From Clostridia bacterium (GTDB lineage Bacteria > Bacillota > Clostridia > Oscillospirales > RGIG8002): DNA of 64,000 nucleotides. The translations under genes were made by a program, and so were the position numbers. Where the stretch lies: assembly GCA_017620395.1 (NCBI GenBank), contig JAFZQJ010000034.1, positions 1,395 through 65,394 on the forward strand. The letters run 5' to 3'. Positions within the stretch are counted from its first letter, which is position 1. Every line of letters starts with the position of its first letter. The notes under the pieces were generated by a model, which saw only the letters and a program-made list of their open reading frames with translations, made no database searches and had not been told where the DNA came from. Below, one piece after another: positions 1 to 64,000 of this stretch.

Positions 1-312
1 GAGTATCACATTCTCGCGATGGAATACGCCACCGAGGAGGAGCTGAAGCTCATCGCCGGCTACTCGCTGCGCATCAACGAGCTGCTCGGCAGCTTCTTCG
101 AGAAGCTCGGCGTGCGGCTGATAGACTTCAAGCTCGAATACGGCCGCACCTCCGACGGTAGCATCGTGCTCGCGGACGAGATCTCGCCCGACACCTGCCG
201 CTTCTGGGATATCGCCACCGGCATGAAGCTCGATAAAGACCGTTTCCGCAGAGATCTCGGCGGCGTCGAGGACGCTTATAACGAGATACTGAAGCGCGTT
301 TTCTCGGAGTAA
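1..312 (+). CDS. purC: SAICAR synthetase, C-terminal fragment (gene begins upstream of window)
   Basis: The frame is open to the window edge. The translation (..[32 protein letters not shown]..) matches a PurC C-terminus and heads the pur operon. Confidence 0.85.
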
Positions 313-348
313 TTATCCGTCTGTTCAGGTCAAAAAGTGAGGTTACCT

Positions 349-1770
349 ATGTTTGACAAAATCCATGAAGAATGCGGAGTATTCGGCGTCTACGCCGACA
401 AAAAGACCGACGTCGCGGGGCTTTGCTACTACGGCCTTTTCGCTCTGCAGCACAGAGGGCAGGAGAGCTGCGGCATCTACGTCAACGACGACGGCGTGAT
501 AAACGGCTACAAGGCCGCCGGCATCGTCAACGACGTCTTCACGCGTCCGGTGCTCGAATCGCTCGGGCAGGGGAGCATGGCGCTCGCCCACGTCCGCTAC
601 GGCACTGCCGGCAGCAGCGGCAGCAAGAACGCCCAGCCCGTGCAGATAAACCACATCAAGGGCAGCATGGCGCTCGCCTATAACGGCAACATCGCCAACG
701 CGATGAGCCTGCGCGAGAAGCTCGAAAGCACCGGTTCCATCTTCCACACCACCGGCGACGCCGAGGTCATCGCCTACGTCGTCACCCGCGAGAGGATGAA
801 CGCGCCCTCCATCGAAGCGGCAGTCTCCGCCACGATGAAGCAGCTTGTCGGCGCGTATTCCATAGTGCTCATGTCCCCGCGCAAGCTCGTCGCCGCGCGC
901 GATCCTATGGGCTTCCATCCGCTCTGCATCGGTCAGAAGGACGGAATGTACGTCGTCGCCTCCGAGACCTGCGCGCTCGACTCCGTCGGCGCGAAGTTCC
1001 TCCGCGACGTCGAGCCGGGCGAGATCGTGATAATCGATGAAGACGGCGTCCGCTCCGACAAGAGCAACTGCATAGAAGGCAAAAAATCGCTCTGCGTTTT
1101 CGAGTTCGTATACTTCGCGCGTCCCGACTCGGTCGTCGACGGCAGCTCGGTGCATATCGCGCGCCGCCGCGCGGGCGCTATGCTCGCCCTGCGCCATCCC
1201 GTCAACGCCGACGTCGTCATCGGCACGCCGGACAGCGGCATAGACGCCGCGATTGGCTACGCGAACGAATCCGGTATTCCCTACGCCGTCGGGCTCATCA
1301 AGAACAAGTACATCGGCAGGACGTTTATAGACATCGGCCAGGACTACCGTATGGACCGCGTCAAGATCAAGCTTAACGCCGTCTCCGCGGTCGTGAAGGA
1401 CAAGCGCGTCATCCTCGTCGACGACAGCATCGTGCGCGGCACCACCAGCGCCCGCATCGTCAAGATGCTGAAGGACGCGGGCGCGAAAGAGGTGCATCTG
1501 CGCATCTCCTCGCCGCCGTTCCTCTATCCCTGCTACTTCGGCACGGATATCGACTCGCAGGACGTGCTGATCGCCTGCAAGCATCCGGTCGAGGAGATCG
1601 CGAAGATCGTCGGCGCCGACTCGCTCGGCTACCTCGCGATAGAGGATATGCCCAAGCTCGCGTATAACACCAAGCTCGAGATATGCGACGCCTGCTTCAC
1701 CGGCGAATACCCGATAGACGTCCCGAAGGAGCAGAAGAGCTTCCGTTTCGAGAAAAAGATTTCGGAGTGA
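349..1770 (+). CDS. purF: Amidophosphoribosyltransferase
   Basis: Has the N-terminal M..CGVFGV Ntn-glutamine amidotransferase motif and the PRTase loop [16 protein letters not shown] 349 is preferred over the track's GTG 337. Confidence 0.95.
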
Positions 1771-1774
1771 TAAT

Positions 1775-2809
1775 ATGGAAAAGAGCTACAGCGAGAGCTA
1801 TAAAAACGCGGGAGTCGACATAACCGCGGGCTACGAGGCCGTCCGGCTTATGAAGGACAGCATCGCGCGCACGGTAACTCCGGGCGTGCTTTCCGGACTC
1901 GGCGGCTTCGGCGGCCTGTTTCAGCCCGACCTTTCGGGTATTAAGCGCCCCGTGCTCGTTTCCGGCACCGACGGAGTAGGCACGAAGCTGAAGCTGGCGT
2001 TCCTGCTGGATAAGCACGACACCGTCGGCATCGACTGCGTCGCGATGTGCGTCAACGACGTCATCTGCTGCGGGGCGAAGCCGCTGTTCTTCCTCGACTA
2101 TATCGCGCTCGGCAAAAACGTGCCGCAGCGCGTCGCGGATATCGTCGCCGGCGTCGCGGAGGGCTGCGTGCAGTCCGGCGCCGCGCTCATCGGAGGCGAG
2201 ACCGCCGAAATGCCCGGCTTTTACCCCGAGGACGAATACGACCTCGCGGGCTTCTGCGTCGGAGTCGCGGACGCGGATAGGATAATCGACAAAGAGCGCG
2301 TCGAAACCGGCGACGTTATCATCGCGCTGCCGTCTTCGGGCGTCCACTCGAACGGCTTTTCGCTCGTTCGCAAGGTCTTCGACGTCGAGCGCGCCGACCT
2401 CCGCGCCTACGCCGACCGCCTCGGCAAGCCGCTCGGCGAATGCCTGCTGACGCCTACGAAGATATACGTCAAGCCGATGCTTGCGCTGTTCGGCTCCGTC
2501 GACGTAAAGGGGGTTTCCCACATCACCGGCGGAGGCTTCTACGAGAATATCCCGCGCGCGCTGCCTGAGGGCAAATGCGCGAGGATAGACCGCGCTTCGC
2601 TGCGCGTTCCGCCCATATTCGGCCTCATCGCCGAGAAGGGCGGTATCCCCGAGCGCGATATGTTCAACACCTACAATATGGGCGTCGGCATGAGCGTCAT
2701 CGTTCCCGCCGCCCAGGCGGACGAGGCGCTGCGCGTGCTGAAAAACGCGGGCGAGGACGCGTACGTCATCGGCGAGGTCGCCGAGGGCGACGGCGTCGTT
2801 ATCGAATAA
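1775..2809 (+). CDS. purM: Phosphoribosylformylglycinamidine cyclo-ligase (AIR synthetase)
   Basis: 344 aa with GGFGGLF and GTDGVGTKL motifs. A GGAG SD lies 7 nt upstream. Confidence 0.95.
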
Positions 2810-2821
2810 GGAGAAACTGCT

Positions 2822-3409
2822 ATGATTGACGGAAGAGTCGCGGTGCTCGTCTCCGGAGGCGGCACGAACCTGCAGGCGCTGATAGACGCGCAGAAAAAGG
2901 GGATAATCAGGAGCGGCCGCATCGTGCTCGTCGTTTCCAGCAACCCCGACGCATACGCGCTTACGCGCGCGAAGAAGGCGGATATCCCGACCTTCGTCGC
3001 GGAGAAGGGCGCAAATTTCGAGAAGAGCATCATCGCCGCGATAGAGGAGGCGAAGGCGGATTTCATCGTCCTCGCCGGTTTCATGAAGATACTCAGCGCG
3101 GATTTCGTCCGGCGCTATGAGAGAAGGATAATCAACGTCCATCCGGCGCTCATCCCCTCCTTCTGCGGCGAGGGATTTTACGGCCTTAAGGTGCATCAGG
3201 CGGCGCTGGACTACGGCGTGAAGGTCACCGGCGCGACGGTGCATTTCGTCAACGAGATACCCGACGGCGGCGAAATAATCGCGCAGAAGGCGGTCGCGAT
3301 CCGCGAGGACGATACCGCCGAAACTTTGCAAAAACGTGTTATGCGGCTTGCGGAGCACAAGATACTTCCGCTCGCGCTTGAAAAATGCCTGAGTGAAGCC
3401 CGTCGCTGA
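2822..3409 (+). CDS. purN: Phosphoribosylglycinamide formyltransferase
   Basis: 195 aa with VLVSGGGTNLQALID and INVHPALIPSF motifs. Confidence 0.93.
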   Translation: MIDGRVAVLVSGGGTNLQALIDAQKKGIIRSGRIVLVVSSNPDAYALTRAKKADIPTFVAEKGANFEKSIIAAIEEAKADFIVLAGFMKILSADFVRRYERRIINVHPALIPSFCGEGFYGLKVHQAALDYGVKVTGATVHFVNEIPDGGEIIAQKAVAIREDDTAETLQKRVMRLAEHKILPLALEKCLSEARR

Positions 3410-3431
3410 CGGGGGAGAAAGGAGCAAAACA

Positions 3432-4115
3432 ATGGTTGAACTGAAAGAGTATTTATCGTCAAACGTCTATCCCGGCAGAGGGATAATCATCGGCAGAACT
3501 TCCGACGGCAGCGCCGCTGTCGCGTACTTCATCATGGGGCGCAGCGTCAACAGCCGCAACCGCGTCTTCGTCGCGGACGGCGACGGCATACGCACCGAGG
3601 CGAAGGATCCCTCCAAGCTTGTCGATCCGTCGCTCATCATATACTCGCCGGTCAGAGTCATCGGCGACAAGCTGATAGTTACGAACGGCGACCAGACCGA
3701 TACGATCTATGATTTCATAGCGGACGGCAAGACATTCGAGCAGGCGCTCGACACCCGCTGCTACGAGCCGGACGAGCCGAATTTCACCCCGCGCATCAGC
3801 GGCATGCTCGACGAAAGCGACGGCTCCTATAAGCTCAGCATCCTGCGCTGCAAAAAGGGTGAATGCGAGCGCGTTTACCGCGATTACGCGCCCGTTCCGG
3901 GCGCCGGACACATAATCCACACCTACGATTCGGACGGCTCGCCGATCCCCTCCTTCTCGGGAGATCCCGTCGAGGTTCGTATCCCCGACAGCATCGAGGA
4001 GTTCACCTCGATCCTCTGGGAGAATCTCAACGAAGACAACAAGGTCTCGCTTTTCGTCAGATACGTCAGTTCCAAAAACGGCATCGGCGAAACGAAGATC
4101 ATCAACAAGTATTGA
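3432..4115 (+). CDS. purO: IMP cyclohydrolase, archaeal PurO-type
   Basis: Motifs YPGRGIIIGR..VAY..GRS.NSRNR, NGDQTDTI and YEPDEPNFTPRISG resemble PurO as recalled from Methanocaldococcus. ATG 3432 follows a GGAG SD, and the track start at 3393 overlaps purN. Confidence 0.8.
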   Translation: MVELKEYLSSNVYPGRGIIIGRTSDGSAAVAYFIMGRSVNSRNRVFVADGDGIRTEAKDPSKLVDPSLIIYSPVRVIGDKLIVTNGDQTDTIYDFIADGKTFEQALDTRCYEPDEPNFTPRISGMLDESDGSYKLSILRCKKGECERVYRDYAPVPGAGHIIHTYDSDGSPIPSFSGDPVEVRIPDSIEEFTSILWENLNEDNKVSLFVRYVSSKNGIGETKIINKY

Positions 4116-4133
4116 TAAACGGAGGAAGCGAAA

Positions 4134-5306
4134 ATGAAAGAGTTCACCCTGAAATACGGCTGCAATCCCAACCAGTCGCCCGCGCGTATATTCGTCGAGA
4201 ACGGCGAGCTGCCCGTTGAAGTCCTCAACGGCAGACCCGGCTATATCAATTTCCTCGACGCGTTCAACTCCTGGCAGCTCGTCAAGGAGCTGAAGGCGGC
4301 GCTCGGGCTTCCCGCCGCGGCGTCCTTCAAGCACGTCAGCCCCGCCGGAGCGGCGGTCGGACTTCCGCTTTCCGACGTGCTGCGTCAGATATACTTCACC
4401 GGCGACGGCGGGCTTTCGCCGCTTGCCTGCGCCTACGCCAGAGCGCGCGGCGCGGACAGAATGTCCTCCTTCGGCGACTGGATCGCGCTTTCCGACGTCT
4501 GCGACCTTTCCACCGCGAAGCTTATTCAGCACGAAGTATCCGACGGCGTGATCGCCCCCGGCTACGACGACGACGCGCTCGAGGTGCTGAAATCCAAGCG
4601 CAAGGGCAACTACAATATCGTGAAGATCGACCCCGAATACGTTCCTCCGAAAACGGAGGTCAAGCAGGTCTTCGGCGTTTCCTTCGAGCAGGGGAGAAAC
4701 GACCTCGAGATAAGCGAAAAGCTGCTCGAAAACGTAGTCACCGCCAACAAAGAGTTCCCCGAGAGCGCGAAGCGCGACCTAATCCTCGCGCTCATCACGC
4801 TGAAATATACCCAGTCAAACTCCGTCTGCTACGCGAAGGACGGTCAGGCGATCGGCGTAGGCGCCGGTCAGCAGTCGCGCATCCACTGCACCCGTCTCGC
4901 CGGCACGAAGGCGGATAACTGGCATCTGCGCCAGCATCCGAAGGTGCTCGCTCTGCCGTTCCGCGAGGATATAGCCCGCCCGAACAGGGACAACGCCATC
5001 GACGTTTACATCTCCGAGTTTTACGAAGACGTCATCGGCGACGGGGTCTGGCAGGAGTGCTTCACCCGCAAGCCCGAGCCGCTTACCCCCGCGGAGAAGC
5101 GCGAGTTTCTCGACGGCGTGAAGGGCGTTTCGCTCGGCAGCGACGCGTTCTTCCCCTTCGGCGACAACATCGAGCGCGCCGTCAAGAGCGGCGTGCAGTA
5201 CATCTCCGAGCCCGGCGGCTCGATCCGCGACGAACAGGTCATCGAGACCTGCGACCGCTTCGGCGTGACGATGGCGTTCAGCGGCGTCCGCCTGTTCCAC
5301 CACTGA
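4134..5306 (+). CDS. purH: AICAR formyltransferase (PurH transformylase domain only, no MGS-like IMPCH domain)
   Basis: 390 aa with KHVSPAGAA, GVGAGQQSRI and SDAFFPF motifs of the AICARFT half of PurH. It sits next to the purO-type gene. Confidence 0.88.
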   Translation: MKEFTLKYGCNPNQSPARIFVENGELPVEVLNGRPGYINFLDAFNSWQLVKELKAALGLPAAASFKHVSPAGAAVGLPLSDVLRQIYFTGDGGLSPLACAYARARGADRMSSFGDWIALSDVCDLSTAKLIQHEVSDGVIAPGYDDDALEVLKSKRKGNYNIVKIDPEYVPPKTEVKQVFGVSFEQGRNDLEISEKLLENVVTANKEFPESAKRDLILALITLKYTQSNSVCYAKDGQAIGVGAGQQSRIHCTRLAGTKADNWHLRQHPKVLALPFREDIARPNRDNAIDVYISEFYEDVIGDGVWQECFTRKPEPLTPAEKREFLDGVKGVSLGSDAFFPFGDNIERAVKSGVQYISEPGGSIRDEQVIETCDRFGVTMAFSGVRLFHH

Positions 5307-5331
5307 TAAACCAACCAAAGGAGAGCCTGCG

Positions 5332-6597
5332 ATGAAGGTGCTCGTTGTCGGAAGCGGCGGCAGAGAACACGCCGTGATAAAGAAGCTGCGCGAAAGCGCG
5401 CTTGTCGATAAGATATACGCGCTGCCCGGAAACGGCGGCATCGCGCAGGACGCCGAATGCGTCCCGATAGGCGCGATGGAGCTGGAGAAGATCCGCGACT
5501 TCGCGGTCGAAAAGGGGATAGGCCTCGCCGTCGTGACGCCGGACGACCCGCTTGTCGCCGGCGCCGTCGACCTGCTCGAGGCCGCGGGAGTGCCCGCCTT
5601 CGGGCCCTGCAAAGCCGCCGCCGCGATAGAGGGCAGCAAGGCGTTCGCCAAGGAGCTGATGAAGAAATACGGCATCCCGACGGCGCGCTACGAGGTGTTC
5701 ACCGATTGCGAAAAGGCGCTCGAATACGCCGCCTCCGCGCCAATGCCCTTCGTCGTCAAGGCGGACGGGCTCGCGCTCGGCAAGGGCGTCGTGATCCCCG
5801 CGACGAGGGAAGAGGCGCTCGCCGCCGTCCGCTCGATGATGTCGGGCGAGGCGTTCGGCGACAGCGGCAGAACGGTCGTCATCGAGGAGTTCCTCGAGGG
5901 GCCGGAGGTCTCCGTTCTCGCCTTCACCGACGGCAAAACGATCGTGCCGATGGTGTCCTCGATGGATCACAAACGCGCCCTCGACGGCGACAAGGGCCTG
6001 AACACCGGCGGTATGGGCACGGTCGCGCCCAACCCCTACTACACCGACGCCGTCGCGAAGGAGTGCATGGAACGCATATTCCTGCCCACCGTCGCGGCGA
6101 TGAACGCCGAAGGCCGCCCATTCAAGGGCTGCCTCTATTTCGGGCTCATGATAACCGAAAACGGCCCGAAGGTCATCGAATACAACTGCCGCTTCGGCGA
6201 TCCCGAAACGCAGGTCGTGCTCCCGCTGCTGGAGGGCGACCTTGCGCGGATAATGCTCGCCGTCCGTAACGGCACGCTCGCGGATGAAAGAGTATCCTTT
6301 TCGGATAAGCGCGCCGCCTGCGTGATCCTCGCCTCCGGCGGCTACCCGAAGGCGTACAAAAAGGGCTGCCCGATCACGATAGGCGACGTCGGCGATGCCG
6401 TCGTCTACCACGCCGGCACGAAGCTGACGGAGGACGGACTCGTTACCTCCGGCGGCAGAGTCATGGGCGTGACTGCCGTCGGCGAAACGCTGCGGCAGGC
6501 GCTCGACAGGGCTTACGCCGCCGCGGATAATATCAGCTTTGAAAATATGTATAAGCGGAGCGACATAGGCGCGAGAGCGCTTAAGGCCGCCGAATAA
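5332..6597 (+). CDS. purD: Phosphoribosylamine-glycine ligase
   Basis: 421 aa. The start MKVLVVGSGGREHA and the ATP-grasp core are typical of PurD. Confidence 0.95.
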   Translation: MKVLVVGSGGREHAVIKKLRESALVDKIYALPGNGGIAQDAECVPIGAMELEKIRDFAVEKGIGLAVVTPDDPLVAGAVDLLEAAGVPAFGPCKAAAAIEGSKAFAKELMKKYGIPTARYEVFTDCEKALEYAASAPMPFVVKADGLALGKGVVIPATREEALAAVRSMMSGEAFGDSGRTVVIEEFLEGPEVSVLAFTDGKTIVPMVSSMDHKRALDGDKGLNTGGMGTVAPNPYYTDAVAKECMERIFLPTVAAMNAEGRPFKGCLYFGLMITENGPKVIEYNCRFGDPETQVVLPLLEGDLARIMLAVRNGTLADERVSFSDKRAACVILASGGYPKAYKKGCPITIGDVGDAVVYHAGTKLTEDGLVTSGGRVMGVTAVGETLRQALDRAYAAADNISFENMYKRSDIGARALKAAE

Positions 6598-6609
6598 CGG
6601 GAGAAGATT

Positions 6610-9600
6610 ATGGTATTTCGTGTTTTCACCGAGAGAAAGCGCGGCTTCGCCGCGGAGGCGGCGCGGACGCTTTCGGATATAAGAGAACTGCTCGGCGTGA
6701 CCTCCGTCACGGGTGTGCGCCTGCTCAACCGCTACGACGCGGAGGGTATGAGCGAAGCGGATTTCCGCGCCTGCCTGACGACCGTCTTTTCCGAGCCGCA
6801 GATGGACGATATCCTGTTCGAAGTGCCGCAGGGGAACTACACGGCGTTCGCCGTCGAATACCTGCCGGGGCAGTTCGATCAGCGCGCCGATTCCTGCGCG
6901 CAGTGCATCCAGCTCGCCTGCGGAGGCGAGCGCCCGGCCGTGCGAAGCGGCAAGGTCTACCTGCTCGAAGGCGACGTCACCCCCGCTCAGCTCGAAGCGG
7001 TGAAAAAGTACATCATCAATCCCGTCGAGAGCCGCGAGGCGTCCTTCGACAAGCCGGAAACGCTGCGTATGGACGCCGACGCGCCCGCGGACGTCGCGGT
7101 TCTGGACGGCTTCACGCGGCTTGACGACGCGGGGCTCGACAAGGTCATCGCGGACTACCGCCTCGCGATGGATCACGCGGATATCGCCTTCTGCCGCGAC
7201 TACTTCCGCGGAGAAGGGCGCGATCCGTCGCTTACCGAGCTGCGTATGCTCGATACCTACTGGTCCGACCACTGCCGCCACACCACCTTCGGCACGGTTA
7301 TCGAGAGCGTCGAGCTTGCCGATCCCGCCGTCGCGGCGGCTTACGCGCGCTTTGAGGATATGCGCCGCGAGCTCGGCAGGACGAAGCCCGTCACGCTTAT
7401 GGAACTCGCGACTATCGGCGCGAAATATCTGAAAGCGAAGGGACTGCTGACCGACCTCGACGAATCCGAGGAGATCAACGCCTGCACAGTGAAGATAAAA
7501 GCCGTCGTCGACGGCGAGGCGCAGGACTGGCTGCTGCTCTTCAAAAACGAAACGCACAACCACCCGACCGAGATCGAGCCCTTCGGCGGAGCCGCCACCT
7601 GCATCGGCGGCGCGATTCGCGATCCGCTCTCCGGCAGGGCTTACGTATACCAGGCGATGCGCGTGACCGGCGCGTCCGACCCGACCGTTCCGATATCGGA
7701 AACGCTATCCGGCAAGCTGCCGCAGCGCAAGATAGTTACCGAAGCGGCGGCGGGATATTCATCTTACGGCAACCAGATCGGGCTCGCGACCGGGCTCGTT
7801 GACGAAATATACCATCCCGGCTACGCCGCGAAGCGCATGGAGATCGGCGCGGTCGTCGGCGCGGCTCCCGCGCGCAACGTGCGGCGCGAAGTTCCCGCCC
7901 CGGGCGACGTCGTGATCCTGCTCGGCGGCAGAACCGGACGCGACGGCTGCGGCGGCGCGACCGGATCGTCTAAATCCCACTCCGTCGCCTCGCTCGAGCA
8001 GTGCGGCGCGGAGGTGCAGAAGGGCAACGCGCCCGAGGAGCGCAAGCTCCAGCGCCTCTTCCGAAACAGCGAGGCCGCGCGGCTGATAAAGCGCTGCAAC
8101 GACTTCGGCGCTGGCGGCGTATCCGTCGCCATCGGCGAGCTCGCTGACGGCATGGAGATCAACCTCGACCTCGTTCCGAAGAAGTACGACGGGCTCGACG
8201 GCACCGAGCTCGCGATAAGCGAATCGCAGGAGCGTATGGCGGTCGTGCTCGCGGCCGCGGACAAGGCGCGCTTCCTCGAGCTCGCCGCGGGCGAGAACCT
8301 CGAGGCCGTGCAGGTCGCGGAGATAACCGCCGAACCCCGCCTCGTCATGAAATGGCGCGGCAAAACCATAGTCGATATCTCGCGCGAGTTCCTCAATTCC
8401 AGCGGCGCGCCGAAATACACCTCCGTCAGGGTGGACGCTCCCGCGCCCGAAGCGGAAGCGCCCGTCGAAGGCGGCTTTGCGGAGCGCGTCAAGGCGCTCG
8501 CCTCGGACCTCAACGTCTGCTCCAAGCGCGGACTTTCCGAGCGCTTCGACTCGACCATAGGCGCGGCGACGCTGCTTTCGCCCTTCGGCGGAAAGCGCAG
8601 ACGCACTCCCGCGCAGGCGATGGCGGCGCTGCTTCCCGCGGACGGCGAGACCGACGCCTGCTCGATAATGGCGTACGGCTTCGAGCCGTACCGCACCGAA
8701 CGCGATCCCTACGCCGGCTCGTATACCGCCGTCGCGCAGTCTGTGGCGAAGGTCATCGCCGCGGGCGGCAAACGCGCGAATACGCATCTTACTTTCCAGG
8801 AATACTTTCAGCGGCTCGGCTCGGCGCCGGAAAACTGGGGCAAGCCGTTCGCCGCGCTGCTCGGCGCGCTCGACGCGCAGATAGACCTCTCCCTCGCCGC
8901 GATCGGCGGCAAGGACTCGATGAGCGGCAGCTTTGAGAAGTTCCATGTTCCGCCTACGCTCGTTTCTTTCGCCGTCGCGTCCGGCGTTCAGTCCGACGTC
9001 ATCGCGCCGGAGTTCAAACGCGCCGGAGCGCGCGTCTTCCTGCTCCGTCCGGACGAAGAGGGCGGCAGACCAACCGCCGCGGGACTGACCACCGCGTTCG
9101 ATTATGCGGAAAAACTCATCGCGGATAAGAAGGCGGTTTCCGCCTACGTCGTCGGCGGCAAGGGCGCCGCCGAGGGCGTGATGAAGTGCTGCTTCGGCAA
9201 CGGGCTCGGCTTCGCCTTCGCGGACGGCGCGGATCCCTTCGCGCCGCACGCCTGCTCCTTCATTCTTGAGGCCGCCGACGGCTTCGAGCCGCGGGCCGCA
9301 GAGGGCTTTGAAATCTCGCTGCTCGGCGTTGTTACAGGCGAATACACGATCGCGTTCGGAAACGAAAAGGCCGATTTAAGCGAAATCGAAGCGCTCTACG
9401 AGGGCCGCCTCGAATCCGTCTTCCACAGCTTTGCCGCGCCGGCGGAAAAACCGCCCGTGCTCGCGTATGAAGGCAAAAGCGCCGCCGCTCCGGCGGTGCT
9501 GACCGCGAAGCCGCGCGTTTTCATACCCGTCTTCCCGGGCACGAACTGCGAATACGACACCGCCCGCGCCTTTGAGAAGGCCGGCGCGGAGCCGGACGTC

Positions 9601-10308
9601 TTCGTTCTCCGCAACCTCACCGCCGCGGATATCGCCGCCTCCGCTTCGGAAGCGGCGCGCCGCATAGCGCGGTCGCAGATCATATTCATCCCCGGCGGAT
9701 TTTCCGGCGGCGACGAGCCGGACGGAAGCGGCAAGTTCATCACCGCGTTCTTCCGCAGTCCCGCCGTCAGCGAAGCGACGGGCGAGCTGCTCGACGTCCG
9801 CAAAGGACTTATGGGCGGCATCTGCAACGGCTTCCAGGCGCTCGTAAAGCTCGGGCTGCTGCCTTACGGCCGCATCAGAGAAGCGACCTCCGACTCCCCG
9901 ACGCTGACCTACAACGTCATCGGCAGACACCAGTCGCGTATGGTGCTGACCCGCGTCGCGTCCGCGCTCTCGCCCTGGCTTTCCGCCTGCGAGGTCGGCG
10001 ACGTCCATCTCGTTCCCGTATCCCACGGCGAAGGCCGCTTCGTCGCGCCGGAGCCGCTGCTGCGCGAGCTCGCGGATAACGGGCAGATCGCGACTCAGTA
10101 CTGCGACGCGGATGGAACGCCCTCCGGCGATATCGAATACAACCCCAACGGTTCCTACTGGGCGGTGGAGGGCATAACCTCCGCCGACGGCCGCATCTTC
10201 GGCAAGATGGGGCACAGCGAACGCGTTTACGGCAAGCTTTACAAAAACATACCCCACACGCGCGAGAACGGAATGTTCGCCTCGGCGGTGAGGTATTTCA
10301 AGGGTTGA
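6610..10308 (+). CDS. purL: Phosphoribosylformylglycinamidine synthase, single-chain (fused PurL/PurQ type)
   Basis: 1232 aa with an FGAM synthetase core (NHPTEIEPFGGAATCIGG) and a C-terminal glutaminase (GGFSGGDE, GICNGFQ, SHGEG). Confidence 0.93.
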   Translation: MVFRVFTERKRGFAAEAARTLSDIRELLGVTSVTGVRLLNRYDAEGMSEADFRACLTTVFSEPQMDDILFEVPQGNYTAFAVEYLPGQFDQRADSCAQCIQLACGGERPAVRSGKVYLLEGDVTPAQLEAVKKYIINPVESREASFDKPETLRMDADAPADVAVLDGFTRLDDAGLDKVIADYRLAMDHADIAFCRDYFRGEGRDPSLTELRMLDTYWSDHCRHTTFGTVIESVELADPAVAAAYARFEDMRRELGRTKPVTLMELATIGAKYLKAKGLLTDLDESEEINACTVKIKAVVDGEAQDWLLLFKNETHNHPTEIEPFGGAATCIGGAIRDPLSGRAYVYQAMRVTGASDPTVPISETLSGKLPQRKIVTEAAAGYSSYGNQIGLATGLVDEIYHPGYAAKRMEIGAVVGAAPARNVRREVPAPGDVVILLGGRTGRDGCGGATGSSKSHSVASLEQCGAEVQKGNAPEERKLQRLFRNSEAARLIKRCNDFGAGGVSVAIGELADGMEINLDLVPKKYDGLDGTELAISESQERMAVVLAAADKARFLELAAGENLEAVQVAEITAEPRLVMKWRGKTIVDISREFLNSSGAPKYTSVRVDAPAPEAEAPVEGGFAERVKALASDLNVCSKRGLSERFDSTIGAATLLSPFGGKRRRTPAQAMAALLPADGETDACSIMAYGFEPYRTERDPYAGSYTAVAQSVAKVIAAGGKRANTHLTFQEYFQRLGSAPENWGKPFAALLGALDAQIDLSLAAIGGKDSMSGSFEKFHVPPTLVSFAVASGVQSDVIAPEFKRAGARVFLLRPDEEGGRPTAAGLTTAFDYAEKLIADKKAVSAYVVGGKGAAEGVMKCCFGNGLGFAFADGADPFAPHACSFILEAADGFEPRAAEGFEISLLGVVTGEYTIAFGNEKADLSEIEALYEGRLESVFHSFAAPAEKPPVLAYEGKSAAAPAVLTAKPRVFIPVFPGTNCEYDTARAFEKAGAEPDVFVLRNLTAADIAASASEAARRIARSQIIFIPGGFSGGDEPDGSGKFITAFFRSPAVSEATGELLDVRKGLMGGICNGFQALVKLGLLPYGRIREATSDSPTLTYNVIGRHQSRMVLTRVASALSPWLSACEVGDVHLVPVSHGEGRFVAPEPLLRELADNGQIATQYCDADGTPSGDIEYNPNGSYWAVEGITSADGRIFGKMGHSERVYGKLYKNIPHTRENGMFASAVRYFKG

Positions 10309-10309
10309 T

Positions 10310-10819
10310 ATGGACGTAAAGGTGATACGCAGCGACCGCCGCACCGCGTCGGTCGAAATATCGCGGGACCTGACCGTCACCGTCCGCGTGCCGCGGCGCT
10401 TTTCGGACGAGCGGGTGCAGGCGTTCGTCGAACGCAACTCCGGCTGGATAGAGAAGCACCTCAAGGCGCAGCGCGAGCGCAACGCGTGGCTCCGCTTTCC
10501 CGTCGACGCCGATCCCGCGTTACTTCGCGCGGAGGCGGAAAAAGAACTGCCGCCGCTGCTTGAGAAGTATATCGCGCTTACCGGTCTGAAGCCGAAGGCG
10601 GTGAAGGTAAACTCGGCGAAAAAGCGGCTCGGAAGCTGTTCGCCGGACGGCACGATACACTTTTCATACACGCTGATGCTTTACCCGCCCGAAGCGGTCG
10701 AATACGTCGTGCTGCACGAGCTGGCGCACCTGAAGGAACGCAACCATCAGCGCGGCTTTTACGCGCTGATAGAACGCTATATGCCGGACTGGCGCTCCCG
10801 CAGGGCGCTGCTGAAATAG
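10310..10819 (+). CDS. YgjP-like (DUF45/SprT-like) metal-dependent hydrolase
   Basis: 169 aa with an HELAHLKERNH zinc motif near the C-terminus. The ATG is 1 nt after the purL stop, so the two are coupled. Confidence 0.7.
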   Translation: MDVKVIRSDRRTASVEISRDLTVTVRVPRRFSDERVQAFVERNSGWIEKHLKAQRERNAWLRFPVDADPALLRAEAEKELPPLLEKYIALTGLKPKAVKVNSAKKRLGSCSPDGTIHFSYTLMLYPPEAVEYVVLHELAHLKERNHQRGFYALIERYMPDWRSRRALLK

Positions 10820-10844
10820 AGCCGCGGCAAACGGCGGCATAACA

Positions 10845-10880
10845 AAAGGTCTCATCTGCCGGATGAGACCTTTGCTTTTT
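10845..10880. terminator. Bidirectional rho-independent terminator between the ygjP-like (+) and ltaS-like (-) genes
   Basis: AAAGGTCTCATC-tgccg-GATGAGACCTTT with an A-tract before and a T-tract after. Confidence 0.8.
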
Positions 10881-10891
10881 ACTGATCACTA

Positions 10892-12802
10892 TTACTTATA
10901 TCTTGCCCAGATCTTGTCTGTTACGTACTGCTTGCCGAAGAGGGCGTCGTACTGGAACATATGCTGACGCTCCAGTTCGGCATTTTCCTCTTCGGTGACG
11001 GAGCCGCTTTCCGCGATGCTTCCGTCGCCGCGCAGGTAGTAGTCGCCTCCGGTGCCCTTGACGTATCCGCTCTGCTGCAGCAGATATTTGAAATACATCG
11101 GCTGCGGCAGGGAATAGGTCTGCGTCATATAAGGGATGAGATAGTAGGTGCTCAGCGCCGTGTCGGGGCTTGCGGAAACGTCCGTGTAGTTGTCCCAGAT
11201 GACGAAAGGCGGGGTGTGCAGGTCGTAGAAGCCCTCGGGAGTATCAGTGCTGTTCTTCGTGTAGCCGGAGGCGAAATACGATGCCTCCTTGTTGCCGAAG
11301 GAGCCGAGGTGGTCGCCGAAAAACATAACTATCGTCGGTTCGCCGCAGGTCGAGAAGTAGTCGGTCAGTTGCCTGAGCATATCGTCGGCAAAGCAGATGC
11401 TCGTCGCGTAGCTGCGTATCGCGCCGAAAACGCCTTTTCTGAGGTCCATACTGCCGTCGGTCGCGTTTATCATCGTGCCTTCGTCATAGTCGTTGCCGCT
11501 GTAACTGCCGTGGTTCTGCATCGTTACGGTGAAGTTGAAGAACGGCTTGCCGGTGGCGCGATTCTCTTCATACTGCTTTATGATCATATCCGCGGTCGAT
11601 TCGTCGCTGACGTAGGTGCGCATCCGGAGCGGAAGCGCAAAATCGGGTTCGGAGACGAACTTCTCGAAACCGATGAGCGGATAGACGTTGTCGCGGTTCC
11701 AGAAGTGCGGGCCGTACGAGTGGATCGCCGTCGTAGAGTAGCCAAGCTCGTCGCGCAGGAAGCTGACGTAACTCGGCGTCGTTTTTTTGACGTGCTGCTG
11801 GTAGGGGGTGGAACTTGCCGGCAGGTAGCGCAGGCTGTAACCCGTCAGCAGCTCGAATTCCACGTTCGCCGTGCCGCCGCCGAACTGCGGTGTGAAGTGG
11901 GCGCCGCCGGTCTTCGTCTGCGCGATCTCGTGCAGCGTCGGAGTCGTGGAGCGCTCGAAGTTGATGTATGAGAACTTATCCGCGTCGGTGAAGGATTCGT
12001 TCATTACTATTATAATATTGGGCTTCTCGACCGCGCCGGCATCTTCGCCGTCGTCCGTGTAAGCGGCGTTCAGTTCGGTGAGCACCTCGCCGTAGGTCGC
12101 TTCGGCCGATTCCTTGCCGTAGCCGGAGGGCTTTTCGGGCAGGACGTAGGGTATGTTAGCCAGGAAGTTTACCAAAAACCCGTTGTTGTTGCGGGTGTTG
12201 AGCTGCTTCCACTGGTAGGCGGTCAGCCCCGTGGCGTTAAGAAAAGAGGGGTTTAAGAAAGTCGCGAAGAAGCCGCCGACGAATACGGCGAGCGTTACCG
12301 CGGCTATTATCGCGCCGTTGCGGAGGCGTATGACGAGTCCGTTTTTCTTTATCACGAGCTTGTCGAAGAAGAAAAGCCCCAGAGTGATCGCCGCAATCAT
12401 CACGACCGCCGTTATGAGCCCGAGAGTGATCTCGAATTCGAGCATACCCGTTGTCTCCGCGGCTTCGGTCAGTATCGTGAAGTCGCAGGGGAGTATCGTT
12501 TCGCCGCGGATGCTCACCTTCAGATAATCGAAGTAATTGAAGGCGCAGAACAACACGGAAAACGGCAGGAACGCGATCCACGTTTTCCTCACCAAAAAGA
12601 ACAGCACGAGCATCGGCATATAAACGAAGAGGGTATTCATAACGAACGCCCAGCCGCTCGGCATAAGGAACGCGCGAAGGAAGGTGCCTTCGCTGACGAT
12701 GCACATCAGCACGGTCAGCAGATTCGCGGCGATGAGAAGCACCGCGACCGGTGCCGCGTATTTTTCAAATGTCTCTTTTTTGAACTTTTGCAGGATGCGC
12801 AT
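10892..12802 (-). CDS. LTA synthase family protein (membrane sulfatase-like phosphoglycerol transferase)
   Basis: 636 aa with about five N-terminal TM helices followed by an extracellular alkaline-phosphatase/sulfatase-like domain (NIIIVMNESF.., FFGDHL). An AAGGAG SD is present. Confidence 0.8.
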   Translation of the reverse strand: MRILQKFKKETFEKYAAPVAVLLIAANLLTVLMCIVSEGTFLRAFLMPSGWAFVMNTLFVYMPMLVLFFLVRKTWIAFLPFSVLFCAFNYFDYLKVSIRGETILPCDFTILTEAAETTGMLEFEITLGLITAVVMIAAITLGLFFFDKLVIKKNGLVIRLRNGAIIAAVTLAVFVGGFFATFLNPSFLNATGLTAYQWKQLNTRNNNGFLVNFLANIPYVLPEKPSGYGKESAEATYGEVLTELNAAYTDDGEDAGAVEKPNIIIVMNESFTDADKFSYINFERSTTPTLHEIAQTKTGGAHFTPQFGGGTANVEFELLTGYSLRYLPASSTPYQQHVKKTTPSYVSFLRDELGYSTTAIHSYGPHFWNRDNVYPLIGFEKFVSEPDFALPLRMRTYVSDESTADMIIKQYEENRATGKPFFNFTVTMQNHGSYSGNDYDEGTMINATDGSMDLRKGVFGAIRSYATSICFADDMLRQLTDYFSTCGEPTIVMFFGDHLGSFGNKEASYFASGYTKNSTDTPEGFYDLHTPPFVIWDNYTDVSASPDTALSTYYLIPYMTQTYSLPQPMYFKYLLQQSGYVKGTGGDYYLRGDGSIAESGSVTEEENAELERQHMFQYDALFGKQYVTDKIWARYK

Positions 12803-13159
12803 TGGAAAAGCTCCTTTTGGTCTGAAAACAGAGTGATTTGCGCCGGAAATGGCGCTTGCCGTGCTTGAAAAAGGCGGGAACGGCAGGCTGATGGATTTTT
12901 AGCGGTCGGGAAAAACTGAACGCCTCTGAAGCAGCGTTTTTTCTTAATATTCGACCGGTATCAAGCAATATGAATAGTATTCATATGAGTTCGATTCATA
13001 TAATAGCGAGGCGTGATGGGTGTTGATGGTTGACAAACCCGTATTATACAGGGGCGGTAAAGGGTAAACGTGTTGTTTTCGCGCGCGGGATCGCCGAACG
13101 CTCCGAAAAACGGCAGGAAAAAGGAGAGAGCGGCGGCAATGGAAGCTCGCGTTTTTCGG

Positions 13160-13804
13160 TCATTCCGATGCTATTTTACGGAAAAGCTCCGAGATGTGTT
13201 CGTACTTTTCGAGGTATTCGGGATTTTCCTCCGCGTCGTCCGGCGCGGTGCGCATATACATGCGCAGGTCGGAGTGTTCGGGAGTGGGCGGTTCCATATC
13301 GCCGCAGAGTTTCTTATACTCCGAGCGCACCTTTTGCGCGAAGGGGCTGCCGGAGAGCTTGAAATAGGTGTTTTCGGCGTATCCGCCGGGGAGGAGACCG
13401 CTCACGTCGGCAACGCCGCCGGCGTTGGAGAGCAGAGTGTACTTGCCCTCGTCGGTGATGAAAAGCAGCACCTCGCCGGTCATTATCTCAGCCTGGAAGC
13501 GCTGGTTGTAGGAATAGTTGAGCTGTGCGTTGCCGGCGTCTGTGGAAAGCCCCATGACCTGCACGTTGACCTTACCGTCGCCGTTCCAGTCGTCGATATA
13601 TTCCTTAAAAACGTTCTCGTAGGCGTAAATCTCGGCGTCGTAGATGAAGAAATCGCCGGAGAGTATGACCGTCAGGTCGTAGTTTGTTTTGGACAGGCAG
13701 CTGACAAGTCCGATCGTCAGCAGCGCGGCGGCGATGATCAGAGTTATGAATACGTATTTGTAGTAATATCCGTATTGTTTGAACCAGTTGACGAGCTTTT
13801 TCAT
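13160..13804 (-). CDS. Hypothetical membrane-anchored protein
   Basis: 214 aa with a single N-terminal TM helix (YVFITLIIAAALLTIGLV). Codon usage is coherent and I recognise no motif. Confidence 0.6.
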   Translation of the reverse strand: MKKLVNWFKQYGYYYKYVFITLIIAAALLTIGLVSCLSKTNYDLTVILSGDFFIYDAEIYAYENVFKEYIDDWNGDGKVNVQVMGLSTDAGNAQLNYSYNQRFQAEIMTGEVLLFITDEGKYTLLSNAGGVADVSGLLPGGYAENTYFKLSGSPFAQKVRSEYKKLCGDMEPPTPEHSDLRMYMRTAPDDAEENPEYLEKYEHISELFRKIASE

Positions 13805-13880
13805 CGGATCCCTTTCGTACGGAGTGTTTCGCAGAAACGGTGAACCGCGGCCCGCGCTCGGCGGACCGCGGTGTCAGAGC

Positions 13881-14018
13881 TTAGTCCTGCTGGAGCTCGA
13901 ACTCCTCCTTGCCGGCTCCGCAGAGCGGGCAGGTCCAGTCGTCGGGAAGGTCCGCGAACTTGACGCCCTCGGCTTCCTCGTCGTAAACGTAACCGCATAA
14001 GACGCATACGTATTTCAT
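13881..14018 (-). CDS. Rubredoxin (45 aa, absent from the ORF track)
   Basis: My translation is [45 protein letters not shown]. It has two CxxCG knuckles, and a GAAGGAGG SD lies 7 nt upstream. Confidence 0.9.
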
Positions 14019-14067
14019 GATAATTACCTCCTTCTGCTGTATGGGCGTTTCCGCCGACGATGGGATT

Positions 14068-14096
14068 ATTATAAATCATTCGACCAAAAAACGCAA
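14068..14096 (-). promoter_or_regulatory. Putative sigma-A promoter for the rubredoxin gene
   Basis: The minus strand reads TTGCGT-17 nt-TATAAT about 45 nt upstream of the start codon. Confidence 0.45.
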
Positions 14097-14106
14097 TACC
14101 TGAATC

Positions 14107-14135
14107 AAAAAAGCCGCTGCGAGAGCGGCTTTTTT
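14107..14135 (-). terminator. Rho-independent terminator downstream of the prsA-like gene
   Basis: AAAAAAGCCGCT-gcgag-AGCGGCTTTTTT. Confidence 0.8.
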
Positions 14136-14155
14136 ACCGGTTAAAGTTAATAATA

Positions 14156-15436
14156 TCAGTTGTTGCCGGACGCCAGCATCGAGGCGTAGTAGGAGTTGTA
14201 ATAGGCTATCTGCTGAGAGACGTTGGAGGCGACGTTGTTGTCCTCGTAAATGTCGGAGGGGCTGTAGCGGCGAACTGCGGAGCTGCTTCTGTTGACGGTC
14301 GCTTCCTCGATCCACTTGTTCTCGACTTCTTCATACTTTTCGTGCTCATACTCGTGAACGAAATCGGCGAGGGTATCTTCCATATATTCGGGTTTCTCGT
14401 ACTTGTCGTAAGCCTTGATTATGTGCCAGCCGTAGGTGGATTCGCAGGAGCTGATTTCGCCGACGGCGAGATCCCACGCGGCTTCCTCGAACTCGCTGAC
14501 CATATCGCCCTTCTTGAAGATATAGCCCTTGTCCTTGTCCATTCCGTCTTCGCTGTATTCCTCAATGAGCGCCTCGAAGTCTTCGCCGGCCTGAGCTCTG
14601 GCGAGCACGTCCTTGTAGGTGGCTTCGATCTCGGCCTTCTTCTCGTCGGCGGACTTGGTGACGTTGCCGTCTTCGTCCTTATCGTCGGTCAGGCCCTGAG
14701 TCTTGAAGAGGATGTGCTTGACGCGGCGGTAGTTCTCGTCATATTCGGCCTTCTTGGCGTCTTCGCTGATGGCGTTGTCGCTGTCCTCGCCGTAAAGCAG
14801 CTCGGTGAGATGCTCCTGGATGAGTCCGGCCTTGACGATGCGCTCGTAGGTGTCAAGAGAAACGCCCATCTTGTTGAGGCTGCTCTCGAGCTCGGCCTTG
14901 CCGCCGTTCTGAGCGTAGTTGGATTCCAGAGAAGCCTTGTCTTCATCGGTCAGCTCGATCTTGTATTCGGCCGCCTTCTTTTCCATAATGATGACCCACG
15001 CGCAGTTCTCATACGCCTTGTCGATGACGTAATCCTTCGCGGTCTTGTTCTCGACGATCGCGTCCCAGAGGGTAGCGGGCTTATTGTCTTCGCTCGACTC
15101 GCTCGATGAATCGGTGGAGGAGGACTCGGTGGAAGCCTCTTCGGAAGAAGCGGGCTCGGAGGAGTCGGGAGCGGAGGACTCAGGCAGGGACGACTCCGCG
15201 GAGGATTCATCGCTGCTGTCGGAATACTCGCTGGAGAGCTGTCCGTACTGATACTGCTGCTCGAGGGAGAAGATAGCGGAATGCAGGAAGTAGATGTACA
15301 TTCCGGCGGGGATATCCTCGCCGTCGACGGTGCCGGCGGTTCGGGTAGCGAGTCCGCAGCCGCTGAAGGCGACCGCCATGCCGCTGAGCAGGCAGGCGAT
15401 AACGATGAGGGATACGAGTTTCTTTACGGTTTTCAT
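14156..15436 (-). CDS. prsA: PrsA-like lipoprotein peptidyl-prolyl isomerase (parvulin/PpiC type)
   Basis: Has a signal peptide with lipobox (AFSGC) and a parvulin motif (..VKHILF.., GDMVSEFEEAAWDL..GEIS..STYGWHIIK). A Ser/Glu/Asp-rich linker spans aa 68-119. Confidence 0.85.
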   Translation of the reverse strand: MKTVKKLVSLIVIACLLSGMAVAFSGCGLATRTAGTVDGEDIPAGMYIYFLHSAIFSLEQQYQYGQLSSEYSDSSDESSAESSLPESSAPDSSEPASSEEASTESSSTDSSSESSEDNKPATLWDAIVENKTAKDYVIDKAYENCAWVIIMEKKAAEYKIELTDEDKASLESNYAQNGGKAELESSLNKMGVSLDTYERIVKAGLIQEHLTELLYGEDSDNAISEDAKKAEYDENYRRVKHILFKTQGLTDDKDEDGNVTKSADEKKAEIEATYKDVLARAQAGEDFEALIEEYSEDGMDKDKGYIFKKGDMVSEFEEAAWDLAVGEISSCESTYGWHIIKAYDKYEKPEYMEDTLADFVHEYEHEKYEEVENKWIEEATVNRSSSAVRRYSPSDIYEDNNVASNVSQQIAYYNSYYASMLASGNN

Positions 15437-15455
15437 TTAGTCTGACAGTCCTTTC

Positions 15456-18400
15456 TTATTCGGAAGGCTCTCCGGAGCGGTCGTTTTTAAGCTCTTCGGG
15501 TACATATTGAGCCATTCTGTATTTATCTAACACTTCTTCAATTATACTCAAAGTTTGCCGCTTGTCAACATTTTTTATATAAAGATAAGGTTTTGCCCCG
15601 ATTTTTACCGAAGCGTCTCTGCCGATAATGAGCGCGGCGCGGCCGAGGACAGATTCGTCCGGATCGGTCGGGATGACGCATAGACCGCCGCCGCGGAAGG
15701 AGATCTCATCGAGCTCCAGACGGTTGCCTTCGGAGCGGAGGAGCGCGATCTTTATCAGGTCTGAAACGCAGGAGGGCGGTTCGCCGAAGCGGTCGGAAAG
15801 CTCGGCGGCGACGGAGTCCGCGTCCTCGCGTGATGCGACGGCGGCGATTGCGCGGTAAAGCTCGATGCGCGTCAGCTCGGAGGCGACGTAGCTCTCGGGG
15901 ATGTAGGCGGAGACGGGCAGGTTGACGAAGCAGTCGGCGTCGCGTGTTTCGGGAGCCTCGCCCTTCGCGGCGCGTACGGCCTCGGCGAGCATCTTCATAT
16001 ACAGGTCGTATCCGACCGCGTCCATATGGCCGCTCTGCTGGGAGCCGATGAGGTTGCCCGCGCCGCGTATTTCGAGGTCGCGCATCGCGATCCTTATGCC
16101 GCTGCCGAACTCGGTGAACTCGCGCAGCGCGGCGAGGCGCTTTTCGGAGACCTCGCTGAGCGCCTTATCCTTGCGGAAGGTGAAATAGGCGTAGGCGCGG
16201 CGTGAGCTCCTGCCGACTCTGCCGCGCAGCTGATGGAGCTGCGAAAGCCCCATAAGGTCGGCGTTCTCGACGATGAGCGTGTTGACGTTCGGCACGTCGA
16301 TACCGGTCTCTATGATGGTGGTGCAGACGAGTATCTGTATGTCTCCGGCGACGACCGCGGACCATATGTCCGACAGCTCGTCCTCGTCCATCCGGCCGTG
16401 CGCGACGGCGACGGCGGCGTTCGGGAAGCGTTCGGCTATTCGTGCGGCGACGCGCTCGATGCCTTCGACGCGGTTGTAGAGGTAATAGACCTGCCCGCCG
16501 CGGGAAAGCTCGCGCTCGATCGCGCCGAATATGAGCTTCGGCGAGTACTCCGCGACGAAGGTCAGCACCGGCTGGCGGTCGACGGGAGGCTCCTCGAGCA
16601 TCGACAGGTCGCGGATGCCGGATAGCGCCATATTCAGCGTGCGCGGTATCGGAGTTGCGGAGAGCATCAGCGTGTCGACTCCCTTGCAGAGCTGGCGGAG
16701 CTTCTCCTTGCTCGCGACGCCGAAACGCTGTTCCTCGTCGATGACGAGCAGACCGAGATTCTTAAAGCGAATGTCTTTTGAAAGTATGCGGTGGGTGCCG
16801 ACGATGAGGTCGCATCTGCCGTCGGCGAGGCGTTTGAGTATTTCGTTCTGCTCCTTCTTCGTCTTGAAGCGGGAGAGGAACTCGATCTCGACCGGCATCC
16901 GCTCGAAGCGGCGCACGGCGGTGTTGTAATGCTGGAGCGCGAGCAGCGTGGTAGGCACGAGTATCGCCGCCTGCATACCGTCAGAGATGCACTTGAAGCA
17001 TGCGCGGAGCGCGACCTCCGTCTTGCCGTAGCCGACGTCGCCGCAGAGTATGCGGTCCATCGGGACGGCGCTTTCCATATCCGCCTTGACCTCCTCGGCG
17101 CAGCGGAGCTGGTCGTCCGTTTCTTCAAACGGGAACGCGGCCTCGAATTCGCGCTGCCACTCTCCGTCCGGGGAGAAGGCGTGGCCGGGGCGGCTGGTGC
17201 GCTCGGCGTAGAGCTTGATAAGCTCTTTTGCGAGGTCCTTCGCGGCGGCCTTCGCGCGCTTCGTGGCGTTTTTCCACGCGGCGCCGCCCATTTTGGAAAG
17301 CTGCACCGCGCCCTCGGCGTGCCCGCCGATGTATTTTGAGACGAGGTCGAGCTGGTTGACCGGCACGAAGAGCGAGTCCGTTCCGGCGTACTTTATCTTG
17401 ATATATTCCTTCGTAACGCCCTCGAACGTCAACTGCTCGACGCCTTCGTAGCGCCCGATTCCGTAGTAGGAATGGACGACGAGGTCGCCTTCGCGCAGGT
17501 CGGCGAGAGAGTTGACGGGGCTGCCTTTTTTGTGGAGCTTCGCGCGTTTTTTGCGGGCGTAGGGGAGTTCGCCGCAGGTGACTATCGCGGCGTTCGCGCT
17601 TTCGTATTCGACGCCGGATGAGAAGAAGCCGTCGGTGACGGTTATCACACCTGCGTCGACTGAGTCCGGCTCGTGCAGAAAGCGGGCGTTGAAACCGTTT
17701 TCGCGCAGATATCCGGCGACGTATTCGGCGTTCTTTTCGCTGCCGGCGAAGAGAAGCACGCGGCTGCCCTTGCGTTTGTAGGACGCCATCAGCTCGTCGA
17801 GCTGAGCAAGGCCGCCCTGCCACGCGCCCGTTGCGCGGACGGGCACGCGCTCCTCGAAGTCGCGTTTGAATTCGCCGGAGGTGCGGCGCAGGTCCTCGAG
17901 CAGGAAGGAGGCCTTGCCGTTATAAACGGATACGAACTCCGCGTATTTCAGCCGCAGTCCGTTCTCGCCGCCTCCGAGCGAGCCGCTCTCGATGAGCGCG
18001 GTCTGCTCCTCGCGCCAGGCGGTCGCGGATTCGCGCGCGCGTTCGGCGCAGGCGTGCGGCTCGGCGATGAAGACGAGCGCGTCTTCGCAGTAATCCGCGA
18101 GCGTAGCGGCTTCCGGCATTATGAGCTTCTGGTATTTGTCCGCCGACGGCAGCCGCCCGAACGCGCGGAGACGTTCGAGGTCGGAGGCGGCGGAGGCGTC
18201 CTTTTTCGCGAGCGCGGCAAGGGCGGCTTCGAAGGCGTCCGCGTCGTCCGGCGCGCATTCGGCGCAGGGAGTTATCGCGCATTCGATCAGCTTCTCTCCG
18301 CGCCGCTGGGTGTAGACGTCGAAGCGGTTGACGCTCTCGAGCGTGTCGTCGAAAAAGTCGAGGCGCAGGGGACTGTCGGACGGCGGGTAGAAATCGATGA

Positions 18401-18935
18401 TGTCGCCGCGCAGCGCGAACTGCCCGACGCCCTCGACGGTGTCGACGCGGGTGTAGCCGCCGCCGGAGAGCGCTGAAACGACGGAGTCCGGCGGATAATT
18501 ACCGCCGGCTTTCAGCGTCATGATGCGCCCCGCGAGCGTTTCGGGCGGCAGGGTGGTGTCCATACACGCGGCGGCGGGCGCGACGACCGCGGCCGCTCTG
18601 CCTTCGAGCAGCGCGGAAAGCGCCGCGAGGCGCGCGTGCGCGCTGTCGCGGCTGAAGCCCTCGACGCTGTCGAAAACGAAGTCGCGCTGCGGGAAAACGC
18701 ACACTCCGCCGCCGAAGAGCGTTTCGAGGTCGTGTTTCATCGAAACGGCGTCTTTCTCATCGGGAACGACCACGACGGCGGGCTTTCCGGCGTCCGCGGA
18801 CAGCGCGAAAATAAGCTGCGCTTTTGCCGCCGCGGAAAGTCCGCATAGGTAGGCGCAGCTCTCTTTCTTTATTGCTTTTTCGAGTCGCGGGCGGCATTCG
18901 AGTTCGCTCACGAGCTTTCTCAAAGCGTCAATCAT
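15456..18935 (-). CDS. mfd: Transcription-repair coupling factor
   Basis: 1159 aa with a UvrB-homology N-terminus, a CarD/RID region and SF2 helicase motifs (GDVGYGKTEVA, DEEQRFG). Its start overlaps the dnaI stop (ATGA). Confidence 0.95.
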   Translation of the reverse strand: MIDALRKLVSELECRPRLEKAIKKESCAYLCGLSAAAKAQLIFALSADAGKPAVVVVPDEKDAVSMKHDLETLFGGGVCVFPQRDFVFDSVEGFSRDSAHARLAALSALLEGRAAAVVAPAAACMDTTLPPETLAGRIMTLKAGGNYPPDSVVSALSGGGYTRVDTVEGVGQFALRGDIIDFYPPSDSPLRLDFFDDTLESVNRFDVYTQRRGEKLIECAITPCAECAPDDADAFEAALAALAKKDASAASDLERLRAFGRLPSADKYQKLIMPEAATLADYCEDALVFIAEPHACAERARESATAWREEQTALIESGSLGGGENGLRLKYAEFVSVYNGKASFLLEDLRRTSGEFKRDFEERVPVRATGAWQGGLAQLDELMASYKRKGSRVLLFAGSEKNAEYVAGYLRENGFNARFLHEPDSVDAGVITVTDGFFSSGVEYESANAAIVTCGELPYARKKRAKLHKKGSPVNSLADLREGDLVVHSYYGIGRYEGVEQLTFEGVTKEYIKIKYAGTDSLFVPVNQLDLVSKYIGGHAEGAVQLSKMGGAAWKNATKRAKAAAKDLAKELIKLYAERTSRPGHAFSPDGEWQREFEAAFPFEETDDQLRCAEEVKADMESAVPMDRILCGDVGYGKTEVALRACFKCISDGMQAAILVPTTLLALQHYNTAVRRFERMPVEIEFLSRFKTKKEQNEILKRLADGRCDLIVGTHRILSKDIRFKNLGLLVIDEEQRFGVASKEKLRQLCKGVDTLMLSATPIPRTLNMALSGIRDLSMLEEPPVDRQPVLTFVAEYSPKLIFGAIERELSRGGQVYYLYNRVEGIERVAARIAERFPNAAVAVAHGRMDEDELSDIWSAVVAGDIQILVCTTIIETGIDVPNVNTLIVENADLMGLSQLHQLRGRVGRSSRRAYAYFTFRKDKALSEVSEKRLAALREFTEFGSGIRIAMRDLEIRGAGNLIGSQQSGHMDAVGYDLYMKMLAEAVRAAKGEAPETRDADCFVNLPVSAYIPESYVASELTRIELYRAIAAVASREDADSVAAELSDRFGEPPSCVSDLIKIALLRSEGNRLELDEISFRGGGLCVIPTDPDESVLGRAALIIGRDASVKIGAKPYLYIKNVDKRQTLSIIEEVLDKYRMAQYVPEELKNDRSGEPSE

Positions 18936-19909
18936 TTGATACCCATTTTCTTTTTAAGTCTGATATCGGTCCCGCAGAAAAAGACCGGAGTGTAGTCGCC
19001 GGTCAGGCGGGAATATATCGCGTCGCCGTAGCGCTCGTTCAGCTCCGTGAGCGAAAGGTTGGTGCTGATTATCGTCGGGAGCGCGGACATGATGCGCGAA
19101 TTGACTATCGTATAGAGCGATTCGCGGGCGGAAACGGTGGAGAACTCGGCTCCGAGATCGTCGAGCACGAGAAGGTCGCAGGAGCAGACGGCGTCCGTCA
19201 GTCCGTCGTTGCCTCTGCCGAAGCGCTCGTTGTCGAGCTTCGTCATCAGCGCGGGAACGCTGTCGTAGAGAACGCCGAGCCCCGCGTCGATAGCCTCCTT
19301 CGCGACGGCGAGGGAGAGGTGAGTCTTGCCGAGTCCGGTGCCGCCGGTGAAAAGCATACTGTCGGTGCGCGAACCTATTCCGGCGGCGTAGCGTTTGACG
19401 TAGGCGAGTACGTCCGACATGCGCTCTCTCGGAGATTCTCCGGTTTCGTCCGGCTCGTCGGAGTAATAGCCGAGGTCGAAATCAGCGAATGAGGTCGGCT
19501 TCAGACGGGAAGAAGCGTTCAGCTTCTCGTAGGCGGTCGTGCGCAGTTCGCGTTTCAGGCATTCGCACATCTTTCCGTCGATATAGTATTCGTCTTTGCA
19601 CTTGTCGCAGGAGTATATATCGTCGAGGTAATGCGCGTCAAGCCCCGCGTCGGTCAGCAGCTTCTCCCGTTCCGCGCGGAGCGCCTTGTTCTTATTCATT
19701 ATCGCGTCGAAAGCGTCGCCGCCGCTGTTGGAACGGATCGCGGCGAAAAGCGCGGATGCGGTGCCGCGAAGCTCGTCGTCGATCTCGCCGAAGCGCGGAT
19801 TCGCCTCGCGGAGCAGCGTGCGTCTTTCTTCGGTTATCATAGCGCAGAGGTCGTGCTTTTGCTTCAGCCGCGCAAGCGCTTCCTCGTATACTTCTCTGCC
19901 GTAGCTCAT
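18932..19909 (-). CDS. dnaI: DnaI/DnaC-type helicase loader
   Basis: Has an N-terminal Cys cluster (CDKCKDEYYIDGKMCEC), Walker A GGTGLGKTHL and Walker B LLVLDDLG. ATG 19909 (GGAGG SD) forms an ATGA overlap with the dnaD stop. The track's longer start is rejected. Confidence 0.85.
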   Translation of the reverse strand: MSYGREVYEEALARLKQKHDLCAMITEERRTLLREANPRFGEIDDELRGTASALFAAIRSNSGGDAFDAIMNKNKALRAEREKLLTDAGLDAHYLDDIYSCDKCKDEYYIDGKMCECLKRELRTTAYEKLNASSRLKPTSFADFDLGYYSDEPDETGESPRERMSDVLAYVKRYAAGIGSRTDSMLFTGGTGLGKTHLSLAVAKEAIDAGLGVLYDSVPALMTKLDNERFGRGNDGLTDAVCSCDLLVLDDLGAEFSTVSARESLYTIVNSRIMSALPTIISTNLSLTELNERYGDAIYSRLTGDYTPVFFCGTDIRLKKKMGIK

Positions 19910-20817
19910 TCGGAGGCCTCCTTCAGTTTCTTGCGTCCCCATTCCTCATACGCCTTGACGTCGGCTTCGGAGAAGGAGCGGGCGGCGCCTTTCTTACCGG
20001 GAGCCGCGTTCTCTTTTTCGAGGTCTTTCTTCTTTTTGATGCCCTGCTCGCGCCACTTTCTGAGGATGCCGTTCATATAGGCGAAGGACGCCTTGCCGGT
20101 CTTTTCGGCGGTGCGCTCGAAGGCTACTGTGATGAGATCCCAGCCCATGCCCCATTCGTTGATCCAGCGCTGCAAATGCGCCTTTTCGGAAGTGGTGAGG
20201 TTGCGCTCCTCGATGCCGATGATCGACTTGATTCTGAGTTCGGCCTTGTCGGCGGCCATCATCTCAGCTACCTTCTTCTCTGCGGCTTCGTAACTGTCTA
20301 CGCCGGCGTCCTGCCAGGAGTACGCGAGCTTCTCGACGTAACGCATATTCGGCTTGCCTATCGAAACGCAGTACTGCACCATCAGCAGAAATGCGTCGGC
20401 GGGGATGCCCGCCCAGCTGTAAACGGAGAAAAGCGCTTCCGTTTCGGAGCGGGTGAGGGTATGCCCGATGAGCTCCTGCGCGCGCTTGAGCAGGAAGGAG
20501 AGGGTTTCGTCCGTCTCCGCCGCCTTCGCGACCTCGACGGCGTCGATCTTGCCGCGCTTGGGCGCGGGAGCCTCCTTCGGCTCCGCGGGCGCGCCGAGCA
20601 CGCCGCTGTCCTTCCAGTATTCGACTATCAGTTCGACGGCGGAGACGCTCGCGCCGCTGGCGCGGCAAAGCTCCTCCACAGTGACCGCGCGGGGTGCGTG
20701 GCGGAGGATATAGAGCAGTATCTTCAGCTTTTTCTCATCGGCGTCCTTCATGAATTCGTCCACCAGCGCGGACGGAACTCCGAAGTAGGGCGACGGCGTG
20801 AAGTCGATCTTGGGCAT
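19906..20817 (-). CDS. DnaD/DnaB(Bsu)-type replication initiation protein with two DnaD-like C-terminal repeats
   Basis: 303 aa with an N-terminal winged-helix-like region and two repeats (..YVEKLAYSWQDAGV.. and ..YMNGILRKWREQGI..). Confidence 0.75.
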   Translation of the reverse strand: MPKIDFTPSPYFGVPSALVDEFMKDADEKKLKILLYILRHAPRAVTVEELCRASGASVSAVELIVEYWKDSGVLGAPAEPKEAPAPKRGKIDAVEVAKAAETDETLSFLLKRAQELIGHTLTRSETEALFSVYSWAGIPADAFLLMVQYCVSIGKPNMRYVEKLAYSWQDAGVDSYEAAEKKVAEMMAADKAELRIKSIIGIEERNLTTSEKAHLQRWINEWGMGWDLITVAFERTAEKTGKASFAYMNGILRKWREQGIKKKKDLEKENAAPGKKGAARSFSEADVKAYEEWGRKKLKEASE

Positions 20818-20873
20818 CGTTACCTCTGTAAGTTCATCGGCTGACCGCGGTCAGCGCGGTTTTGTAAATAAGA

Positions 20874-22328
20874 TTAATACGCCTTGCCGAAATAGACGAG
20901 ATTCTTCGCTTTCTTTCCGCAGACGATGCAGGTATCCGCTATCGGCTCGCCGTCGAAGGGGATGCAGCGCGACGTCACGCCGGCGACCTCTTTGAGCTTG
21001 TCTTCGCATTCGTGGTCGTGGTTTTCGCAGAGCATCGCCTTGATGAATCCGGGCTTGTTCTCGGCGATATCCTTGAAGGTCTCGAGGTCGGTCGCCTCGT
21101 AGATGTGGCTGTTGAGGTTATCGAGCGCGGCGGCGTAAAGCTCGCTCTGCACGTCGTCGAGCACCTTCTTCACGCTGTCGGCGAGGGAATCGTCGTTGGC
21201 TATGGTGAACTTGTCGCCGCCGGTGCGCTTGGCGGCCATGCAGACGCCGTTTTCGATGTCGCGCGGTCCGATCTCGATGCGGAGCGGTACGCCGCGCATC
21301 TCGTGTTCGGCGAACTTCCAGCCGGGAGTTGCTTCGCGCTCGTCGACGGTGACGCGGATACCCTCGGCCTTCAGCTTCGCGGCGAGGGCGCGGGCGGCGT
21401 CGAGCACGCCTTCCTTATGCGCCGCGACGGGCACGACCGCGACCTGAACGGGCGCGATCATCGGAGGCAGCACGAGTCCTCTGTCGTCGCCGTGGACCAT
21501 TATTATCGCGCCGATGATGCGCGTGGACATACCCCATGAGGTCTGGTGCGGATAGGCGAGCTTGTTGTTCCTGTCGGCGAAGGTGACGTCGAAAGCGCGG
21601 GAGAAGCCGTCGCCGAAGTAGTGCGTCGTGCCGCTCTGGAGCGCCTTGCCGTCGTGCATCATCGCCTCGATGGTGAAGGTGCTTTCCGCGCCGGCGAACT
21701 TTTCCTTATCGGTCTTCTGACCCTTGAGCACGGGGATGGCGAGGTATTTGCGGCAGAAATCGGCGTAGACGTCGAGCATACGCAGCGTTTCCTCCATCGC
21801 CTCCTCGGGCGTTTCGTGTATCGTGTGGCCCTCCTGCCAGAAGAACTCGGTTGTGCGCAGGAAGGGGCGGGTGGTCTTTTCCCAGCGGACGACGCTGCAC
21901 CACTGGTTATACAGCTTCGGCAGGTCGCGGTATGACTGCACCGTGCGGGAGTAGTGGTCGCAGAAGAGCGTTTCGGAGGTGGGGCGCACGCATATCGGCT
22001 CCTGCAGCTCCTCGGAGCCGCCCTTCGTCACCCACGCGACCTCGGGCGCGAAGCCCTCGACGTGATCCTTTTCTTTGTTGAGCAGGCTCTCGGGAATGAA
22101 CATCGGCATCATGACGTTCTCGTGCCCGAGCTCCTTGAAGCGGGCGTCGAGCGCGTTGCGGATATTCTCCCAGAGGGCGCAGCCGTAGGGGCGCACGACC
22201 ATGCAGCCTTTTATGCCGGAATAGTCGGCGAGCTCCGCCTTCTTGACGATGTCGGTGTACCACTGGGCGAAATCGACGTCGCGGGGGGTTATTTCCTCAA
22301 GCAGGCGGTTGTCTTTTTTGTCAGCCAT
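20874..22328 (-). CDS. proS: Prolyl-tRNA synthetase, archaeal/eukaryote-like architecture (no INS editing domain)
   Basis: 484 aa class II aaRS with a C-terminal Zn-type domain ending ..[18 protein letters not shown]. Confidence 0.92.
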
Positions 22329-22368
22329 ATAAGTAATCTCCTGTACGTATAGTGATTGTTGTTTGAAA

Positions 22369-22986
22369 TCAGACCTGAAGCCCGTTGTATTCGGACATCA
22401 GCGCCTCGAACGAAGCGCCGCCGGCGAGCTTTTCTACCGCGTCGGCGACGTGCGGGAGCACCTTTTCGAGCGTCTTTTCCTCCTCCGCGTCGAATGCGCC
22501 GAGTACGTAGGACGCCATATCGTAATCCTGCATATCGGGACGCGCGATGCCGATCTTGATGCGCGGAACGGCGTCGGTGCCGAGGTGCAGTATGATGCTC
22601 CTCAGTCCCTTCTGACCGCCGTCGCTGCCGCCGGTACGTACGCGCAGCTTGCCGAGCGGGAGCGCGGCGTCGTCGGAAATGATCAGCACGCGCTCCGTCG
22701 GGAGCTTATAAAAGCGCTTCGCGGCGGAAACGGCTTCGCCGCTGCCGTTCATGAAGGTCAGCGGCTTGAGCAGCACGACCTTCGCGCCGCCGAGCCTGCA
22801 TTCGCAGGTCAGCGCCGAGAACTTCTTGCGGAAGTTCGGCGCTTCGGGCAGCCGCGAAGCGATGAAGTCCACCGCGCGGTAGCCGCAGTTGTGGCGGGTG
22901 CGGCGGTACATATCGCCGGGGTTTCCGAGGCCGACTATGAGATAGTCGACGGACGGGGAGCCCTTGAACTTACCGAAAAGACTCAT
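22369..22986 (-). CDS. pth: Peptidyl-tRNA hydrolase
   Basis: Has [15 protein letters not shown] motifs and is adjacent to prs. Confidence 0.92.
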
Positions 22987-22987
22987 A

Positions 22988-23944
22988 TCAGACGAAAAGC
23001 GGGGAAACGGGCTTGTCCTCGTAGATGCGCTCGATCGCTTCCGCGAAGGTCGGGGCGACGGGGAGCATCTTTATCTTGGGCAGCATTTTTTCCTCGGGGA
23101 TCGGCACGGTGTCGAGCAGCACGAGCTCCTCGATGGGGCTGGCTTCGATGCGCTCCATTGCGGGGCCGGAGAGGACGCCGTGGGTGGCGCAGGCGTAAAC
23201 GTGGGTCGCGCCGTTTTCCTTTATCGCCTTGGCGGCGTTGCAGATGGTGCCGGCGGTGTCGATCATATCGTCAACCAGCACGCAGCTCTTGCCTTCGACG
23301 TTGCCCATGATGTGCATGACCTCGGAGACGTTGGCCTTAGCGCGGCGCTTGTCGATGATCGCGATCGGCACGTCGAGGCGGGTGCCGAAGTTTCTGGCGC
23401 GCTTCGCGCTGCCGGCGTCGGGGGAGACGATGACGAACTCCTCACCGGTCTGCTTCGCCTTCTCGCGGAAGTAGGGCGCGAGAAGCGGAACGCCGAGCAG
23501 GTGGTCGACGGGGATGTTGAAGAATCCCTGTATCTGGGGAGCGTGGAGATCCATGGTAAGGATGCGGTTGGCGCCTGCGGTGACGATCAGGTCGGCTACG
23601 AGTTTCGCGGAGATCGGGTCGCGGGCGCGGGCTTTTCTGTCCTGACGGGCGTAGCCGAAGTAGGGAATGACCGCGGTGATACGCGCGGCGCTCGCGCGTT
23701 TGAACGCGTCGATCATGATGAGCAGCTCCATGAGGTTGTCGTTGACCGGAGCGCAGGTCGACTGGATGACGTAAACGTCGCTTCCGCGGACGCTCTCGAG
23801 GATGGAGACCGCGATCTCGCCGTCGGAGAAGCGGCCGACTTCGCATTTGCCCTCCGGCAGTCCGAGGTGAGTCGCTATCTGCGAGGCGACCTCTTTGTTG
23901 GAGTTGGCTGCGAAGATCTTGATGTCCTTACCGTGAAAATACAT
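22988..23944 (-). CDS. prs: Ribose-phosphate pyrophosphokinase
   Basis: Start [12 protein letters not shown].. with an AAGGGGA SD. Has the PRPP loop and [10 protein letters not shown] motif. The track's 31-codon N-terminal extension is rejected. Confidence 0.93.
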
Positions 23945-24008
23945 GTGCAAATCCCCTTTTTCGTTATTCGGTATGCGCCGCAATTCCGGCGCATAATCAT
24001 ACACCTTG

Positions 24009-24037
24009 ATTATACAACGGTTGAAAATGATATGCAA
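24009..24037 (-). promoter_or_regulatory. Putative sigma-A promoter of the prs-pth block
   Basis: The minus strand reads TTGCAT-17 nt-TATAAT about 65 nt upstream of the prs ATG. Confidence 0.5.
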
Positions 24038-24209
24038 GCAAAAATTGCCTCTTGTGCGAAAAAAGTTAAAAAACCCCTCGAAACGGTACCGCGCCGCGCT
24101 TTCCGGCGCGTCCGCGGACGGAAAAACAGATACAGGTTCCGTCGAGAAGCTTCGAAAATAAAAAAAATTAAAAAAATTGAAAAAAAGGATGGATTTTACT
24201 CTACATATT

Positions 24210-24218
24210 TGTTATAAT
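24210..24218 (+). promoter_or_regulatory. Putative extended -10 (TGtTATAAT) for ppdK
   Basis: TGTTATAAT lies about 65 nt upstream of ATG 24285 and is preceded by long A-tracts (24150-24190, UP-like). The -35 is weak. Confidence 0.45.
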
Positions 24219-24284
24219 ATTTCGGTTATACAGACGACGAATGTAATTCGTTTGACAACAAACAAAAAATATGGAGGTCAAAAC

Positions 24285-26924
24285 ATGAGCAAAAAGTATG
24301 TCTATCTGTTCTCCGAGGGCAACAGCGGTATGCGCGAGCTGCTCGGCGGAAAGGGCGCCAACCTGGCGGAAATGACCAACCTCGGCCTTCCCGTGCCGCA
24401 GGGGTTCACCATTTCCACCGAGGCCTGCACGCAGTACTACGAGGACGGCCGCAGGATCAACGAAGAGATCCAGGCGCAGATAATGGAGTACATCGAGAAG
24501 ATGGAGCAGATCACCGGCAAGAAGTTCGGCGATCTCGAGAATCCGCTCCTCGTTTCCGTCCGTTCCGGCGCGCGCGCTTCGATGCCCGGCATGATGGATA
24601 CGATATTGAACCTCGGCCTCAACGAAGAGGTCGTCAACGTCATCGCGAAGAAGTCGAACAATCCCCGCTGGGCGTGGGACTGCTACAGACGCTTCATCCA
24701 GATGTTCTCCGACGTCGTCATGGAGGTCGGCAAGAAGTACTTCGAGCAGCTCATCGACGCGATGAAGGAAGCCAAGGGCGTCAAGTACGACACCGAGCTT
24801 ACCGCGGACGATTTGCACGAGCTCGCCGATCAGTTCAAGGGCGAGTATAAGAAGCAGCTCGGCAAGGATTTCCCCGACGACCCGAAGGAGCAGCTCTTCG
24901 AGGCGATCAAGGCCGTTTTCCGTTCCTGGGACAACCCCAGAGCGAACGTCTACCGCATGGACCACGACATCCCGTATTCCTGGGGCACCGCGGTCAACGT
25001 TCAGATGATGGCGTTCGGCAATATGGGCGATACGTCCGGCACCGGCGTCGCCTTCACGCGTAACCCCGCCACCGGCGAGAAGGGACTCATGGGCGAGTTC
25101 CTCGTCAACGCGCAGGGCGAAGACGTCGTCGCGGGTATCCGCACCCCGATGCCCATCGCTCAGATGGCGGAAGTTTTCCCCGAAGTCTTCAAGCAGTTCA
25201 ACGAGGTCTGCTCGATCCTCGAGAACCACTACCACGATATGCAGGATATGGAGTTCACGATCGAAGACCGCAAGCTCTATATGCTCCAGACCAGAAACGG
25301 CAAGCGCACCGCCGCCGCCGCGATAAAGATCGCCTGCGACCTGATCGACGAAGGTCAGATCACCGAGGAAGAAGCCGTCATGCAGATCGACGCCAAGAGC
25401 CTCGATATGCTGCTGCACCCGACCTTCGATCCCGAGGACCTGAAGGCCGCCGATAAGGCCAACGTCATCGGCAAGGGCATCGCCGCTTCGCCCGGCGCCG
25501 CCACCGGCACCGTCGTATTCACCGCCGAGGACGCCGTCGAGCACGGCAAGGCCGGCGAAAAGGTCATCCTCGTCCGCCTCGAGACCTCCCCCGAGGACAT
25601 CGAAGGCATGAAGTACTCCCAGGGCATTCTGACCGTCCGCGGAGGCCAGACCTCCCACGCGGCGGTCGTCGCCCGCGGAATGGGCACCTGCTGCGTCTCC
25701 GGCTGCGGAGATATCGCAATGAACGAGGAGAAGAAGGAATTCACCCTCGCGGGCAAGACCTTCAGAGAAGGCGACGCGCTTTCGCTTGACGGCTCCACCG
25801 GCAAGATATACGACCGCGCGATAAAGACCGTTCCCGCCGATCCGAGCAGCGGTTACTTCGGCAGGATCATGGAGCTCGCCGACAAGTTCAAGAAGCTGGG
25901 CGTCCGCACGAACGCCGACACGCCTTACGACGCCGCCCAGGCGGTCAAGTTCGGCGCCGAGGGCATCGGACTGTGCCGCACCGAGCATATGTTCTTCGAG
26001 GCCGACAGGATCACCGCGTTCCGCGAGATGATCGTCTCCAAGACGCTCGAGCAGCGCAAGGCCGCGCTCGATAAGATAATGCCCTTCCAGCAGAGCGACT
26101 TCGAGGGTATGTACGAGGCCATGGAAGGCAGACCGGTAACGATCCGCTTCCTCGATCCTCCGCTCCACGAGTTTGTTCCCACCGCCGAGGTGGAGATCGA
26201 AGAGCTCGCCAACCGTCTGAACATCACCGTCGAGGAGATCCACAACGTCATCACCTCGCTGCACGAGTTCAACCCGATGATGGGCCACCGCGGATGCCGT
26301 CTCGCCGTCACCTATCCGGAGATCGCCGAGATGCAGACGACCGCAGTCATCAGAGCCGCCATCAACGTTCAGAAGAAGCATCCCGACTGGAAGATCGTTC
26401 CCGAGATCATGATCCCGCTGGTCGGCGAGGTCAAGGAGCTGGCCTTCGTCAAGAAGGTCGTCACGACGACCGCCGACAAGGAGATCGCCGCCGCCGGCAT
26501 CGAAATGCACTACAAGGTCGGCACCATGATCGAGATCCCGAGAGCCGTGCTCACCGCGGACGAGATCGCGAAGGAAGCGGAGTTCTTCTCCTTCGGCACC
26601 AACGACCTTACGCAGATGACATTCGGCTTCTCCCGTGACGACGCGGGCAAGTTCCTGAAGTCCTACTACGAGAACAAGATCTACGAGAGCGATCCCTTCG
26701 CCCGCCTCGACCAGAACGGCGTCGGCAAGCTCGTGAAGATGGCCGCCGAGCTGGGCAAAAAGACCCGCCCCGACATCAAGCTCGGAATCTGCGGCGAACA
26801 CGGCGGAGACCCCTCCAGCGTCGAGTTCTGCCACAAGGTCGGTCTGAACTACGTTTCCTGCTCGCCTTACCGCGTGCCGATCGCGAGACTGGCCGCCGCC
26901 CAGGCGAATATCAAGAACAAATAA
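24285..26924 (+). CDS. ppdK: Pyruvate, phosphate dikinase
   Basis: Start [22 protein letters not shown] after a GGAGG SD. Has the phosphohistidine region [13 protein letters not shown] and a PEP-utilising C-terminus. The track start 24177 is rejected. Confidence 0.95.
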
Positions 26925-26937
26925 GAGAATACGCATA

Positions 26938-26969
26938 CCGCGGCGTTCCCATTTGCGGGAACGCCGCGG
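26938..26969 (+). other. GC-rich 13-bp stem-loop just after the ppdK stop (terminator-like, no U-tract)
   Basis: CCGCGGCGTTCCC-atttgc-GGGAACGCCGCGG. Confidence 0.5.
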
Positions 26970-27018
26970 CATACGGAGAAAGGAAGGCCGCGGGGAAGCG
27001 TCCCCGCGGAACACGCCT

Positions 27019-28041
27019 ATGATGAAGGAAAAACTCCTCAAGCTTCAGGCTGAGGCGATGGCGAAGATAACCTCCGCCTCCCAGCCCGAATCGCTCGAAG
27101 CCGCCCGCCTTGAATATCTCGGTAAAAAGGGCGAGCTGACGCAGGTGCTGCGCGGAATGGGCGAAGTCGCGCCCGATGAGCGTCCCGCGATGGGGCAGCT
27201 CGTCAACTCCGTGCGCGAAACCGTCGAAGCGGCGATAGACCTTCGCCGCCGCGAACTTTCGTCAAAAATAATGGAAGCCCGTCTGGCGCAGGAAAAGGTC
27301 GACGTGACCATGCCGGGCGAGCCGGTCGTAACAGGCAGAAGACATCCGCTGAGCACCGTGCTCGGCGAGATGATAGACATATTCACCAAGATGGGCTTCG
27401 ACATCGCCGAAGGCCCCGAGGTGGAGTACGATTATTACAACTTCGAGGCGCTGAACATCCCGAAGAACCACCCCGCGCGCGACACGCAGGACACCTTCTA
27501 CTTCACGGATAACGTCCTGCTGCGCACTCAGACTTCGTCCGTTCAGATACGCGTCATGGAGAAGCAGAAGCCGCCTATCCGCATCGTTGCCCCGGGACGC
27601 GTTTACCGTTCCGACGCCGTCGACGCGACCCATTCGCCGCTGTTTCACCAGATGGAAGGCCTCGTCGTCGACAAGGGGATCACGATGGCGGATCTGAAGG
27701 GCACGCTCGAGAACCTCGCCAAGATGATGTACGGCGAGGACGCGGTTTGCCGCTTCCGTCCGCATCACTTCCCGTTCACCGAGCCGTCCGCGGAGATGGA
27801 TGTGCAGTGCTTCGCCTGCAAGGGCGAGGGTTGCCGCCTCTGCAAGGGCGAGGGCTGGATCGAGGTCCTCGGCGCGGGCATGGTGCATCCGAAGGTGCTT
27901 CGCACCTGCGGCATCGATCCGGACGTCTACTCCGGCTTCGCGTTCGGCATCGGGCTTGAGCGCGTTACGATGCGCCGCTACAACATCGACGACCTGCGCC
28001 TGCTTTATGAAAACGATCTTCGTTTTCTCGGCCAGTTTTAA
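27019..28041 (+). CDS. pheS: Phenylalanyl-tRNA synthetase alpha subunit
   Basis: Start [13 protein letters not shown].. with class II motifs ([22 protein letters not shown]). The track's upstream start is rejected. Confidence 0.93.
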
Positions 28042-28053
28042 GGAGGGACGAAG

Positions 28054-30444
28054 ATGAAGCTTTCAAAGAAATGGCTCAACGATTACGTTGAGATAGACGT
28101 GCCCGAGAGGGAATACGCCGAAAGGATGACCATGAGCGGCTCCAAGGTCGAGGGTTGGGAAGAAACCTGCGGAGAGCTCAGCCGCGTCGTAGTCGGCAGA
28201 GTGCTCTCCGTCGACAGGCACCCGGACGCCGACAAGCTCGTCGTCTGCAAGGTCGACGCCGGCGAAGCGGAGCCGATACAGATCGTCACCGCCGCCACGA
28301 ACGTGTTCCCCGGCGCCGCCGTTCCGGTCGCGCTGCACAAGTCAACGCTTCACGGCGGCAAGACCATCGAACGCGGCAAGCTGCGCGGAGTCGTCAGCGA
28401 CGGAATGTTCTGCTCCGTCGCGGAGCTGGGCGTGACCGTACACGATTTCCCGACCGCGATCGAAGACGGCATACTTATTATTGATGAAGACGAATACGAC
28501 GCCGTCCCCGGAACGGATATCAGAGAAGCGCTCGGTCTTGACGATACCGTCGTCGAGTTCGAGATAACCTCCAACCGTCCCGACTGCCTGTCGGTCATCG
28601 GCCTCGCGCGCGAGACCGCCGCGACCTTCGGCCTTGACATCACCTATCCTTACGTCGACGCGGGCGAATACGCCGGCAACGACGTGAATAAGTATATCTC
28701 TGTCGAAGTCCGCGACGCCGACCTCTGCCCGCGCTACTCCGCGGCGGTGGTCAGGGACATAAAGATCGCGCCCTCGCCGCGCTGGATGCGCGAACGCCTC
28801 CGCGCGAGCGGCGTGCGCCCGATAAACAACATAGTCGACATAACGAACTTCGTCATGCTCGAATACGGCCAGCCGATGCACGCCTTCGACCGCTCCACGC
28901 TGAAGGAAGGCCGCATCGTCGTCCGCCGCGCCGCCGACGGCGAAAGCATCACAACGCTCGACGGCGGCGAACACCCGCTCGACCGCGACACCCTCGTGAT
29001 CGCGGACGGCGAACGCCCCGTCGCGCTCGCCGGAGTCATGGGCGGCGAAAACACCGAGATCCGCGACACGACCGAAACGGTCGTCTTCGAGTCCGCGAAC
29101 TTCGACGGCGCCGCCGTCCGCATCGCGGCGAAGAAGGCGGGGCTGCGCACAGACTCCTCCGCCCGCTTCGAGAAGGGGCTTGACAGCCGCAACACGCTGC
29201 CCGCGCTCGTCCGCGCGCTCCAGCTCGTCGAAACGCTCGGCGCAGGCACCGTCGTGGGCGGCATAATCGACGTCGATAACGCGAACTACGCGCCGCGCAG
29301 GCTGAAGCTTGACGCCGGCTGGATCAACGGCTTCCTCGGCACCGATATCCCCGTCGACCGTATGCGCGACATACTCTCGGATATCGACTTCGATATCGAC
29401 GGCGACGAGATAATCGTCCCGTCCTTCCGCGCCGACGTGGAATGCGAAGCCGACGTCGCCGAGGAGATCGCGAGATTTTTCGGTTACAATAATATAGGCG
29501 ACACCATGATGAAGGGCGAGGCGTCCTCCCACGGCTATACCGACGCGGAGATTTTCCGCAAGCGCCTGAATACGTCCGCCGTATCGCTGGGGCTCTTCGA
29601 GATAATGACCTACTCCTTCATCAGCCCCAAGTATTACGATAAGATCAGACTGCCGATAGACAGCCCGCTGAGAAACTGCATGAAGATCAGCAACCCGCTG
29701 GGCGAAGACACCTCCGTCATGCGCACGACGATGATACCCTCCGCGCTGGAGGTCGTCGCCCGCAACTGCTCGCGCGGAGTCGTCGAGGGCAGGCTTTACG
29801 AAGAGGGCACGGTCTACATCCCCACCGAAGAGGGCAAGCTCCCGCTGGAGCAGAAGCGCTTCACCGTCACCGTCTTCGGCGAGAACGCGGAGTTCTTCGC
29901 CGTCAAGGGCATGCTGGAAGCGCTCTTCGCCGATATCGGCGTGGGCGAGGTGAAGTTCGCCGCGAAGTCGGACGATCCGACTTTCCATCCCGGCCGCTGC
30001 GCCGTGATAACGAAGGGCGGGAACGTCCTCGGCGTTATGGGGCAGATACACCCCGTCACCGCGCAGAACTGGGAGATCGCCGTCCCCGTCTTCGTCGCGG
30101 ATCTTGACGAGGAGCTTATGCGCGCTCTGCGCAAGCCGATAACCGACTATAAGCGCCTGCCGAAATACCCGGCGATTACCCGCGACCTCGCGCTCGTCTG
30201 CGACGAGAGCGTCGCCGCCGGAGACCTTTCGGATATCATTGCCGCCGCCGGCGGAAGCATCGTCGAGAGCGTACGCCTCTTCGACGTCTACCGCGGCAAG
30301 GGAGTGGCGGGCGGCAAGAAGAGCATGGCTTACAGCGTCGTGCTCCGCGCCGCCGATCACACGCTGACCGACGCCGAGGCGGAAGCCGCCGTCGCGAGGA
30401 TACTCAAAAAGCTCGAAGCCGCGGGCGCGACTCTGCGCTCGTAG
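28054..30444 (+). CDS. pheT: Phenylalanyl-tRNA synthetase beta subunit
   Basis: 796 aa with tRNA-binding, B3/4, B5 and FDX-ACB-like regions. It immediately follows pheS. Confidence 0.95.
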   Translation: MKLSKKWLNDYVEIDVPEREYAERMTMSGSKVEGWEETCGELSRVVVGRVLSVDRHPDADKLVVCKVDAGEAEPIQIVTAATNVFPGAAVPVALHKSTLHGGKTIERGKLRGVVSDGMFCSVAELGVTVHDFPTAIEDGILIIDEDEYDAVPGTDIREALGLDDTVVEFEITSNRPDCLSVIGLARETAATFGLDITYPYVDAGEYAGNDVNKYISVEVRDADLCPRYSAAVVRDIKIAPSPRWMRERLRASGVRPINNIVDITNFVMLEYGQPMHAFDRSTLKEGRIVVRRAADGESITTLDGGEHPLDRDTLVIADGERPVALAGVMGGENTEIRDTTETVVFESANFDGAAVRIAAKKAGLRTDSSARFEKGLDSRNTLPALVRALQLVETLGAGTVVGGIIDVDNANYAPRRLKLDAGWINGFLGTDIPVDRMRDILSDIDFDIDGDEIIVPSFRADVECEADVAEEIARFFGYNNIGDTMMKGEASSHGYTDAEIFRKRLNTSAVSLGLFEIMTYSFISPKYYDKIRLPIDSPLRNCMKISNPLGEDTSVMRTTMIPSALEVVARNCSRGVVEGRLYEEGTVYIPTEEGKLPLEQKRFTVTVFGENAEFFAVKGMLEALFADIGVGEVKFAAKSDDPTFHPGRCAVITKGGNVLGVMGQIHPVTAQNWEIAVPVFVADLDEELMRALRKPITDYKRLPKYPAITRDLALVCDESVAAGDLSDIIAAAGGSIVESVRLFDVYRGKGVAGGKKSMAYSVVLRAADHTLTDAEAEAAVARILKKLEAAGATLRS

Positions 30445-30479
30445 CGCAAACGTGAAACAGGGAACAGGAGGAGAAAACC

Positions 30480-30728
30480 ATGAACGACCCTACCATTCAA
30501 TTCAGGATCAGATCGAACGATTCCGACGAGATGAAAAAGCTGCTCAAGCAGATCTACGCCGCGCTTGAGTCGAAGGGGTATAACCCGATCAATCAGCTCG
30601 TGGGGTACATTCTCTCCGAGGACCCCACCTACATCACCACCCACGACAACGCTCGCAGTCTTATCCGCAGGATAGACCGCGACGAGCTCCTTCAGGAAAT
30701 GCTGAAGGTGTATCTCGAGCTGAAATGA
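30480..30728 (+). CDS. ireB: IreB-family regulatory phosphoprotein (UPF0297/YrzL)
   Basis: 82 aa with the motif ..[20 protein letters not shown].. Confidence 0.85.
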
Positions 30729-30759
30729 CCTTGTTTGAGGTGTGAGAAAGGAAGAGAAT

Positions 30760-31035
30760 ATGGACCTTTTGATGTATAAGGGCAAGCCGCTCGTCCGGCA
30801 GGACAACACGATCTACTACGGCAACATGAACGAGAAGTACGTCGCCATGATCCAGATCGCCGACTATACCGAGAAGAACGGCATGAAGCTGCCCTCCAAG
30901 CTGCTCGTGCAGCTCGCGCTGACCGATCCGGAGATCCGTATGCGCGACAAGATCGTCAAGAAGACGGAAAAGACCACCCTTTACGACGCAATCGAGATCG
31001 CGGCGATCTGGCTCGAGCGCTCGCTCAAGCAGTAA
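30760..31035 (+). CDS. Hypothetical small protein (91 aa)
   Basis: ATG 30760 follows a GAAAGGAAGAG SD. I recognise no motif. Confidence 0.55.
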   Translation: MDLLMYKGKPLVRQDNTIYYGNMNEKYVAMIQIADYTEKNGMKLPSKLLVQLALTDPEIRMRDKIVKKTEKTTLYDAIEIAAIWLERSLKQ

Positions 31036-31045
31036 TAGTTATTGT

Positions 31046-31077
31046 AAAAAAACAGCCGACGCCGTCGGCTGTTTTTT
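31046..31077 (+). terminator. Rho-independent terminator
   Basis: AAAAAAACAGCCGAC-gc-GTCGGCTGTTTTTT. Confidence 0.85.
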
Positions 31078-31211
31078 GTCATCCTGATCGGCGGCAAAGC
31101 CGTATTTGTACGGGCGATCTGATCGCCCGTCATTCCGAGCGTATGTGAGGAATCCCCCAAGTGCCGCAGCACGTTTGTCATCCTGAGCGAGCGAAGCGAG
31201 TCGAAGGATCC
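31078..31211. repeat. Three direct copies of a REP-like unit (gtcat[ct]c[ct]ga..g(g)a(a/t)tcc)
   Basis: The units start at 31078, 31129 and 31177. A related inverted pair lies at 37878-37964. Confidence 0.75.
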
Positions 31212-31234
31212 TGAAGGTAACGGTACTGAAAAAG

Positions 31235-31298
31235 AAAAAGTGTGTATTCGGAACAGGAACCTCCGTCCAAACCCGTTTTTTCCGAATATACACTTTTT
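31235..31298. repeat. 19-bp inverted repeat (1 mismatch) with a 26-nt spacer, overlapping the sigma-gene promoter -35
   Basis: AAAAAGTGTGTATTCGGAA ... TTCCGAATATACACTTTTT. Confidence 0.7.
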
Positions 31299-31315
31299 AT
31301 TATTTATGTTATAAT
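31287..31315 (+). promoter_or_regulatory. Putative promoter of the sigma/anti-sigma/dockerin operon
   Basis: TATACA-17 nt-TATAAT with TG at -15/-14 (TGtTATAAT), about 70-80 nt upstream of the sigma start. Confidence 0.4.
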
Positions 31316-31383
31316 GAAGAAAACCCGTGACCGACGGCGCGAAAATGCGTCTATTGGTATGAAAGGCCTTTTTACAAAGGGGA

Positions 31384-31953
31384 ATGGAGTGCGGCGTGAA
31401 CGACGAAAGAATAGTCGCATTGTTCTGGAACAGGGACGAAAGCGCGCTTGCCGAAACGGAAAAGCGCTACGGCGACTACTGCCTTTATATCGCCGAAAAC
31501 GTGCTCCGCAACGCGCGCGACGCGGAGGAGTGCGTCAACGACGCGCTGCTCGCCGCCTGGAACTCCATCCCGCCGAACAGACCGGATAACTTCAGAGTCT
31601 ATCTCGGCGCGCTCGTGCGCAACGCCGCGCTCGACGTCTGGCGGCGCGGGAACGCAAAAAAGCGCAAAGCCGCGTCCGTCGCTTCGCTCGAAGAGCTCGG
31701 CGAGCTTGCCTCCGCCTTCGACGTGGAAGACGCCGTCGGCGCCAAAGAGCTCTCGCGCCTGATCTCCGATTACCTGACGACGCTTGACGAAACGGAGCGA
31801 AAAGTCTTCGTCCGCCGCTATTGGTGCTATGAGCCGATCGAGGCGATATGCGCGCGTTACGGCTTCGGCAAAAGCAAGGTCAAAATGATGCTCAAACGCA
31901 CGAGGGACGGCCTCGCCGCGTATCTGAAAAAGGAAGGTCACTATGAATATTGA
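31384..31953 (+). CDS. RNA polymerase sigma factor, sigma-70 family (ECF-like, regions 2 and 4)
   Basis: About 185 aa with ..FWNRDESALAETEKRYG..DAEECVNDALLAAW.. and a C-terminal HTH. GTG 31396 (GGAG 6 nt upstream) may be the real start. Confidence 0.85.
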   Translation: MECGVNDERIVALFWNRDESALAETEKRYGDYCLYIAENVLRNARDAEECVNDALLAAWNSIPPNRPDNFRVYLGALVRNAALDVWRRGNAKKRKAASVASLEELGELASAFDVEDAVGAKELSRLISDYLTTLDETERKVFVRRYWCYEPIEAICARYGFGKSKVKMMLKRTRDGLAAYLKKEGHYEY

Positions 31954-33121
31954 TATATTGAATGAAGCTATCGGAGGGATCGACGCTTACATCGTCGAAG
32001 AGGCGCTCGCCGACGGAGAAAAGAAGCCGAAGGTGACCGCCTTCGCGCAGCGTCCGTGGATGAAATGGGCGGCTGCGGCGGTCGCGATAGTCGTCATCGC
32101 CGCCGGAACGCCGCTCGCGCTGAAAGCGATCGGCTCCTTCCGCAACGAAAACTTCGTCGCCCCGAACGGCAGCGGGAACGGCAACCCCGGCGCGGTTGCT
32201 CCCGTCGACAGCGGCGAGCCGGAAAGCAGCAGCGAGCCGGATAGCAGCTCCGCGCCGGAAAGTGAAAACAACGCCTCGTCTGAACAAAGCGGCGAAAGCC
32301 GCTCCCGCGGCAGCGAGCAGCAAACCCCGCCCGCCTCGGATCCGCCCGAAACGAGCTCGCCCGAGCCAGACTCCTCCTCATTTGATATCGAAGTCGGCTC
32401 CGGCAGCATCGGCGGCCCGCTGAGCATCGGCGGCAGCCATTTCGGCGGCAACTTTCACAAAAAGAATATGCCCGCGGTCACGTATCGGATAAACGGCGAA
32501 TCACAATCCTTCGATTATGACCACTCGGCATGGATAATGATCGACGCGGAATCCGACCTTGACGGCAACGAGGGCGTATATATCATAGATTATTACTCCG
32601 GCAAAGACGGCAGCAGCGCAGTCGCGTATGACGGTTCCGAAGAGCTGATGGAATACACCGGCCGCTATAACGACTACGGCTCCGGCGATGAGATCTCCGA
32701 AGTAGCAGCCACGGAAGCTGCAAAAAACGTGCTGCTTAACACCGATCTCCCGTTCGCTGCGCTCGAAAACCTGCAGATCTCGAAATCGGAATCCGGCAAA
32801 AACTATCACAGGATCGTGGCTTCCTTCACCGGCGGCGAAGTCGAGATTCTTCTCAACAAAGACGGCAGCCTGAAGCACTTCATCGTCAACAGAGACGCCT
32901 CCGTCTGGCTGACGCCGGAGAGGATAGCGGCGGGCAGGGAAAAGCTCGACGCGAAGATTGACGCGTTGAGCGCCGAGCGGCCGAACGAGCGCTTCGTCGC
33001 TACCGGCGTCGAGGTATATCAAAAGCTCGCGAATAAGATATACGCGATCTACGAAGTGATCCAGTATCCGTATCAAGGCTCGGATTTCCAAAAACGGTTA
33101 AGATTCTACTGCGTCGTATAA
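31943..33121 (+). CDS. Putative anti-sigma factor: short cytoplasmic N-terminus, one TM, acidic Ser/Pro-rich linker, about 240-aa ectodomain
   Basis: Overlaps the sigma gene by 11 nt. The N-terminus (..IDAYIVEEA..) and TM helix (WMKWAAAAVAIVVIAAG) are typical of partners of this sigma family. A PepSY-like stretch lies in the ectodomain. Confidence 0.65.
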   Translation: MNIDILNEAIGGIDAYIVEEALADGEKKPKVTAFAQRPWMKWAAAAVAIVVIAAGTPLALKAIGSFRNENFVAPNGSGNGNPGAVAPVDSGEPESSSEPDSSSAPESENNASSEQSGESRSRGSEQQTPPASDPPETSSPEPDSSSFDIEVGSGSIGGPLSIGGSHFGGNFHKKNMPAVTYRINGESQSFDYDHSAWIMIDAESDLDGNEGVYIIDYYSGKDGSSAVAYDGSEELMEYTGRYNDYGSGDEISEVAATEAAKNVLLNTDLPFAALENLQISKSESGKNYHRIVASFTGGEVEILLNKDGSLKHFIVNRDASVWLTPERIAAGREKLDAKIDALSAERPNERFVATGVEVYQKLANKIYAIYEVIQYPYQGSDFQKRLRFYCVV

Positions 33122-33173
33122 CGCCGCTTTTCGGATAACGCTTGACAAATCAGAGGGGGAGGAAATAATAACA

Positions 33174-34220
33174 ATGAAAAACCTCACGAAAAAACTGCTC
33201 GCGGCGCTTCTGACGCTGCTGATGGTCGCTGCACTGATGCCGGTGACGGCTTCGGCGGATCAGAACGCGATCATCATCGTCGAGCTGAACGAGCCGTATT
33301 ACGGTGAAAACCTCAACGAGATACTTCCCGAGATCAAAATGGAGGTGTCGTATCCCTTCATCGACGGCTACGCGTTCGTCGTCTATTACGCCCACACCTC
33401 GGATGAGGACGCCTACGCCGCCGCTGAGGCTTTGGCGACGAACTCTCGCGTCAAGAGCGCGACCTACTGCCCCGGTAACCCGACCGAAAACACCTCCCGC
33501 GTCAGGTTCCATATCACGATCTCGGAGGATTATTTCGGCGAGGATTATTACACGCCGATAACTTCGGTCGAGCTGGGGAAGCTTTTCCCGAACAGGGTTA
33601 TCAAGCGTGCCCGCAAATGGGGTTTCCGCAATTTCGATATTTTCTTCGATATCGGCTCGTCGGAAGACTGGTACGAAATCTATGACGAGTTAAAATCCAA
33701 CCCGTTCATTCTGTCGTTCCACACCTTCGACATGGGCGGTTCCGGCAAAGCCGTTACGATCGGCACTCTCGCGGTGACGACGAAGGCGGAGCATACCGAA
33801 AATGAGATCATCGGCCTGTATGCGGACTTGGGAGCATATGAAGTTGTCGAATCATACTCCGCGCATTATTTCAAGTTCAACATTCGTGACAGATCGCTCA
33901 GAGGAACGCTCGAGGCGGTCAAAGCGCTGAAGAACGATCCCGACGTCGCAAACGTCGTATGGACAGATACGATTGGCTTTCCGACCGTAATGCCGAAGGA
34001 GCTTGAAGAAGCCGACTTCCTTGCGCCGGAACGCCCGGAGGCGACGGTGGAGACCGCCCTCGGCGCGTTAAGGATAGCCGCGAAGCTCGGTGAAGCGAAA
34101 AACGGCGTTTACGATTACAAGCTCGCCGACGCGATCTGGCAGTTCGACTGCGACGGCGACAAGGCGATCACCGTTTCCGACGCGCTTATCCTCCTTCGCA
34201 AAGCCGCGAAGCTTGCGTAA
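33174..34220 (+). CDS. Secreted protein with three tandem ~80-aa repeats and a C-terminal dockerin-like module
   Basis: Has a signal peptide (..PVTASADQ) and ends DCDGDKAITVSDALILLRKAAKLA-stop. The first F-hand is degenerate. Confidence 0.75.
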   Translation: MKNLTKKLLAALLTLLMVAALMPVTASADQNAIIIVELNEPYYGENLNEILPEIKMEVSYPFIDGYAFVVYYAHTSDEDAYAAAEALATNSRVKSATYCPGNPTENTSRVRFHITISEDYFGEDYYTPITSVELGKLFPNRVIKRARKWGFRNFDIFFDIGSSEDWYEIYDELKSNPFILSFHTFDMGGSGKAVTIGTLAVTTKAEHTENEIIGLYADLGAYEVVESYSAHYFKFNIRDRSLRGTLEAVKALKNDPDVANVVWTDTIGFPTVMPKELEEADFLAPERPEATVETALGALRIAAKLGEAKNGVYDYKLADAIWQFDCDGDKAITVSDALILLRKAAKLA

Positions 34221-34287
34221 TACTCCATACCTTAATCCACGGTAATTCAGATTATCAATACCCGATTAACAATAAGGAGGAACTATT

Positions 34288-35886
34288 ATGAAAAAACTTA
34301 CCAAAATCATTTCCGCAATGCTGACGGCGGTAATGCTGTTCAGTCTGTTCGCGGTGCCTGCCGCCGCGTACGCGGACGGCGGCGTCTGCGGCGAAAATCT
34401 CACGTGGACGCTTGAAAACGGCGTCCTCACCATCAGCGGCGCGGGTCCTATGGAGAACTACCTGAAGTACAACGCGCATGACACGTACTCCGTAGAGCGC
34501 CCCGATCTGGACCGCCTTGCGCCGTGGGGAACGGATATCAAAAACGTCATTATCGAGGACGGCGTAACGACTATCGGCGACTTTGCGTTCTATAACTGCA
34601 AGCAGATAGAGAGCATAGAGATCCCCGCGAGCGTCAAGGTCATAGGCAAGAGCGCGTTTGCGGACGCGGTCCTGCAGACGCTCGTACTGCCGGAAGGCGT
34701 TGAAGAAGTGAAAGAATACGCGTTTTTCGACTGTGATCTCAAGAGCAACGATTTCCGTATGCCCGACAGTCTCAGGATAATAGGCGAAAAAGCTTTTCAG
34801 TGCTATATGGGTATGATTGAGATCGGCGAGGGCGTTGTGGATATAGGCAAGGAAGCTTTCGGCAACAACGTGGTAATGAATATCCCTGAGAGCGTACAGC
34901 ATATCGGCAAAGACGCGTTCAAGATAACTTCTTTCTACAAAGACGAGAGCAACTGGAGAATGGACGCGCTCTATATCGGCAAGTGGCTGATAAAGGTCAA
35001 GGAGAATACCAAACTCGAGTTCTTCGTCGTCAAACGCGGCACGGAGCACATCGCGGATTATGCTTTTGAAAATTGCAAGTCGCTGAAAGACGACATAATA
35101 CTTCCGAAGAGCTTGAAGTCCATAGGAAGAAGCGCGTTCCAGGCCTGCAACAATCTCGAAGCGCTCGACATACCGGAAGGAGTGACGGATATCGGCCCCG
35201 GCGCGTTTTCCGGCTGCAAGGGCCTGACCGAGCTCAAACTTCCTGAGTCGATAACCGAGATAGGCGATCAAATGTTATCCGGCTTGAGCTTTGAGCAATT
35301 CGAGATTTCGGATAACGTGGAACGTATAGGCGAAGGCGCTTTCCTGAGTTGTATGCAGCTTAAATCGATCACGATCCCGTCAGGCGTGAAAAGAATAGAG
35401 CCGTGGACGTTTATGAGCTGCACGTCGCTCGAGGAAGTGAACCTCCCCGAAGGCCTTGAAAGCATCGGCGATTTCGCTTTCCTGGCCTGTGCCTCTCTGC
35501 GCAGGATCGTTATTCCCAGAAGCGTGACGAGCATCGGCATCGGTCTTTTCTATTTCAACGTGCCGACGCCCACGGATATAGTTATGGCGGTATACGAGGG
35601 CTCGTATGCGCAGACCTACGCCGAAGAAAACGGCATAGCTTATGAGATAATCGGCGAAGAAAAACCGATAGACGAGAATAACGGGGAACTTGTCGGCGAT
35701 ATGGACGGCGACGGTGAGATCACCGTTTCCGACGCGCTACGCGCGCTGCGTATCGCCGCGAAGCTTGAGGCCCCCGTTGCGGCGAAGGGCACGAGAAGCG
35801 CGCTCCTCGGCGACGTTGACGGCGACGGAGCCGTTACGGTCGCGGACGCACTTGCGATCCTCCGCAAAGCCGCGAAGCTTGCGTAA
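34288..35886 (+). CDS. Secreted BspA-type leucine-rich-repeat protein with C-terminal dockerin
   Basis: Has a signal peptide and repeated ..IP.SV..IG..AF..C..L motifs (LRR_5-like). Two F-hand segments, GDMDGDGEITVSDALRALRIAAKL and GDVDGDGAVTVADALAILRKAAKLA-stop, span nt 35695-35883. Confidence 0.85.
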   Translation: MKKLTKIISAMLTAVMLFSLFAVPAAAYADGGVCGENLTWTLENGVLTISGAGPMENYLKYNAHDTYSVERPDLDRLAPWGTDIKNVIIEDGVTTIGDFAFYNCKQIESIEIPASVKVIGKSAFADAVLQTLVLPEGVEEVKEYAFFDCDLKSNDFRMPDSLRIIGEKAFQCYMGMIEIGEGVVDIGKEAFGNNVVMNIPESVQHIGKDAFKITSFYKDESNWRMDALYIGKWLIKVKENTKLEFFVVKRGTEHIADYAFENCKSLKDDIILPKSLKSIGRSAFQACNNLEALDIPEGVTDIGPGAFSGCKGLTELKLPESITEIGDQMLSGLSFEQFEISDNVERIGEGAFLSCMQLKSITIPSGVKRIEPWTFMSCTSLEEVNLPEGLESIGDFAFLACASLRRIVIPRSVTSIGIGLFYFNVPTPTDIVMAVYEGSYAQTYAEENGIAYEIIGEEKPIDENNGELVGDMDGDGEITVSDALRALRIAAKLEAPVAAKGTRSALLGDVDGDGAVTVADALAILRKAAKLA

Positions 35887-35934
35887 CAATCCATATGTTT
35901 GAATTGAACAGGGAGGGGCAAAGGAGGAGTTACA

Positions 35935-36768
35935 ATGAAAAGAGTTGGCAAAACTATTGCGCTATTTTTGGTGTTGGCCATTTTAGCAGGGGCGGTATCT
36001 TTCGTAAGTTTTGCGCAGAAGGACTCAGACGATGTGTATTATCCTGATGATTATCCGTGGCTTACGCTCGGGGAAGTATCAAAAACCGCAACTGACGTTA
36101 TTCGTCTTCGTGTCGGTGAAACGTGTGAAATAGCAATAATAAACCTTGAAGCCGGCATAATGGATTTCGGTGGGACGACTTTAGCGCAGTATTGGCTTGG
36201 AGAAAAAACAGACGGAAACAGGATCAATATGTTTACTCTATGGAGAGTGAAGGATTCTTCTATTATCGATTTTACAGAAGAATACAAATCGGCGCATCCG
36301 TCGGAATATGAAACCCTTCCTATGCTGGAGCAAGATGCGCGATATCTCGAGCGATATGATATGTGTGCTGGCTTTATACCATATCTCAAGTACGCCTTTA
36401 CGGAATCGGATATAGATGAATCTGGTTATGAATATGGCGATATTGAGAATGGTAACTGGGGACAGCGCAGAGCCGTTATAGTCGGCAAAAAAGCAGGAAC
36501 AACGACTATTGAAGTTGCGAAAGGCGGATGGGGAATAACATGTCCGGCAAGAGGGACGCTTACGGTGATTTGCTATGATGAAACTGTTGGCGACGTTGAC
36601 GGCGATGGGGAAGTCACTGTAGCAGACGCGCTTTCCGTGTTGCGCGTAGCAGCGAAGCTTGCGCCGCAGACGAAGAGCACCGGTTCAGTTTTCGATTTCG
36701 ACGGCGACGGAGCCGTCACAGTCGCGGACGCGCTTGCGATACTGCGCGTCGCCGCGAAGCTTGCGTAA
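35935..36768 (+). CDS. Secreted protein (AT-rich body, Ig-like patches) with C-terminal dockerin
   Basis: Has a signal peptide. The dockerin spans nt 36589-36765 (GDVDGDGEVTVADALSVLRVAAKLA .. FDFDGDGAVTVADALAILRVAAKLA-stop). Confidence 0.75.
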   Translation: MKRVGKTIALFLVLAILAGAVSFVSFAQKDSDDVYYPDDYPWLTLGEVSKTATDVIRLRVGETCEIAIINLEAGIMDFGGTTLAQYWLGEKTDGNRINMFTLWRVKDSSIIDFTEEYKSAHPSEYETLPMLEQDARYLERYDMCAGFIPYLKYAFTESDIDESGYEYGDIENGNWGQRRAVIVGKKAGTTTIEVAKGGWGITCPARGTLTVICYDETVGDVDGDGEVTVADALSVLRVAAKLAPQTKSTGSVFDFDGDGAVTVADALAILRVAAKLA

Positions 36769-36807
36769 GTGAGTTCGGTTTCCTCTTAATAACGCAGAAG
36801 TAATGCG

Positions 36808-36839
36808 GAAGCCGCCGCGTCGGAAGACGCGGCGGCTTC
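36808..36839. terminator. GC-rich 14-bp hairpin between convergent genes (probable terminator; weak T-tracts)
   Basis: GAAGCCGCCGCGTC-ggaa-GACGCGGCGGCTTC. Confidence 0.55.
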
Positions 36840-36857
36840 ATATATTCCGTTTTTATA

Positions 36858-37562
36858 TCACGCGTTGACTCTTCCGCGCCTCTCGCGGTACTGCTTCGGG
36901 GTCACGCCGACGGCCTTGTGAAACACCTTCGTGAAATAGCTCTGGTCGTCGAAGCCGCACGCGCCCGCGATATCCACTATGCGAACGGTATTGTCGAGCA
37001 GCAGCTGTTTGCTTCGCTCGATCCGCACCTCGCGCACGTAGTCGGTCAAACTCATGCCGATCTCCTCCTTAAAGACGGTGGAGATATACGACCGCGAGAG
37101 GAAGACCTTTTTCGCCACGTCGTCCAGCGATATTTTTTTCGCGTAGTTGGCGTTGACGTATTCCGTTATTTTATAAACGGCGGTCGAGTGCCTTATCCGC
37201 GGCAGGTCGAAGGAGTAGTCGATGAACCTGTGCAGCACCCCCGTGACCCACTCGTTCATATCCTCGAAGGAGGTGAAGCGGTCTATGTCGCCGAGATACT
37301 TCGTGTTCAGCGCCATGACCTCGCGCATGTCCGCGCCGGAGTCTATGACCGCGCGGGAGAGCACGACCACCAGCTCTATCATCCGCGCCCTTATCTCCGC
37401 GAGGTCGAAGTCGTTGGAAAAGTATATGTGTCCGATCAGCTCGTTCAGCGCGTTCTGCGCGCCGAGCTTGTCGTGAGTGAGTATCATCGAGCGCAGCGCC
37501 TTTTCCTTTTCGATGGGGTAGTCGACGGCGTATCCGCCGCCGGCGTGCGGAGCTTCACGCAT
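36858..37562 (-). CDS. AraC-family transcriptional regulator
   Basis: 234 aa starting at ATG 37562 (GAGGAGG SD). Has a C-terminal double HTH (..LDDVAKKVFLSRSYISTVFK.., ..IAGACGFDDQSYFTKVFHK..). The track's 80-codon N-terminal extension is rejected. Confidence 0.85.
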   Translation of the reverse strand: MREAPHAGGGYAVDYPIEKEKALRSMILTHDKLGAQNALNELIGHIYFSNDFDLAEIRARMIELVVVLSRAVIDSGADMREVMALNTKYLGDIDRFTSFEDMNEWVTGVLHRFIDYSFDLPRIRHSTAVYKITEYVNANYAKKISLDDVAKKVFLSRSYISTVFKEEIGMSLTDYVREVRIERSKQLLLDNTVRIVDIAGACGFDDQSYFTKVFHKAVGVTPKQYRERRGRVNA

Positions 37563-37743
37563 TTTTCCGCCTCCTCTCGTGATTTTTGTAATTATATCAG
37601 ATTTTTTGGAAAATTTCAAGGTGCGGGAGGTAAAAAGGCGTTCGTCGGATATTTCATATAATATGATATATTTATGTTGCAAACGGCCGCGGCGTATGTT
37701 ATAATCGGCTTGTATAATCGCCGTTGCGGCGTGGAGGAACGCT

Positions 37744-40062
37744 ATGGAAAAATCACTGAGAATAAAAATAATATCGCTGCTTGCCGCGCTGACGCTGCTC
37801 ATAGCGGCTGTGTGCGTGCCGTCCGCGGGCGCGGAGCGCTATGAAGCTCCCGCGGCCGTGAAAGAAACGGCGTCCGGACATCCTGAACGAAGCGAAGGAT
37901 CCCCCGGATATTCCGACCTTTTGCGTGAGGAAGGGGATTCCTCGCCCGTCGGGCTCGGAATGACAGACCTCGCCCCGACCGAAGACAGCGCTTTCATAGG
38001 CGAGGCGACCGTGCCCGTGTTTGAAACGGCGGTGCGCGGCGAATCCGACGTCTCGGGCGCGACGCCGTGGCAGTATAACTACACCGACGAAAGCTGGACG
38101 GCTTACGAAGCCGCGCTCGCCTCCGCGCAGACCGCGGATGAACGCGCCGCCGCGTTCGACCTGCTTGCGCCTCGCAACACCGAGGCCGTCACCGCCGGCT
38201 TTTTCAGCGGCTGGAACACATCCGACGTCAACGCCGTCGTAACCGCGAACAGCGGCCGCCTCTGCGACTCCATCGGCGACAGTCTGAACACCAACGGCGT
38301 ATGGAACAACGGCGATTTCTCCCGCAACACGGTCTTTGATGCGGGCGACGGCTGGTTCTCCATGACCGCGGCTGCCGACTTCGCGGGCAAGGCGATGGGC
38401 TGGAAGAATATGGACCGCAGCGCGACGCTGAATCCCAACAAGCAGAGCGCCGGCGCGGCGTACCCCGAGATGGACGTCTCCGGCCTTTCCTACGCCGAGG
38501 GCATACGCTTCAAGCTTGAGGTCTACGGTCCCGAATACGCCGTGCTCGGAACCGACGCCGTCGAGCGCATACTGATCGGTCTTTCCAACTGCGACACCAT
38601 GGTGCGCGAACAGTACGCGCTGAACGTCAAACCCTCGCAGGTCGGCTCCGACGGATATATCAACATCCCGTTCAGCTGCTTTGTCAACGCGTGGTGGTGC
38701 CGCGCTTTCTCGCAGTCCGAGCTCGAGGACGTCATCGTCTTCATAATCGAAGCCTACGGCGAAGCCGAGGGCACGACCGTGAAGGTTTCAGACCTGCACG
38801 GTTATATAACCGTCGCTCCCGTTATCCCGCCGGAGCCGCGCGAGCCGGGCTTCGCGGAGCCGAGGGCGAGCGAATACGTCGGTTCGACCTTCCGCGCCAC
38901 CGACTTCCGCATTATAAAATTCGACGAGATGTTCCCCGAGGGCTTCGCCGGCGACACGAGCTGGGATCCGATGGGCATCGACGATAACGGCATAATATAC
39001 TTCGGCTACACCGGACGCCGTACCGACCTGATCCCCGACGAGGTGATAGAGGATTTCGCCGTCTTCTCGTATGATCCGGAGACTGACGTCGTCAAGTTCC
39101 TCGGCACCCTCATTGAGGCGAGCAAGGCGTGCGGCAACTACGTTTACGGCGAGGAAATCCCGAAGGGACACACGAAGTTCTACTGTATTGATAACAAGAT
39201 GTATCTTGCGAGCCAGAGCTTCCACGACTACAAGGACAAGATCGACGGCGCGGACGGCTATATGACCAAGCGCGGCGCCCATCTGTATATGTACGACATC
39301 GAGAAGGAAGCGCTCATCGACCTTTCCGCGTCCTTCCCGGGCGGCGTATGGTGCGAGCACCAGGGAGTCGTCGCGCTGAACTATATGCCGGAACTCGGCA
39401 AGCTCGTCGGCTTCACGCATCCGCTTGCGGACCTCGTCTTCTACGATCTCGCGACCGGCACGGTAGACCGTTACGTCAACGGCATCCCGTGGTCGCTCGG
39501 CAATCCGCTGAGCCGCGAGATAATCGTCAGCGGCGACAGAGTGTATCTCTACCGCGGCGTTGAGGATCCCGGGCAGCGCGCCGAGATCCAGTGGCCGGTC
39601 TACTGCTATGACTACGGCGAAAACCGCCTCTATCAGACGGGAGACACGATGAAGGGCGGCTTCTGGAACGGTCAGGCGACGACCTCGGACGGCAAAACGA
39701 CCTACATCAGCGGCTGCTGCGGATACCTTTACAAGATGGATATGGAGACCGGCAGAGTGACCTTCCTGCGCGATATGGACCTCGACGGCGAGAACGTCAT
39801 CGGTTATACCTATTCGATATCGATGTCGCCGGACGAAACGAAGCTGTTCTATATCCCGACGGCGCGAAAGCCCGGCCGCATTTACGAATACGATATCGCG
39901 ACGAACACACTCGCAGTTGTCGCGGACGTTCAGCAGAGCGTCTACTGCGGCAGCAATATCGTGACGAAGGATAACTGGTACTACTTCACCCGCTTCGGCG
40001 AGAACGGCACGTGGGAGGGCGCTCCGAGCGTCGTCGCCTACAAGCTCGAGCCGTGGGAATGA
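37744..40062 (+). CDS. Secreted 772-aa protein: signal peptide, repeat-derived linker, CBM-like middle region, beta-propeller-like C-terminal half
   Basis: Signal peptide ends ..SAGA. The C-terminal half has recurrent hydrophobic-Y/F-x-D/G blade-like strings (IIYFGYTG, KMYLASQ, HLYMYDIE, LVFYDLATG, RVYLYRG, VYCYDYG, YLYKMDMETG, RIYEYDIATN, NWYYFTRF). Confidence 0.7.
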   Translation: MEKSLRIKIISLLAALTLLIAAVCVPSAGAERYEAPAAVKETASGHPERSEGSPGYSDLLREEGDSSPVGLGMTDLAPTEDSAFIGEATVPVFETAVRGESDVSGATPWQYNYTDESWTAYEAALASAQTADERAAAFDLLAPRNTEAVTAGFFSGWNTSDVNAVVTANSGRLCDSIGDSLNTNGVWNNGDFSRNTVFDAGDGWFSMTAAADFAGKAMGWKNMDRSATLNPNKQSAGAAYPEMDVSGLSYAEGIRFKLEVYGPEYAVLGTDAVERILIGLSNCDTMVREQYALNVKPSQVGSDGYINIPFSCFVNAWWCRAFSQSELEDVIVFIIEAYGEAEGTTVKVSDLHGYITVAPVIPPEPREPGFAEPRASEYVGSTFRATDFRIIKFDEMFPEGFAGDTSWDPMGIDDNGIIYFGYTGRRTDLIPDEVIEDFAVFSYDPETDVVKFLGTLIEASKACGNYVYGEEIPKGHTKFYCIDNKMYLASQSFHDYKDKIDGADGYMTKRGAHLYMYDIEKEALIDLSASFPGGVWCEHQGVVALNYMPELGKLVGFTHPLADLVFYDLATGTVDRYVNGIPWSLGNPLSREIIVSGDRVYLYRGVEDPGQRAEIQWPVYCYDYGENRLYQTGDTMKGGFWNGQATTSDGKTTYISGCCGYLYKMDMETGRVTFLRDMDLDGENVIGYTYSISMSPDETKLFYIPTARKPGRIYEYDIATNTLAVVADVQQSVYCGSNIVTKDNWYYFTRFGENGTWEGAPSVVAYKLEPWE
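37878..37964. repeat. Inverted pair of REP-like units embedded in-frame (87 nt) in the 37744-40062 CDS
   Basis: acatcctgaacgaagcgaaggatccccc ... ggggattcctcgcccgtcgggctcggaatgac. Same family as 31078-31211. Confidence 0.75.
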
Positions 40063-40100
40063 AGCAACGAAGCCGCTTTTTGCTTTAGTAAGAGCATAAT

Positions 40101-40128
40101 AAAAACCGCCTCGTCAGAGGCGGTTTTT
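40101..40128. terminator. Bidirectional rho-independent terminator
   Basis: AAAAACCGCCTC-gtca-GAGGCGGTTTTT between convergent genes. Confidence 0.85.
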
Positions 40129-40141
40129 GATGTTAGATACG

Positions 40142-41377
40142 TTATTCTTCCATTCTCGAAAACGCGGAAATTATCCCGAGCTTGCCGCTTTCGTAGGTGA
40201 TCCCGCCCTGGAGGTAGGCGGTATACGGCGGGCGCAGCGGACCGTCGCAGGATAGCTCGATCGAAGCGCCCTGAGTGAAGGCGCCCGCCGCCATCACGAC
40301 GTCGCAGTCGTAGCCGGGCATCGCCCATCCGACCGGCGTGACGAAGGAGTCTATCGGCGACGCCGCCTGCACTCCTGCGCAGAAGGCGAGCAGCTTGTCC
40401 TCCGCGCCGAAGCGGAGCTCCTGCACTATATCGGTGCGCGGAACGTCGGAGGCGGGGAAGGCGTCGTAACCGAGCCGCTGCGCGAGCGCGGCGGCGAAAA
40501 CGGCGGTCTTCACAGCCTGCGCGACGACGTGCGGCGCGACGAAAACCCCCTGCAGTATCTCGCGGTTGAAGCCGAAGGTGGCTCCGCATTCAAGTCCGAT
40601 GCCGGGCGCGGTGAGGCGGTCGGCGCAGAGCTCGATCTGCTTCGCGCCGCCGGCGATATATCCGCCGCCGCGCGCGATCCCGCCGCCGGGGTTCTTTATC
40701 AGCGAGCCCGCCGCGACGTCGGCTCCGACGGCGGTCGGCTCGAGCGTTTCGCAGAATTCGCCGTAGCAGTTGTCGACGATTATCGTGACGTCGGGGGAGA
40801 GCCCCTTGACGAATTCACAGAGCGCCTTTATGTCCGCTATTGACAGCGATTTGCGCGAGGTGTAGCCCTTCGAGCGCTGGATGAAGACGGCGGAAGCGCC
40901 GCCGATATTCGCCTTTATCGCGTCGAGGTCGGGACTGCCGTCGGGCAGAAGTTCGACCTGCCGGTACTCGGCTCCGGCGGACTTCAGCGAGCCGGGGTGG
41001 TCGCCGGCGACGGCTTCGCGGAGCGTATCGTAAGGCGCGCCGGTGACGGAGAGCAGCGTGTCGCCGCGGTGCAGCAGCCCGAAAAGCGCGGTCGCGATCG
41101 CGTGGGTGCCGTTGACGAAGGTGTGGCGCACCAGCGCCGCCTCGGTGCCGAAAAGCTTCGCGAAGACGCGGTCGATGACCTCGCGCCCCGCGTCGTCGTA
41201 GCCATAACCGGTAGTTCCCGCGAAGTGGCTGTCGCTGACGCGGCACTCGGAGAAGGCGTCCAGCACGCGCCTGCTGTTCTCAAGCGCGGCGGCGTCGATG
41301 CGCGCGAACTGTTCCGCGCAGGCGGCTTCCGCGGCCGCGGCTTCTCTTATGACTTTTTCGTTTGTATAAACGCTCAT
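40142..41377 (-). CDS. Methionine gamma-lyase-family / YnbB-like PLP enzyme
   Basis: 411 aa. The N-terminal region ..F..RVSDSHFAGTTGYGYDD.GR..ID.VFA..FG.E.ALVR..F.NGTHA.. is typical of the YnbB ('aluminium resistance') family. Confidence 0.8.
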   Translation of the reverse strand: MSVYTNEKVIREAAAAEAACAEQFARIDAAALENSRRVLDAFSECRVSDSHFAGTTGYGYDDAGREVIDRVFAKLFGTEAALVRHTFVNGTHAIATALFGLLHRGDTLLSVTGAPYDTLREAVAGDHPGSLKSAGAEYRQVELLPDGSPDLDAIKANIGGASAVFIQRSKGYTSRKSLSIADIKALCEFVKGLSPDVTIIVDNCYGEFCETLEPTAVGADVAAGSLIKNPGGGIARGGGYIAGGAKQIELCADRLTAPGIGLECGATFGFNREILQGVFVAPHVVAQAVKTAVFAAALAQRLGYDAFPASDVPRTDIVQELRFGAEDKLLAFCAGVQAASPIDSFVTPVGWAMPGYDCDVVMAAGAFTQGASIELSCDGPLRPPYTAYLQGGITYESGKLGIISAFSRMEE

Positions 41378-41431
41378 GATCGCGCCTCCTCGGGCGAATG
41401 GTAATATTTTTCGACTAATGCAAATAAGATA

Positions 41432-41460
41432 TTGATATTTCGGGGCGAAGATGTTATAAT
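41432..41460 (+). promoter_or_regulatory. Putative sigma-A promoter for metA
   Basis: TTGATA-17 nt-TATAAT, about 20-30 nt upstream of the start. Confidence 0.55.
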
Positions 41461-41481
41461 CTGTTTCGTTCCCGAAGGGAG

Positions 41482-42414
41482 ATGAACGCCGTGCCCATCA
41501 TGATAAACAACAATCTGCCCGCGGCGGGTACGCTGACGAGCGAAAATATATTCTGGATGGATAACGAACGCGCCATGTCGCAGGATATCCGTCCGCTTCA
41601 CATCGCCATTCTCAACCTGATGCCGACGAAGGTGACGACCGAAACGCAGCTTCTGCGTCTGCTCTCGAACACGCCGCTTCAGATCGAGATAACCCTGCTT
41701 ACCGCCGCTTCGCACAAGACGAAGAATACGTCGGCGGAGCATATGCTTGAGTTCTACAAGACCTTCGCGGACGTTAAGGATAAGAAGTTCGACGGCCTTA
41801 TCATCACCGGAGCGCCCGTCGAACGTCTCGAGTTCGAGCAGGTGGACTACTGGGACGAGCTGTGCGCCATCATCGACTGGAGCAAGACGAACGTTCAGTC
41901 CACTCTGTATATCTGCTGGGGCGCGCAGGCGGGACTCTATCACAGCTACGGCATAAGGAAGTCCGAACTGAGCGAAAAGGCGTTCGGCGTCTTCAAGCAC
42001 TACGTCACCGACAGGCTCTGTCCGCTCGTTCGCGGCTTCGACGACGTCTTTTTCGCGCCGCATTCGCGCTATACCGGAGTGCTGGACGAGGATATCGCGA
42101 AGCATCCGGAAATAACCGTCCTCGCGAGGTCGAAGGACCCGACCGTCGGCGTCTACATCGCGATCGCCAACGGGGGCAGGGAGGTCTACGTCACCGGCCA
42201 TTCGGAGTACGACCGCGAAACGCTGCTGCTCGAATACGAGCGCGACCGTAAGCAGGGACTCGGAACCGCGATGCCGGAGAACTATTTCAAGCACGACGAC
42301 AGCAACCAGGGCATTATGATGAACTGGCGCTCCCACGCGCACCTGCTCTATTCAAACTGGCTGAATTACTACGTTTATCAGGCGACGCCTTACGACCTCA
42401 ACGAAATTAAATAG
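41482..42414 (+). CDS. metA: Homoserine O-acyltransferase (MetA family)
   Basis: Has the MPI.I...LPA.. N-terminus and ..ILNLMP.K..TE.Q..RLL.. motifs. The start is ATG 41482 or GTG 41491. Confidence 0.92.
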
Positions 42415-42543
42415 AAACGGTTTTCATACGCCGCTTCGTCCTCGCGACGGGGCGGCGTTCGTTTATCTGTTATGAAATATGTTACCACTGTTCGCGCAGG
42501 TTGTCAAGGTGCGTGTTTTTTGCTAAAAGGCGCAAAAATACTG

Positions 42544-42572
42544 TTTACAAAAGTTGTTATATATGGTAGAAT
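42544..42572 (+). promoter_or_regulatory. Putative sigma-A promoter of the V-ATPase operon
   Basis: TTTACA-17 nt-TAGAAT about 60 nt upstream of ATG 42632. Confidence 0.5.
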
Positions 42573-42631
42573 AATGCTAATATCAGGAGAGTGCGATTTT
42601 TCGCGCGAACACTCTGACGGAGGGCAACGAT

Positions 42632-42937
42632 ATGGCAATGCTTGACGATATAAAAGCCGCTGAGGCGAAGGCCGCCGAAATGAAGGAGACCGCCGCCGCG
42701 GAGGCGAAGGAATACGCCGCCGCCGCGGAGGCGAACGTCGCCGCCGCGAGAGAAGTGTTGCTCGAGTCCGCGCGCGGCGAAGCCGCCGCCATGGCCGAGA
42801 CCGCTTCCGAGGACGCCGCCGCCGCGAGCGAAACGCTGCTCGCCGCCGGAAGCGACGCGGATAAGCGTATGGCAGAATCCGCGGAAAAGAATATTCCCGC
42901 CGCCGTAGACGCCGTCTTCGCGCAGCTTGCGAAGTGA
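42632..42937 (+). CDS. Small Ala/Glu-rich coiled-coil protein, probable V-type ATPase peripheral-stalk subunit (G/H-like)
   Basis: 101 aa, first gene of the ntp operon, with a GGAGGG SD. Confidence 0.55.
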   Translation: MAMLDDIKAAEAKAAEMKETAAAEAKEYAAAAEANVAAAREVLLESARGEAAAMAETASEDAAAASETLLAAGSDADKRMAESAEKNIPAAVDAVFAQLAK

Positions 42938-42990
42938 AGCGCGCAGCGGGTTTTTCGCAATCACATACTTGTTTTTTCAGGAGATAACGC

Positions 42991-44865
42991 ATGCTCGTAC
43001 CGATGAAAAAAGCGTATATCGCGTGCCTCAGGGATGACCGTGAGGCTTTGATTGACGCGCTCTTTTCCCTCGGCGAGGTCATGCCGATAGAACGCGACGA
43101 CAAGGCGCTGAGCGACGCCTCCGCGGAGCTGAAGCTGAGAAACGCCGAGGCGCTGCTGAAGGATATCCGCCCGTACGCGCCGAAGAAGGGGATGTTCACC
43201 CCGCGTCCCGAGGTTGACGAGGAGCGTTTCGCCCGCGTCGACGCGGAAACGGTCGAAACGCAGGAGCGTCTGCGCGAGCTCGTCGGCGAGCGCGACGCGC
43301 TGAAGGAGGCCGCCGAGGCCGCGAAGAAAGCTGCCGCCGATATCGAGCTCTGGCGCGGGCTGGGCGCGGACGCGCTCGACGTATGCGCCTCCGAATACAC
43401 CGTGCGCCGCGTCGGTACCGTTCCGACGTCGAAGGCGGACGCGCTTGCGGAAAAACTCGCGCCGTTCGCGGAGTTTGAAACGGTCGGTGAAAAGTCCGGC
43501 AAACGCGCCGTTCTGGTCGTCTGCGCCGCGGAGGACGCCTCCGAAACGGAAGCGCTGCTGCGCGAATACGAATTCGAGGAATCCCGCCTGCCGTTTGCCG
43601 CCGGCAAAGCGGAGGAGGAATACAACAGACAGCTCGCCGCGAAAGCGGACGCCGAAGCCGCCCTCGCCGGGAAGGAGAAGGAGCTCGCCGAGCTTTCACA
43701 AAAGGCGAACGACGTGACGCTGCTCGCGGAGCAGTACCGCGCCGAACGCGACAAGGACGAAGCGCCGCTGGTGCTGACCGACGACGCGGTATATATCGAG
43801 GGCTGGGTACGCGCCGACCGCACCGAGAAGGTGACGAAAGCGCTGAAAAAAGTCACCGACTGCGTCGCGGTCGAATTCACAGACCCGGCGGAAGATGAAA
43901 AACCGCCCACCGCGGCGGAAAACAGCAGGTTCGTAAAGCCGTTTGAGAGCATAACGAATATGTTCTCCGCGCCCGACCCCTACGAGATAGATCCGAACCC
44001 CGTCATGGCGCCGTGGTACTGGATAATCTTCGGTATGATGATGGCGGACGTCGGCTACGGATTCCTGATGATGCTCGGCGCGTGGCTCTTCAAGAAGTTC
44101 ATGAAGCCGCGCGGAGAGATGGCGAAGCTGGTCAGCGTCATCGGCTTCTCCGGACTGCCCACGGTCGTCTTCGGAGTCGTCTTCGGCAGCTATTTCGGCG
44201 CTGAATGGTTCCCGCCGTTGATAGGATTCTCGCTGCTCGACGGAATACTGCCGGTGCTGCTGATCGCCTGCGGAGTCGGAGTGCTCCACATTTTCACCGG
44301 TATGATCGTCAAGGCGGTCGCCGCGTTCAAGGCGGGCGACTGGCAGACGGCGGTCTTCGATAACTTCGCGTGGATGGCGCTGATAAGCGGACTTATCGTC
44401 ATGGCGCTCAACGTGAAGATCGGCGCGATCATCGCCGGAGCCGCCGCGCTCGTGGTGCTCTTCACCGCGGGGCGGAAGAAACCGAACGTCGTCGGCAAGC
44501 TGACCGGCGGACTCGGCAGTCTCTACGGCATAACGAGCTACCTGAGCGACATCCTCTCGTATTCGCGTATCCTCGCGCTCTGCATCTCCACCGCCGTCAT
44601 CGGTTACGTTATGAATATCCTCGCGGGGCTCGTTATGGGCATACCGATAGTCGGATACGTTTTCGCGGGGCTGGTCTATATCGTCGGCCACCTCTTCAAC
44701 CTCGCGATGGGACTGCTTTCGGCTTACGTTCACGACAGCCGCCTGCAGTATATTGAGTTCTTCACCCGCTTCTATGAAGGCGGCGGCACGGTCTTCAAGC
44801 CGTTCAGGCTCGAAACGAAGAACGTGGACGTTGTCCGCGGGAGCGGCAAAGATAGTAAAGAATAA
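42991..44865 (+). CDS. ntpI: V-type ATP synthase subunit I
   Basis: 624 aa with a cytoplasmic coiled-coil N-half and a polytopic membrane C-half. Confidence 0.9.
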   Translation: MLVPMKKAYIACLRDDREALIDALFSLGEVMPIERDDKALSDASAELKLRNAEALLKDIRPYAPKKGMFTPRPEVDEERFARVDAETVETQERLRELVGERDALKEAAEAAKKAAADIELWRGLGADALDVCASEYTVRRVGTVPTSKADALAEKLAPFAEFETVGEKSGKRAVLVVCAAEDASETEALLREYEFEESRLPFAAGKAEEEYNRQLAAKADAEAALAGKEKELAELSQKANDVTLLAEQYRAERDKDEAPLVLTDDAVYIEGWVRADRTEKVTKALKKVTDCVAVEFTDPAEDEKPPTAAENSRFVKPFESITNMFSAPDPYEIDPNPVMAPWYWIIFGMMMADVGYGFLMMLGAWLFKKFMKPRGEMAKLVSVIGFSGLPTVVFGVVFGSYFGAEWFPPLIGFSLLDGILPVLLIACGVGVLHIFTGMIVKAVAAFKAGDWQTAVFDNFAWMALISGLIVMALNVKIGAIIAGAAALVVLFTAGRKKPNVVGKLTGGLGSLYGITSYLSDILSYSRILALCISTAVIGYVMNILAGLVMGIPIVGYVFAGLVYIVGHLFNLAMGLLSAYVHDSRLQYIEFFTRFYEGGGTVFKPFRLETKNVDVVRGSGKDSKE

Positions 44866-44896
44866 TTAAAAAGATATTCAATTCGGAGGTAACACA

Positions 44897-45376
44897 ATGT
44901 TTAGCAACGGAACAGTCATCACCATCTTCGGCGCCGCGGTCGCCGCGTTCCTTTCGGGAATGGGCTCCGCGATAGGCGTACGCTCCGGCGGCGTTGCCGC
45001 GGCGGGAGTGACCGCGGAAAAGCCCGAGCTTTTCGGTAAGCTGCTGGTTCTCCAGGCGCTGCCCGGAACGCAGGGAATATACGGCTTCCTTACCGCCGTT
45101 CTCATCCTCGTCCAGAGCGGACTTATGGGCGGCAACGCGAATATCAGCACCGCGCAGGGCTGGGCGTTCTTCTTCGCCGGCCTGCCGATCGGCATACTCG
45201 GCCTGATCTCCGCCATCTATCAGGGCAAGGTCGCGGTCGCCGCGATCCACATGACCGCCAAGCAGCCGGAGTCCTCCGGTAAGGGCATCACCATGGCGGT
45301 CCTCGTCGAGACCTACGCCATACTCGGACTGCTCGTATCCCTGCTGCTCGTCCTCTTCGCGACGAAGGGACTTTGA
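44897..45376 (+). CDS. ntpK: V-type ATP synthase subunit K (4-TM proteolipid)
   Basis: 159 aa with LPGTQGIYGF, YQGKVA and LVETYAILG motifs, as in Enterococcus hirae NtpK. Confidence 0.92.
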   Translation: MFSNGTVITIFGAAVAAFLSGMGSAIGVRSGGVAAAGVTAEKPELFGKLLVLQALPGTQGIYGFLTAVLILVQSGLMGGNANISTAQGWAFFFAGLPIGILGLISAIYQGKVAVAAIHMTAKQPESSGKGITMAVLVETYAILGLLVSLLLVLFATKGL

Positions 45377-45397
45377 TTCTGATTCGGGAGAAGCAAG

Positions 45398-45958
45398 ATG
45401 GGAGCAGAAGCCGTAATCGAAAAAATACTGGCGAGAGCTTCAGCCGAAGCGGACAAGATAAAGTCCGCGGGCAAAGCCGACGCGGATAAGCGCTCCGCCG
45501 AAGCGGAGGCCGCCGCGGAAGCCGAGAAAGAAGCGATCCTCACGCGCGGCAGGGCCGAAGCGGACGCGATAAGATACCGCGAGAAGCTGAAGGCCGAGCT
45601 TGACGTGCGCAAAAACACGCTCGCCGAAAAACGCGCCCTGCTCGACAGGGTGTATTCCGGCGTACGCGAAAAGCTCGCGTCGCTGCCGGACGGCGAAAAA
45701 GCGGAGCTTTACGCGAAGCTCGCCGCGTCCTTCGGTATGACCGAAAACGTCAAGGTCTACGCCTCCGCCGATATGAAGGCGTTTGCCGAGGCGAACGCCG
45801 CCCGCTGGGGCGGCGCCTACGCCGGCGAGATAAAGGGGAGCGGCGGCGTGCTGCTTTCCGGCGAACGCTGCGACGCGGATCTTTCGCTCGACGCGATCGT
45901 CGCCGACCTGCGCGAGCGCACCGAGAGCGACGCCGCGCGCATACTCTTCGGAGAATAA
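45398..45958 (+). CDS. ntpE: V-type ATP synthase subunit E
   Basis: 186 aa with a charged coiled-coil N-terminus, in the expected operon position. Confidence 0.85.
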   Translation: MGAEAVIEKILARASAEADKIKSAGKADADKRSAEAEAAAEAEKEAILTRGRAEADAIRYREKLKAELDVRKNTLAEKRALLDRVYSGVREKLASLPDGEKAELYAKLAASFGMTENVKVYASADMKAFAEANAARWGGAYAGEIKGSGGVLLSGERCDADLSLDAIVADLRERTESDAARILFGE

Positions 45959-45998
45959 CTGATTTCAACTGCCGCCGAGGCGGCGGAACGGGAGAAAA

Positions 45999-46850
45999 AT
46001 GGCTGATAACTTCGGTATAAAAAGCGGCTACCCGTACGCGGTAGGACGCGTCAGAGCGATGGAGGATTCCGTCTTTTCCCGCGAGCAGTATTCACGGCTG
46101 ATCGCGGCGGAGAAGGACGGACGCCTTCGCGTACTCGCCGAAACCGGCTACGGAGCGGGAGCGGAAAAGCAGGAGCTCGAGCCGATGATCGACGCGGAGC
46201 TTCGCGGCGTTCACGAACTGATGAACGAGATCGCGCCCGAGCCGGAGCTGACCGACCTTTTCTTTCACGAATACGACGCGCACAATCTGAAAGCGCTGCT
46301 CAAAGCGCGCATCGTCGGCGCGGACGCGGACGGCATACTGCTCTCCTGCGGCGTCTTCGACGTCGAGGTGCTGAAGGTATGCGTTTCCGCGGATGAATAC
46401 TCCATGCTCGGCGCGGCGTTCGAGCCGCTCGAGAAGCTCGAGGGCGTGACAGATCCCGGCGAGATAAGCCGCGCGGTCGACTCCGCCGTATACGCGCATA
46501 TCTTCGCGACGCTGAAGAAGCGCAAGGCGCCCGCGCTCGAGGAGTTCTTCAAGCTGAAGGCGGGCTTCACAAACGCGCTGACGCGCATGCGCGGCAGGGC
46601 GCTCGGCCTTTCGGAAGAGGCCGTCGCGAAGCTGCTCATCGCCGGCGGCTTCGAGGAGCCGGCGGCGGAAGGCGGCGCACGCGAGTTCGAGCGCGCCTGC
46701 TCGCAGAAGCTCAACGCCTGTCTGCGCGATTCCCGCTCCGATCCGTTCGGGCCGGCCGCGCTCGGCAGCTATGTCAACGACAAACAGAACGAAGCGCGCA
46801 ATATCAGGATTATCTTCGCCGGAGGCGGCGAGGACGATATCGACTTTTAA
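45999..46850 (+). CDS. ntpC: V-type ATP synthase subunit C (d-type)
   Basis: 283 aa with ..YAVGRVRAME.. at the N-terminus, in the expected operon position. Confidence 0.85.
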   Translation: MADNFGIKSGYPYAVGRVRAMEDSVFSREQYSRLIAAEKDGRLRVLAETGYGAGAEKQELEPMIDAELRGVHELMNEIAPEPELTDLFFHEYDAHNLKALLKARIVGADADGILLSCGVFDVEVLKVCVSADEYSMLGAAFEPLEKLEGVTDPGEISRAVDSAVYAHIFATLKKRKAPALEEFFKLKAGFTNALTRMRGRALGLSEEAVAKLLIAGGFEEPAAEGGAREFERACSQKLNACLRDSRSDPFGPAALGSYVNDKQNEARNIRIIFAGGGEDDIDF

Positions 46851-46863
46851 CGGGAGGTAAGCG

Positions 46864-47184
46864 ATGGACGCCGAAAGAACGAAAATTGCCGCTGTTGGCG
46901 ACCTTGCCTCCGTGCTGCTTTTCAACGCGCTCGGCATAACCGCCGTCGGCGCGGATACTCCGCAGGACGCGGAGCGCGAGATAACGCGGCTCGTTTCCGA
47001 GGGGTATTCCGTCATATTCGTGACGGAAAAGACCGCCGCGGGCGTGCCCGAGCTTATCAGTAAGTATAAATCGCAAACCTTCCCCGCGATCATCCCGATC
47101 CCCGACAAGGACGGCAGCGACGGCAGCGGCCTTCGCGCCATTCAGGCGAACGTGGAGAAAGCGGTCGGAAAGAACATATTTTGA
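46864..47184 (+). CDS. ntpF: V-type ATP synthase subunit F
   Basis: 106 aa with KIAAVGDLASVLLFNALGI. Confidence 0.88.
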   Translation: MDAERTKIAAVGDLASVLLFNALGITAVGADTPQDAEREITRLVSEGYSVIFVTEKTAAGVPELISKYKSQTFPAIIPIPDKDGSDGSGLRAIQANVEKAVGKNIF

Positions 47185-47193
47185 GGTGGCAGG

Positions 47194-48960
<1,767 letters not shown>

Positions 48961-48978
48961 CGCGGAACGGAGGAAGTT

Positions 48979-50358
48979 ATGCAGAAGGAATACAAGACCA
49001 TAACCGAGGTCGTCGGGCCGATAATGGTCGTTGAGGGCGTCGAAGGCGTCAAATACGACGAGCTCGTCCACATCAAGCAGGCGGACGGGAATATCCGCGT
49101 CGGCAAGGTGCTTGAAATCGACGGCGACAGAGCGATGGTGCAGCTTTTCGAGAGCTCGCAGGGGCTCCGCGTCGCGGAGAGCAAGGCGAAGTTCCTCGGC
49201 CACGGCACGACGCTTTCCGTCAGCCGCGATATGCTCGGCAGAGTTTTCGACGGCATGGGGCGCTCCATCGACGACGGCCCCGAGATAATCCCCGAGAAGA
49301 AACTCGACATAAACGGCTCGCCCATGAACCCCGCGGCTCGCGACTATCCGGCGGAGTTCATACAGACCGGCATCTCCGCGATCGACGGGCTGAACACCCT
49401 CGTCCGCGGGCAGAAACTGCCCATCTTCAGCGGAAGCGGCCTGCCTCACGCGAAGATCGCGGCGCAGATCGCCCGTCAGGGCAAGGTGCTCGGCAGCAAC
49501 GAGAAGTTCGCCGTCGTCTTCGCCGCCATCGGCATCACGTTCGAGGAGGCGCAGTTCTTCATCGACGACTTCCGCCGCACCGGTTCTATCGAGCGCTCGG
49601 TGCTCTTCATGAACCTCGCCAACGACCCGGCGGTCGAGCGTATCGCGACTCCGCGAATGGCGATAACCTGCGCGGAATACCTCGCCTACGAGCTCGGTAT
49701 GCACGTGCTCGTCATAATGACCGACATAACCAACTACGCGGAAGCGCTCCGCGAGGTTTCCGCCGCGCGCAAGGAAGTTCCCGGCCGCCGCGGCTACCCC
49801 GGCTATCTCTACACCGACCTCGCGTCGATGTACGAAAGAGCTGGCAGGATCAACGGCAACAAGGGCTCGATCACCCAGATCCCGATCCTGACAATGCCGG
49901 AGGACGACAAGACCCACCCGATCCCCGATCTTACGGGCTACATCACGGAGGGGCAGATCATCCTCTCGCGCGAGCTTTACTACAACGGCGTTACGCCGCC
50001 CATCGACGTCCTGCCTTCCCTCAGCCGACTCAAAGACAAGGGCATCGGCAAGGGCAAGACCCGCGAGGACCACGCGGACACGATGAATCAGCTCTTCTCC
50101 GCCTACGCCCGCGGCAAGGACGCGAAGGAGCTGGCGGTCATCCTCGGCGAATCCGCGCTTTCCGAAATGGATAAGCTTTACGCGAAGTTCGCCGTCGAGT
50201 TCGAGAAGCGCTACGTTTCGCAGGGCTACGAAACCGACCGCAGCATAGAAGAAACGCTGGATATCGGCTGGGAGCTGCTCGGCATCCTGCCGCGCACCGA
50301 GCTGAAGCGTATCCGCACCGAATACCTCGATAAATACTATCACGAAGCGAAAAACTGA
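48979..50358 (+). CDS. ntpB: V-type ATP synthase subunit B
   Basis: 459 aa, typical of the non-catalytic B subunit. Confidence 0.96.
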
Positions 50359-50374
50359 TTAACGGAGACCTGAA

Positions 50375-51016
50375 ATGGCGAAGCTGATAAATCCCACGCG
50401 GATGGAGCTGAACAAGTACAAAAGGCGTGTCAAGACCGCTGTCAGGGGGCATAAGCTCCTGAAAGACAAGCAGGACGAAATGGCGCGTCAGTTCATGCTG
50501 CACATAAAGCGGAATATGGAGCTTCGCCGCAAGGTCGAGGAAAAACTCGCGAAGGTCATGGCGGAGTCCTCCTCCGCGGCGGCCCGCATGGGCAGCAGCG
50601 CGGTGCGCGAGGCGCTGCTCGTGCCGGCGCGTTCAGCGAAGGTGTCGCTGACCGTCAAGAACATAATGAGCGTCAACGTCCCGTCCCTCCGCTACGAGGG
50701 CGGCGACGAGGAAACGCAGCTGCCTTACGGCTTCGCGTTCTCCTCCGGCGCGCTGGACGGCGCGGTCATGACGCTCGCGGACCTGCTTCCGGACCTCATC
50801 GAGCTTGCGGGCGTGGAAAAGACCTGCGATATGCTCGCCGAGGAGATGGAGAAGACCCGCCGCCGCGTCAACGCGCTCGAGTTCGTCATGATCCCCGAAA
50901 TGAACGAAGCCATCAAGTATATCTCCATGAAGCTCGAAGACAACGAGCGCAGCAACATCACCCGCCTGATGAAGATCAAAGACCAGAAGCTCAAAAAAGA
51001 ATCGGCAGGGAAATAA
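50375..51016 (+). CDS. ntpD: V-type ATP synthase subunit D
   Basis: 213 aa starting ..NPTRMELNKYKRRVKTAVRGHKLLKDK.. Confidence 0.92.
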   Translation: MAKLINPTRMELNKYKRRVKTAVRGHKLLKDKQDEMARQFMLHIKRNMELRRKVEEKLAKVMAESSSAAARMGSSAVREALLVPARSAKVSLTVKNIMSVNVPSLRYEGGDEETQLPYGFAFSSGALDGAVMTLADLLPDLIELAGVEKTCDMLAEEMEKTRRRVNALEFVMIPEMNEAIKYISMKLEDNERSNITRLMKIKDQKLKKESAGK

Positions 51017-51032
51017 GGAGAGAAGAGATAGA

Positions 51033-53180
51033 GTGAAAAGAATAACTGCAATCATAATGTGCGTTGTATTTTTGATGTCGGTCGGTGTCTTGAATGTGAG
51101 CGCATCATATATTGATGAGCGTTGGCAATGGTCAAATGACGTTCAACAGGAACGTTGTACATATCGTGTTTGGCATGAGGCGTACGAAAGACTTGGTATA
51201 AGCTTACCGGACACGTGGGGGAATGCTGCTACTTGGTATGATAATGCGCCATATGACGGATATCCAGTTGATAATAACCCATCTGCAAATTCTATTGCTT
51301 GCTGGGATGATGGGGGTTGGGGACATGTCGCATATGTAACAAGCGTTGATTCGGAGTGGGTTTATTATAGACATGCGGGGTTTGACCCCAGTGATAGGTA
51401 TACTGGCTATTGGTACAATGACGATAAAAGAAGAATAGACAATATGGGATGGGATTTCGAGGGATATATTCACCTCACCTCTTTAGATCTCGGCTCTGAT
51501 TTCTACGCGTTCATAATCAAGCAGGATTCGTGGAAGCACCTTGCGGCCGAAAACGGCAATGTTCAGTTACCGTCGACCGGAAATAACAGCTCCGATCCAA
51601 AGCAGATATGGCACTTTATCAGGATGTCTGACGGCTCTTACAAAATCGTCAACGAGTTTTACGATATGTGTATGGATGCGGCGAATTTCGGCACAAGCAA
51701 CGGTACCAACGTCGGATTGTGTACGAGCAACGATTCTACCGCGCAAAGATGGTTCATTTCAACTATGGGCAACGGATACGCGCTTTCGCCGGCATATACG
51801 AGTATGGTTATAGACGTCACCGGCGGCGTGAACGATCCCGGTACCAATGTGCAGCTTTGGCAGTCCGGAAACACGTCGGCTCAGGCTTTTTCGATATACA
51901 AACTCACGGAGGACGGCGTTACCTATTCCAAGCCCGCGAAGCCGTCCGCGGTGACGGTGAACGCTTCGGTTTCCGCCAATAAGGTTTTGAGTATCTCGTG
52001 GAGTCAGTCGCCTCTGAAGGGATCGTTTGACGCGCGCGCATACGACGTTTATATCTATAAAGACAGCGCGAGCAGCACGCCGATCCATACAAAAATGAGT
52101 TTGAGCGCCACTTCATATACATACAGCCTCCCTTCTGAAGGAACGTATTACGTTAAGGTTGCCGCCGTCAACACGAAGTATTACGGTTGGTATACGTTCT
52201 CCTCGACGGTAAAGGTGGAAACGAAGAGCGACTTGCTAGGAGATATGGACGGCGACGCTTCTATAACCGTTTCGGACGCGCTCGCCGCGCTGAGGATTGC
52301 CGCAAGGCTTGCGAGCGCCACGAGCAGCGTGAAGAAGATAGCCGACGTGGATTTCGACGGAACGATAACGGTTTCCGACGCGCTTGCGATACTGCGCGTC
52401 GCCGCGAGGCTTGCCGGTACGAAGACGCTCACCGTACAGTCGCTGAGCAGCTGTACGCTGTATCCCGAATGCTATAAGAACTATGCCGTTTCTTCCAACT
52501 ATACGGACGCCCGCGTCGAGTGGTTGAGCAGCGACGCGTCCGTCGCAACCGTCGGCAGCAACGGCAAGGTAACGGCTAAAAGCGCCGGAACGGCGACGAT
52601 AACCGCAAAGGTTTCCGTTATCGGTCAGCAGAAATCCGTTTCGTATACCGTCACGGTCAAGAACCCGAGCGTTGTTTTGGCGCCTGCTTCTCAGAGCACG
52701 TCTTATGACGCGTATTCTAACAACAGAGTCATTATCAGCGGTCATATCGCTTACAAGTGCCCGCTTCCTTCCGTGACGACGGACGTCAACGAGGCATATT
52801 GCGGCGACAGCCGCGTGAGCACTTCAAGTATTACAAAGGAGATAACGTCCGGTGATGGTAAGTTCAGCGGCGAATACTTCTATTCGTATCAGCCCGGCAC
52901 GATAAAGATCAAGTATTCATTCTCCGTCGCCGGCAAGACTTACAGCAGCACTTATACCTGCAACCTCACGCTGACGCGCACCAATCCGGATATGGGGCAG
53001 TATATAAGAAGCTCGACTTCGACGTCTTCGACGAATCTGGGTATGGTACCCGCGAATACGACTTATGTGATAACGCAGGTCGCGGTCACCGGAACGGTAG
53101 GAGAGTCGGGATGCCAGGTCTGGGGATACACGACCTATGGCGGCGTATCCGGATGGACTTTGATCGAGTATTGGCAGTAA
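51033..53180 (+). CDS. Secreted multidomain cell-wall hydrolase: CHAP + ricin-type lectin + Fn3-like + internal dockerin + Big_2-like + SH3-like C-terminus
   Basis: GTG start after an AAGGAGAG SD, then a signal peptide. CHAP Cys/His context (..ERCTYRVW.., GNAATWYD, GWGHVAYVTSV). QxW-type lectin repeats (KQIWHF, AQRWFI, VQLWQS). Dockerin at nt 52239-52418. Big_2 string (SSDASVATVGSNGKVTAKSAGTATITA). Confidence 0.8.
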   Translation: MKRITAIIMCVVFLMSVGVLNVSASYIDERWQWSNDVQQERCTYRVWHEAYERLGISLPDTWGNAATWYDNAPYDGYPVDNNPSANSIACWDDGGWGHVAYVTSVDSEWVYYRHAGFDPSDRYTGYWYNDDKRRIDNMGWDFEGYIHLTSLDLGSDFYAFIIKQDSWKHLAAENGNVQLPSTGNNSSDPKQIWHFIRMSDGSYKIVNEFYDMCMDAANFGTSNGTNVGLCTSNDSTAQRWFISTMGNGYALSPAYTSMVIDVTGGVNDPGTNVQLWQSGNTSAQAFSIYKLTEDGVTYSKPAKPSAVTVNASVSANKVLSISWSQSPLKGSFDARAYDVYIYKDSASSTPIHTKMSLSATSYTYSLPSEGTYYVKVAAVNTKYYGWYTFSSTVKVETKSDLLGDMDGDASITVSDALAALRIAARLASATSSVKKIADVDFDGTITVSDALAILRVAARLAGTKTLTVQSLSSCTLYPECYKNYAVSSNYTDARVEWLSSDASVATVGSNGKVTAKSAGTATITAKVSVIGQQKSVSYTVTVKNPSVVLAPASQSTSYDAYSNNRVIISGHIAYKCPLPSVTTDVNEAYCGDSRVSTSSITKEITSGDGKFSGEYFYSYQPGTIKIKYSFSVAGKTYSSTYTCNLTLTRTNPDMGQYIRSSTSTSSTNLGMVPANTTYVITQVAVTGTVGESGCQVWGYTTYGGVSGWTLIEYWQ

Positions 53181-53203
53181 GTGATACCGAATAGTTTAAC
53201 AAC

Positions 53204-53231
53204 AAACGCCTCCCGAGCGGGAGGCGTTTTT
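53204..53231. terminator. Bidirectional rho-independent terminator (shared by the CHAP gene and dinB)
   Basis: AAACGCCTCCCG-agc-GGGAGGCGTTTTT. The dinB stop codon lies in the T-tract. Confidence 0.85.
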
Positions 53232-54477
53232 ATATATCGAGATGCGTTTCTATGTGCCGCAGGGGATCGGCGAAGGCGGGCGGGATATACTCGCTCTTCT
53301 TGCGCAGCAGCAGCGAAGCCGGCGTTATCGCGCCCTTGCCGAAGCGGCTGCGGACGCCGTCCGCGGCGCGCTCGAGCGTCTCGGCGCGTTCGTGCCGTCG
53401 GAAGCCGCCGCCGAAGTCGAGCTGCGCGGGGAACTTCTCGTCGCAGAGGTTTATCGCCGTCAGCGTCACCGCGCGTACGGGGCAGCGCCAGTCGTACCGC
53501 TCGCGGAAGAGGCGGAAGCCCGCCTCCGCGAGTTCGCAGGCGCAGGAGGTCGGGTAGCGCGTCGCGGTTTGGTACTGCTCAAAGGCGAGCATGCTGTCCC
53601 GCACGCGCACGGAAACTCCGCGCGCCGCGAGCCCGTTCTGCCGCAGCCGCCTGCCGACGTCCTGCGCCAGATGCAGCAGCATAAGCCGGACCTCCGCGTT
53701 ATCCTTCATATCCGCCGGCGGCGTCTGCCCGTGCCCGACGCTCTTTATCGGGCTGACGTACCCGATCGGCATGACGGGGGAGAGGTCGAGTCCGTTGGCG
53801 TACTGCCAGAGCGTCAGCCCCGCCTTGCCGAAGGCGCGCTGAAGGAAGTCGGGGTTCGTCCGCGCGAGGTCGCCTATCGTGTGGATGCAGTAGCGTTCGA
53901 GCTGCGCGCGGCTGCTGCGCCCGACGCCGAACAGATCCGCCGCGGGAAGCGGCCATATCTTTTCGCGGAAGTCGCGCCCGATCTCCGTCGTCGCGTCAGG
54001 CTTCTTCATATCCGAGCCGAGCTTCGCGAAGATCTTGTTGAAGCTGACGCCGACGGAGATGGTCAGCCCGACCTCCTCGCGCATACGCCGCCGCAGCTCG
54101 TCCGCGATGGCGCGTCCGTCGCCGAAAAGCAGTCTGCTCGCGCTGACGTCGAGCCAGCATTCGTCCATGCCGAAGGGCTCGACGAGGTCGGTGTATTCGG
54201 CGTAAAGCTCCCGCGCCGCGCGCGAGAAGCGCGCGTATTCGCCGTAGTGAGGCGAAACGATGACGAGCTGCGGGCATTTCTTCTGCGCCTGCCATATCGC
54301 CTCCGCCGTCGCCACGCCGAAGCGCTTTGCCTCCTCCGATTTTGCCAACACGATCCCGTGGCGGTCCTCCTTCGAGCCGCAGACGGCGATCGGCAGCCCT
54401 TTCAGCGACGGGTCGAGCACCGCCTCGATAGAGGCGAAGCAGTTGTTTATGTCGCAGTGCAGTATCGTCCTGTCCAC
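53230..54477 (-). CDS. dinB: Y-family DNA polymerase IV
   Basis: GTG 54477 lies after an AAGGAGGG SD. The N-terminus ..ILHCDINNCFASIE.. is the Y-family catalytic motif, and the protein is 415 aa. The track's longer ORF is rejected. Confidence 0.9.
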   Translation of the reverse strand: MDRTILHCDINNCFASIEAVLDPSLKGLPIAVCGSKEDRHGIVLAKSEEAKRFGVATAEAIWQAQKKCPQLVIVSPHYGEYARFSRAARELYAEYTDLVEPFGMDECWLDVSASRLLFGDGRAIADELRRRMREEVGLTISVGVSFNKIFAKLGSDMKKPDATTEIGRDFREKIWPLPAADLFGVGRSSRAQLERYCIHTIGDLARTNPDFLQRAFGKAGLTLWQYANGLDLSPVMPIGYVSPIKSVGHGQTPPADMKDNAEVRLMLLHLAQDVGRRLRQNGLAARGVSVRVRDSMLAFEQYQTATRYPTSCACELAEAGFRLFRERYDWRCPVRAVTLTAINLCDEKFPAQLDFGGGFRRHERAETLERAADGVRSRFGKGAITPASLLLRKKSEYIPPAFADPLRHIETHLDI

Positions 54478-54597
54478 GCGCAGCCCTCCTTTCCGCGAAA
54501 ACGCGTCCGCTTTCCGCCGCCGCTTCCGCAAAAACGGCGTCAGCAAACAAGCCTTCGCCGTCTGTCCGGAAATTCGTGAAGTTTTTTCAAAAACCCC

Positions 54598-54626
54598 TTG
54601 ACAAATGGTGAAAGTCATTGTAATAT
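54598..54626 (+). promoter_or_regulatory. Putative promoter P(xre): TTGACA-17-TAATAT, with a GTGAAAG site inside the spacer
   Basis: Read directly from the sequence. It points toward xre/immA. Confidence 0.5.
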
Positions 54627-54629
54627 AAT

Positions 54630-54647
54630 GGTGAAACTTGTTTCACC
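54630..54647. promoter_or_regulatory. Perfect palindrome GGTGAAAC-tt-GTTTCACC (candidate operator)
   Basis: 8-bp arms located between the two predicted -10 elements. Confidence 0.6.
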
Positions 54648-54664
54648 AACGCTCTGTACCTATT

Positions 54665-54693
54665 ATTTTAGGTGAAACTAAGTTCATTGTCAA
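54665..54693 (-). promoter_or_regulatory. Putative promoter P(dinB): minus strand TTGACA-17-TAAAAT, whose spacer is the GGTGAAACTAAGTTCAT site
   Basis: Read directly from the sequence. It points toward dinB. Confidence 0.5.
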
Positions 54694-54703
54694 GTGAAAG
54701 ATG

Positions 54704-54719
54704 ATGAAATTACTTTCAT
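54704..54719. promoter_or_regulatory. Palindrome ATGAAA-ttac-TTTCAT (candidate operator)
   Basis: 6-bp arms, preceded by AGTGAAAG at 54694. Confidence 0.45.
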
Positions 54720-54753
54720 ATTTTTGCCGTTTTTATACGGGGGAGGAAACGAA

Positions 54754-55146
54754 ATGCTTTTCGGAGAGAAACTCAGGGAGCTGCGCAAAAAGGAAGGGCT
54801 GACGCAGGAGGCGCTCGCCGCCGAGATCGACGTTACCAAGCGCACGCTCATCAACTACGAGAGCGGCCGCTGCTACCCGAAGCAGGCGGAGATTGTCATG
54901 CGTCTTGCGAAGCGCTTTTCCGTCAGCGCGGACTATCTCATGAGCGAGGCAGACGAGTTCGTCGCGCAGGCGCACGCCCGCGGCGGCGCGCGCGGCATGG
55001 CGCAGGCGAAGGAGCTTGTCGCGGAGGTCAGCGGACTTTTCGCGGGCGGGGAGCTCGCGGACGAGGACAAGGACGCTGTCCTGCGCGCGATAATCGACGC
55101 CTACTGGGACGCGAAAAACGATAACAGGAAATACGCGAGGTCGTGA
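54754..55146 (+). CDS. XRE-family HTH transcriptional regulator
   Basis: ATG 54754 follows a GGGGGAGG SD. The HTH_3 signature is ..GEKLRELRKKEGLTQEALAAEIDVTKRTLINYESG.. (130 aa). Confidence 0.88.
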   Translation: MLFGEKLRELRKKEGLTQEALAAEIDVTKRTLINYESGRCYPKQAEIVMRLAKRFSVSADYLMSEADEFVAQAHARGGARGMAQAKELVAEVSGLFAGGELADEDKDAVLRAIIDAYWDAKNDNRKYARS

Positions 55147-55152
55147 TCCACA

Positions 55153-55650
55153 ATGAGCTATATCGAGTTGGAAGCGGAGGCGCTTGCGGCGAAATACGGC
55201 ACGCGCGATCCCTTCGAGATAGCGCGTCAGGAGGGGATAGCGGTCTATTTCCGCAATGACTTCACCAAGCTCAAGGGTATGTATAAAGTTATCCTTCGCC
55301 GCCGCTGCGTCTTCATCAACGCCGGACTGCCGCAGGAGGAGATGCGCTATATCTGCGCGCACGAGCTGGGGCACGACAAGCTCCACCGCGCCGCGACCGC
55401 GAAAGCGGGACTCTGCGACTTCGTGATGTTCGACGTGAAAAACAAGCTGGAGTACGAGGCGAATCTTTTCGCCGCGCACCTGCTCATAGACGACCGGCAG
55501 GTCTCCCACGCCGCCGTGAACGGCATGACGGCGCAGGAACTGGCGGCCGCGCTCGGCGTACCCGAAACGCTCGTCACGATAAAGGCGGCGAACTACGAGA
55601 AACGCCGTCAGCATCACGCGCCGCGCGAGCTGAAAAATCCGCTGTATTGA
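55153..55650 (+). CDS. ImmA/IrrE-family (COG2856) zinc metallopeptidase
   Basis: 165 aa with an HEXXH motif (CAHELGHDKLH) and a downstream ..EYEANLFAAHLL.. It starts 6 nt after the xre stop. Confidence 0.85.
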   Translation: MSYIELEAEALAAKYGTRDPFEIARQEGIAVYFRNDFTKLKGMYKVILRRRCVFINAGLPQEEMRYICAHELGHDKLHRAATAKAGLCDFVMFDVKNKLEYEANLFAAHLLIDDRQVSHAAVNGMTAQELAAALGVPETLVTIKAANYEKRRQHHAPRELKNPLY

Positions 55651-55677
55651 CGGCGTTATTGTGAGGAGCGCAGTCTT

Positions 55678-55922
55678 TCTTGGCTCCCTCTGAGGAGGGA
55701 GCTGTCGAGGGCGGCGGTAAGCCGTCCGAGACTGAGGGAGAGATAACGTCGATTTGCGATTTGCCGGGAGTCTGTTCCGAAGACGGCGAATTATCTTATG
55801 TGTACTTATCCCTCATCTCCGTCGCGGCGCTTATACATAAGGAGGGCTGTCGTTATCTCTCCCTCCGTCTTGCCTCGGCTTAAGCCTCGGCAATCCACCT
55901 CCCTCCTCAGAGGGAGGCAAGA
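55678..55922. mobile_element. MITE-like element: ~70-bp imperfect terminal inverted repeats flanking a ~100-bp core, no ORF
   Basis: The left arm (55678-55748) aligns with the reverse complement of the right arm (55851-55922). Identical blocks are ctccctctgaggagggag and gagggagagataacg. Confidence 0.65.
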
Positions 55923-55945
55923 ACATACTTCTGAACTCTACACTC

Positions 55946-55977
55946 AAAAACGGAAGGAACGCGTTCCTTCCGTTTTT
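55946..55977. terminator. Bidirectional rho-independent terminator
   Basis: AAAAACGGAAGGAACGCGTTCCTTCCGTTTTT. Confidence 0.85.
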
Positions 55978-56038
55978 CGTTCTAATCCGGACTTGCCCTC
56001 AATAGAATGTAGCACAAGCTGTTGAAAGGGTGAGAACC

Positions 56039-56236
56039 GTGAAAAAGAGCATATTATCGCATATCGGCGTCGGCACGGTGCGCGTCGCCGCCGCGGCGCT
56101 GATAACGGCCGTGCTGCTCGCGCTGCGGCTCGTCGGCGCGGATACGTCGCCGGTGAAACGCGAGATCGCCTCCGGCGGAAGCGCGATGGGGGTGGTGAGG
56201 TACGTTGTCGGCAAGTATAACGAGTTCACGGCGTAG
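56039..56236 (+). CDS. Hypothetical small membrane protein
   Basis: 65 aa from GTG 56039 (GGGTGAG SD) with one TM helix. It overlaps the next gene by 32 nt. Confidence 0.35.
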   Translation: MKKSILSHIGVGTVRVAAAALITAVLLALRLVGADTSPVKREIASGGSAMGVVRYVVGKYNEFTA

Positions 56237-56807
56237 CGCGCTGCGCTTCGACGTCGGCGTGCCGTTCCTGCTTTCGCTCGGCGCGCTGATGTTCGTCAGC
56301 GGCGGGCTCGCCGTCTGGGCGGCGCTCGCCGCGCTCACGCACGAAGCGGCGCATCTGCTCGCGATATACGCCTGCGGTTTTCGCGTGCGGCGCGTCTCGC
56401 TCCACGGCGGAGGCGTGCGTATGGAGCTGAACTCCGAGCCGCCGAAGGGGAAAGCGGCGCTGATCCTGGCGTCCGGATGCTTCGGCAACCTGCTCGCCGC
56501 CGGCGCGGTAAAGGCGTTCGGCGGCGCGTCGCTGCGCGCTTATATCTTCTTCGGCGCGAACCTGCTTCTGTGCCTGCTGAATATCCTGCCGCACTCCTCG
56601 CTTGACGGCGGCAAGCTGCTCCGCCTCGCGCTCGGCGAAAGGGGGAGCGCGGCGAAAGTCGCGTTCTGCGCGGACGTCGCCGTGACCTTCCTGCTGACGG
56701 CGGCGGGCGCGATGATCTTTCTCAAATGCGGCAAAAACCCGACCGCGCTGCTGCTCGGGCTCTGCCTTGTCGCGAAATTGCCGGTTTTCGGCAAAAAAAG
56801 CTATTGA
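56205..56807 (+). CDS. Site-2 protease family (M50) membrane metalloprotease, short SpoIVFB-like form without CBS domain
   Basis: Has HEAAH in the first TM region and the NILPHSSLDGG motif. The TTG start (GGTGAGG SD) is uncertain. Confidence 0.75.
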   Translation: MSASITSSRRSALRFDVGVPFLLSLGALMFVSGGLAVWAALAALTHEAAHLLAIYACGFRVRRVSLHGGGVRMELNSEPPKGKAALILASGCFGNLLAAGAVKAFGGASLRAYIFFGANLLLCLLNILPHSSLDGGKLLRLALGERGSAAKVAFCADVAVTFLLTAAGAMIFLKCGKNPTALLLGLCLVAKLPVFGKKSY

Positions 56808-56830
56808 ATTCCGCGCCGATTGTGCTATAA
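56803..56830 (+). promoter_or_regulatory. Putative promoter for dapL-asnS
   Basis: TTGAAT-16 nt-TGcTATAAT. Confidence 0.5.
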
Positions 56831-56863
56831 TGTCAATTAGTATATTATGGGCGGAGATGTGTT

Positions 56864-58054
56864 ATGAAAGTCAACGCTAATTTCCAGAAAATGAAACCGA
56901 GCTACCTCTTTTCCGAGATAGCGAAACGCACCGCGGAGTTCCGCGCGCAGGAGCCGGATAAGGATATAATCCGCCTCGGCATCGGCGACGTGACGCGTCC
57001 GCTTTGCCCCGCCGTCGTTGAAGCGGGCAAGAAGGCGGCGGACGAAATGGGCCGCGTCGAGACCTTCCGCGGCTACGCGCCGGACGGCGGCTATCCCTTC
57101 ATACGCGAAGCCGTCAGCCGCTACTACGCGCGTCGCGGAGTTGAGATCGCTCCCGACGAGATTTTCGTCTCCGACGGCGCGAAGTGCGACGTGGGCAACA
57201 TCCTCGATATCTTCGCCGCGGGCGTGACCGCGCTGATCCCCGACCCCGTCTATCCCGTCTACGTCGACACAAACATCATGGCGGGCAACAACATCATATA
57301 CGTAAACGGCAGCGCGGAGAACGGCTTCCTGCCCGTTCCGGACGAAAGCACGCCTCCGGCCGACCTCATCTATCTCTGCTCGCCGAATAACCCGACCGGC
57401 GCGGTCTATGACGCCGGACAGCTCGCGAAGTGGATCGCCTACGCGCGAAACTGCGGCGGCGTGATACTTTTCGACGCCGCTTACGAGGGCTTCGTCGAAG
57501 GCGGCCTTCCGCACAGCATCTTCGAGATCGAAGGCGCGAGAGAGTGCGCGATCGAGTTCTGCAGCCTCTCAAAGACCGCCGGCTTCACCGGCACGCGCTG
57601 CGCCTACACTGTCGTGCCGAAGGAGCTGAACGCCGACGGCGTGAGCCTTAACGCCCTCTGGGCGAGGCGCACCGCGACGAAGTTCAACGGCGTTTCCTAC
57701 GTCATACAGCGTATGGCGGAGGCGGCGTTGAGCGATGAGGGGCTCGCGGAAATCAAGGAAAACCTCAATTATTACAAAGAGAACGCACGCATGATATCCG
57801 CCGCGCTCGACGAGCTCGGCATCGAATACACGGGCGGCAAAAACTCGCCTTACATCTGGCTTAAATGCCCGAACGGCATGGGCTCGTGGGAGTTCTTCGA
57901 CCTGCTGCTGAAAAAAGCGGGCGTGGTCGGAACGCCTGGCGCCGGCTTCGGCGTCAACGGCGAGGGCTTCTTCCGTCTGACCGCGTTCGGAGACAGAGAA
58001 CGCACGGCGGAGGCCGTCGAGAGAATAAAGAGAACCGTCAGGGAGGAAATATAA
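56864..58054 (+). CDS. dapL: LL-diaminopimelate aminotransferase
   Basis: 396 aa with the N-terminus ..NANFQKMKPSYLFSEI.. and the PLP-lysine motif SLSKTAGFTGTRCAY. Confidence 0.88.
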   Translation: MKVNANFQKMKPSYLFSEIAKRTAEFRAQEPDKDIIRLGIGDVTRPLCPAVVEAGKKAADEMGRVETFRGYAPDGGYPFIREAVSRYYARRGVEIAPDEIFVSDGAKCDVGNILDIFAAGVTALIPDPVYPVYVDTNIMAGNNIIYVNGSAENGFLPVPDESTPPADLIYLCSPNNPTGAVYDAGQLAKWIAYARNCGGVILFDAAYEGFVEGGLPHSIFEIEGARECAIEFCSLSKTAGFTGTRCAYTVVPKELNADGVSLNALWARRTATKFNGVSYVIQRMAEAALSDEGLAEIKENLNYYKENARMISAALDELGIEYTGGKNSPYIWLKCPNGMGSWEFFDLLLKKAGVVGTPGAGFGVNGEGFFRLTAFGDRERTAEAVERIKRTVREEI

Positions 58055-59440
58055 ATGAAACATACCGATCTTTGCGATATCCACAAGAGTTATAAAGAGC
58101 TCATCGGGACCGAAATGACCGTCTGCGGCTGGATAAAATCCATCCGCGACTCAAAGCAGGTCTGCTTCGTCGAGCTCAACGACGGCACCTGCATGAAAAA
58201 CCTGCAGGTAGTCATCGACAAGGCGACCTTTGCCGACGTCGACAAGGTGCTCAGGCAGAACACCGGCGCGTCCCTCGCCGTCCACGGCAAGCTCGTCGAA
58301 TCCATCAACCCGAAGCAGCCCTTCGAGCTTCACCCCGACAGCGTCGAAGTCCTCGGCGAAGTGCCGGAGGACTACCCGCTGCAGAAGAAGGCGCATTCGC
58401 TCGAGTTCCTGCGCACGATCCCGCATCTGCGCGGCAGGACCAACACCTTCGCGGCGATGTTCCGCATCCGTTCGCAGCTCGCGGCGGCGATCCACGAATT
58501 CTTCAGGGGCAGGAACTTCACCTACGTCCACACCCCGATAATCACCGGCAGCGACTGCGAGGGCGCGGGCGAGATCTTCCACGTCACCACCCACGTCTTC
58601 GGCGAGGACATCAAGAGCGCCGAAGAATACGCCGCCACCGACTTCTTCAAGCGCACCGCCGGTCTGACCGTTTCCGGTCAGCTGGAGGGCGAAGCGATGG
58701 CGCTTTCGCTCAGCAAGATCTACACCTTCGGCCCGACCTTCCGCGCCGAGAACTCGAACACGCCGCGCCACGCCGCGGAGTTCTGGCAGATCGAGCCGGA
58801 AGTCGCGTTCGCCGATCTGTTCGACATCATCGAGCTCGCCACCGCGATGATAAAGCACATTACCAACAGCGTGCTCGTCAACTGCCCCGAGGAGATCGAC
58901 TTCTTCGAGCGCTTCTATGAGAAGGGCCTGAAGGACAAGCTCCTCAACATCGTCAACTCCGAGTTCGCCGTCGTGGAATACACCGAGGCGATCGAGCTTC
59001 TCAAGAAGTCCGGAAAGCAGTTTGACTACCCCGTCGAGTGGGGGCTTGACCTGCAGACCGAGCACGAGCGCTATTTGACCGACGAGGTCTATAAGCGCCC
59101 CGTCTTCGTCATCAACTACCCGAAGGACATCAAGTCCTTCTATATGAAGCTCAACCCGGACGGCAAGACCGTCGCGGCGACCGACCTGCTCGTTCCGGGC
59201 GTCGGAGAGATCATCGGCGCGAGCCAGAGGGAAGACAACTACGACCTGCTGATGAAGCAGATAACCGACCGCAAGATGACGATGGACGACTACGTCTGGT
59301 ACACCGACCTGCGCCGCTTCGGCTCCGTGCCGCACGCGGGCTACGGTCTCGGTTTCGAGCGTATGCTTATGTACATCACCGGCATCGGCAACATCCGCGA
59401 CACGATTCCCTTCCCGAGAGCGAAGAACCTGCTTGCGTAA
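58055..59440 (+). CDS. asnS: Asparaginyl-tRNA synthetase
   Basis: 461 aa class IIb aaRS (FRAENSNT.RH..EF, GLGFERM). The start abuts the dapL stop. Confidence 0.93.
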   Translation: MKHTDLCDIHKSYKELIGTEMTVCGWIKSIRDSKQVCFVELNDGTCMKNLQVVIDKATFADVDKVLRQNTGASLAVHGKLVESINPKQPFELHPDSVEVLGEVPEDYPLQKKAHSLEFLRTIPHLRGRTNTFAAMFRIRSQLAAAIHEFFRGRNFTYVHTPIITGSDCEGAGEIFHVTTHVFGEDIKSAEEYAATDFFKRTAGLTVSGQLEGEAMALSLSKIYTFGPTFRAENSNTPRHAAEFWQIEPEVAFADLFDIIELATAMIKHITNSVLVNCPEEIDFFERFYEKGLKDKLLNIVNSEFAVVEYTEAIELLKKSGKQFDYPVEWGLDLQTEHERYLTDEVYKRPVFVINYPKDIKSFYMKLNPDGKTVAATDLLVPGVGEIIGASQREDNYDLLMKQITDRKMTMDDYVWYTDLRRFGSVPHAGYGLGFERMLMYITGIGNIRDTIPFPRAKNLLA

Positions 59441-59444
59441 AACT

Positions 59445-59861
59445 ATGGCGAACAGAGTTTACAACACGCGCCAGCGCGAATCGGTGCTTGCCTGCATGAA
59501 GGAGAGCGCCGGCGGACATATGACCGCGCAGCAGGTTACCGACCTGCTCCGCGCGCGCGGCGAAAAGATCGGGCTGACGACCGTCTACCGCTGCCTTGAC
59601 CGGCTGGTGGGGGAGGGCGTCCTCGTGAAGTACGCCGCCGCCGACGGCGAAAGCGCCTGCTTCCGTCTCGCCGAGTGCGGAAGCGAGAACTGCTTCCACA
59701 TGAAGTGTGAGAACTGCGGCGCGTTCTTCCATATGACCTGCGACCACCTTTCCGAGCTTGCGGAACACATCTACGGCGAGCACGACTTCACCGTCGACCC
59801 GTACAAGACGGTTTTCTACGGTATCTGCGGCGAGTGCAAACGCCGTCAGGAAGACAAATAA
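59445..59861 (+). CDS. Fur-family metalloregulator
   Basis: About 138 aa with a winged helix (..TTVYRCLDRLV..) and Cys pairs CENCG and CGECK. The 3' end overlaps the convergent PBP gene by 16 nt. Confidence 0.85.
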   Translation: MANRVYNTRQRESVLACMKESAGGHMTAQQVTDLLRARGEKIGLTTVYRCLDRLVGEGVLVKYAAADGESACFRLAECGSENCFHMKCENCGAFFHMTCDHLSELAEHIYGEHDFTVDPYKTVFYGICGECKRRQEDK

Positions 59862-61441
59862 TCGCATATCAGCTTAAAAACGGGAGCCGCGCTTCGAGAG
59901 CCGCTGCTCCCGTTTTCGCATATAACGACGATGGCGTACCGCGGGCTTTCGGCGGGGTAAAATCCGGCGAACCACGCGTTGTTCACGCGCGTTCCGTCTT
60001 CGGAAAAACTGCCCGTCTGCGCGGTCGCGGTCTTGCCGCCCGCGCCTCCGGCCTTCGGTTTCGCCGCCGCGCCGGTGCCGTTCTCGACCGCGTTGACCAT
60101 AAGCTTCCGCAGCCGCTCCGCGACCTCGGCGCTTACAACGCGCACCGGCTCGGCGGAGTCGAACGCCTCGACGACGTCGCCCGATTCGTCGCGTATCGCG
60201 GTAACGAGCCGCGGAGTCGGGCGCAGTCCGCCGTTCGCAGCGACCGAAACCATCACCGCGGCCTGTACGGGCGTAACCATGAGATCGCCCTGCCCGATTG
60301 AGAAGTTCGCGACCGCGGCGGAAGCGGCGAGCGAGCTCTTTTCAGTCAGCCGGCCAGCGTCCGTGACCATGCCGTCGGCGAGGCGGTAGGCGCGTCCGAT
60401 CCCGAAACGCGCCGCCGCGTCGTAAAGGCCGTCCGCGCCGACGTTGAGCGCCGCTTTTATGAAGTAGGGGTTGCAGCTGCCGGCGAAGGCGGCGGCGAGC
60501 CCCACGCGCCCGTGGCCGTCGTCCTTGTGGCAGCTGACGTCCCTGCCGCCGACGTGGATATATCCGCGGCAGGTGTAAACGAAGCCGTCCAGCCCCGCCT
60601 CGATTATCGAAGCGGCGGTGACGATCTTGAAGGCGCTGCCGACGCTGAACGCCGCGAAGGCGCGGTTGAGCAGGGGAGCGTCCGCGTCGGTCAAACTCTC
60701 CGCGACGCCGTTCGGGTCGTAGTCGGGGAAGGATTCGCAGGCGAGCAGGTCGCCGTTGCTTACGTCCATGACGACGACGGCGCCGCGCCGATTGCCCTCT
60801 ACGGAACAGAACGCCGCCCGCGCCATCAGCGAGAGATTTTTGTCGATCGTCAGCGCGACCGCACTCCTGCCGCCGTCGCCGCCGCGCGAAACCGCCGCGC
60901 CGGTCAGCTCGCGCCCCCGCGCGCTGACGGTCACGGAAGCGTTGACGCTCCCGCCGCCGGAGAGCACGCCGTCGAACGCCCGCTCGACGCCGGAAACGCC
61001 CTTTCCGTCGCCGTTGACGTAGCCGACGATGTGCGCCGCCACGCCGTCGGAGGGGAAGCGGCGCGGGACCTCGAGCAGCGCGACGTTTTCGAGCCGCAGA
61101 TCGCGGTCGCTGACCTTGAAGGCGAACGGCATCCCCGACTCCGCCGCCTTCGTAACGCGCTCGGGCGAAACGTCCGCCGCCTCCGCCAGACGCTTCACGG
61201 CGTATTCGCTTTTCAGCGGCGGCACGCATACGGCGTAAACGTCGCTTTCGCCGTCGACGAGCGACGCGCCGTTGCGGTCGAGGATATCCCCGCGCTGCTC
61301 CGTCAGTTTCACCGAATACCGCCGCCCCGTCGAGAGCACCGCGAGCCCGTCGTCTCCGCGCATGACGAAAAAGACCCGCACCGTGAGCGCGGTGAAGATC
61401 AGTATCAGCGCGGCGTAAAACTTCAGCGTCCGTTTCTTCAT
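59846..61441 (-). CDS. Class B penicillin-binding protein (PBP2/SpoVD-like transpeptidase)
   Basis: 531 aa with an N-terminal TM helix, a dimerisation region and an SxxK motif (GSAFK). Confidence 0.85.
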   Translation of the reverse strand: MKKRTLKFYAALILIFTALTVRVFFVMRGDDGLAVLSTGRRYSVKLTEQRGDILDRNGASLVDGESDVYAVCVPPLKSEYAVKRLAEAADVSPERVTKAAESGMPFAFKVSDRDLRLENVALLEVPRRFPSDGVAAHIVGYVNGDGKGVSGVERAFDGVLSGGGSVNASVTVSARGRELTGAAVSRGGDGGRSAVALTIDKNLSLMARAAFCSVEGNRRGAVVVMDVSNGDLLACESFPDYDPNGVAESLTDADAPLLNRAFAAFSVGSAFKIVTAASIIEAGLDGFVYTCRGYIHVGGRDVSCHKDDGHGRVGLAAAFAGSCNPYFIKAALNVGADGLYDAAARFGIGRAYRLADGMVTDAGRLTEKSSLAASAAVANFSIGQGDLMVTPVQAAVMVSVAANGGLRPTPRLVTAIRDESGDVVEAFDSAEPVRVVSAEVAERLRKLMVNAVENGTGAAAKPKAGGAGGKTATAQTGSFSEDGTRVNNAWFAGFYPAESPRYAIVVICENGSSGSRSAAPVFKLICDYLSS

Positions 61442-61536
61442 AAAAATATTTTGCCCGTTTTACTCAAGAGTATTGAAAAAAACGCGCCGATGGTGTAAAA
61501 TAACGGGTGAAAGAAAAACGAAAGGAAGTATTATAA

Positions 61537-62109
61537 ATGGAAAGAACAGTACTTATCGAATCCTCCGCCCGCCACGTCCATCTGACGCAGGAGCACGTTG
61601 AGATCCTTTTCGGCAAGGGAGCCGAGCTCACATTTAAGAAGGAGCTTTCCCAGCCCGGTCAGTTCCAGTCCGAGCAGCGCGTCGACCTCGTCGGGCCGAA
61701 GAATACGCTCAAGAATATATCCATCCTCGGACCCGTCCGCAAGGCGACGCAGGTCGAGCTTTCCTGCACCGACGCCAGAGCGCTCGGCATCAAGGTGCCC
61801 GTCCGTGAGTCCGGCGACATCGCCGGCAGCGCGCCCGTGACCATCGTCGGACCCGAAGGCAGCATCGACATCCCCGAAGGCGCGATCGCCGCGAAGCGCC
61901 ATATCCATCTGACTCCCGCGGATGCCGAAGAGTTCGGCGTGACCAACGGCCAGATCGTCAGCGTCAAGACCGAAGGTGAGCGCGGACTCGTTTTCGACAA
62001 CGTCGTCGTGCGCGTCAGCCCGAACTTCAAGAAGGCGATGCACATCGACACCGACGAAGCCAACGCCATGGGCTACGCCGGCGAGACCTACGGCGTGATC
62101 GTGGGATAA
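61537..62109 (+). CDS. pduL: Phosphate propanoyl/acetyl-transferase PduL
   Basis: 190 aa with the duplicated PduL motif (SARHVHL.., AKRHIHL..). Confidence 0.9.
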   Translation: MERTVLIESSARHVHLTQEHVEILFGKGAELTFKKELSQPGQFQSEQRVDLVGPKNTLKNISILGPVRKATQVELSCTDARALGIKVPVRESGDIAGSAPVTIVGPEGSIDIPEGAIAAKRHIHLTPADAEEFGVTNGQIVSVKTEGERGLVFDNVVVRVSPNFKKAMHIDTDEANAMGYAGETYGVIVG

Positions 62110-62122
62110 ACGGGATAAGCAT

Positions 62123-62156
62123 AAAAAGTGACGCGCCAATTGGCGCGTCACTTTTT
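62123..62156. terminator. Rho-independent terminator after pduL
   Basis: AAAAAGTGACGCGCCA-at-TGGCGCGTCACTTTTT. Confidence 0.88.
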
Positions 62157-62195
62157 ATGTAGAACTGAATAATTAGACAATGAGTGAAGCTTAGA

Positions 62196-62363
62196 CTACT
62201 TGCCGCATTTCACAACGGTATCAATTAGGCAATCAAGCGTTGTATAATAGTATTTATTATCTTTTGGCGAATTATCGTAAAACTCGTTTAGCATAAACCC
62301 GTATAGATCTTCTAGTTGTATGTCCGTCGGCTCTAATCGGAAGTTTCCGATTGAATGATTCAT
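62196..62363 (-). CDS. Possible 55-aa ORF in an AT-rich islet (not in the track)
   Basis: My translation is MNHSIGNFRLEPTDIQLEDLYGFMLNEFYDNSPKDNKYYYTTLDCLIDTVVKCGK. There is no clear SD and I recognise no motif. Confidence 0.25.
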   Translation of the reverse strand: MNHSIGNFRLEPTDIQLEDLYGFMLNEFYDNSPKDNKYYYTTLDCLIDTVVKCGK

Positions 62364-62553
62364 TATTGCTATCGGGATATTTATTTTTTTAATATAGCAT
62401 AGAAATCTTACTCTATGTAGTTTGTGATTTTGTTTTCCATAAAGGATACCTCTGTTTTGAAAGCTTTCACCTATAAGTCGCGGATTTTGGATTTGATTCG
62501 GCGTTTTTTATATTTTTTTGCCGCCGGAAATTCCGGCGGCAAAAATACTTGAA

Positions 62554-63468
62554 CTACGCTTTCTCTATCGGCAGCCACAGCTCGATATATCTGGACTGAC
62601 TTATAGTTTCATCACCGTTTTTATAGTACCAATGTGTCACTTCGATTTCCGGGGCGTCTGCAAGCTGATATCCGGACGACGGCAGCCACTCGCTTACCAT
62701 TTTTCGGCGAAGTTCCGTAATGGCGTTAGTAGGGTACCGCATCCTCTCGGTCTCGCAGATCACGAACAACTGTTTCGGAACGACGATCTTTTCAAATTCC
62801 TTGGCTTTCTCGTCATATCCTAAACCTTTTGCGAGGTTTTCCGTCCACCATTCATCAAGTTGCTGCGCAATGTAGAAATCAAATCCGTCGTCTCCGATAT
62901 TCGTTATTACGCTGTAACCGTTGTCACGATCGCCGCAGACGCCTTTCAGCAAATACTGGTTGACTCTTGAATGAACGTAGAAATCATGTTCCTGTTCATA
63001 TCTGTTTTCCGGTGCGCCGGTAAAATGTCTTTTGAACCCGGTCAAAATCATTTCCGGCTTTTCTTCGATCCTGTAGTTCATGGTTGTTCCACCCTCCAAA
63101 CTGAATTTCAGTACAAGGCGTGAAAAGGAGCGAAGCTTAGCGGATTTGTCACGTGCCTGTGACGGCAGGACGCCGTGAAAGGCTTTGAACGCACGGGCGA
63201 AGCTGTCGGGGTTGTCGTAGCCGTATTTCAGCGCGACGTCGATAACCTTTGCGCCGTCCGCCTGCAGTTCGGCGCCAGCAAGCGAAAGACGGCGGTTGCG
63301 GATATACTCGCCGAGCGTATAACCGCACAGGATCCCGAACACACGCTGAAAATGGTAAGACGACGAATATGCGACCGCCGCGACCTTTTCATAATCGATC
63401 TCGACGGTCAGATTTGCCTCGATGTAGTCAAGCGCCCCCTGCATTCCCGCGACCCAATCCATGTGCAT
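62554..63468 (-). CDS. AraC-family regulator with C-terminal GyrI-like effector-binding domain
   Basis: Has an N-terminal double HTH (..SSYHFQRVF.., ..YGYDNPDSFARAFK..) and a GyrI-like C-half. ATG 63462 is spaced better from the AAAGGAG SD than ATG 63468. Confidence 0.85.
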   Translation of the reverse strand: MHMDWVAGMQGALDYIEANLTVEIDYEKVAAVAYSSSYHFQRVFGILCGYTLGEYIRNRRLSLAGAELQADGAKVIDVALKYGYDNPDSFARAFKAFHGVLPSQARDKSAKLRSFSRLVLKFSLEGGTTMNYRIEEKPEMILTGFKRHFTGAPENRYEQEHDFYVHSRVNQYLLKGVCGDRDNGYSVITNIGDDGFDFYIAQQLDEWWTENLAKGLGYDEKAKEFEKIVVPKQLFVICETERMRYPTNAITELRRKMVSEWLPSSGYQLADAPEIEVTHWYYKNGDETISQSRYIELWLPIEKA

Positions 63469-63612
63469 TTCTCCTTTTTCCTTGTCTGTGCCGTCATTTT
63501 ACCACAGGGAGGGCATACTGTCCCGATTATTTGTGCTGAGAAATGAAGGCTCGTTACAATCCCGAAAGACTTGAAATAAGTTGTCATATTTGCGTATTAT
63601 ACGTATATTAGT

Positions 63613-63640
63613 ATTATATCTTTTTTATATGTATTGTCAA
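63613..63640 (-). promoter_or_regulatory. Putative promoter for the AraC/GyrI gene
   Basis: The minus strand reads TTGACA-16 nt-TATAAT. Confidence 0.45.
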
Positions 63641-63656
63641 GAACAAATAAGAATAA

Positions 63657-63680
63657 GAAACGCGCCTTCGGGCGCGTTTC
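63657..63680 (-). terminator. Rho-independent terminator downstream of ruvX
   Basis: GAAACGCGCC-ttcg-GGCGCGTTTC, followed on the minus strand by a T-rich tract. Confidence 0.75.
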
Positions 63681-63699
63681 TATATGCTATTTAGCGGTT

Positions 63700-64000
63700 T
63701 TACCTTTTCTTTATATAATCCAGATACCCCTGCAGTATCAGACACGCGGATGCGGTGTCGATGTTGTCCTTGCGCTTCTTGCCTTTGAAGTCGGTGGCGT
63801 TCATATACGCCGCGGCGCCGACGGTGGTCAGGCGCTCGTCCCAGAAGTAGACGCTGATGCCGCTGCGCATTTCAAGCTCGAAGGCGAACGCCGCCGCCTT
63901 TTCCGCGCGCGGACCGCGCGTGCCGTTCATATTCAGCGGCAGCCCCATGATTATCTGCGCGCAGTTGTTCTCGTGCGCGAAGGCGGATATCCTGTCGATT
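63700..64000 (-). CDS. ruvX: Holliday-junction resolvase-like RuvX/YqgF, C-terminal part (gene continues past the window end)
   Basis: ..GLPLNMNGTRGPRAEKAAAFAFEL...WDERLTT..A motif. The frame is open to the window edge. Confidence 0.85.
   Translation of the reverse strand, partial: IDRISAFAHENNCAQIIMGLPLNMNGTRGPRAEKAAAFAFELEMRSGISVYFWDERLTTVGAAAYMNATDFKGKKRKDNIDTASACLILQGYLDYIKKR

Follow-up and report, generated by a model that had tools for sequence, protein, structure and literature searches.

The locus examined here lies in a window of 64 kb, by which we mean the whole stretch of DNA that was analysed. A gene for a Y-family translesion DNA polymerase of 415 aa was found on the reverse strand (53230..54477), with a GTG start at 54477 and AAGGAGGG as the Shine-Dalgarno sequence ahead of it. 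Divergently from this gene and separated from it by a spacer of 276 bp, the gene for an XRE-family repressor (54754..55146, 130 aa) was followed on the forward strand by that for an ImmA-type M78 zinc metallopeptidase (55153..55650, 165 aa). The gap of 6 nt from the xre stop to the immA start is short enough for one transcript, and the order xre-immA held in nearly every locus with DNA upstream of immA. These coordinates, the divergent trio, the 6-nt gap, the HELGH peptidase and the spacer with its GTGAAA repeats had been described in the initial annotation, and all of them were confirmed. The polymerase was the sole divergent gene opposite xre-immA and was followed by a terminator. This GC-rich hairpin of 11 pairs (53204..53229, called on the forward strand by a terminator scan) lies between the polymerase gene and a convergent CHAP gene, and is presumably used as a bidirectional terminator.

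The polymerase matched the Pfam families IMS (2.3e-40), IMS_C (2e-18) and also IMS_HHH_1. Both the IMS catalytic core and the little-finger (IMS_C) domain of a Y-family polymerase were present, and the catalytic D in CDINNCFASIE and the D-E in GMDECW were found in the translation. The gene had been called dinB; the assignment to the Y family stood, whereas one to Pol IV was not supported, since none of the NCBIfam Pol IV models (equivalog or subfamily) was matched at its curated cut-off or above. The top NCBIfam model was PRK03103, with 339 bits versus a cut-off of 381. Because of these scores, and because the N-terminal motif was UmuC/YqjW-like in appearance, "Y-family polymerase" is the safer name, and dinB is used below as a gene label.

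The XRE protein matched HTH_19 (8e-15) and HTH_3 (2e-11) of Pfam. In its AF2 model (pLDDT 89.8), the HTH domain (residues 3-62) was followed by a long helix (65-95), a linker (F96-A97-G98-G99) and a second helix (103-127), and the linker, LF-AGG, was invariant across the alignment columns. The best relatives in the PDB were the ImmR DNA-binding domain 7t8i (phmmer E = 3.5e-6; Foldseek rmsd 1.2 Å) and the phi106 repressor 9sf2. The ImmA protein matched Peptidase_M78 (1.2e-16) and contained the motifs CAHELGHD and EYEAN, and its residues H70, E71, H74, E100 and E102 were invariant. Its AF2 model (pLDDT 85.8) consisted of the peptidase domain and a small helical domain; a GAF domain was absent from the 165 aa, as judged from the model and structure comparison. 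Foldseek matched this model to PprI bound to ssDNA, IrrE and CapP, the alignment to PprI covering about 150 of 240 residues, and CapP was the best sequence match in the PDB, although a marginal one (E = 0.013). Direct sensing of ssDNA by this ImmA is doubtful, since the GAF half of the ssDNA groove of IrrE and CapP is absent. Purifying selection acts on each of the three genes (dN/dS 0.05-0.22): in comparisons of the window with the related loci L001 and L094, dN/dS was 0.05-0.08 for XRE, 0.11-0.12 for ImmA and 0.20-0.22 for the polymerase.

The spacer was scanned for promoters and repeats. Two near-consensus sigma-70 promoters were predicted face to face: P(xre-immA) on the forward strand (54598..54626; TTGACA, 17 nt, TAATAT; 10 of 12 matches) and P(dinB) on the reverse strand (54665..54693; TTGACA, 17 nt, TAAAAT; 11 of 12 matches). 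As the promoters face each other with 38 nt between the -10 hexamers, the dinB and xre transcripts are expected to overlap at their 5' ends. Four operators were predicted around these promoters. Operator A, the imperfect TGAAAGTCATTGTA (54609..54622; repeat families D2 and I9), lies inside the P(xre) spacer and was kept in L001 and L094. Operator B, the perfect palindrome GGTGAAAC-TT-GTTTCACC (54630..54647), lies between both -10 boxes, where it spans the predicted start of xre transcription and the early part of the dinB transcript; it occurred as a single copy in the 64-kb window, and a central palindrome equivalent to it was present in other lineages. Operator C, GGTGAAACTAAGTTCA (54671..54686; repeat families D1 and I2), lies inside the P(dinB) spacer, and operator D, GATGAAATTACTTTCA (54703..54718; repeat family D1), upstream of the P(dinB) -35 box. 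The centre-to-centre distances were 41 bp for B-C and 32 bp for C-D, or about four and three helical turns. GTGAAA was found five times in 54608-54699 versus 37 times across the whole window (both strands). TGAAA-N4-TTTCA with at most one mismatch gave five matches in the window, three of them in 54632-54718, and none of 100 shuffles reached five.

The same layout, facing TTGACA-17-TAnnnT promoters with three to five palindromes, was found in 21 of 22 lineages, and the position of P(xre) and its 17-nt spacer were likewise the same in 21 of the 22. The core with its promoters and operators hardly varied between the window, L001 and L094, despite a synonymous-site difference of 37-48%. Across lineages, the operator half-sites were TGAAA, TGAAC, CGAAT, CGCAAT and ACACAT, and the corresponding recognition helices of XRE were TKRTLINYE, TSRAIIYYE, TARTIQNYE, TTRTITGYE and SWRAVQTWE, respectively. 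This co-variation of operator sequence with recognition helix by lineage suggests XRE rather than LexA as the binder. In the phage PV036429, operators were found only in the dinB-xre spacer, and a terminator closed the dinB unit.

In textbooks, error-prone polymerases belong to the LexA regulon. The polymerase might be a regular SOS gene, with the spacer palindromes serving LexA as sites of repression and XRE/ImmA as a separate unit, for example a toxin-antitoxin-like COG2856-Xre pair; weak NCBIfam matches to antitoxin-type HTH families would fit the latter. The operators and the Firmicute LexA box have the frame GAA-N6-TTC in common, and in 8 of the 22 lineages operators lay within one mismatch of CGAAC-N4-GTTCG, versus 0.07 expected from shuffles. 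However, the window-clade sites, TGAAA/TTTCA, have other bases where the consensus has C (position 5) and G (position 10). No match to CGAAC-N4-GTTCG with at most one mismatch was found in the window spacer, and matches with two mismatches were not above chance frequency in the window. Moreover, the operators diverge up to ACACAT-N5-ATGTGT while tracking the XRE helix, the horizontally transferred copy has retained operators of its own across many genera, and each spacer holds three to five sites, a number typical of phage-type repressors. We therefore regard sole control by LexA as quite unlikely here, whereas LexA could take part in the eight lineages with LexA-box-like operators, to which the lineage of the window does not belong.

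We also examined the surroundings of the closest ImmA relatives in other genomes, which formed 39 clusters at 90% identity, about 33 of them with enough flank to judge. The polymerase, HTH and M78 genes did co-occur: a Y-family polymerase adjoined ImmA in 25 of the about 33 dereplicated lineages, as a divergent adjacent DinB in 20 and as a co-directional Y-family polymerase of another subfamily in five. The adjacency thus spans two operon geometries, two polymerase subfamilies and unrelated flanks. In one relative, damage-tolerance genes made up the whole divergent operon, in the order IMS, a 205-aa protein, a further IMS and SRAP. Eight related lineages carried the XRE/ImmA pair without any polymerase, and in viral contigs a polymerase accompanied only 5 of 80 relatives, which indicates that the pair is not intrinsically a polymerase regulator.

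Around the window copy, the genes checked (about 46-61.4 kb) encoded V-ATPase subunits, a CHAP/ricin/dockerin protein, an M50 peptidase, an aminotransferase, AsnRS, Fur and a PBP. No phage, ICE, integrase, xis or conjugation genes were among them, in agreement with the earlier statement that no phage or ICE gene lies beside the trio. In addition, no tRNA gene was found in the 64-kb window and no att-like repeat near the trio. The window copy therefore lies in housekeeping DNA, as do several other chromosomal relatives, including L086 and L094. In the window clade, the trio was linked to the same right-flank genes, common to L001 and L094, and the left flank differed.

Elsewhere, the cassette was carried by ICE-like or defence islands with 95-98% DNA identity between genera, one island copy adjoining tet(40) and tet(O/32/O), and also by temperate Heliusvirales gut phages; cultured carriers were Ruminococcus sp. 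zg-924, Gemmiger formicilis MCC627, Dorea acetigenes and Alitiscatomonas aceti. Judging from these sequences, many Clostridia of gut and rumen carry the cassette, whether chromosomally or on conjugative elements and phages, and it appears to move as a self-contained unit. Close relatives of XRE/ImmA include ordinary element immunity pairs, such as P0179, which lies beside an integrase, NikA and PemK. The initial annotation had set a private switch for the polymerase against mobile-element immunity. The link between pair and polymerase was supported by adjacency, layout, operator co-variation and selection; the contrast with mobile elements had to be dropped, given the immunity-pair relatives and the same cassette on islands and phages.

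These findings bear on the view that the pair is a leftover ImmR/ImmA immunity module of a decayed prophage or ICE, which came by chance to lie beside a housekeeping dinB and exerts no host regulation. True immunity pairs such as P0179, the carriage of the trio on temperate phages and ICE-like islands, and the lack of a polymerase beside most viral-contig relatives would be in line with it. Chance proximity is hard to reconcile with an adjacency found again in 25 of the roughly 33 dereplicated lineages, in unrelated flanks and two geometries, or with a shared design that places operators within the polymerase promoter. Furthermore, purifying selection on all three genes, the linkage of the trio to the same housekeeping genes on its right flank in the window clade and the lack of an integrase or att-like repeat nearby speak against a decayed element, and we consider this explanation very unlikely. 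Instead, the comparative data give strong backing to a putative functional link of the XRE/ImmA pair to the polymerase.

By its sequence, the window pair appears to belong to the ImmR/ImmA kind: an XRE HTH, a two-helix C-terminus with a linker, a GAF-less M78 protein, the gene order and the predicted divergent operators were all found. ImmR/ImmA of ICEBs1 is the closest architectural match. As in ICEBs1 and in c-phi105/ImmA of phi105-like phages, an XRE protein of 127-130 aa with an HTH and two C-terminal helices is encoded directly before a co-transcribed GAF-less M78 gene of about 165-170 aa, and a divergent target promoter holds several operators, which are predicted here. Cleavage of ImmR by ImmA falls between F95 and M96, in the linker that joins the helices (PMC8960796), a site that matches the position of the invariant F96-A97 in our XRE. 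The cargo differs, being excision, transfer or lytic genes there and a translesion polymerase here, and the window copy is chromosomal, without integrase or xis, and has a right flank common to related species.

In DdrO/IrrE (PprI) of Deinococcus, an XRE protein of about 130 aa is likewise cleaved by an M78 protein after damage, with LexA-independent derepression of repair genes, and the ImmA model had its closest structural matches in IrrE and PprI. However, IrrE has three domains (M78, HTH and GAF) with ssDNA between peptidase and GAF, whereas the GAF domain is absent here; ddrO and irrE are unlinked with a genome-wide regulon, whereas a local three-gene cassette is found here; and DdrO has a C-terminal domain of unrelated sequence. 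CapH/CapP of CBASS and other defence operons also combine an HTH repressor and an M78 protein divergent from the controlled operon. CapP cleaves CapH at F82-R83, with DNA damage acting through ssDNA as the trigger, but CapP contains GAF together with a cysteine-switch loop, and the cargo there is anti-phage operons, a polymerase not being listed in the CapH/CapP work. The general design of an HTH repressor and an M78 protein divergent from a cargo operon is thus already known from these three systems.

The earlier remark that no described three-gene module of this shape was known to its author held only in part. Aravind, Anand and Iyer (2013) linked DUF955 peptidases to DinB/ImuB-C in one or two sentences, the same gene-neighbourhood association as that found here. 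The matched passages of their paper mention neither the HTH partner, promoters, operators, cleavage site, mobility nor phyletic spread, and contain no experiment. In its packaging, the cassette resembles the streptococcal umuC cassettes (the umuDC-like operon of Tn5252/Tn5253), small mobile units on ICEs and phages that combine a Y-family polymerase with its own cleavable repressor and confer UV tolerance or mutagenesis. The hdiR-umuC cassette of S. uberis is a further unit of this kind. Their repressor is an S24 protein of the LexA/UmuD-like type that cleaves itself, whereas here DNA binding and proteolysis are split between XRE and M78 proteins.

Taken together, these findings make it probable that the locus is a self-contained, autoregulated ImmR/ImmA-type cassette inducing a translesion polymerase. 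An XRE dimer would occupy the four 14-16 bp TGAAA-N4-TTTCA operators and silence the polymerase gene and its own xre-immA operon; control of both units is proposed because the operators overlap both facing promoters. A stress signal, most likely DNA damage via RecA filaments or ssDNA, would switch on the co-transcribed ImmA, which would cut XRE in the invariant LF|AGG linker between the two C-terminal helices and so abolish its dimerisation and DNA binding. Both promoters would then fire and the polymerase would be made, presumably independently of LexA, until fresh XRE re-represses the cassette as the signal fades. Since ICEBs1 ImmA requires RecA or RapI, "SOS-independent" may mean merely "LexA-independent" for this cassette.

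The wiring could also be as proposed with a trigger other than chromosomal damage, namely entry of an ssDNA element, phage infection or a quorum-type signal of the RapI kind, with the polymerase serving the element, for instance to synthesise the complementary strand or to mutagenise when it arrives. The frequency of the cassette on ICE-like and defence islands and temperate phages, the control of defence operons by CapH/CapP-type pairs and the additional action of RapI on ICEBs1 ImmA would be consistent with such a trigger. Nevertheless, the window copy and several relatives (L086, L094) sit on chromosomes among housekeeping genes and show purifying selection, and the cargo of one relative adds SRAP and a second polymerase, classical damage-tolerance genes; hence we consider such a trigger unlikely.

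If the damage-responsive switch operates as predicted, a Y-family polymerase has here its own two-protein ImmR/ImmA-type control, and a LexA-independent path to damage-induced mutagenesis would exist in major gut and rumen anaerobes. Because the cassette recurs widely with its own repressor and a predicted repressor-destroying protease, these Clostridia may activate mutagenic repair without the classical SOS repressor, and because this route is portable, mutagenic capacity would be horizontally transferable. The cassette would also offer a small natural model in which to study stress sensing by GAF-less ImmA peptidases. A more far-reaching reading, which we hold to be rather unlikely as a whole, would make it a mobile, self-regulating unit for mutagenesis on demand, spread by ICEs and temperate phages among gut and rumen Clostridia, whose GAF-less ImmA senses damage by a route other than LexA/RecA autocleavage or the IrrE/CapP groove. 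In about one lineage in three, its XRE operators would imitate the LexA box of the host and permit SOS cross-talk, with XRE acting on host SOS promoters or LexA co-repressing the cassette. In that case, control of error-prone synthesis that bypasses LexA would be acquired horizontally, in one copy beside tetracycline-resistance genes.

Finally, dinB was assigned a 5' leader (54478..54658, reverse strand; inverted repeat I1), which measures about 180 nt when counted from the predicted start site. It contained a partly conserved hairpin with a U-run (arms 54524-54539 and 54556-54571); the fold of the leader had a z of -3.0, and the hairpin block was kept in L001 and L094.

The coordinates and features assigned to the three genes in the initial annotation were found to be correct when the open reading frames, domains and motifs were inspected. 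The polymerase gene (dinB) runs on the minus strand from a GTG at 54477 to 53230, is preceded by AAGGAGGG, and encodes 415 aa with IMS (2.3e-40), IMS_C (2e-18) and thumb domains. On the plus strand, the XRE-type HTH gene (xre; 54754-55146, 130 aa) is followed after six nt by the Peptidase_M78 gene (immA; 55153-55650, 165 aa), whose product contains CAHELGHD and, downstream, EYEAN. Because the N-terminus of the polymerase carries a UmuC/YqjW-like motif, CDINNCFASIE, and the protein scored under the curated cut-off of all NCBIfam Pol IV models, "Y-family polymerase" is the safe name for the dinB product. The trio is under purifying selection: the polymerase gene has a dN/dS of 0.20-0.22, xre of 0.05-0.08 and immA of 0.11-0.12. 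The GC content of the trio is that of its surroundings.

The flanking genes, examined over about 46-61.4 kb, encode V-ATPase subunits, a CHAP/ricin/dockerin protein, an M50 peptidase, an aminotransferase, AsnRS, Fur and a PBP; as originally stated, no integrase or phage gene was present among them, and a tRNA scan of the window for an integration site found none. The trio and its right flank are syntenic with two related loci, L001 (82-84% DNA identity) and L094; the left flank differs. Given the housekeeping flanks, the right-flank synteny and the low dN/dS, the window copy is not a mobile-element module. Convergent with dinB, at 51033-53180, lies the gene for the secreted CHAP, ricin-lectin, dockerin and Big_2 protein, with a GC content of 0.43-0.54, clearly below that of its neighbours (about 0.6). 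The window, L094 and a further related locus, L095, also differ from one another in the left flank; hence, the left side is prone to rearrangement. The ~550 bp after immA (55651-56204) hold neither a convincing ORF nor an Rfam match; within them, 55652-55950 was not alignable to L001, and a 64-aa gene is called at this place in L094.

The 276-bp spacer between dinB and xre had been described as packed with a repeated GTGAAA motif, and indeed five copies lie inside 92 bp of it, compared with 37 in the entire window on both strands. The perfect palindrome GGTGAAAC-TT-GTTTCACC occurs once in the window, and no copy was found there beyond that in the spacer. Two near-consensus sigma-70 promoters were predicted, P(xre) reading right (54598-54626, TTGACA-17-TAATAT) and P(dinB) reading left (54693-54665, TTGACA-17-TAAAAT). 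They stand face to face with 38 nt separating their -10 boxes, and the predicted transcripts, with starts near 54634 (+) and 54658 (-), therefore overlap at their 5' ends. The spacer also holds four putative operators of the form TGAAA-N4-TTTCA, 14-16 bp each: A (54609-54622) within the P(xre) spacer, the perfect palindrome B (54630-54647) between the -10 boxes, C (54671-54686) within the P(dinB) spacer, and D (54703-54718) upstream of the P(dinB) -35 box. The centre-to-centre distances are 41 bp for B-C and 32 bp for C-D, approximately four and three helical turns, respectively. A repressor bound to sites A-D would shut both promoters simultaneously.

At 54524-54571 on the minus strand, the dinB leader of ~180 nt has a hairpin with a U-run behind it (ACGGCG..CGCCGUUUUU). 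L001 conserves this block and L094 conserves it in part. The leader as a whole folds better than shuffled sequences do (z = -3.0), and most other lineages have a far shorter leader. The hairpin might act as an attenuator or add a further layer of control. A riboswitch or sRNA was ruled out as the explanation of the spacer or of the 550-bp gap after immA, since an Rfam search of the whole window gave no family at the gathering score.

Facing TTGACA-17-TAnnnT promoters with 3-5 imperfect palindromes were shared in 21 of 22 distinct lineages, with a -10 to -10 distance of 24-39 nt, once 60 nt, and a 2-nt overlap in locus L019. The palindromes keep a GAA-N6-TTC frame, and the adjoining bases vary by lineage, tracking the recognition helix of XRE. 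TGAAA..TTTCA accompanies the helix TKRTLINYE in the window, L001 and the related locus L003; TGAAC..GTTCA accompanies TSRAIIYYE in L013, CGAAT..TTTCG accompanies TARTIQNYE in a horizontally shared copy, CGAAAT..ATTGCG accompanies TTRTITGYE in L028, and ACACAT-N5-ATGTGT accompanies SWRAVQTWE in L074. Since these symmetric operator changes are lineage-specific, whereas Firmicutes differ little in what their LexA recognises, they indicate that it is the neighbouring XRE that binds the palindromes. Furthermore, the promoter and operator core is nearly invariant among the window, L001 and L094 despite a 37-48% difference at synonymous sites, and this core is a phylogenetic footprint.

Alternatively, the polymerase might be controlled by LexA. 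This is not supported for the window, in which a LexA box scan gave no excess and the spacer had no site at one mismatch or fewer. In 8 of the 22 lineages, by contrast, putative XRE operators were at most one mismatch from the Firmicute LexA (Cheo) box CGAAC-N4-GTTCG, as against 0.07 expected from shuffles (dinB-xre spacers of L014, L012, L016, L018, L004, L022, L059 and L080), and in L014 (spacer 5435-5584) a perfect CGAACAACGGTTCG lies between the two -10 boxes. The resemblance is absent from the window's clade; in those eight lineages, LexA may take part in control, and the cassette may mimic the SOS regulon or cross-talk with it.

The AF2 model of XRE (pLDDT 89.8) consists of a five-helix HTH, a long helix (65-95), a short linker and a final helix (103-127), and the linker residues F96-A97-G98-G99 are invariant in 35 homologues. 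Its closest PDB relatives are the ICEBs1 ImmR DNA-binding domain and, at full length, the phi106 phage repressor. Drawing on known repressor cuts, including that of CapH by CapP at F82-R83, we infer that XRE would be cleaved at F96|A97. The AF2 model of ImmA (pLDDT 85.8) matched ssDNA-bound PprI, IrrE and CapP over the peptidase and HTH parts only, and the GAF domain was missing. The ssDNA groove of IrrE and CapP lies between the peptidase and GAF domains, the latter forming part of it; unlike these proteins, the window ImmA has, as modelled, an ImmA-like architecture.

Taken together, the best-supported reading is that the trio is an ImmR/ImmA-type autoregulated switch with a translesion polymerase as its cargo. 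XRE dimers on operators A-D would keep both promoters silent; activated ImmA would cut XRE within the LF|AGG linker, upon which both promoters would fire, and fresh XRE would reset the system. The trigger is the weakest step. ImmA is without the GAF domain that bounds the groove of IrrE and CapP, and ICEBs1 ImmA depends on RecA or RapI. By analogy with this dependence, the switch may be independent of LexA yet not of RecA. The switch may also respond not to chromosomal damage but to the entry of an element, to phage infection or to a quorum-type signal.

The window ImmA has hundreds of relatives of 160-180 aa. A scan using one genome per species gave at least 569 loci, and the best 80 were retained. 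Within these best 80, immA is immediately preceded by an xre homologue in nearly all loci whose upstream DNA is included, and about 50 have a divergent DinB homologue (35-86% identity). Dereplication of the 80 at 90% ImmA identity left 39 clusters, about 33 of them with sufficient flank to be judged. The polymerase is divergent in 20 of these ~33 clusters, and in 5 a different, longer Y-family polymerase lies downstream on the same strand, followed by an ORF of ~130-143 aa; 8 have no polymerase. That the polymerase adjoins a decayed immunity module by chance is contradicted by the recurrence of the pairing, the shared control region and the purifying selection. In a neighbour-joining tree of ImmA, too rough for counting gains and losses, polymerase-linked lineages occur in most parts of the clade and are mixed with unlinked ones; on this tree, the link is a trait of a large sub-group and not of the entire ImmA family. 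The flanks of the relatives are highly variable, as in L086, which sits in a his operon region with ABC transporters, and L085, with serine recombinases a few kb off.

The cassette itself is mobile. Approximately 24 loci of different genera, including Faecalibacterium, Gemmiger, Dorea, Blautia and Dysosmobacter, share 95-98% DNA identity over 2-8 kb in a defence-island-like setting, and in a Monoglobus record the cassette adjoins sigma-70 genes, tet(40) and tet(O/32/O). Cultured carriers include Ruminococcus sp. zg-924, Gemmiger formicilis MCC627, Dorea acetigenes and Alitiscatomonas aceti. When the horizontally shared trio was compared with plasmids by megablast, no match was obtained. At least 10 temperate Heliusvirales gut phages carry a trio of this kind, with a polymerase 49-55% identical to that of the window. 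The initial view that the window copy is no mobile-element immunity module agrees with its housekeeping flanks, but the same cassette rides on ICE-like islands and Heliusvirales phages. Conversely, small integrative elements carry near relatives of XRE/ImmA as plain immunity pairs, and in viral contigs a polymerase was nearby in only 5 of 80 relatives. Some copies of the horizontally shared cassette are damaged (L058:5011-5307, L060:4271-4531, L073:5683-5892); in Faecalibacterium prausnitzii strain 2 and Hominifimenecus only about 90-100 codons of the polymerase are left, and xre is truncated in one Clostridium sp. contig.

In phage PV036429 (L093), the operators are confined to the dinB-xre spacer and a strong terminator closes the dinB unit. 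XRE was accordingly rejected as the master repressor of this phage, a rejection based on operator distribution only; Pfam found no second recognisable repressor. The trio there behaves as a private unit and not as the phage master switch. Immediately past the dinB terminator, the plus strand of L093:4955-5100 can be read as the N-terminus of a DeoR/HTH_11-type regulator (RRAAILDAL..TIANLAEEFGVNEKTIRRDIEEL), where the record annotates a minus-strand ORF instead; this frame may be the real lysogeny regulator of the phage.

The design class is already known from ImmR/ImmA, DdrO/IrrE and CapH/CapP. Our literature search on ImmA/M78 with dinB, umuC or Pol IV returned only the 2013 paper of Aravind, Anand and Iyer and Deinococcus reviews. 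The former mentions a DUF955-DinB link and touches on the neighbourhood type of L087. Beyond this mention, the search found no description of the unit as such, of the facing promoters with co-varying operators, of the invariant XRE linker or of the Clostridia spread on chromosomes, ICE-like islands and phages, nor any experimental work on the trio. The Y-family neighbourhood survey of Timinskas and Venclovas (2019) leaves XRE, HTH and metallopeptidase partners unmentioned. Streptococcal umuC cassettes are functional analogues of the trio, but their repressor is a LexA/UmuD-like self-cleaving protein; the Tn5252-type UV-resistance operon was rejected as the same system, as it has a UmuD/LexA-like protein and YolD and no M78 peptidase. 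The three-gene arrangement is real and widespread.

Several variant architectures were observed. In L087 (5606-9355), the divergent operon comprises an IMS protein, a 205-aa protein with no Pfam match that is possibly ImuB-C-like, a second IMS protein and SRAP/YedK, which amounts to a four-gene damage-tolerance operon placed under the same kind of XRE/ImmA pair. In L065:6482-8934, L069:6416-8485 and L081:10599-12400, xre-immA is followed on the same strand by a distant Y-family polymerase of 500-540 aa (split in L081) and an ORF of 130-143 aa; a WapI-like immunity protein intervenes in the L065 array. Several loci have, on the divergent side, an additional M78/ImmA-IrrE protein that is longer than the first, at 200-285 aa (L047:3134-3990, L090:742-2046, L091:2219-3270, and likewise upstream of xre in L015, L035, L036 and L064); its gene lies 3' of dinB in the same operon or replaces dinB, and one or two small ORFs of 80-100 aa without a Pfam match stand before it. 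In one lineage (L004:4768-5620, L010:5056-5620), AT-rich inserts bringing extra promoter-like and hairpin elements enlarge the dinB-xre spacer to 565-853 bp, and L008:3621-4772 has a 383-aa ORF, possibly an insertion sequence, between the two genes.

Follow-up and report, generated by a model that had tools for sequence, protein, structure and literature searches.

Error-prone DNA polymerases are usually seen as LexA-controlled, and in many bacteria dinB is among the classic targets of LexA. In a 64,000-nucleotide stretch of contig JAFZQJ010000034.1 from a Clostridia bacterium (here termed the window), a dinB gene lies divergently from a gene for an XRE-family repressor, and the region between them contains repeated GTGAAA sequences and two promoter-like sites that face each other. 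The question raised by this locus is which protein controls the polymerase gene and by what kind of switch. Our analysis indicated that positions 54598 to 54720 probably form the operator/promoter core of a repressor/protease switch of the ImmR/ImmA type, with repression, repressor cleavage and promoter competition acting as proposed below, and that a phage-type switch here very probably controls the gene for an error-prone DNA polymerase instead of a mobile element.

Genes flanking the control region

The dinB gene (53230 to 54477, minus strand) encodes a Y-family DNA polymerase of 415 amino acids and has a GTG start preceded by AGGAGG. Its translation contains the MDE catalytic motif and matched the IMS (2.3e-40) and IMS_C (2e-18) profiles; the best match to the NCBIfam DNA polymerase IV models reached 2.6e-101, yet was under the curated cutoff. 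An extended reading frame of 462 amino acids, starting from an ATG at 54618, was rejected because the extension is unconserved and the indels that separate relatives there have lengths not divisible by three. Downstream of dinB, a predicted hairpin terminator at 53204 to 53229 (AAACGCCTCCCGAGCGGGAGGCGTTT; an 11-pair stem with 7 G-C pairs) has an A run ahead of it and a T run behind it and would thus be usable in both directions. As this terminator closes both dinB and a convergent CHAP/ricin gene, dinB was taken to be monocistronic. At a permissive threshold, Rfam gave two weak leader-like matches, on the two strands, that fell on the terminator (53183 to 53253).

On the other side of the control region, the xre gene (54754 to 55146, plus strand) encodes a repressor of 130 amino acids and is preceded by a GGAGG ribosome-binding site (54742 to 54746, plus strand) located 7 nt ahead of the ATG. 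The protein matched the Pfam profiles HTH_19 (8e-15) and HTH_3 (2e-11), and an AlphaFold2 model (pLDDT 87.6) consisted of an N-terminal five-helix HTH domain followed by a long helix, a loop and a last helix. Residues F96, A97, G98 and G99, which were invariant in 24 diverse XRE homologs, lie in the only loop of the model (residues 96 to 102), between helices 65 to 95 and 103 to 125. Among solved structures, the best sequence match was to the DNA-binding domain of ImmR (7t8i; E 3.5e-6), and the HTH of the model superposed on the P22 c2, ImmR and 434 domains at 0.9 to 1.5 Å.

The immA-like gene (55153 to 55650, plus strand) begins 6 nt past the xre stop and encodes an M78 (ImmA/IrrE) metallopeptidase of 165 amino acids with an HELGH motif (Peptidase_M78, 1.2e-16; phrog_87 metallo-protease, 2.7e-30). 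This metalloprotease was absent from the initial annotation. With the protease present, the picture of a simple repressor gives way to a switch of the ImmR/ImmA kind, in which the repressor would be cleavable. An M78 protease gene followed xre in 78 of 80 genome loci and in 75 of 80 loci on viral contigs. Profile searches of the xre and immA-like products gave no match to an S24 peptidase domain.

In the window and in two relatives (L083 and L084), the three genes sit between those for V-ATPase subunit D and an aminotransferase, and no integrase, recombinase or other mobile-element gene was found beside the cassette in these three loci. The cassette is chromosomal in the close relatives of the window. 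Distant members were found on viral-type contigs next to a serine recombinase, a second M78-like protein, or sigma-like or phage-type regulators, and the same switch occurred on contigs resembling mobile elements, where the first cargo gene was often dinB. Overall, dinB was the divergent neighbor in 16 to 17 of the 80 genome loci, where it formed the largest cargo class, and in 21 of the 80 viral-contig loci. Loci with many different types of operator had dinB as their divergent gene, and the four-slot operator layout described below was also seen with cargo other than dinB.

Predicted operator sites and promoters in the dinB/xre control region

A motif scan of the window placed plus-strand copies of GTGAAA at 54608, 54631, 54672 and 54694 and a fifth, inverted copy on the minus strand at 54641 to 54646. 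The initial annotation had reported the first four copies with every coordinate 1 too high; the copies themselves are real, and the spacings of 23, 41 and 22 bp that it gave were correct. The 174-bp AT-rich segment from 54580 to 54753 holds five GTGAAA sequences, and a count of at least four was reached by 0 of 100,000 composition-matched shuffles (mean, 0.12); elsewhere in the window, the maximum was 2 in any 100-bp stretch. The unit was reread as a 16-bp operator, GTGAAA-N4-TTTCAC, present as one perfect copy and four copies with at least one imperfect half. A perfect palindrome at 54630 to 54647 (GGTGAAAC-tt-GTTTCACC) grows to 20 bp at 54629 to 54648 (TGGTGAAAC-tt-GTTTCACCA) and has a single occurrence in the window.

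The predicted operator O1 (54608 to 54623, plus strand; GTGAAAgtcaTTGTAA) lies in the spacer of the predicted xre-immA promoter, P(+), and overlaps the first 3 bases of its -10 hexamer. Its left half is perfect and its right half degenerate, and its GTGAAA was invariant across five aligned sequences (the window and four relatives). Predicted operator O2 (54629 to 54648) is the perfect 20-bp palindrome, with the core GTGAAActtgTTTCAC at 54631 to 54646, and lies over the predicted plus-strand start and at about +11 to +30 of the minus-strand transcript. In most loci a palindrome begins 2 to 5 nt past the plus-strand -10 hexamer, and among relatives only the first of the four spacer bases (54637) varied. 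Predicted operator O3 (54672 to 54687, plus strand; GTGAAActaaGTTCAT), with 2 mismatches to the 16-mer, occupies 16 of the 17 bases of the spacer of the predicted dinB promoter, P(-). Adjoining the -35 hexamer of P(-) is a predicted half-site, O4 (54694 to 54699, plus strand; GTGAAA), 10 bp ahead of the left half of O5; the sequence TGTCAAGTGAAA at this place was unchanged in the five aligned sequences. Predicted operator O5 (54704 to 54719; ATGAAAttacTTTCAT) is a perfect palindrome of a variant half-site, ATGAAA-ttac-TTTCAT, positioned upstream of P(-) and within the xre leader at about +72 to +87, and its place in relatives reads GTGAAAatcaTTTCC. Two of the GTGAAA sites had been described as parts of perfect palindromes; both palindromes are perfect, but the one at 54704 is built on ATGAAA and holds none of the four copies. 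A scan of a metagenome collection with the exact O2 core GTGAAANTTGTTTCAC was aimed at further members of the regulon; an XRE, ImmA or DinB relative was encoded by none among the at least 120 stretches listed, the pattern being too short for that collection.

The promoter scan detected 3 promoter-like sites compared to 0.2 expected. P(+) (54598 to 54626, plus strand) consists of TTGACA at 54598 to 54603, a 17-nt spacer and TAATAT at 54621 to 54626 (10 of 12 matches), and P(-) (54665 to 54693, minus strand) consists of TTGACA at 54693 to 54688, a 17-nt spacer and TAAAAT at 54670 to 54665 (11 of 12 matches). Both promoters had been proposed earlier and were confirmed at these places, as was the presence of a GTGAAA inside each spacer. 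TATAAT at 54624 to 54629 was rejected as the plus-strand -10 hexamer, since the spacer would be 20 nt and TA(A/T)TAT at 17 nt is kept in relatives. Besides P(-), the scan found no second dinB promoter. With starts predicted at 7 nt past each -10 hexamer, transcription would begin near 54633 (plus) and 54658 (minus), and the 5' ends would overlap by about 26 nt. The leader would measure about 121 nt for xre (ATG at 54754) and about 181 nt for dinB (GTG at 54477); these recomputed values agree with the earlier estimates of about 25 bp, 120 nt and 180 nt. The span from -35 to -35 is 96 bp.

The predicted dinB leader (54478 to 54658, minus strand) has a variable, noncoding part at 54478 to 54580 with a G+C content of 60%, compared to 33% in the control core, and among close relatives the leader differs by large indels that are not multiples of three. 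When RNA folds were compared with those of shuffles, the dinB leader had a modest excess of stability (z -2.6) and the xre leader did not (z -1.8), and the folds of both leaders pointed to no defined RNA element. An Rfam scan of 53000 to 56500 at a permissive threshold gave no match in the control region. A hairpin followed by a U run on the minus strand (54524 to 54571) could end some transcripts ahead of dinB.

Conservation of the layout and co-variation of motif and recognition helix

The crossing, face-to-face promoter pair first noted in the window was found in 95 of 136 distinct homologous upstream regions compared to 0.05 in shuffles, and a back-to-back pair was found in 8 of the 136. 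The scan detected no pair in 31 regions, Selenomonas loci among them, and three loci (L002, L003 and L005) had the same operator with the plus-strand promoter only and no divergent cargo, which indicates that the crossing design is common but not universal. Its cultured carriers include Butyricicoccus porcorum BB10 (L044), Lacrimispora amygdalina DSM 12857 (L069), Pseudobacteroides cellulosolvens DSM 2933 (L033 and L052) and Lachnospiraceae bacterium TWA4 (L067). The P(-)-type cargo promoter matched the consensus at 12 of 12 positions in 46 of the 95 regions; it was the better consensus match of the pair in 54, versus 17 in which the repressor promoter was better. The complementary 5' ends, of about 26 nt in the window, were predicted to be 13 to 22 nt in most relatives, and in some relatives the cargo gene begins close to the control core.

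An alignment with four relatives whose XRE proteins were 77 to 91% identical had the promoter hexamers and the GTGAAA sites as its invariant blocks, and the sequence between these blocks varied and carried indels. Across the family, the commonest 5-mer of each locus had 4.0 occurrences compared to 2.5 in shuffles. In 49 genome loci, this 5-mer occupied the O2 slot in 40, the O4 slot in 38 (counted as the slot to the right of the minus-strand -35 hexamer, a figure also cited for O5), the O1 slot in 34 and the O3 slot in 30. The repeated motif was locus specific and differed between lineages, always in the same four slots. The expectation that the motif array would be conserved in orthologous loci held for GTGAAA at XRE identities of 77 to 91%, whereas the wider family keeps the slots and changes the motif. 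Helical phasing of the sites, which had also been suggested, was retained as a spacing of about 22 to 23 bp within each promoter half, which follows from the positions of the sites relative to the -35 and -10 hexamers, but not for the 41-bp spacing between the halves, which is not a conserved helical phase because the distance between -10 hexamers varied continuously from 18 to 38 bp across the family.

The recognition helix VTKRTLINYE paired with GTGAAA-N4-TTTCAC even at 55% overall identity, and the helix VSLRTVSNYE would pair with the motif ACGCAA. A partial correlation of 0.33, computed on non-independent pairs, was obtained between operator motif and recognition helix. As the motif changes with the recognition helix, the likely binder is the XRE protein, not LexA, and the choice of the neighboring XRE protein in the initial annotation was supported to this extent.

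Discussion

The assignment of this region to an ImmR/ImmA-type switch draws on how its sequence is laid out, how well that layout is conserved, how the motif varies together with the recognition helix, and which genes are linked to it. The window has an XRE HTH repressor of about 125 to 135 amino acids and an adjacent M78 peptidase with HExxH in the same operon, both of which are features of ImmR/ImmA-type systems; mobile-element surroundings, another such feature, were not found there. Judged from sequence, five predicted sites cover both promoters and lie in slots that the family keeps, and the motif changes in step with the recognition helix.

Binding, cleavage site, trigger, transcription starts and interference are predicted elements of the mechanism that we propose. 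The 130-aa XRE protein would bind the 16-bp GTGAAA-N4-TTTCAC sites, probably as a dimer. O2 lies between the -10 hexamers, where it covers the predicted xre start and closely follows that of dinB. It would be shared by both promoters, and in the presence of repressor both sigma-A-type promoters would be closed. The dinB side, with more predicted sites (O3, O4 and O5 as well as the common O2), should be the more tightly repressed, and on the xre-immA side O1 and O2 would provide negative autoregulation only. Upon a signal, the cotranscribed ImmA-like protease would cut the repressor in the loop between the two C-terminal helices, probably at F96/A97, and both promoters would be freed. This signal would most likely be DNA damage acting via RecA, given the analogy with ICEBs1 and the lesion-bypass polymerase cargo, although the analogy may not carry over to a cassette that has no integrase or mobile-element gene. 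Since the head-on promoters have overlapping polymerase footprints within the 96-bp span and predicted starts past each other, only one polymerase would be bound at once. The better promoter, that of dinB, should win until fresh repressor builds up, and this competition would make induction sharp and self-limiting.

Several known systems resemble this proposal in part. In ICEBs1, ImmA cuts ImmR at F95-M96, in a linker between two predicted C-terminal helices (PMC8960796). This site matches the position of the invariant F96-A97 loop of the window XRE, where cleavage is predicted, and in the ImmR/ImmA system of Bacillus subtilis, as predicted here, a repressor-controlled promoter drives divergent cargo. 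Unlike in ICEBs1, genes for an integrase, an excisionase or transfer are absent from the window, and the cargo of its cassette is one chromosomal Y-family polymerase; the identity of ImmR to the window XRE is low and confined to the HTH in the solved fragment. Prophages phi5 and phi12 of Clostridium clostridioforme LM41 have ImmR/ImmA-like modules with a predicted convergent promoter pair in the repressor/early-gene intergenic region, for which the authors suggested interference as in coliphage 186 (PMC11318856). These are also Clostridial modules with convergent promoters, but they comprise two prophages, as a prediction only, without operators and without polymerase cargo. Here the layout extends across the family (95 of 136 regions), together with the predicted operator slots and the sequence-level co-variation of helix and operator.

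The lysis-lysogeny promoters of coliphages 186 (pR/pL) and P2 (Pe/Pc) are face to face, with the lytic one stronger, one repressor, and interference built in, and the starts in 186 are about 62 bp apart and converge. The present promoters would likewise fire toward each other under one predicted repressor, with a cargo promoter that is stronger by consensus prediction. Unlike those of 186, the predicted starts lie 13 to 26 nt past each other and the polymerase footprints overlap, which favors binding competition over collision; the repressor here is also of another family and would be removed by its partner protease. In the DdrO/IrrE system of the radiation-desiccation response, the operator is a 17-bp RDRM motif and IrrE is larger than an M78 domain alone, with extra domains. 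The window protease, at 165 amino acids, has the M78 domain only; the operator here is not RDRM, and the genes are adjacent and, as proposed, autoregulated. Deinococcus DdrO is reported to be an XRE repressor that is inactivated by a COG2856/M78 metalloprotease in LexA-independent control of DNA damage genes (PMC6868357, PMC12828697), and to that extent the repressor, the type of protease and the DNA damage gene are alike. Only the HTH of the XRE model aligned with the DdrO structures 6jq1 and 6rnx (62 to 65 N-terminal columns), and the DdrO-type C-terminal dimerization domain was not matched by the window XRE.

The only solved protein that aligned over its full length (4 to 125 versus 6 to 127; E 1.7e-4) was the Phi106 repressor, of the phi105 type (PDB 9sf2, with the arbitrium anti-repressor AimX). 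This alignment takes in the L-x-L/F-x-G-G loop and the last helix, but the identity is 23%, and what was shown for the Phi106 repressor is loss of activity through a small protein instead of through cleavage. The unannotated record of phage phi105 had no consensus crossing pair beside a related repressor-like gene and gave promoter matches at chance level only. Myxococcus DdiA, an XRE damage-response regulator, was rejected as a close analogue because it has no dinB control and no protease partner.

The status of dinB as a LexA target elsewhere raises the possibility that the sites serve a divergent LexA as SOS boxes, that dinB is an ordinary SOS gene, and that the XRE/protease pair is unrelated. 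O3 (TGAAActaaGTTCA) differs from the LexA consensus of Bacillota, CGAAC-N4-GTTCG, at 3 positions, and some family members have operators like CGAAC-N4-TTTCG. A search of 54478 to 54753 for this LexA (Cheo) box, however, found none, and the best intergenic matches, with 2 to 3 mismatches, were no better than 59 chance matches in the window. The shift of the motif from locus to locus with the XRE recognition helix, the identical four-slot layout where the cargo is not dinB, and the products of xre and immA with no S24 peptidase match make this explanation extremely improbable. It is also very unlikely, if slightly less so, that P(-) mainly yields a short antisense RNA to the 5' end of the xre mRNA and that little transcription reaches dinB. 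The complementary 5' ends predicted in the window and most relatives would suit such an RNA, as would the O2 hairpin and following UUAUAUU borne by the minus-strand transcript and the second hairpin with its U run at 54524 to 54571. Neither hairpin has a strong U tract, however; two relatives (L081 and L083) have no leader hairpin, dinB has no other promoter in the scan, and the cargo gene lies near the control core in some relatives.

The XRE/M78 pair could instead be a self-contained, autoregulating two-gene unit, for example, a COG2856-Xre toxin-antitoxin-like pair, with P(-) and dinB as accidental neighbors. COG2856-Xre pairs have been proposed as toxin-antitoxin systems, with an example from Brucella, and the loci with the plus-strand promoter only would fit such a unit. 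We consider this improbable, since P(-) is the better conserved and, by consensus match, the stronger of the two promoters, its spacer and upstream flank bear the same locus-specific motif, dinB is divergent across many operator types, and dinB, xre and immA move together between the same two housekeeping genes in close relatives. Somewhat more weight, although the idea is still unlikely, can be given to the cassette being a decaying immunity remnant of a prophage or conjugative element, with fossil operators and with dinB regulated independently of the sites. The same switch is found on viral-type contigs with the neighbors named above, and the between-lineage diversity of operators resembles phage heteroimmunity. 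Decay is difficult to reconcile with three intact genes and with a cassette that keeps its place across relatives with 77 to 95% XRE identity, and invariant hexamers and operators amid a freely changing leader are the pattern of purifying selection on a control region.

The preferred reading is a repressor/protease switch of the phage type with the polymerase gene as its payload, a link found again in dozens of Bacillota that are uncultured and in a few that are cultured. More tentatively, and with less than even confidence, the dinB-immR-immA cassette may provide LexA-independent, protease-gated and near all-or-none control of a mutagenic polymerase in gut and rumen Clostridia, may move between phages or conjugative elements and chromosomes, and may diversify its operator specificity in the manner of phage immunity, so that co-resident copies would not cross-talk. 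The control region is a natural and highly conserved case in which head-on promoters overlap and, as predicted, share a central operator, and more than 90 sequence variants are available, each pairing a different operator with a different recognition helix. This set is suited to the study of promoter competition and repressor specificity and to the building of orthogonal switches. If the switch answers DNA damage, it would give gut and rumen bacteria a second way to induce mutagenesis, and a portable one.

Organization of the dinB-xre control region

The interval at 54598-54720 sits inside a 276-bp gap separating the divergent genes dinB (minus strand, 53230-54477) and xre (plus strand, 54754-55146). 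The dinB product is a 415-aa Y-family DNA polymerase (Pfam IMS, 2.3e-40; IMS_C, 2e-18), for which the best NCBIfam polymerase IV model gave 2.6e-101, yet under the curated cut-off. The xre gene encodes a 130-aa XRE-family helix-turn-helix protein, and an immA-like gene (plus strand, 55153-55650) for a 165-aa M78 (ImmA/IrrE) metallopeptidase carrying an HELGH motif begins 6 bases past it. Only 54580-54753 of the gap is A+T rich (33% G+C versus ~65% in the flanks). A promoter scan detected three promoter-like sites against an expectation of 0.2, including TTGACA(54598)-17-TAATAT on the plus strand, predicted to drive xre-immA, and TTGACA(54693)-17-TAAAAT on the minus strand, predicted to drive dinB. 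With starts placed 7 nt past each -10, transcription would begin near 54633 and 54658, giving leaders of ~121 nt and ~181 nt and an RNA overlap of ~26 nt.

The initial annotation had described four helically phased GTGAAA sites in this region. These sites are real and their spacings of 23, 41 and 22 bp were correct, although each coordinate was one base high: GTGAAA occurs on the plus strand at 54608, 54631, 54672 and 54694 and on the minus strand at 54641-54646. The 174-bp A+T-rich segment thus holds five copies, compared to a mean of 0.12 and a maximum of 3 in 100,000 composition-matched shuffles, and more than two copies per 100 bp were not found anywhere else in the window. A repeat finder indicated that the actual unit is 16 bp, GTGAAA-N4-TTTCAC, and five putative repressor operators were assigned. 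O1 (54608-54623, GTGAAAgtcaTTGTAA) has a perfect left half and lies within the plus-strand spacer, while O2 (54631-54646, GTGAAActtgTTTCAC) is perfect, forms part of a 20-bp palindrome (54629-54648) and lies between both -10 hexamers. O3 (54672-54687, GTGAAActaaGTTCAT) has two mismatches and fills the minus-strand spacer. Just outside the minus-strand -35 hexamer are O4 (54694-54699), a GTGAAA half-site only, and O5 (54704-54719, ATGAAAttacTTTCAT), a palindrome of a variant half-site. Overall, the original observation was confirmed with small corrections.

Conservation of the crossing promoters

A search with the XRE protein yielded 110 homologs, and an alignment of 24 of these was used to retrieve 80 genome loci (from Clostridia, Lachnospiraceae, Oscillospiraceae, Selenomonas and other groups) and 80 loci on viral-type contigs; individual loci carry L numbers. 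An M78 protease gene followed xre in 78 of the 80 genome loci and in 75 of the 80 viral-contig loci. For every XRE gene, 300 bp of upstream sequence was scanned by the rule used for the window, and a crossing pair was scored where a plus-strand promoter lay to the left of a minus-strand promoter with 18 to 38 bp between the -10 hexamers. Such pairs were present in 49/81 genome regions and 69/80 viral-contig regions. After deduplication, 95 of 136 regions had a crossing pair (shuffled regions, 0.05), 8 had a back-to-back pair and 31 had no pair. The distance from the minus-strand -35 hexamer to the XRE start codon was 40 to 60 bp in most loci (range, 22 to 200 bp). In most loci this left too little space for an alternative XRE promoter, which means that the crossing geometry does not come from choosing the wrong promoter. 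The minus-strand promoter, which would drive the divergent or "cargo" gene, had perfect 12/12 hexamers in 46 of the 95 regions, as did the plus-strand promoter in 12; in 54 regions it was the cargo promoter that came closer to consensus, and in 17 it was the plus-strand promoter. Comparison of related loci strongly backed the core of the earlier proposal, that one repressor would control two crossing promoters. The predicted 5' overlap was 13 to 26 nt across the family, and hence the proposed antisense pairing of the two 5' ends is possible.

Three loci (L002, L003 and L005) had a plus-strand promoter with O1 and O2 only, the minus-strand promoter and a nearby divergent cargo being absent; judged by its sequence, this module is a purely autoregulatory version. 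In L032, the 200 bp separating the control core from the xre start holds an insertion of ~50-bp tandem repeats (GTGAAAcaccctccgggtgtaactggatgccgtg...), each unit with a G+C-rich hairpin.

The 100 nt next to the dinB start (54478-54580) are G+C rich, in contrast to the control core. In the minus-strand RNA, CGGCG...CGCCG can pair (arms at 54524-54539 and 54556-54571) and is followed by UUUUUG. This segment was kept in L001 and L084, absent from L081 and altered in L083; the hairpin may be a leader attenuator or may be without function. Public dinB calls in relatives (L081, 1107-2462; L082, 287-1642; L083, 1094-2431) specify 445 to 451 aa and start inside the control region. These calls are probably too long, because the extension, matching 54478-54618 of the window, is unconserved and has indels of lengths not divisible by three.

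Operator words and the likely repressor

Four relatives with XRE proteins 77 to 91% identical to that of the window were aligned. Both -35 hexamers, most positions of the -10 hexamers, the GTGAAA of O1, O2 apart from a single spacer base, the GAAA core in the left half of O3, some of the right half of O3, and TGTCAAGTGAAA (-35 hexamer plus O4) were invariant. The stretch from O2 to the minus-strand -10 and the entire G+C-rich dinB leader were variable, with indels. In more distant loci the four-slot layout was kept but the word differed. Other repeated words, such as ACGCAA-N5-TTGCGT, ACGAAA-N4-TTTCGT, CGAAGT-N3-ACTTCG, GTGTAA-N4/5-TTTCAC and GGGAAGT, occupied the identical four slots relative to the promoter hexamers. 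With promoter hexamers masked, the commonest 5-mer occurred 4.0 times per locus versus 2.5 in shuffles, and among 49 loci it occupied O2 in 40, O4 in 38, O1 in 34 and O3 in 30. The 22- to 23-bp phasing held within each promoter half, since site positions are set relative to the hexamers, but the 41-bp spacing is not a conserved phase, as the inter-half distance varies continuously across loci.

The word also varied with the recognition helix. In both the window and L001, the helix VTKRTLINYE was paired with GTGAAA-N4-TTTCAC, and it recurred with this same operator (GTGAAAgttgTTTCAC) in L002, L003 and L005, whose proteins are only 55 to 58% identical to that of the window; VS(L)RT..NYE-type helices were paired with ACGCAA and V(S/T)xRTYQNYE with ACGAAA. 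Similarity of control-region 5-mer profiles rose with helix identity (partial correlation of 0.33 with rest-of-protein identity fixed; pairs are not independent, so a P value is not meaningful). The footprint among close relatives, the use of the same slots by different words and the tracking of the recognition helix by the word all suggest that the GTGAAA sites are bound by the XRE protein. Binding by LexA was argued against by the lack of an acceptable LexA box within the dinB-xre gap and by the unchanged four-slot layout at loci whose cargo is not dinB.

Relationship to known repressor-protease systems

The mechanisms of the ImmR/ImmA and DdrO/IrrE systems are established. Among solved structures, the best sequence match to the XRE protein was the DNA-binding domain of ImmR from ICEBs1 (E = 3.5e-6), and the only full-length structural match was the phage Phi106 repressor (PDB 9sf2; E = 1.7e-4). 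That structure has the arbitrium anti-repressor AimX bound, and so two ways of inactivating the fold are known, by a small protein and, in ImmR, by cleavage. An AlphaFold2 model of the XRE protein (pLDDT 87.6) has five helix-turn-helix helices, a long helix (65-95), a loop (96-102) and a last helix (103-125). F96-A97-G98-G99 in this loop is invariant among 24 diverse homologs, and F96, a putative cleavage point, matches the ImmR cleavage site (F95-M96; PMC8960796) in loop position and phenylalanine. The module is, on sequence criteria, ImmR/ImmA-like and not DdrO/IrrE-like, because Deinococcus DdrO aligns with the XRE protein over the helix-turn-helix only and the protease of the window lacks the extra domains of IrrE.

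Genomic setting and cargo genes

In the relatives L083 and L084, the three-gene cassette is flanked by V-ATPase subunit D and an aminotransferase. The gene order is the same in the window, with the addition of an M50-like gene and of a gene at 51033-53180 whose 715-aa product has CHAP, ricin-B lectin, Big_2 and dockerin domains. The latter separates V-ATPase subunit D from dinB and is an insertion specific to the lineage of the window, since the ATPase gene abuts dinB in L083 and L084. A hairpin at 53204-53229 (11 pairs, 7 G-C; A-run before, T-run after), between the 3' ends of this gene and dinB, is probably a strong two-way terminator closing dinB, which would leave dinB as the sole cargo. 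Rfam gave weak Phe_leader-like matches to it on both strands. No convincing ORF or Rfam match was found in the ~550 bp that separate immA from the M50-like gene (55651-56204); a 62-aa gene is called at the matching place in L084.

No recombinase or phage gene was found near the cassette in the lineage of the window, so that it is chromosomal there. Elsewhere the switch occurs on mobile-element-like contigs, such as L156, where dinB and an M78-like gene occupy the cargo side and a serine recombinase lies within a few kb, and L143, where a sigma-70 region 4 protein comes after dinB. Divergent cargo in the genome loci was dinB (16 to 17 loci), a ~195-aa protein without a family match (12) or a second M78-like protein (10); dinB was downstream of immA in six further loci. 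The proteins shared as cargo by twelve loci (L029, L030, L033, L048, L052, L054, L061, L063, L066, L069, L070 and L077) are ~131 to 203 aa, with no significant Pfam match and an HTH-like C terminus. In ten loci the cargo gene encodes a second HExxH-containing protein, of 264 to 289 aa (L040, L049, L050, L044, L041 and L055) or 618 to 657 aa (L015, L027, L051 and L057). That of L040 matched Peptidase_M78 (2.7e-12) and the longest forms had no Pfam match; some of these loci have a more distant Y-family polymerase downstream of immA instead.

Proposed mechanism

The anatomy and the comparison of loci suggest that repressor dimers at O1 to O5 would shut both promoters. The perfect O2 would cover the xre start and lie 11 to 30 nt into the dinB transcript, so that a single dimer could act on both promoters. 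At an intermediate repressor level, xre-immA would leak while dinB stayed closed, because besides O2 three sites belong to the dinB side and a single one to the xre side. A signal, by likeness to ICEBs1 and the nature of the cargo most likely DNA damage via RecA, may then lead ImmA to cut the repressor and open both promoters. From one -35 hexamer to the other the region spans only 96 bp, and each start lies beyond the other, so two polymerases would not be able to bind together; the stronger dinB promoter would presumably win until repressor was remade.

Head-on promoters have been predicted in ImmR/ImmA-like modules of two Clostridium clostridioforme prophages, with interference in coliphage 186 cited (PMC11318856), and a 2026 overview of polymerases in bacteria and of the genes around them does not mention XRE, ImmA or M78 (PMC12926913). 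As far as the literature was searched, with incomplete coverage and hence as absence of evidence only, three features were undescribed: recurrent control of a Y-family polymerase by an ImmR/ImmA-like switch, including a minimal chromosomal three-gene cassette; operators arranged in four slots over overlapping head-on promoters throughout the family; and matched diversification of recognition helix and operator. An ImmR/ImmA-type switch and predicted head-on promoters were thus already known, and what these loci would add is the polymerase cargo, the slot layout and the matching of helix to operator.
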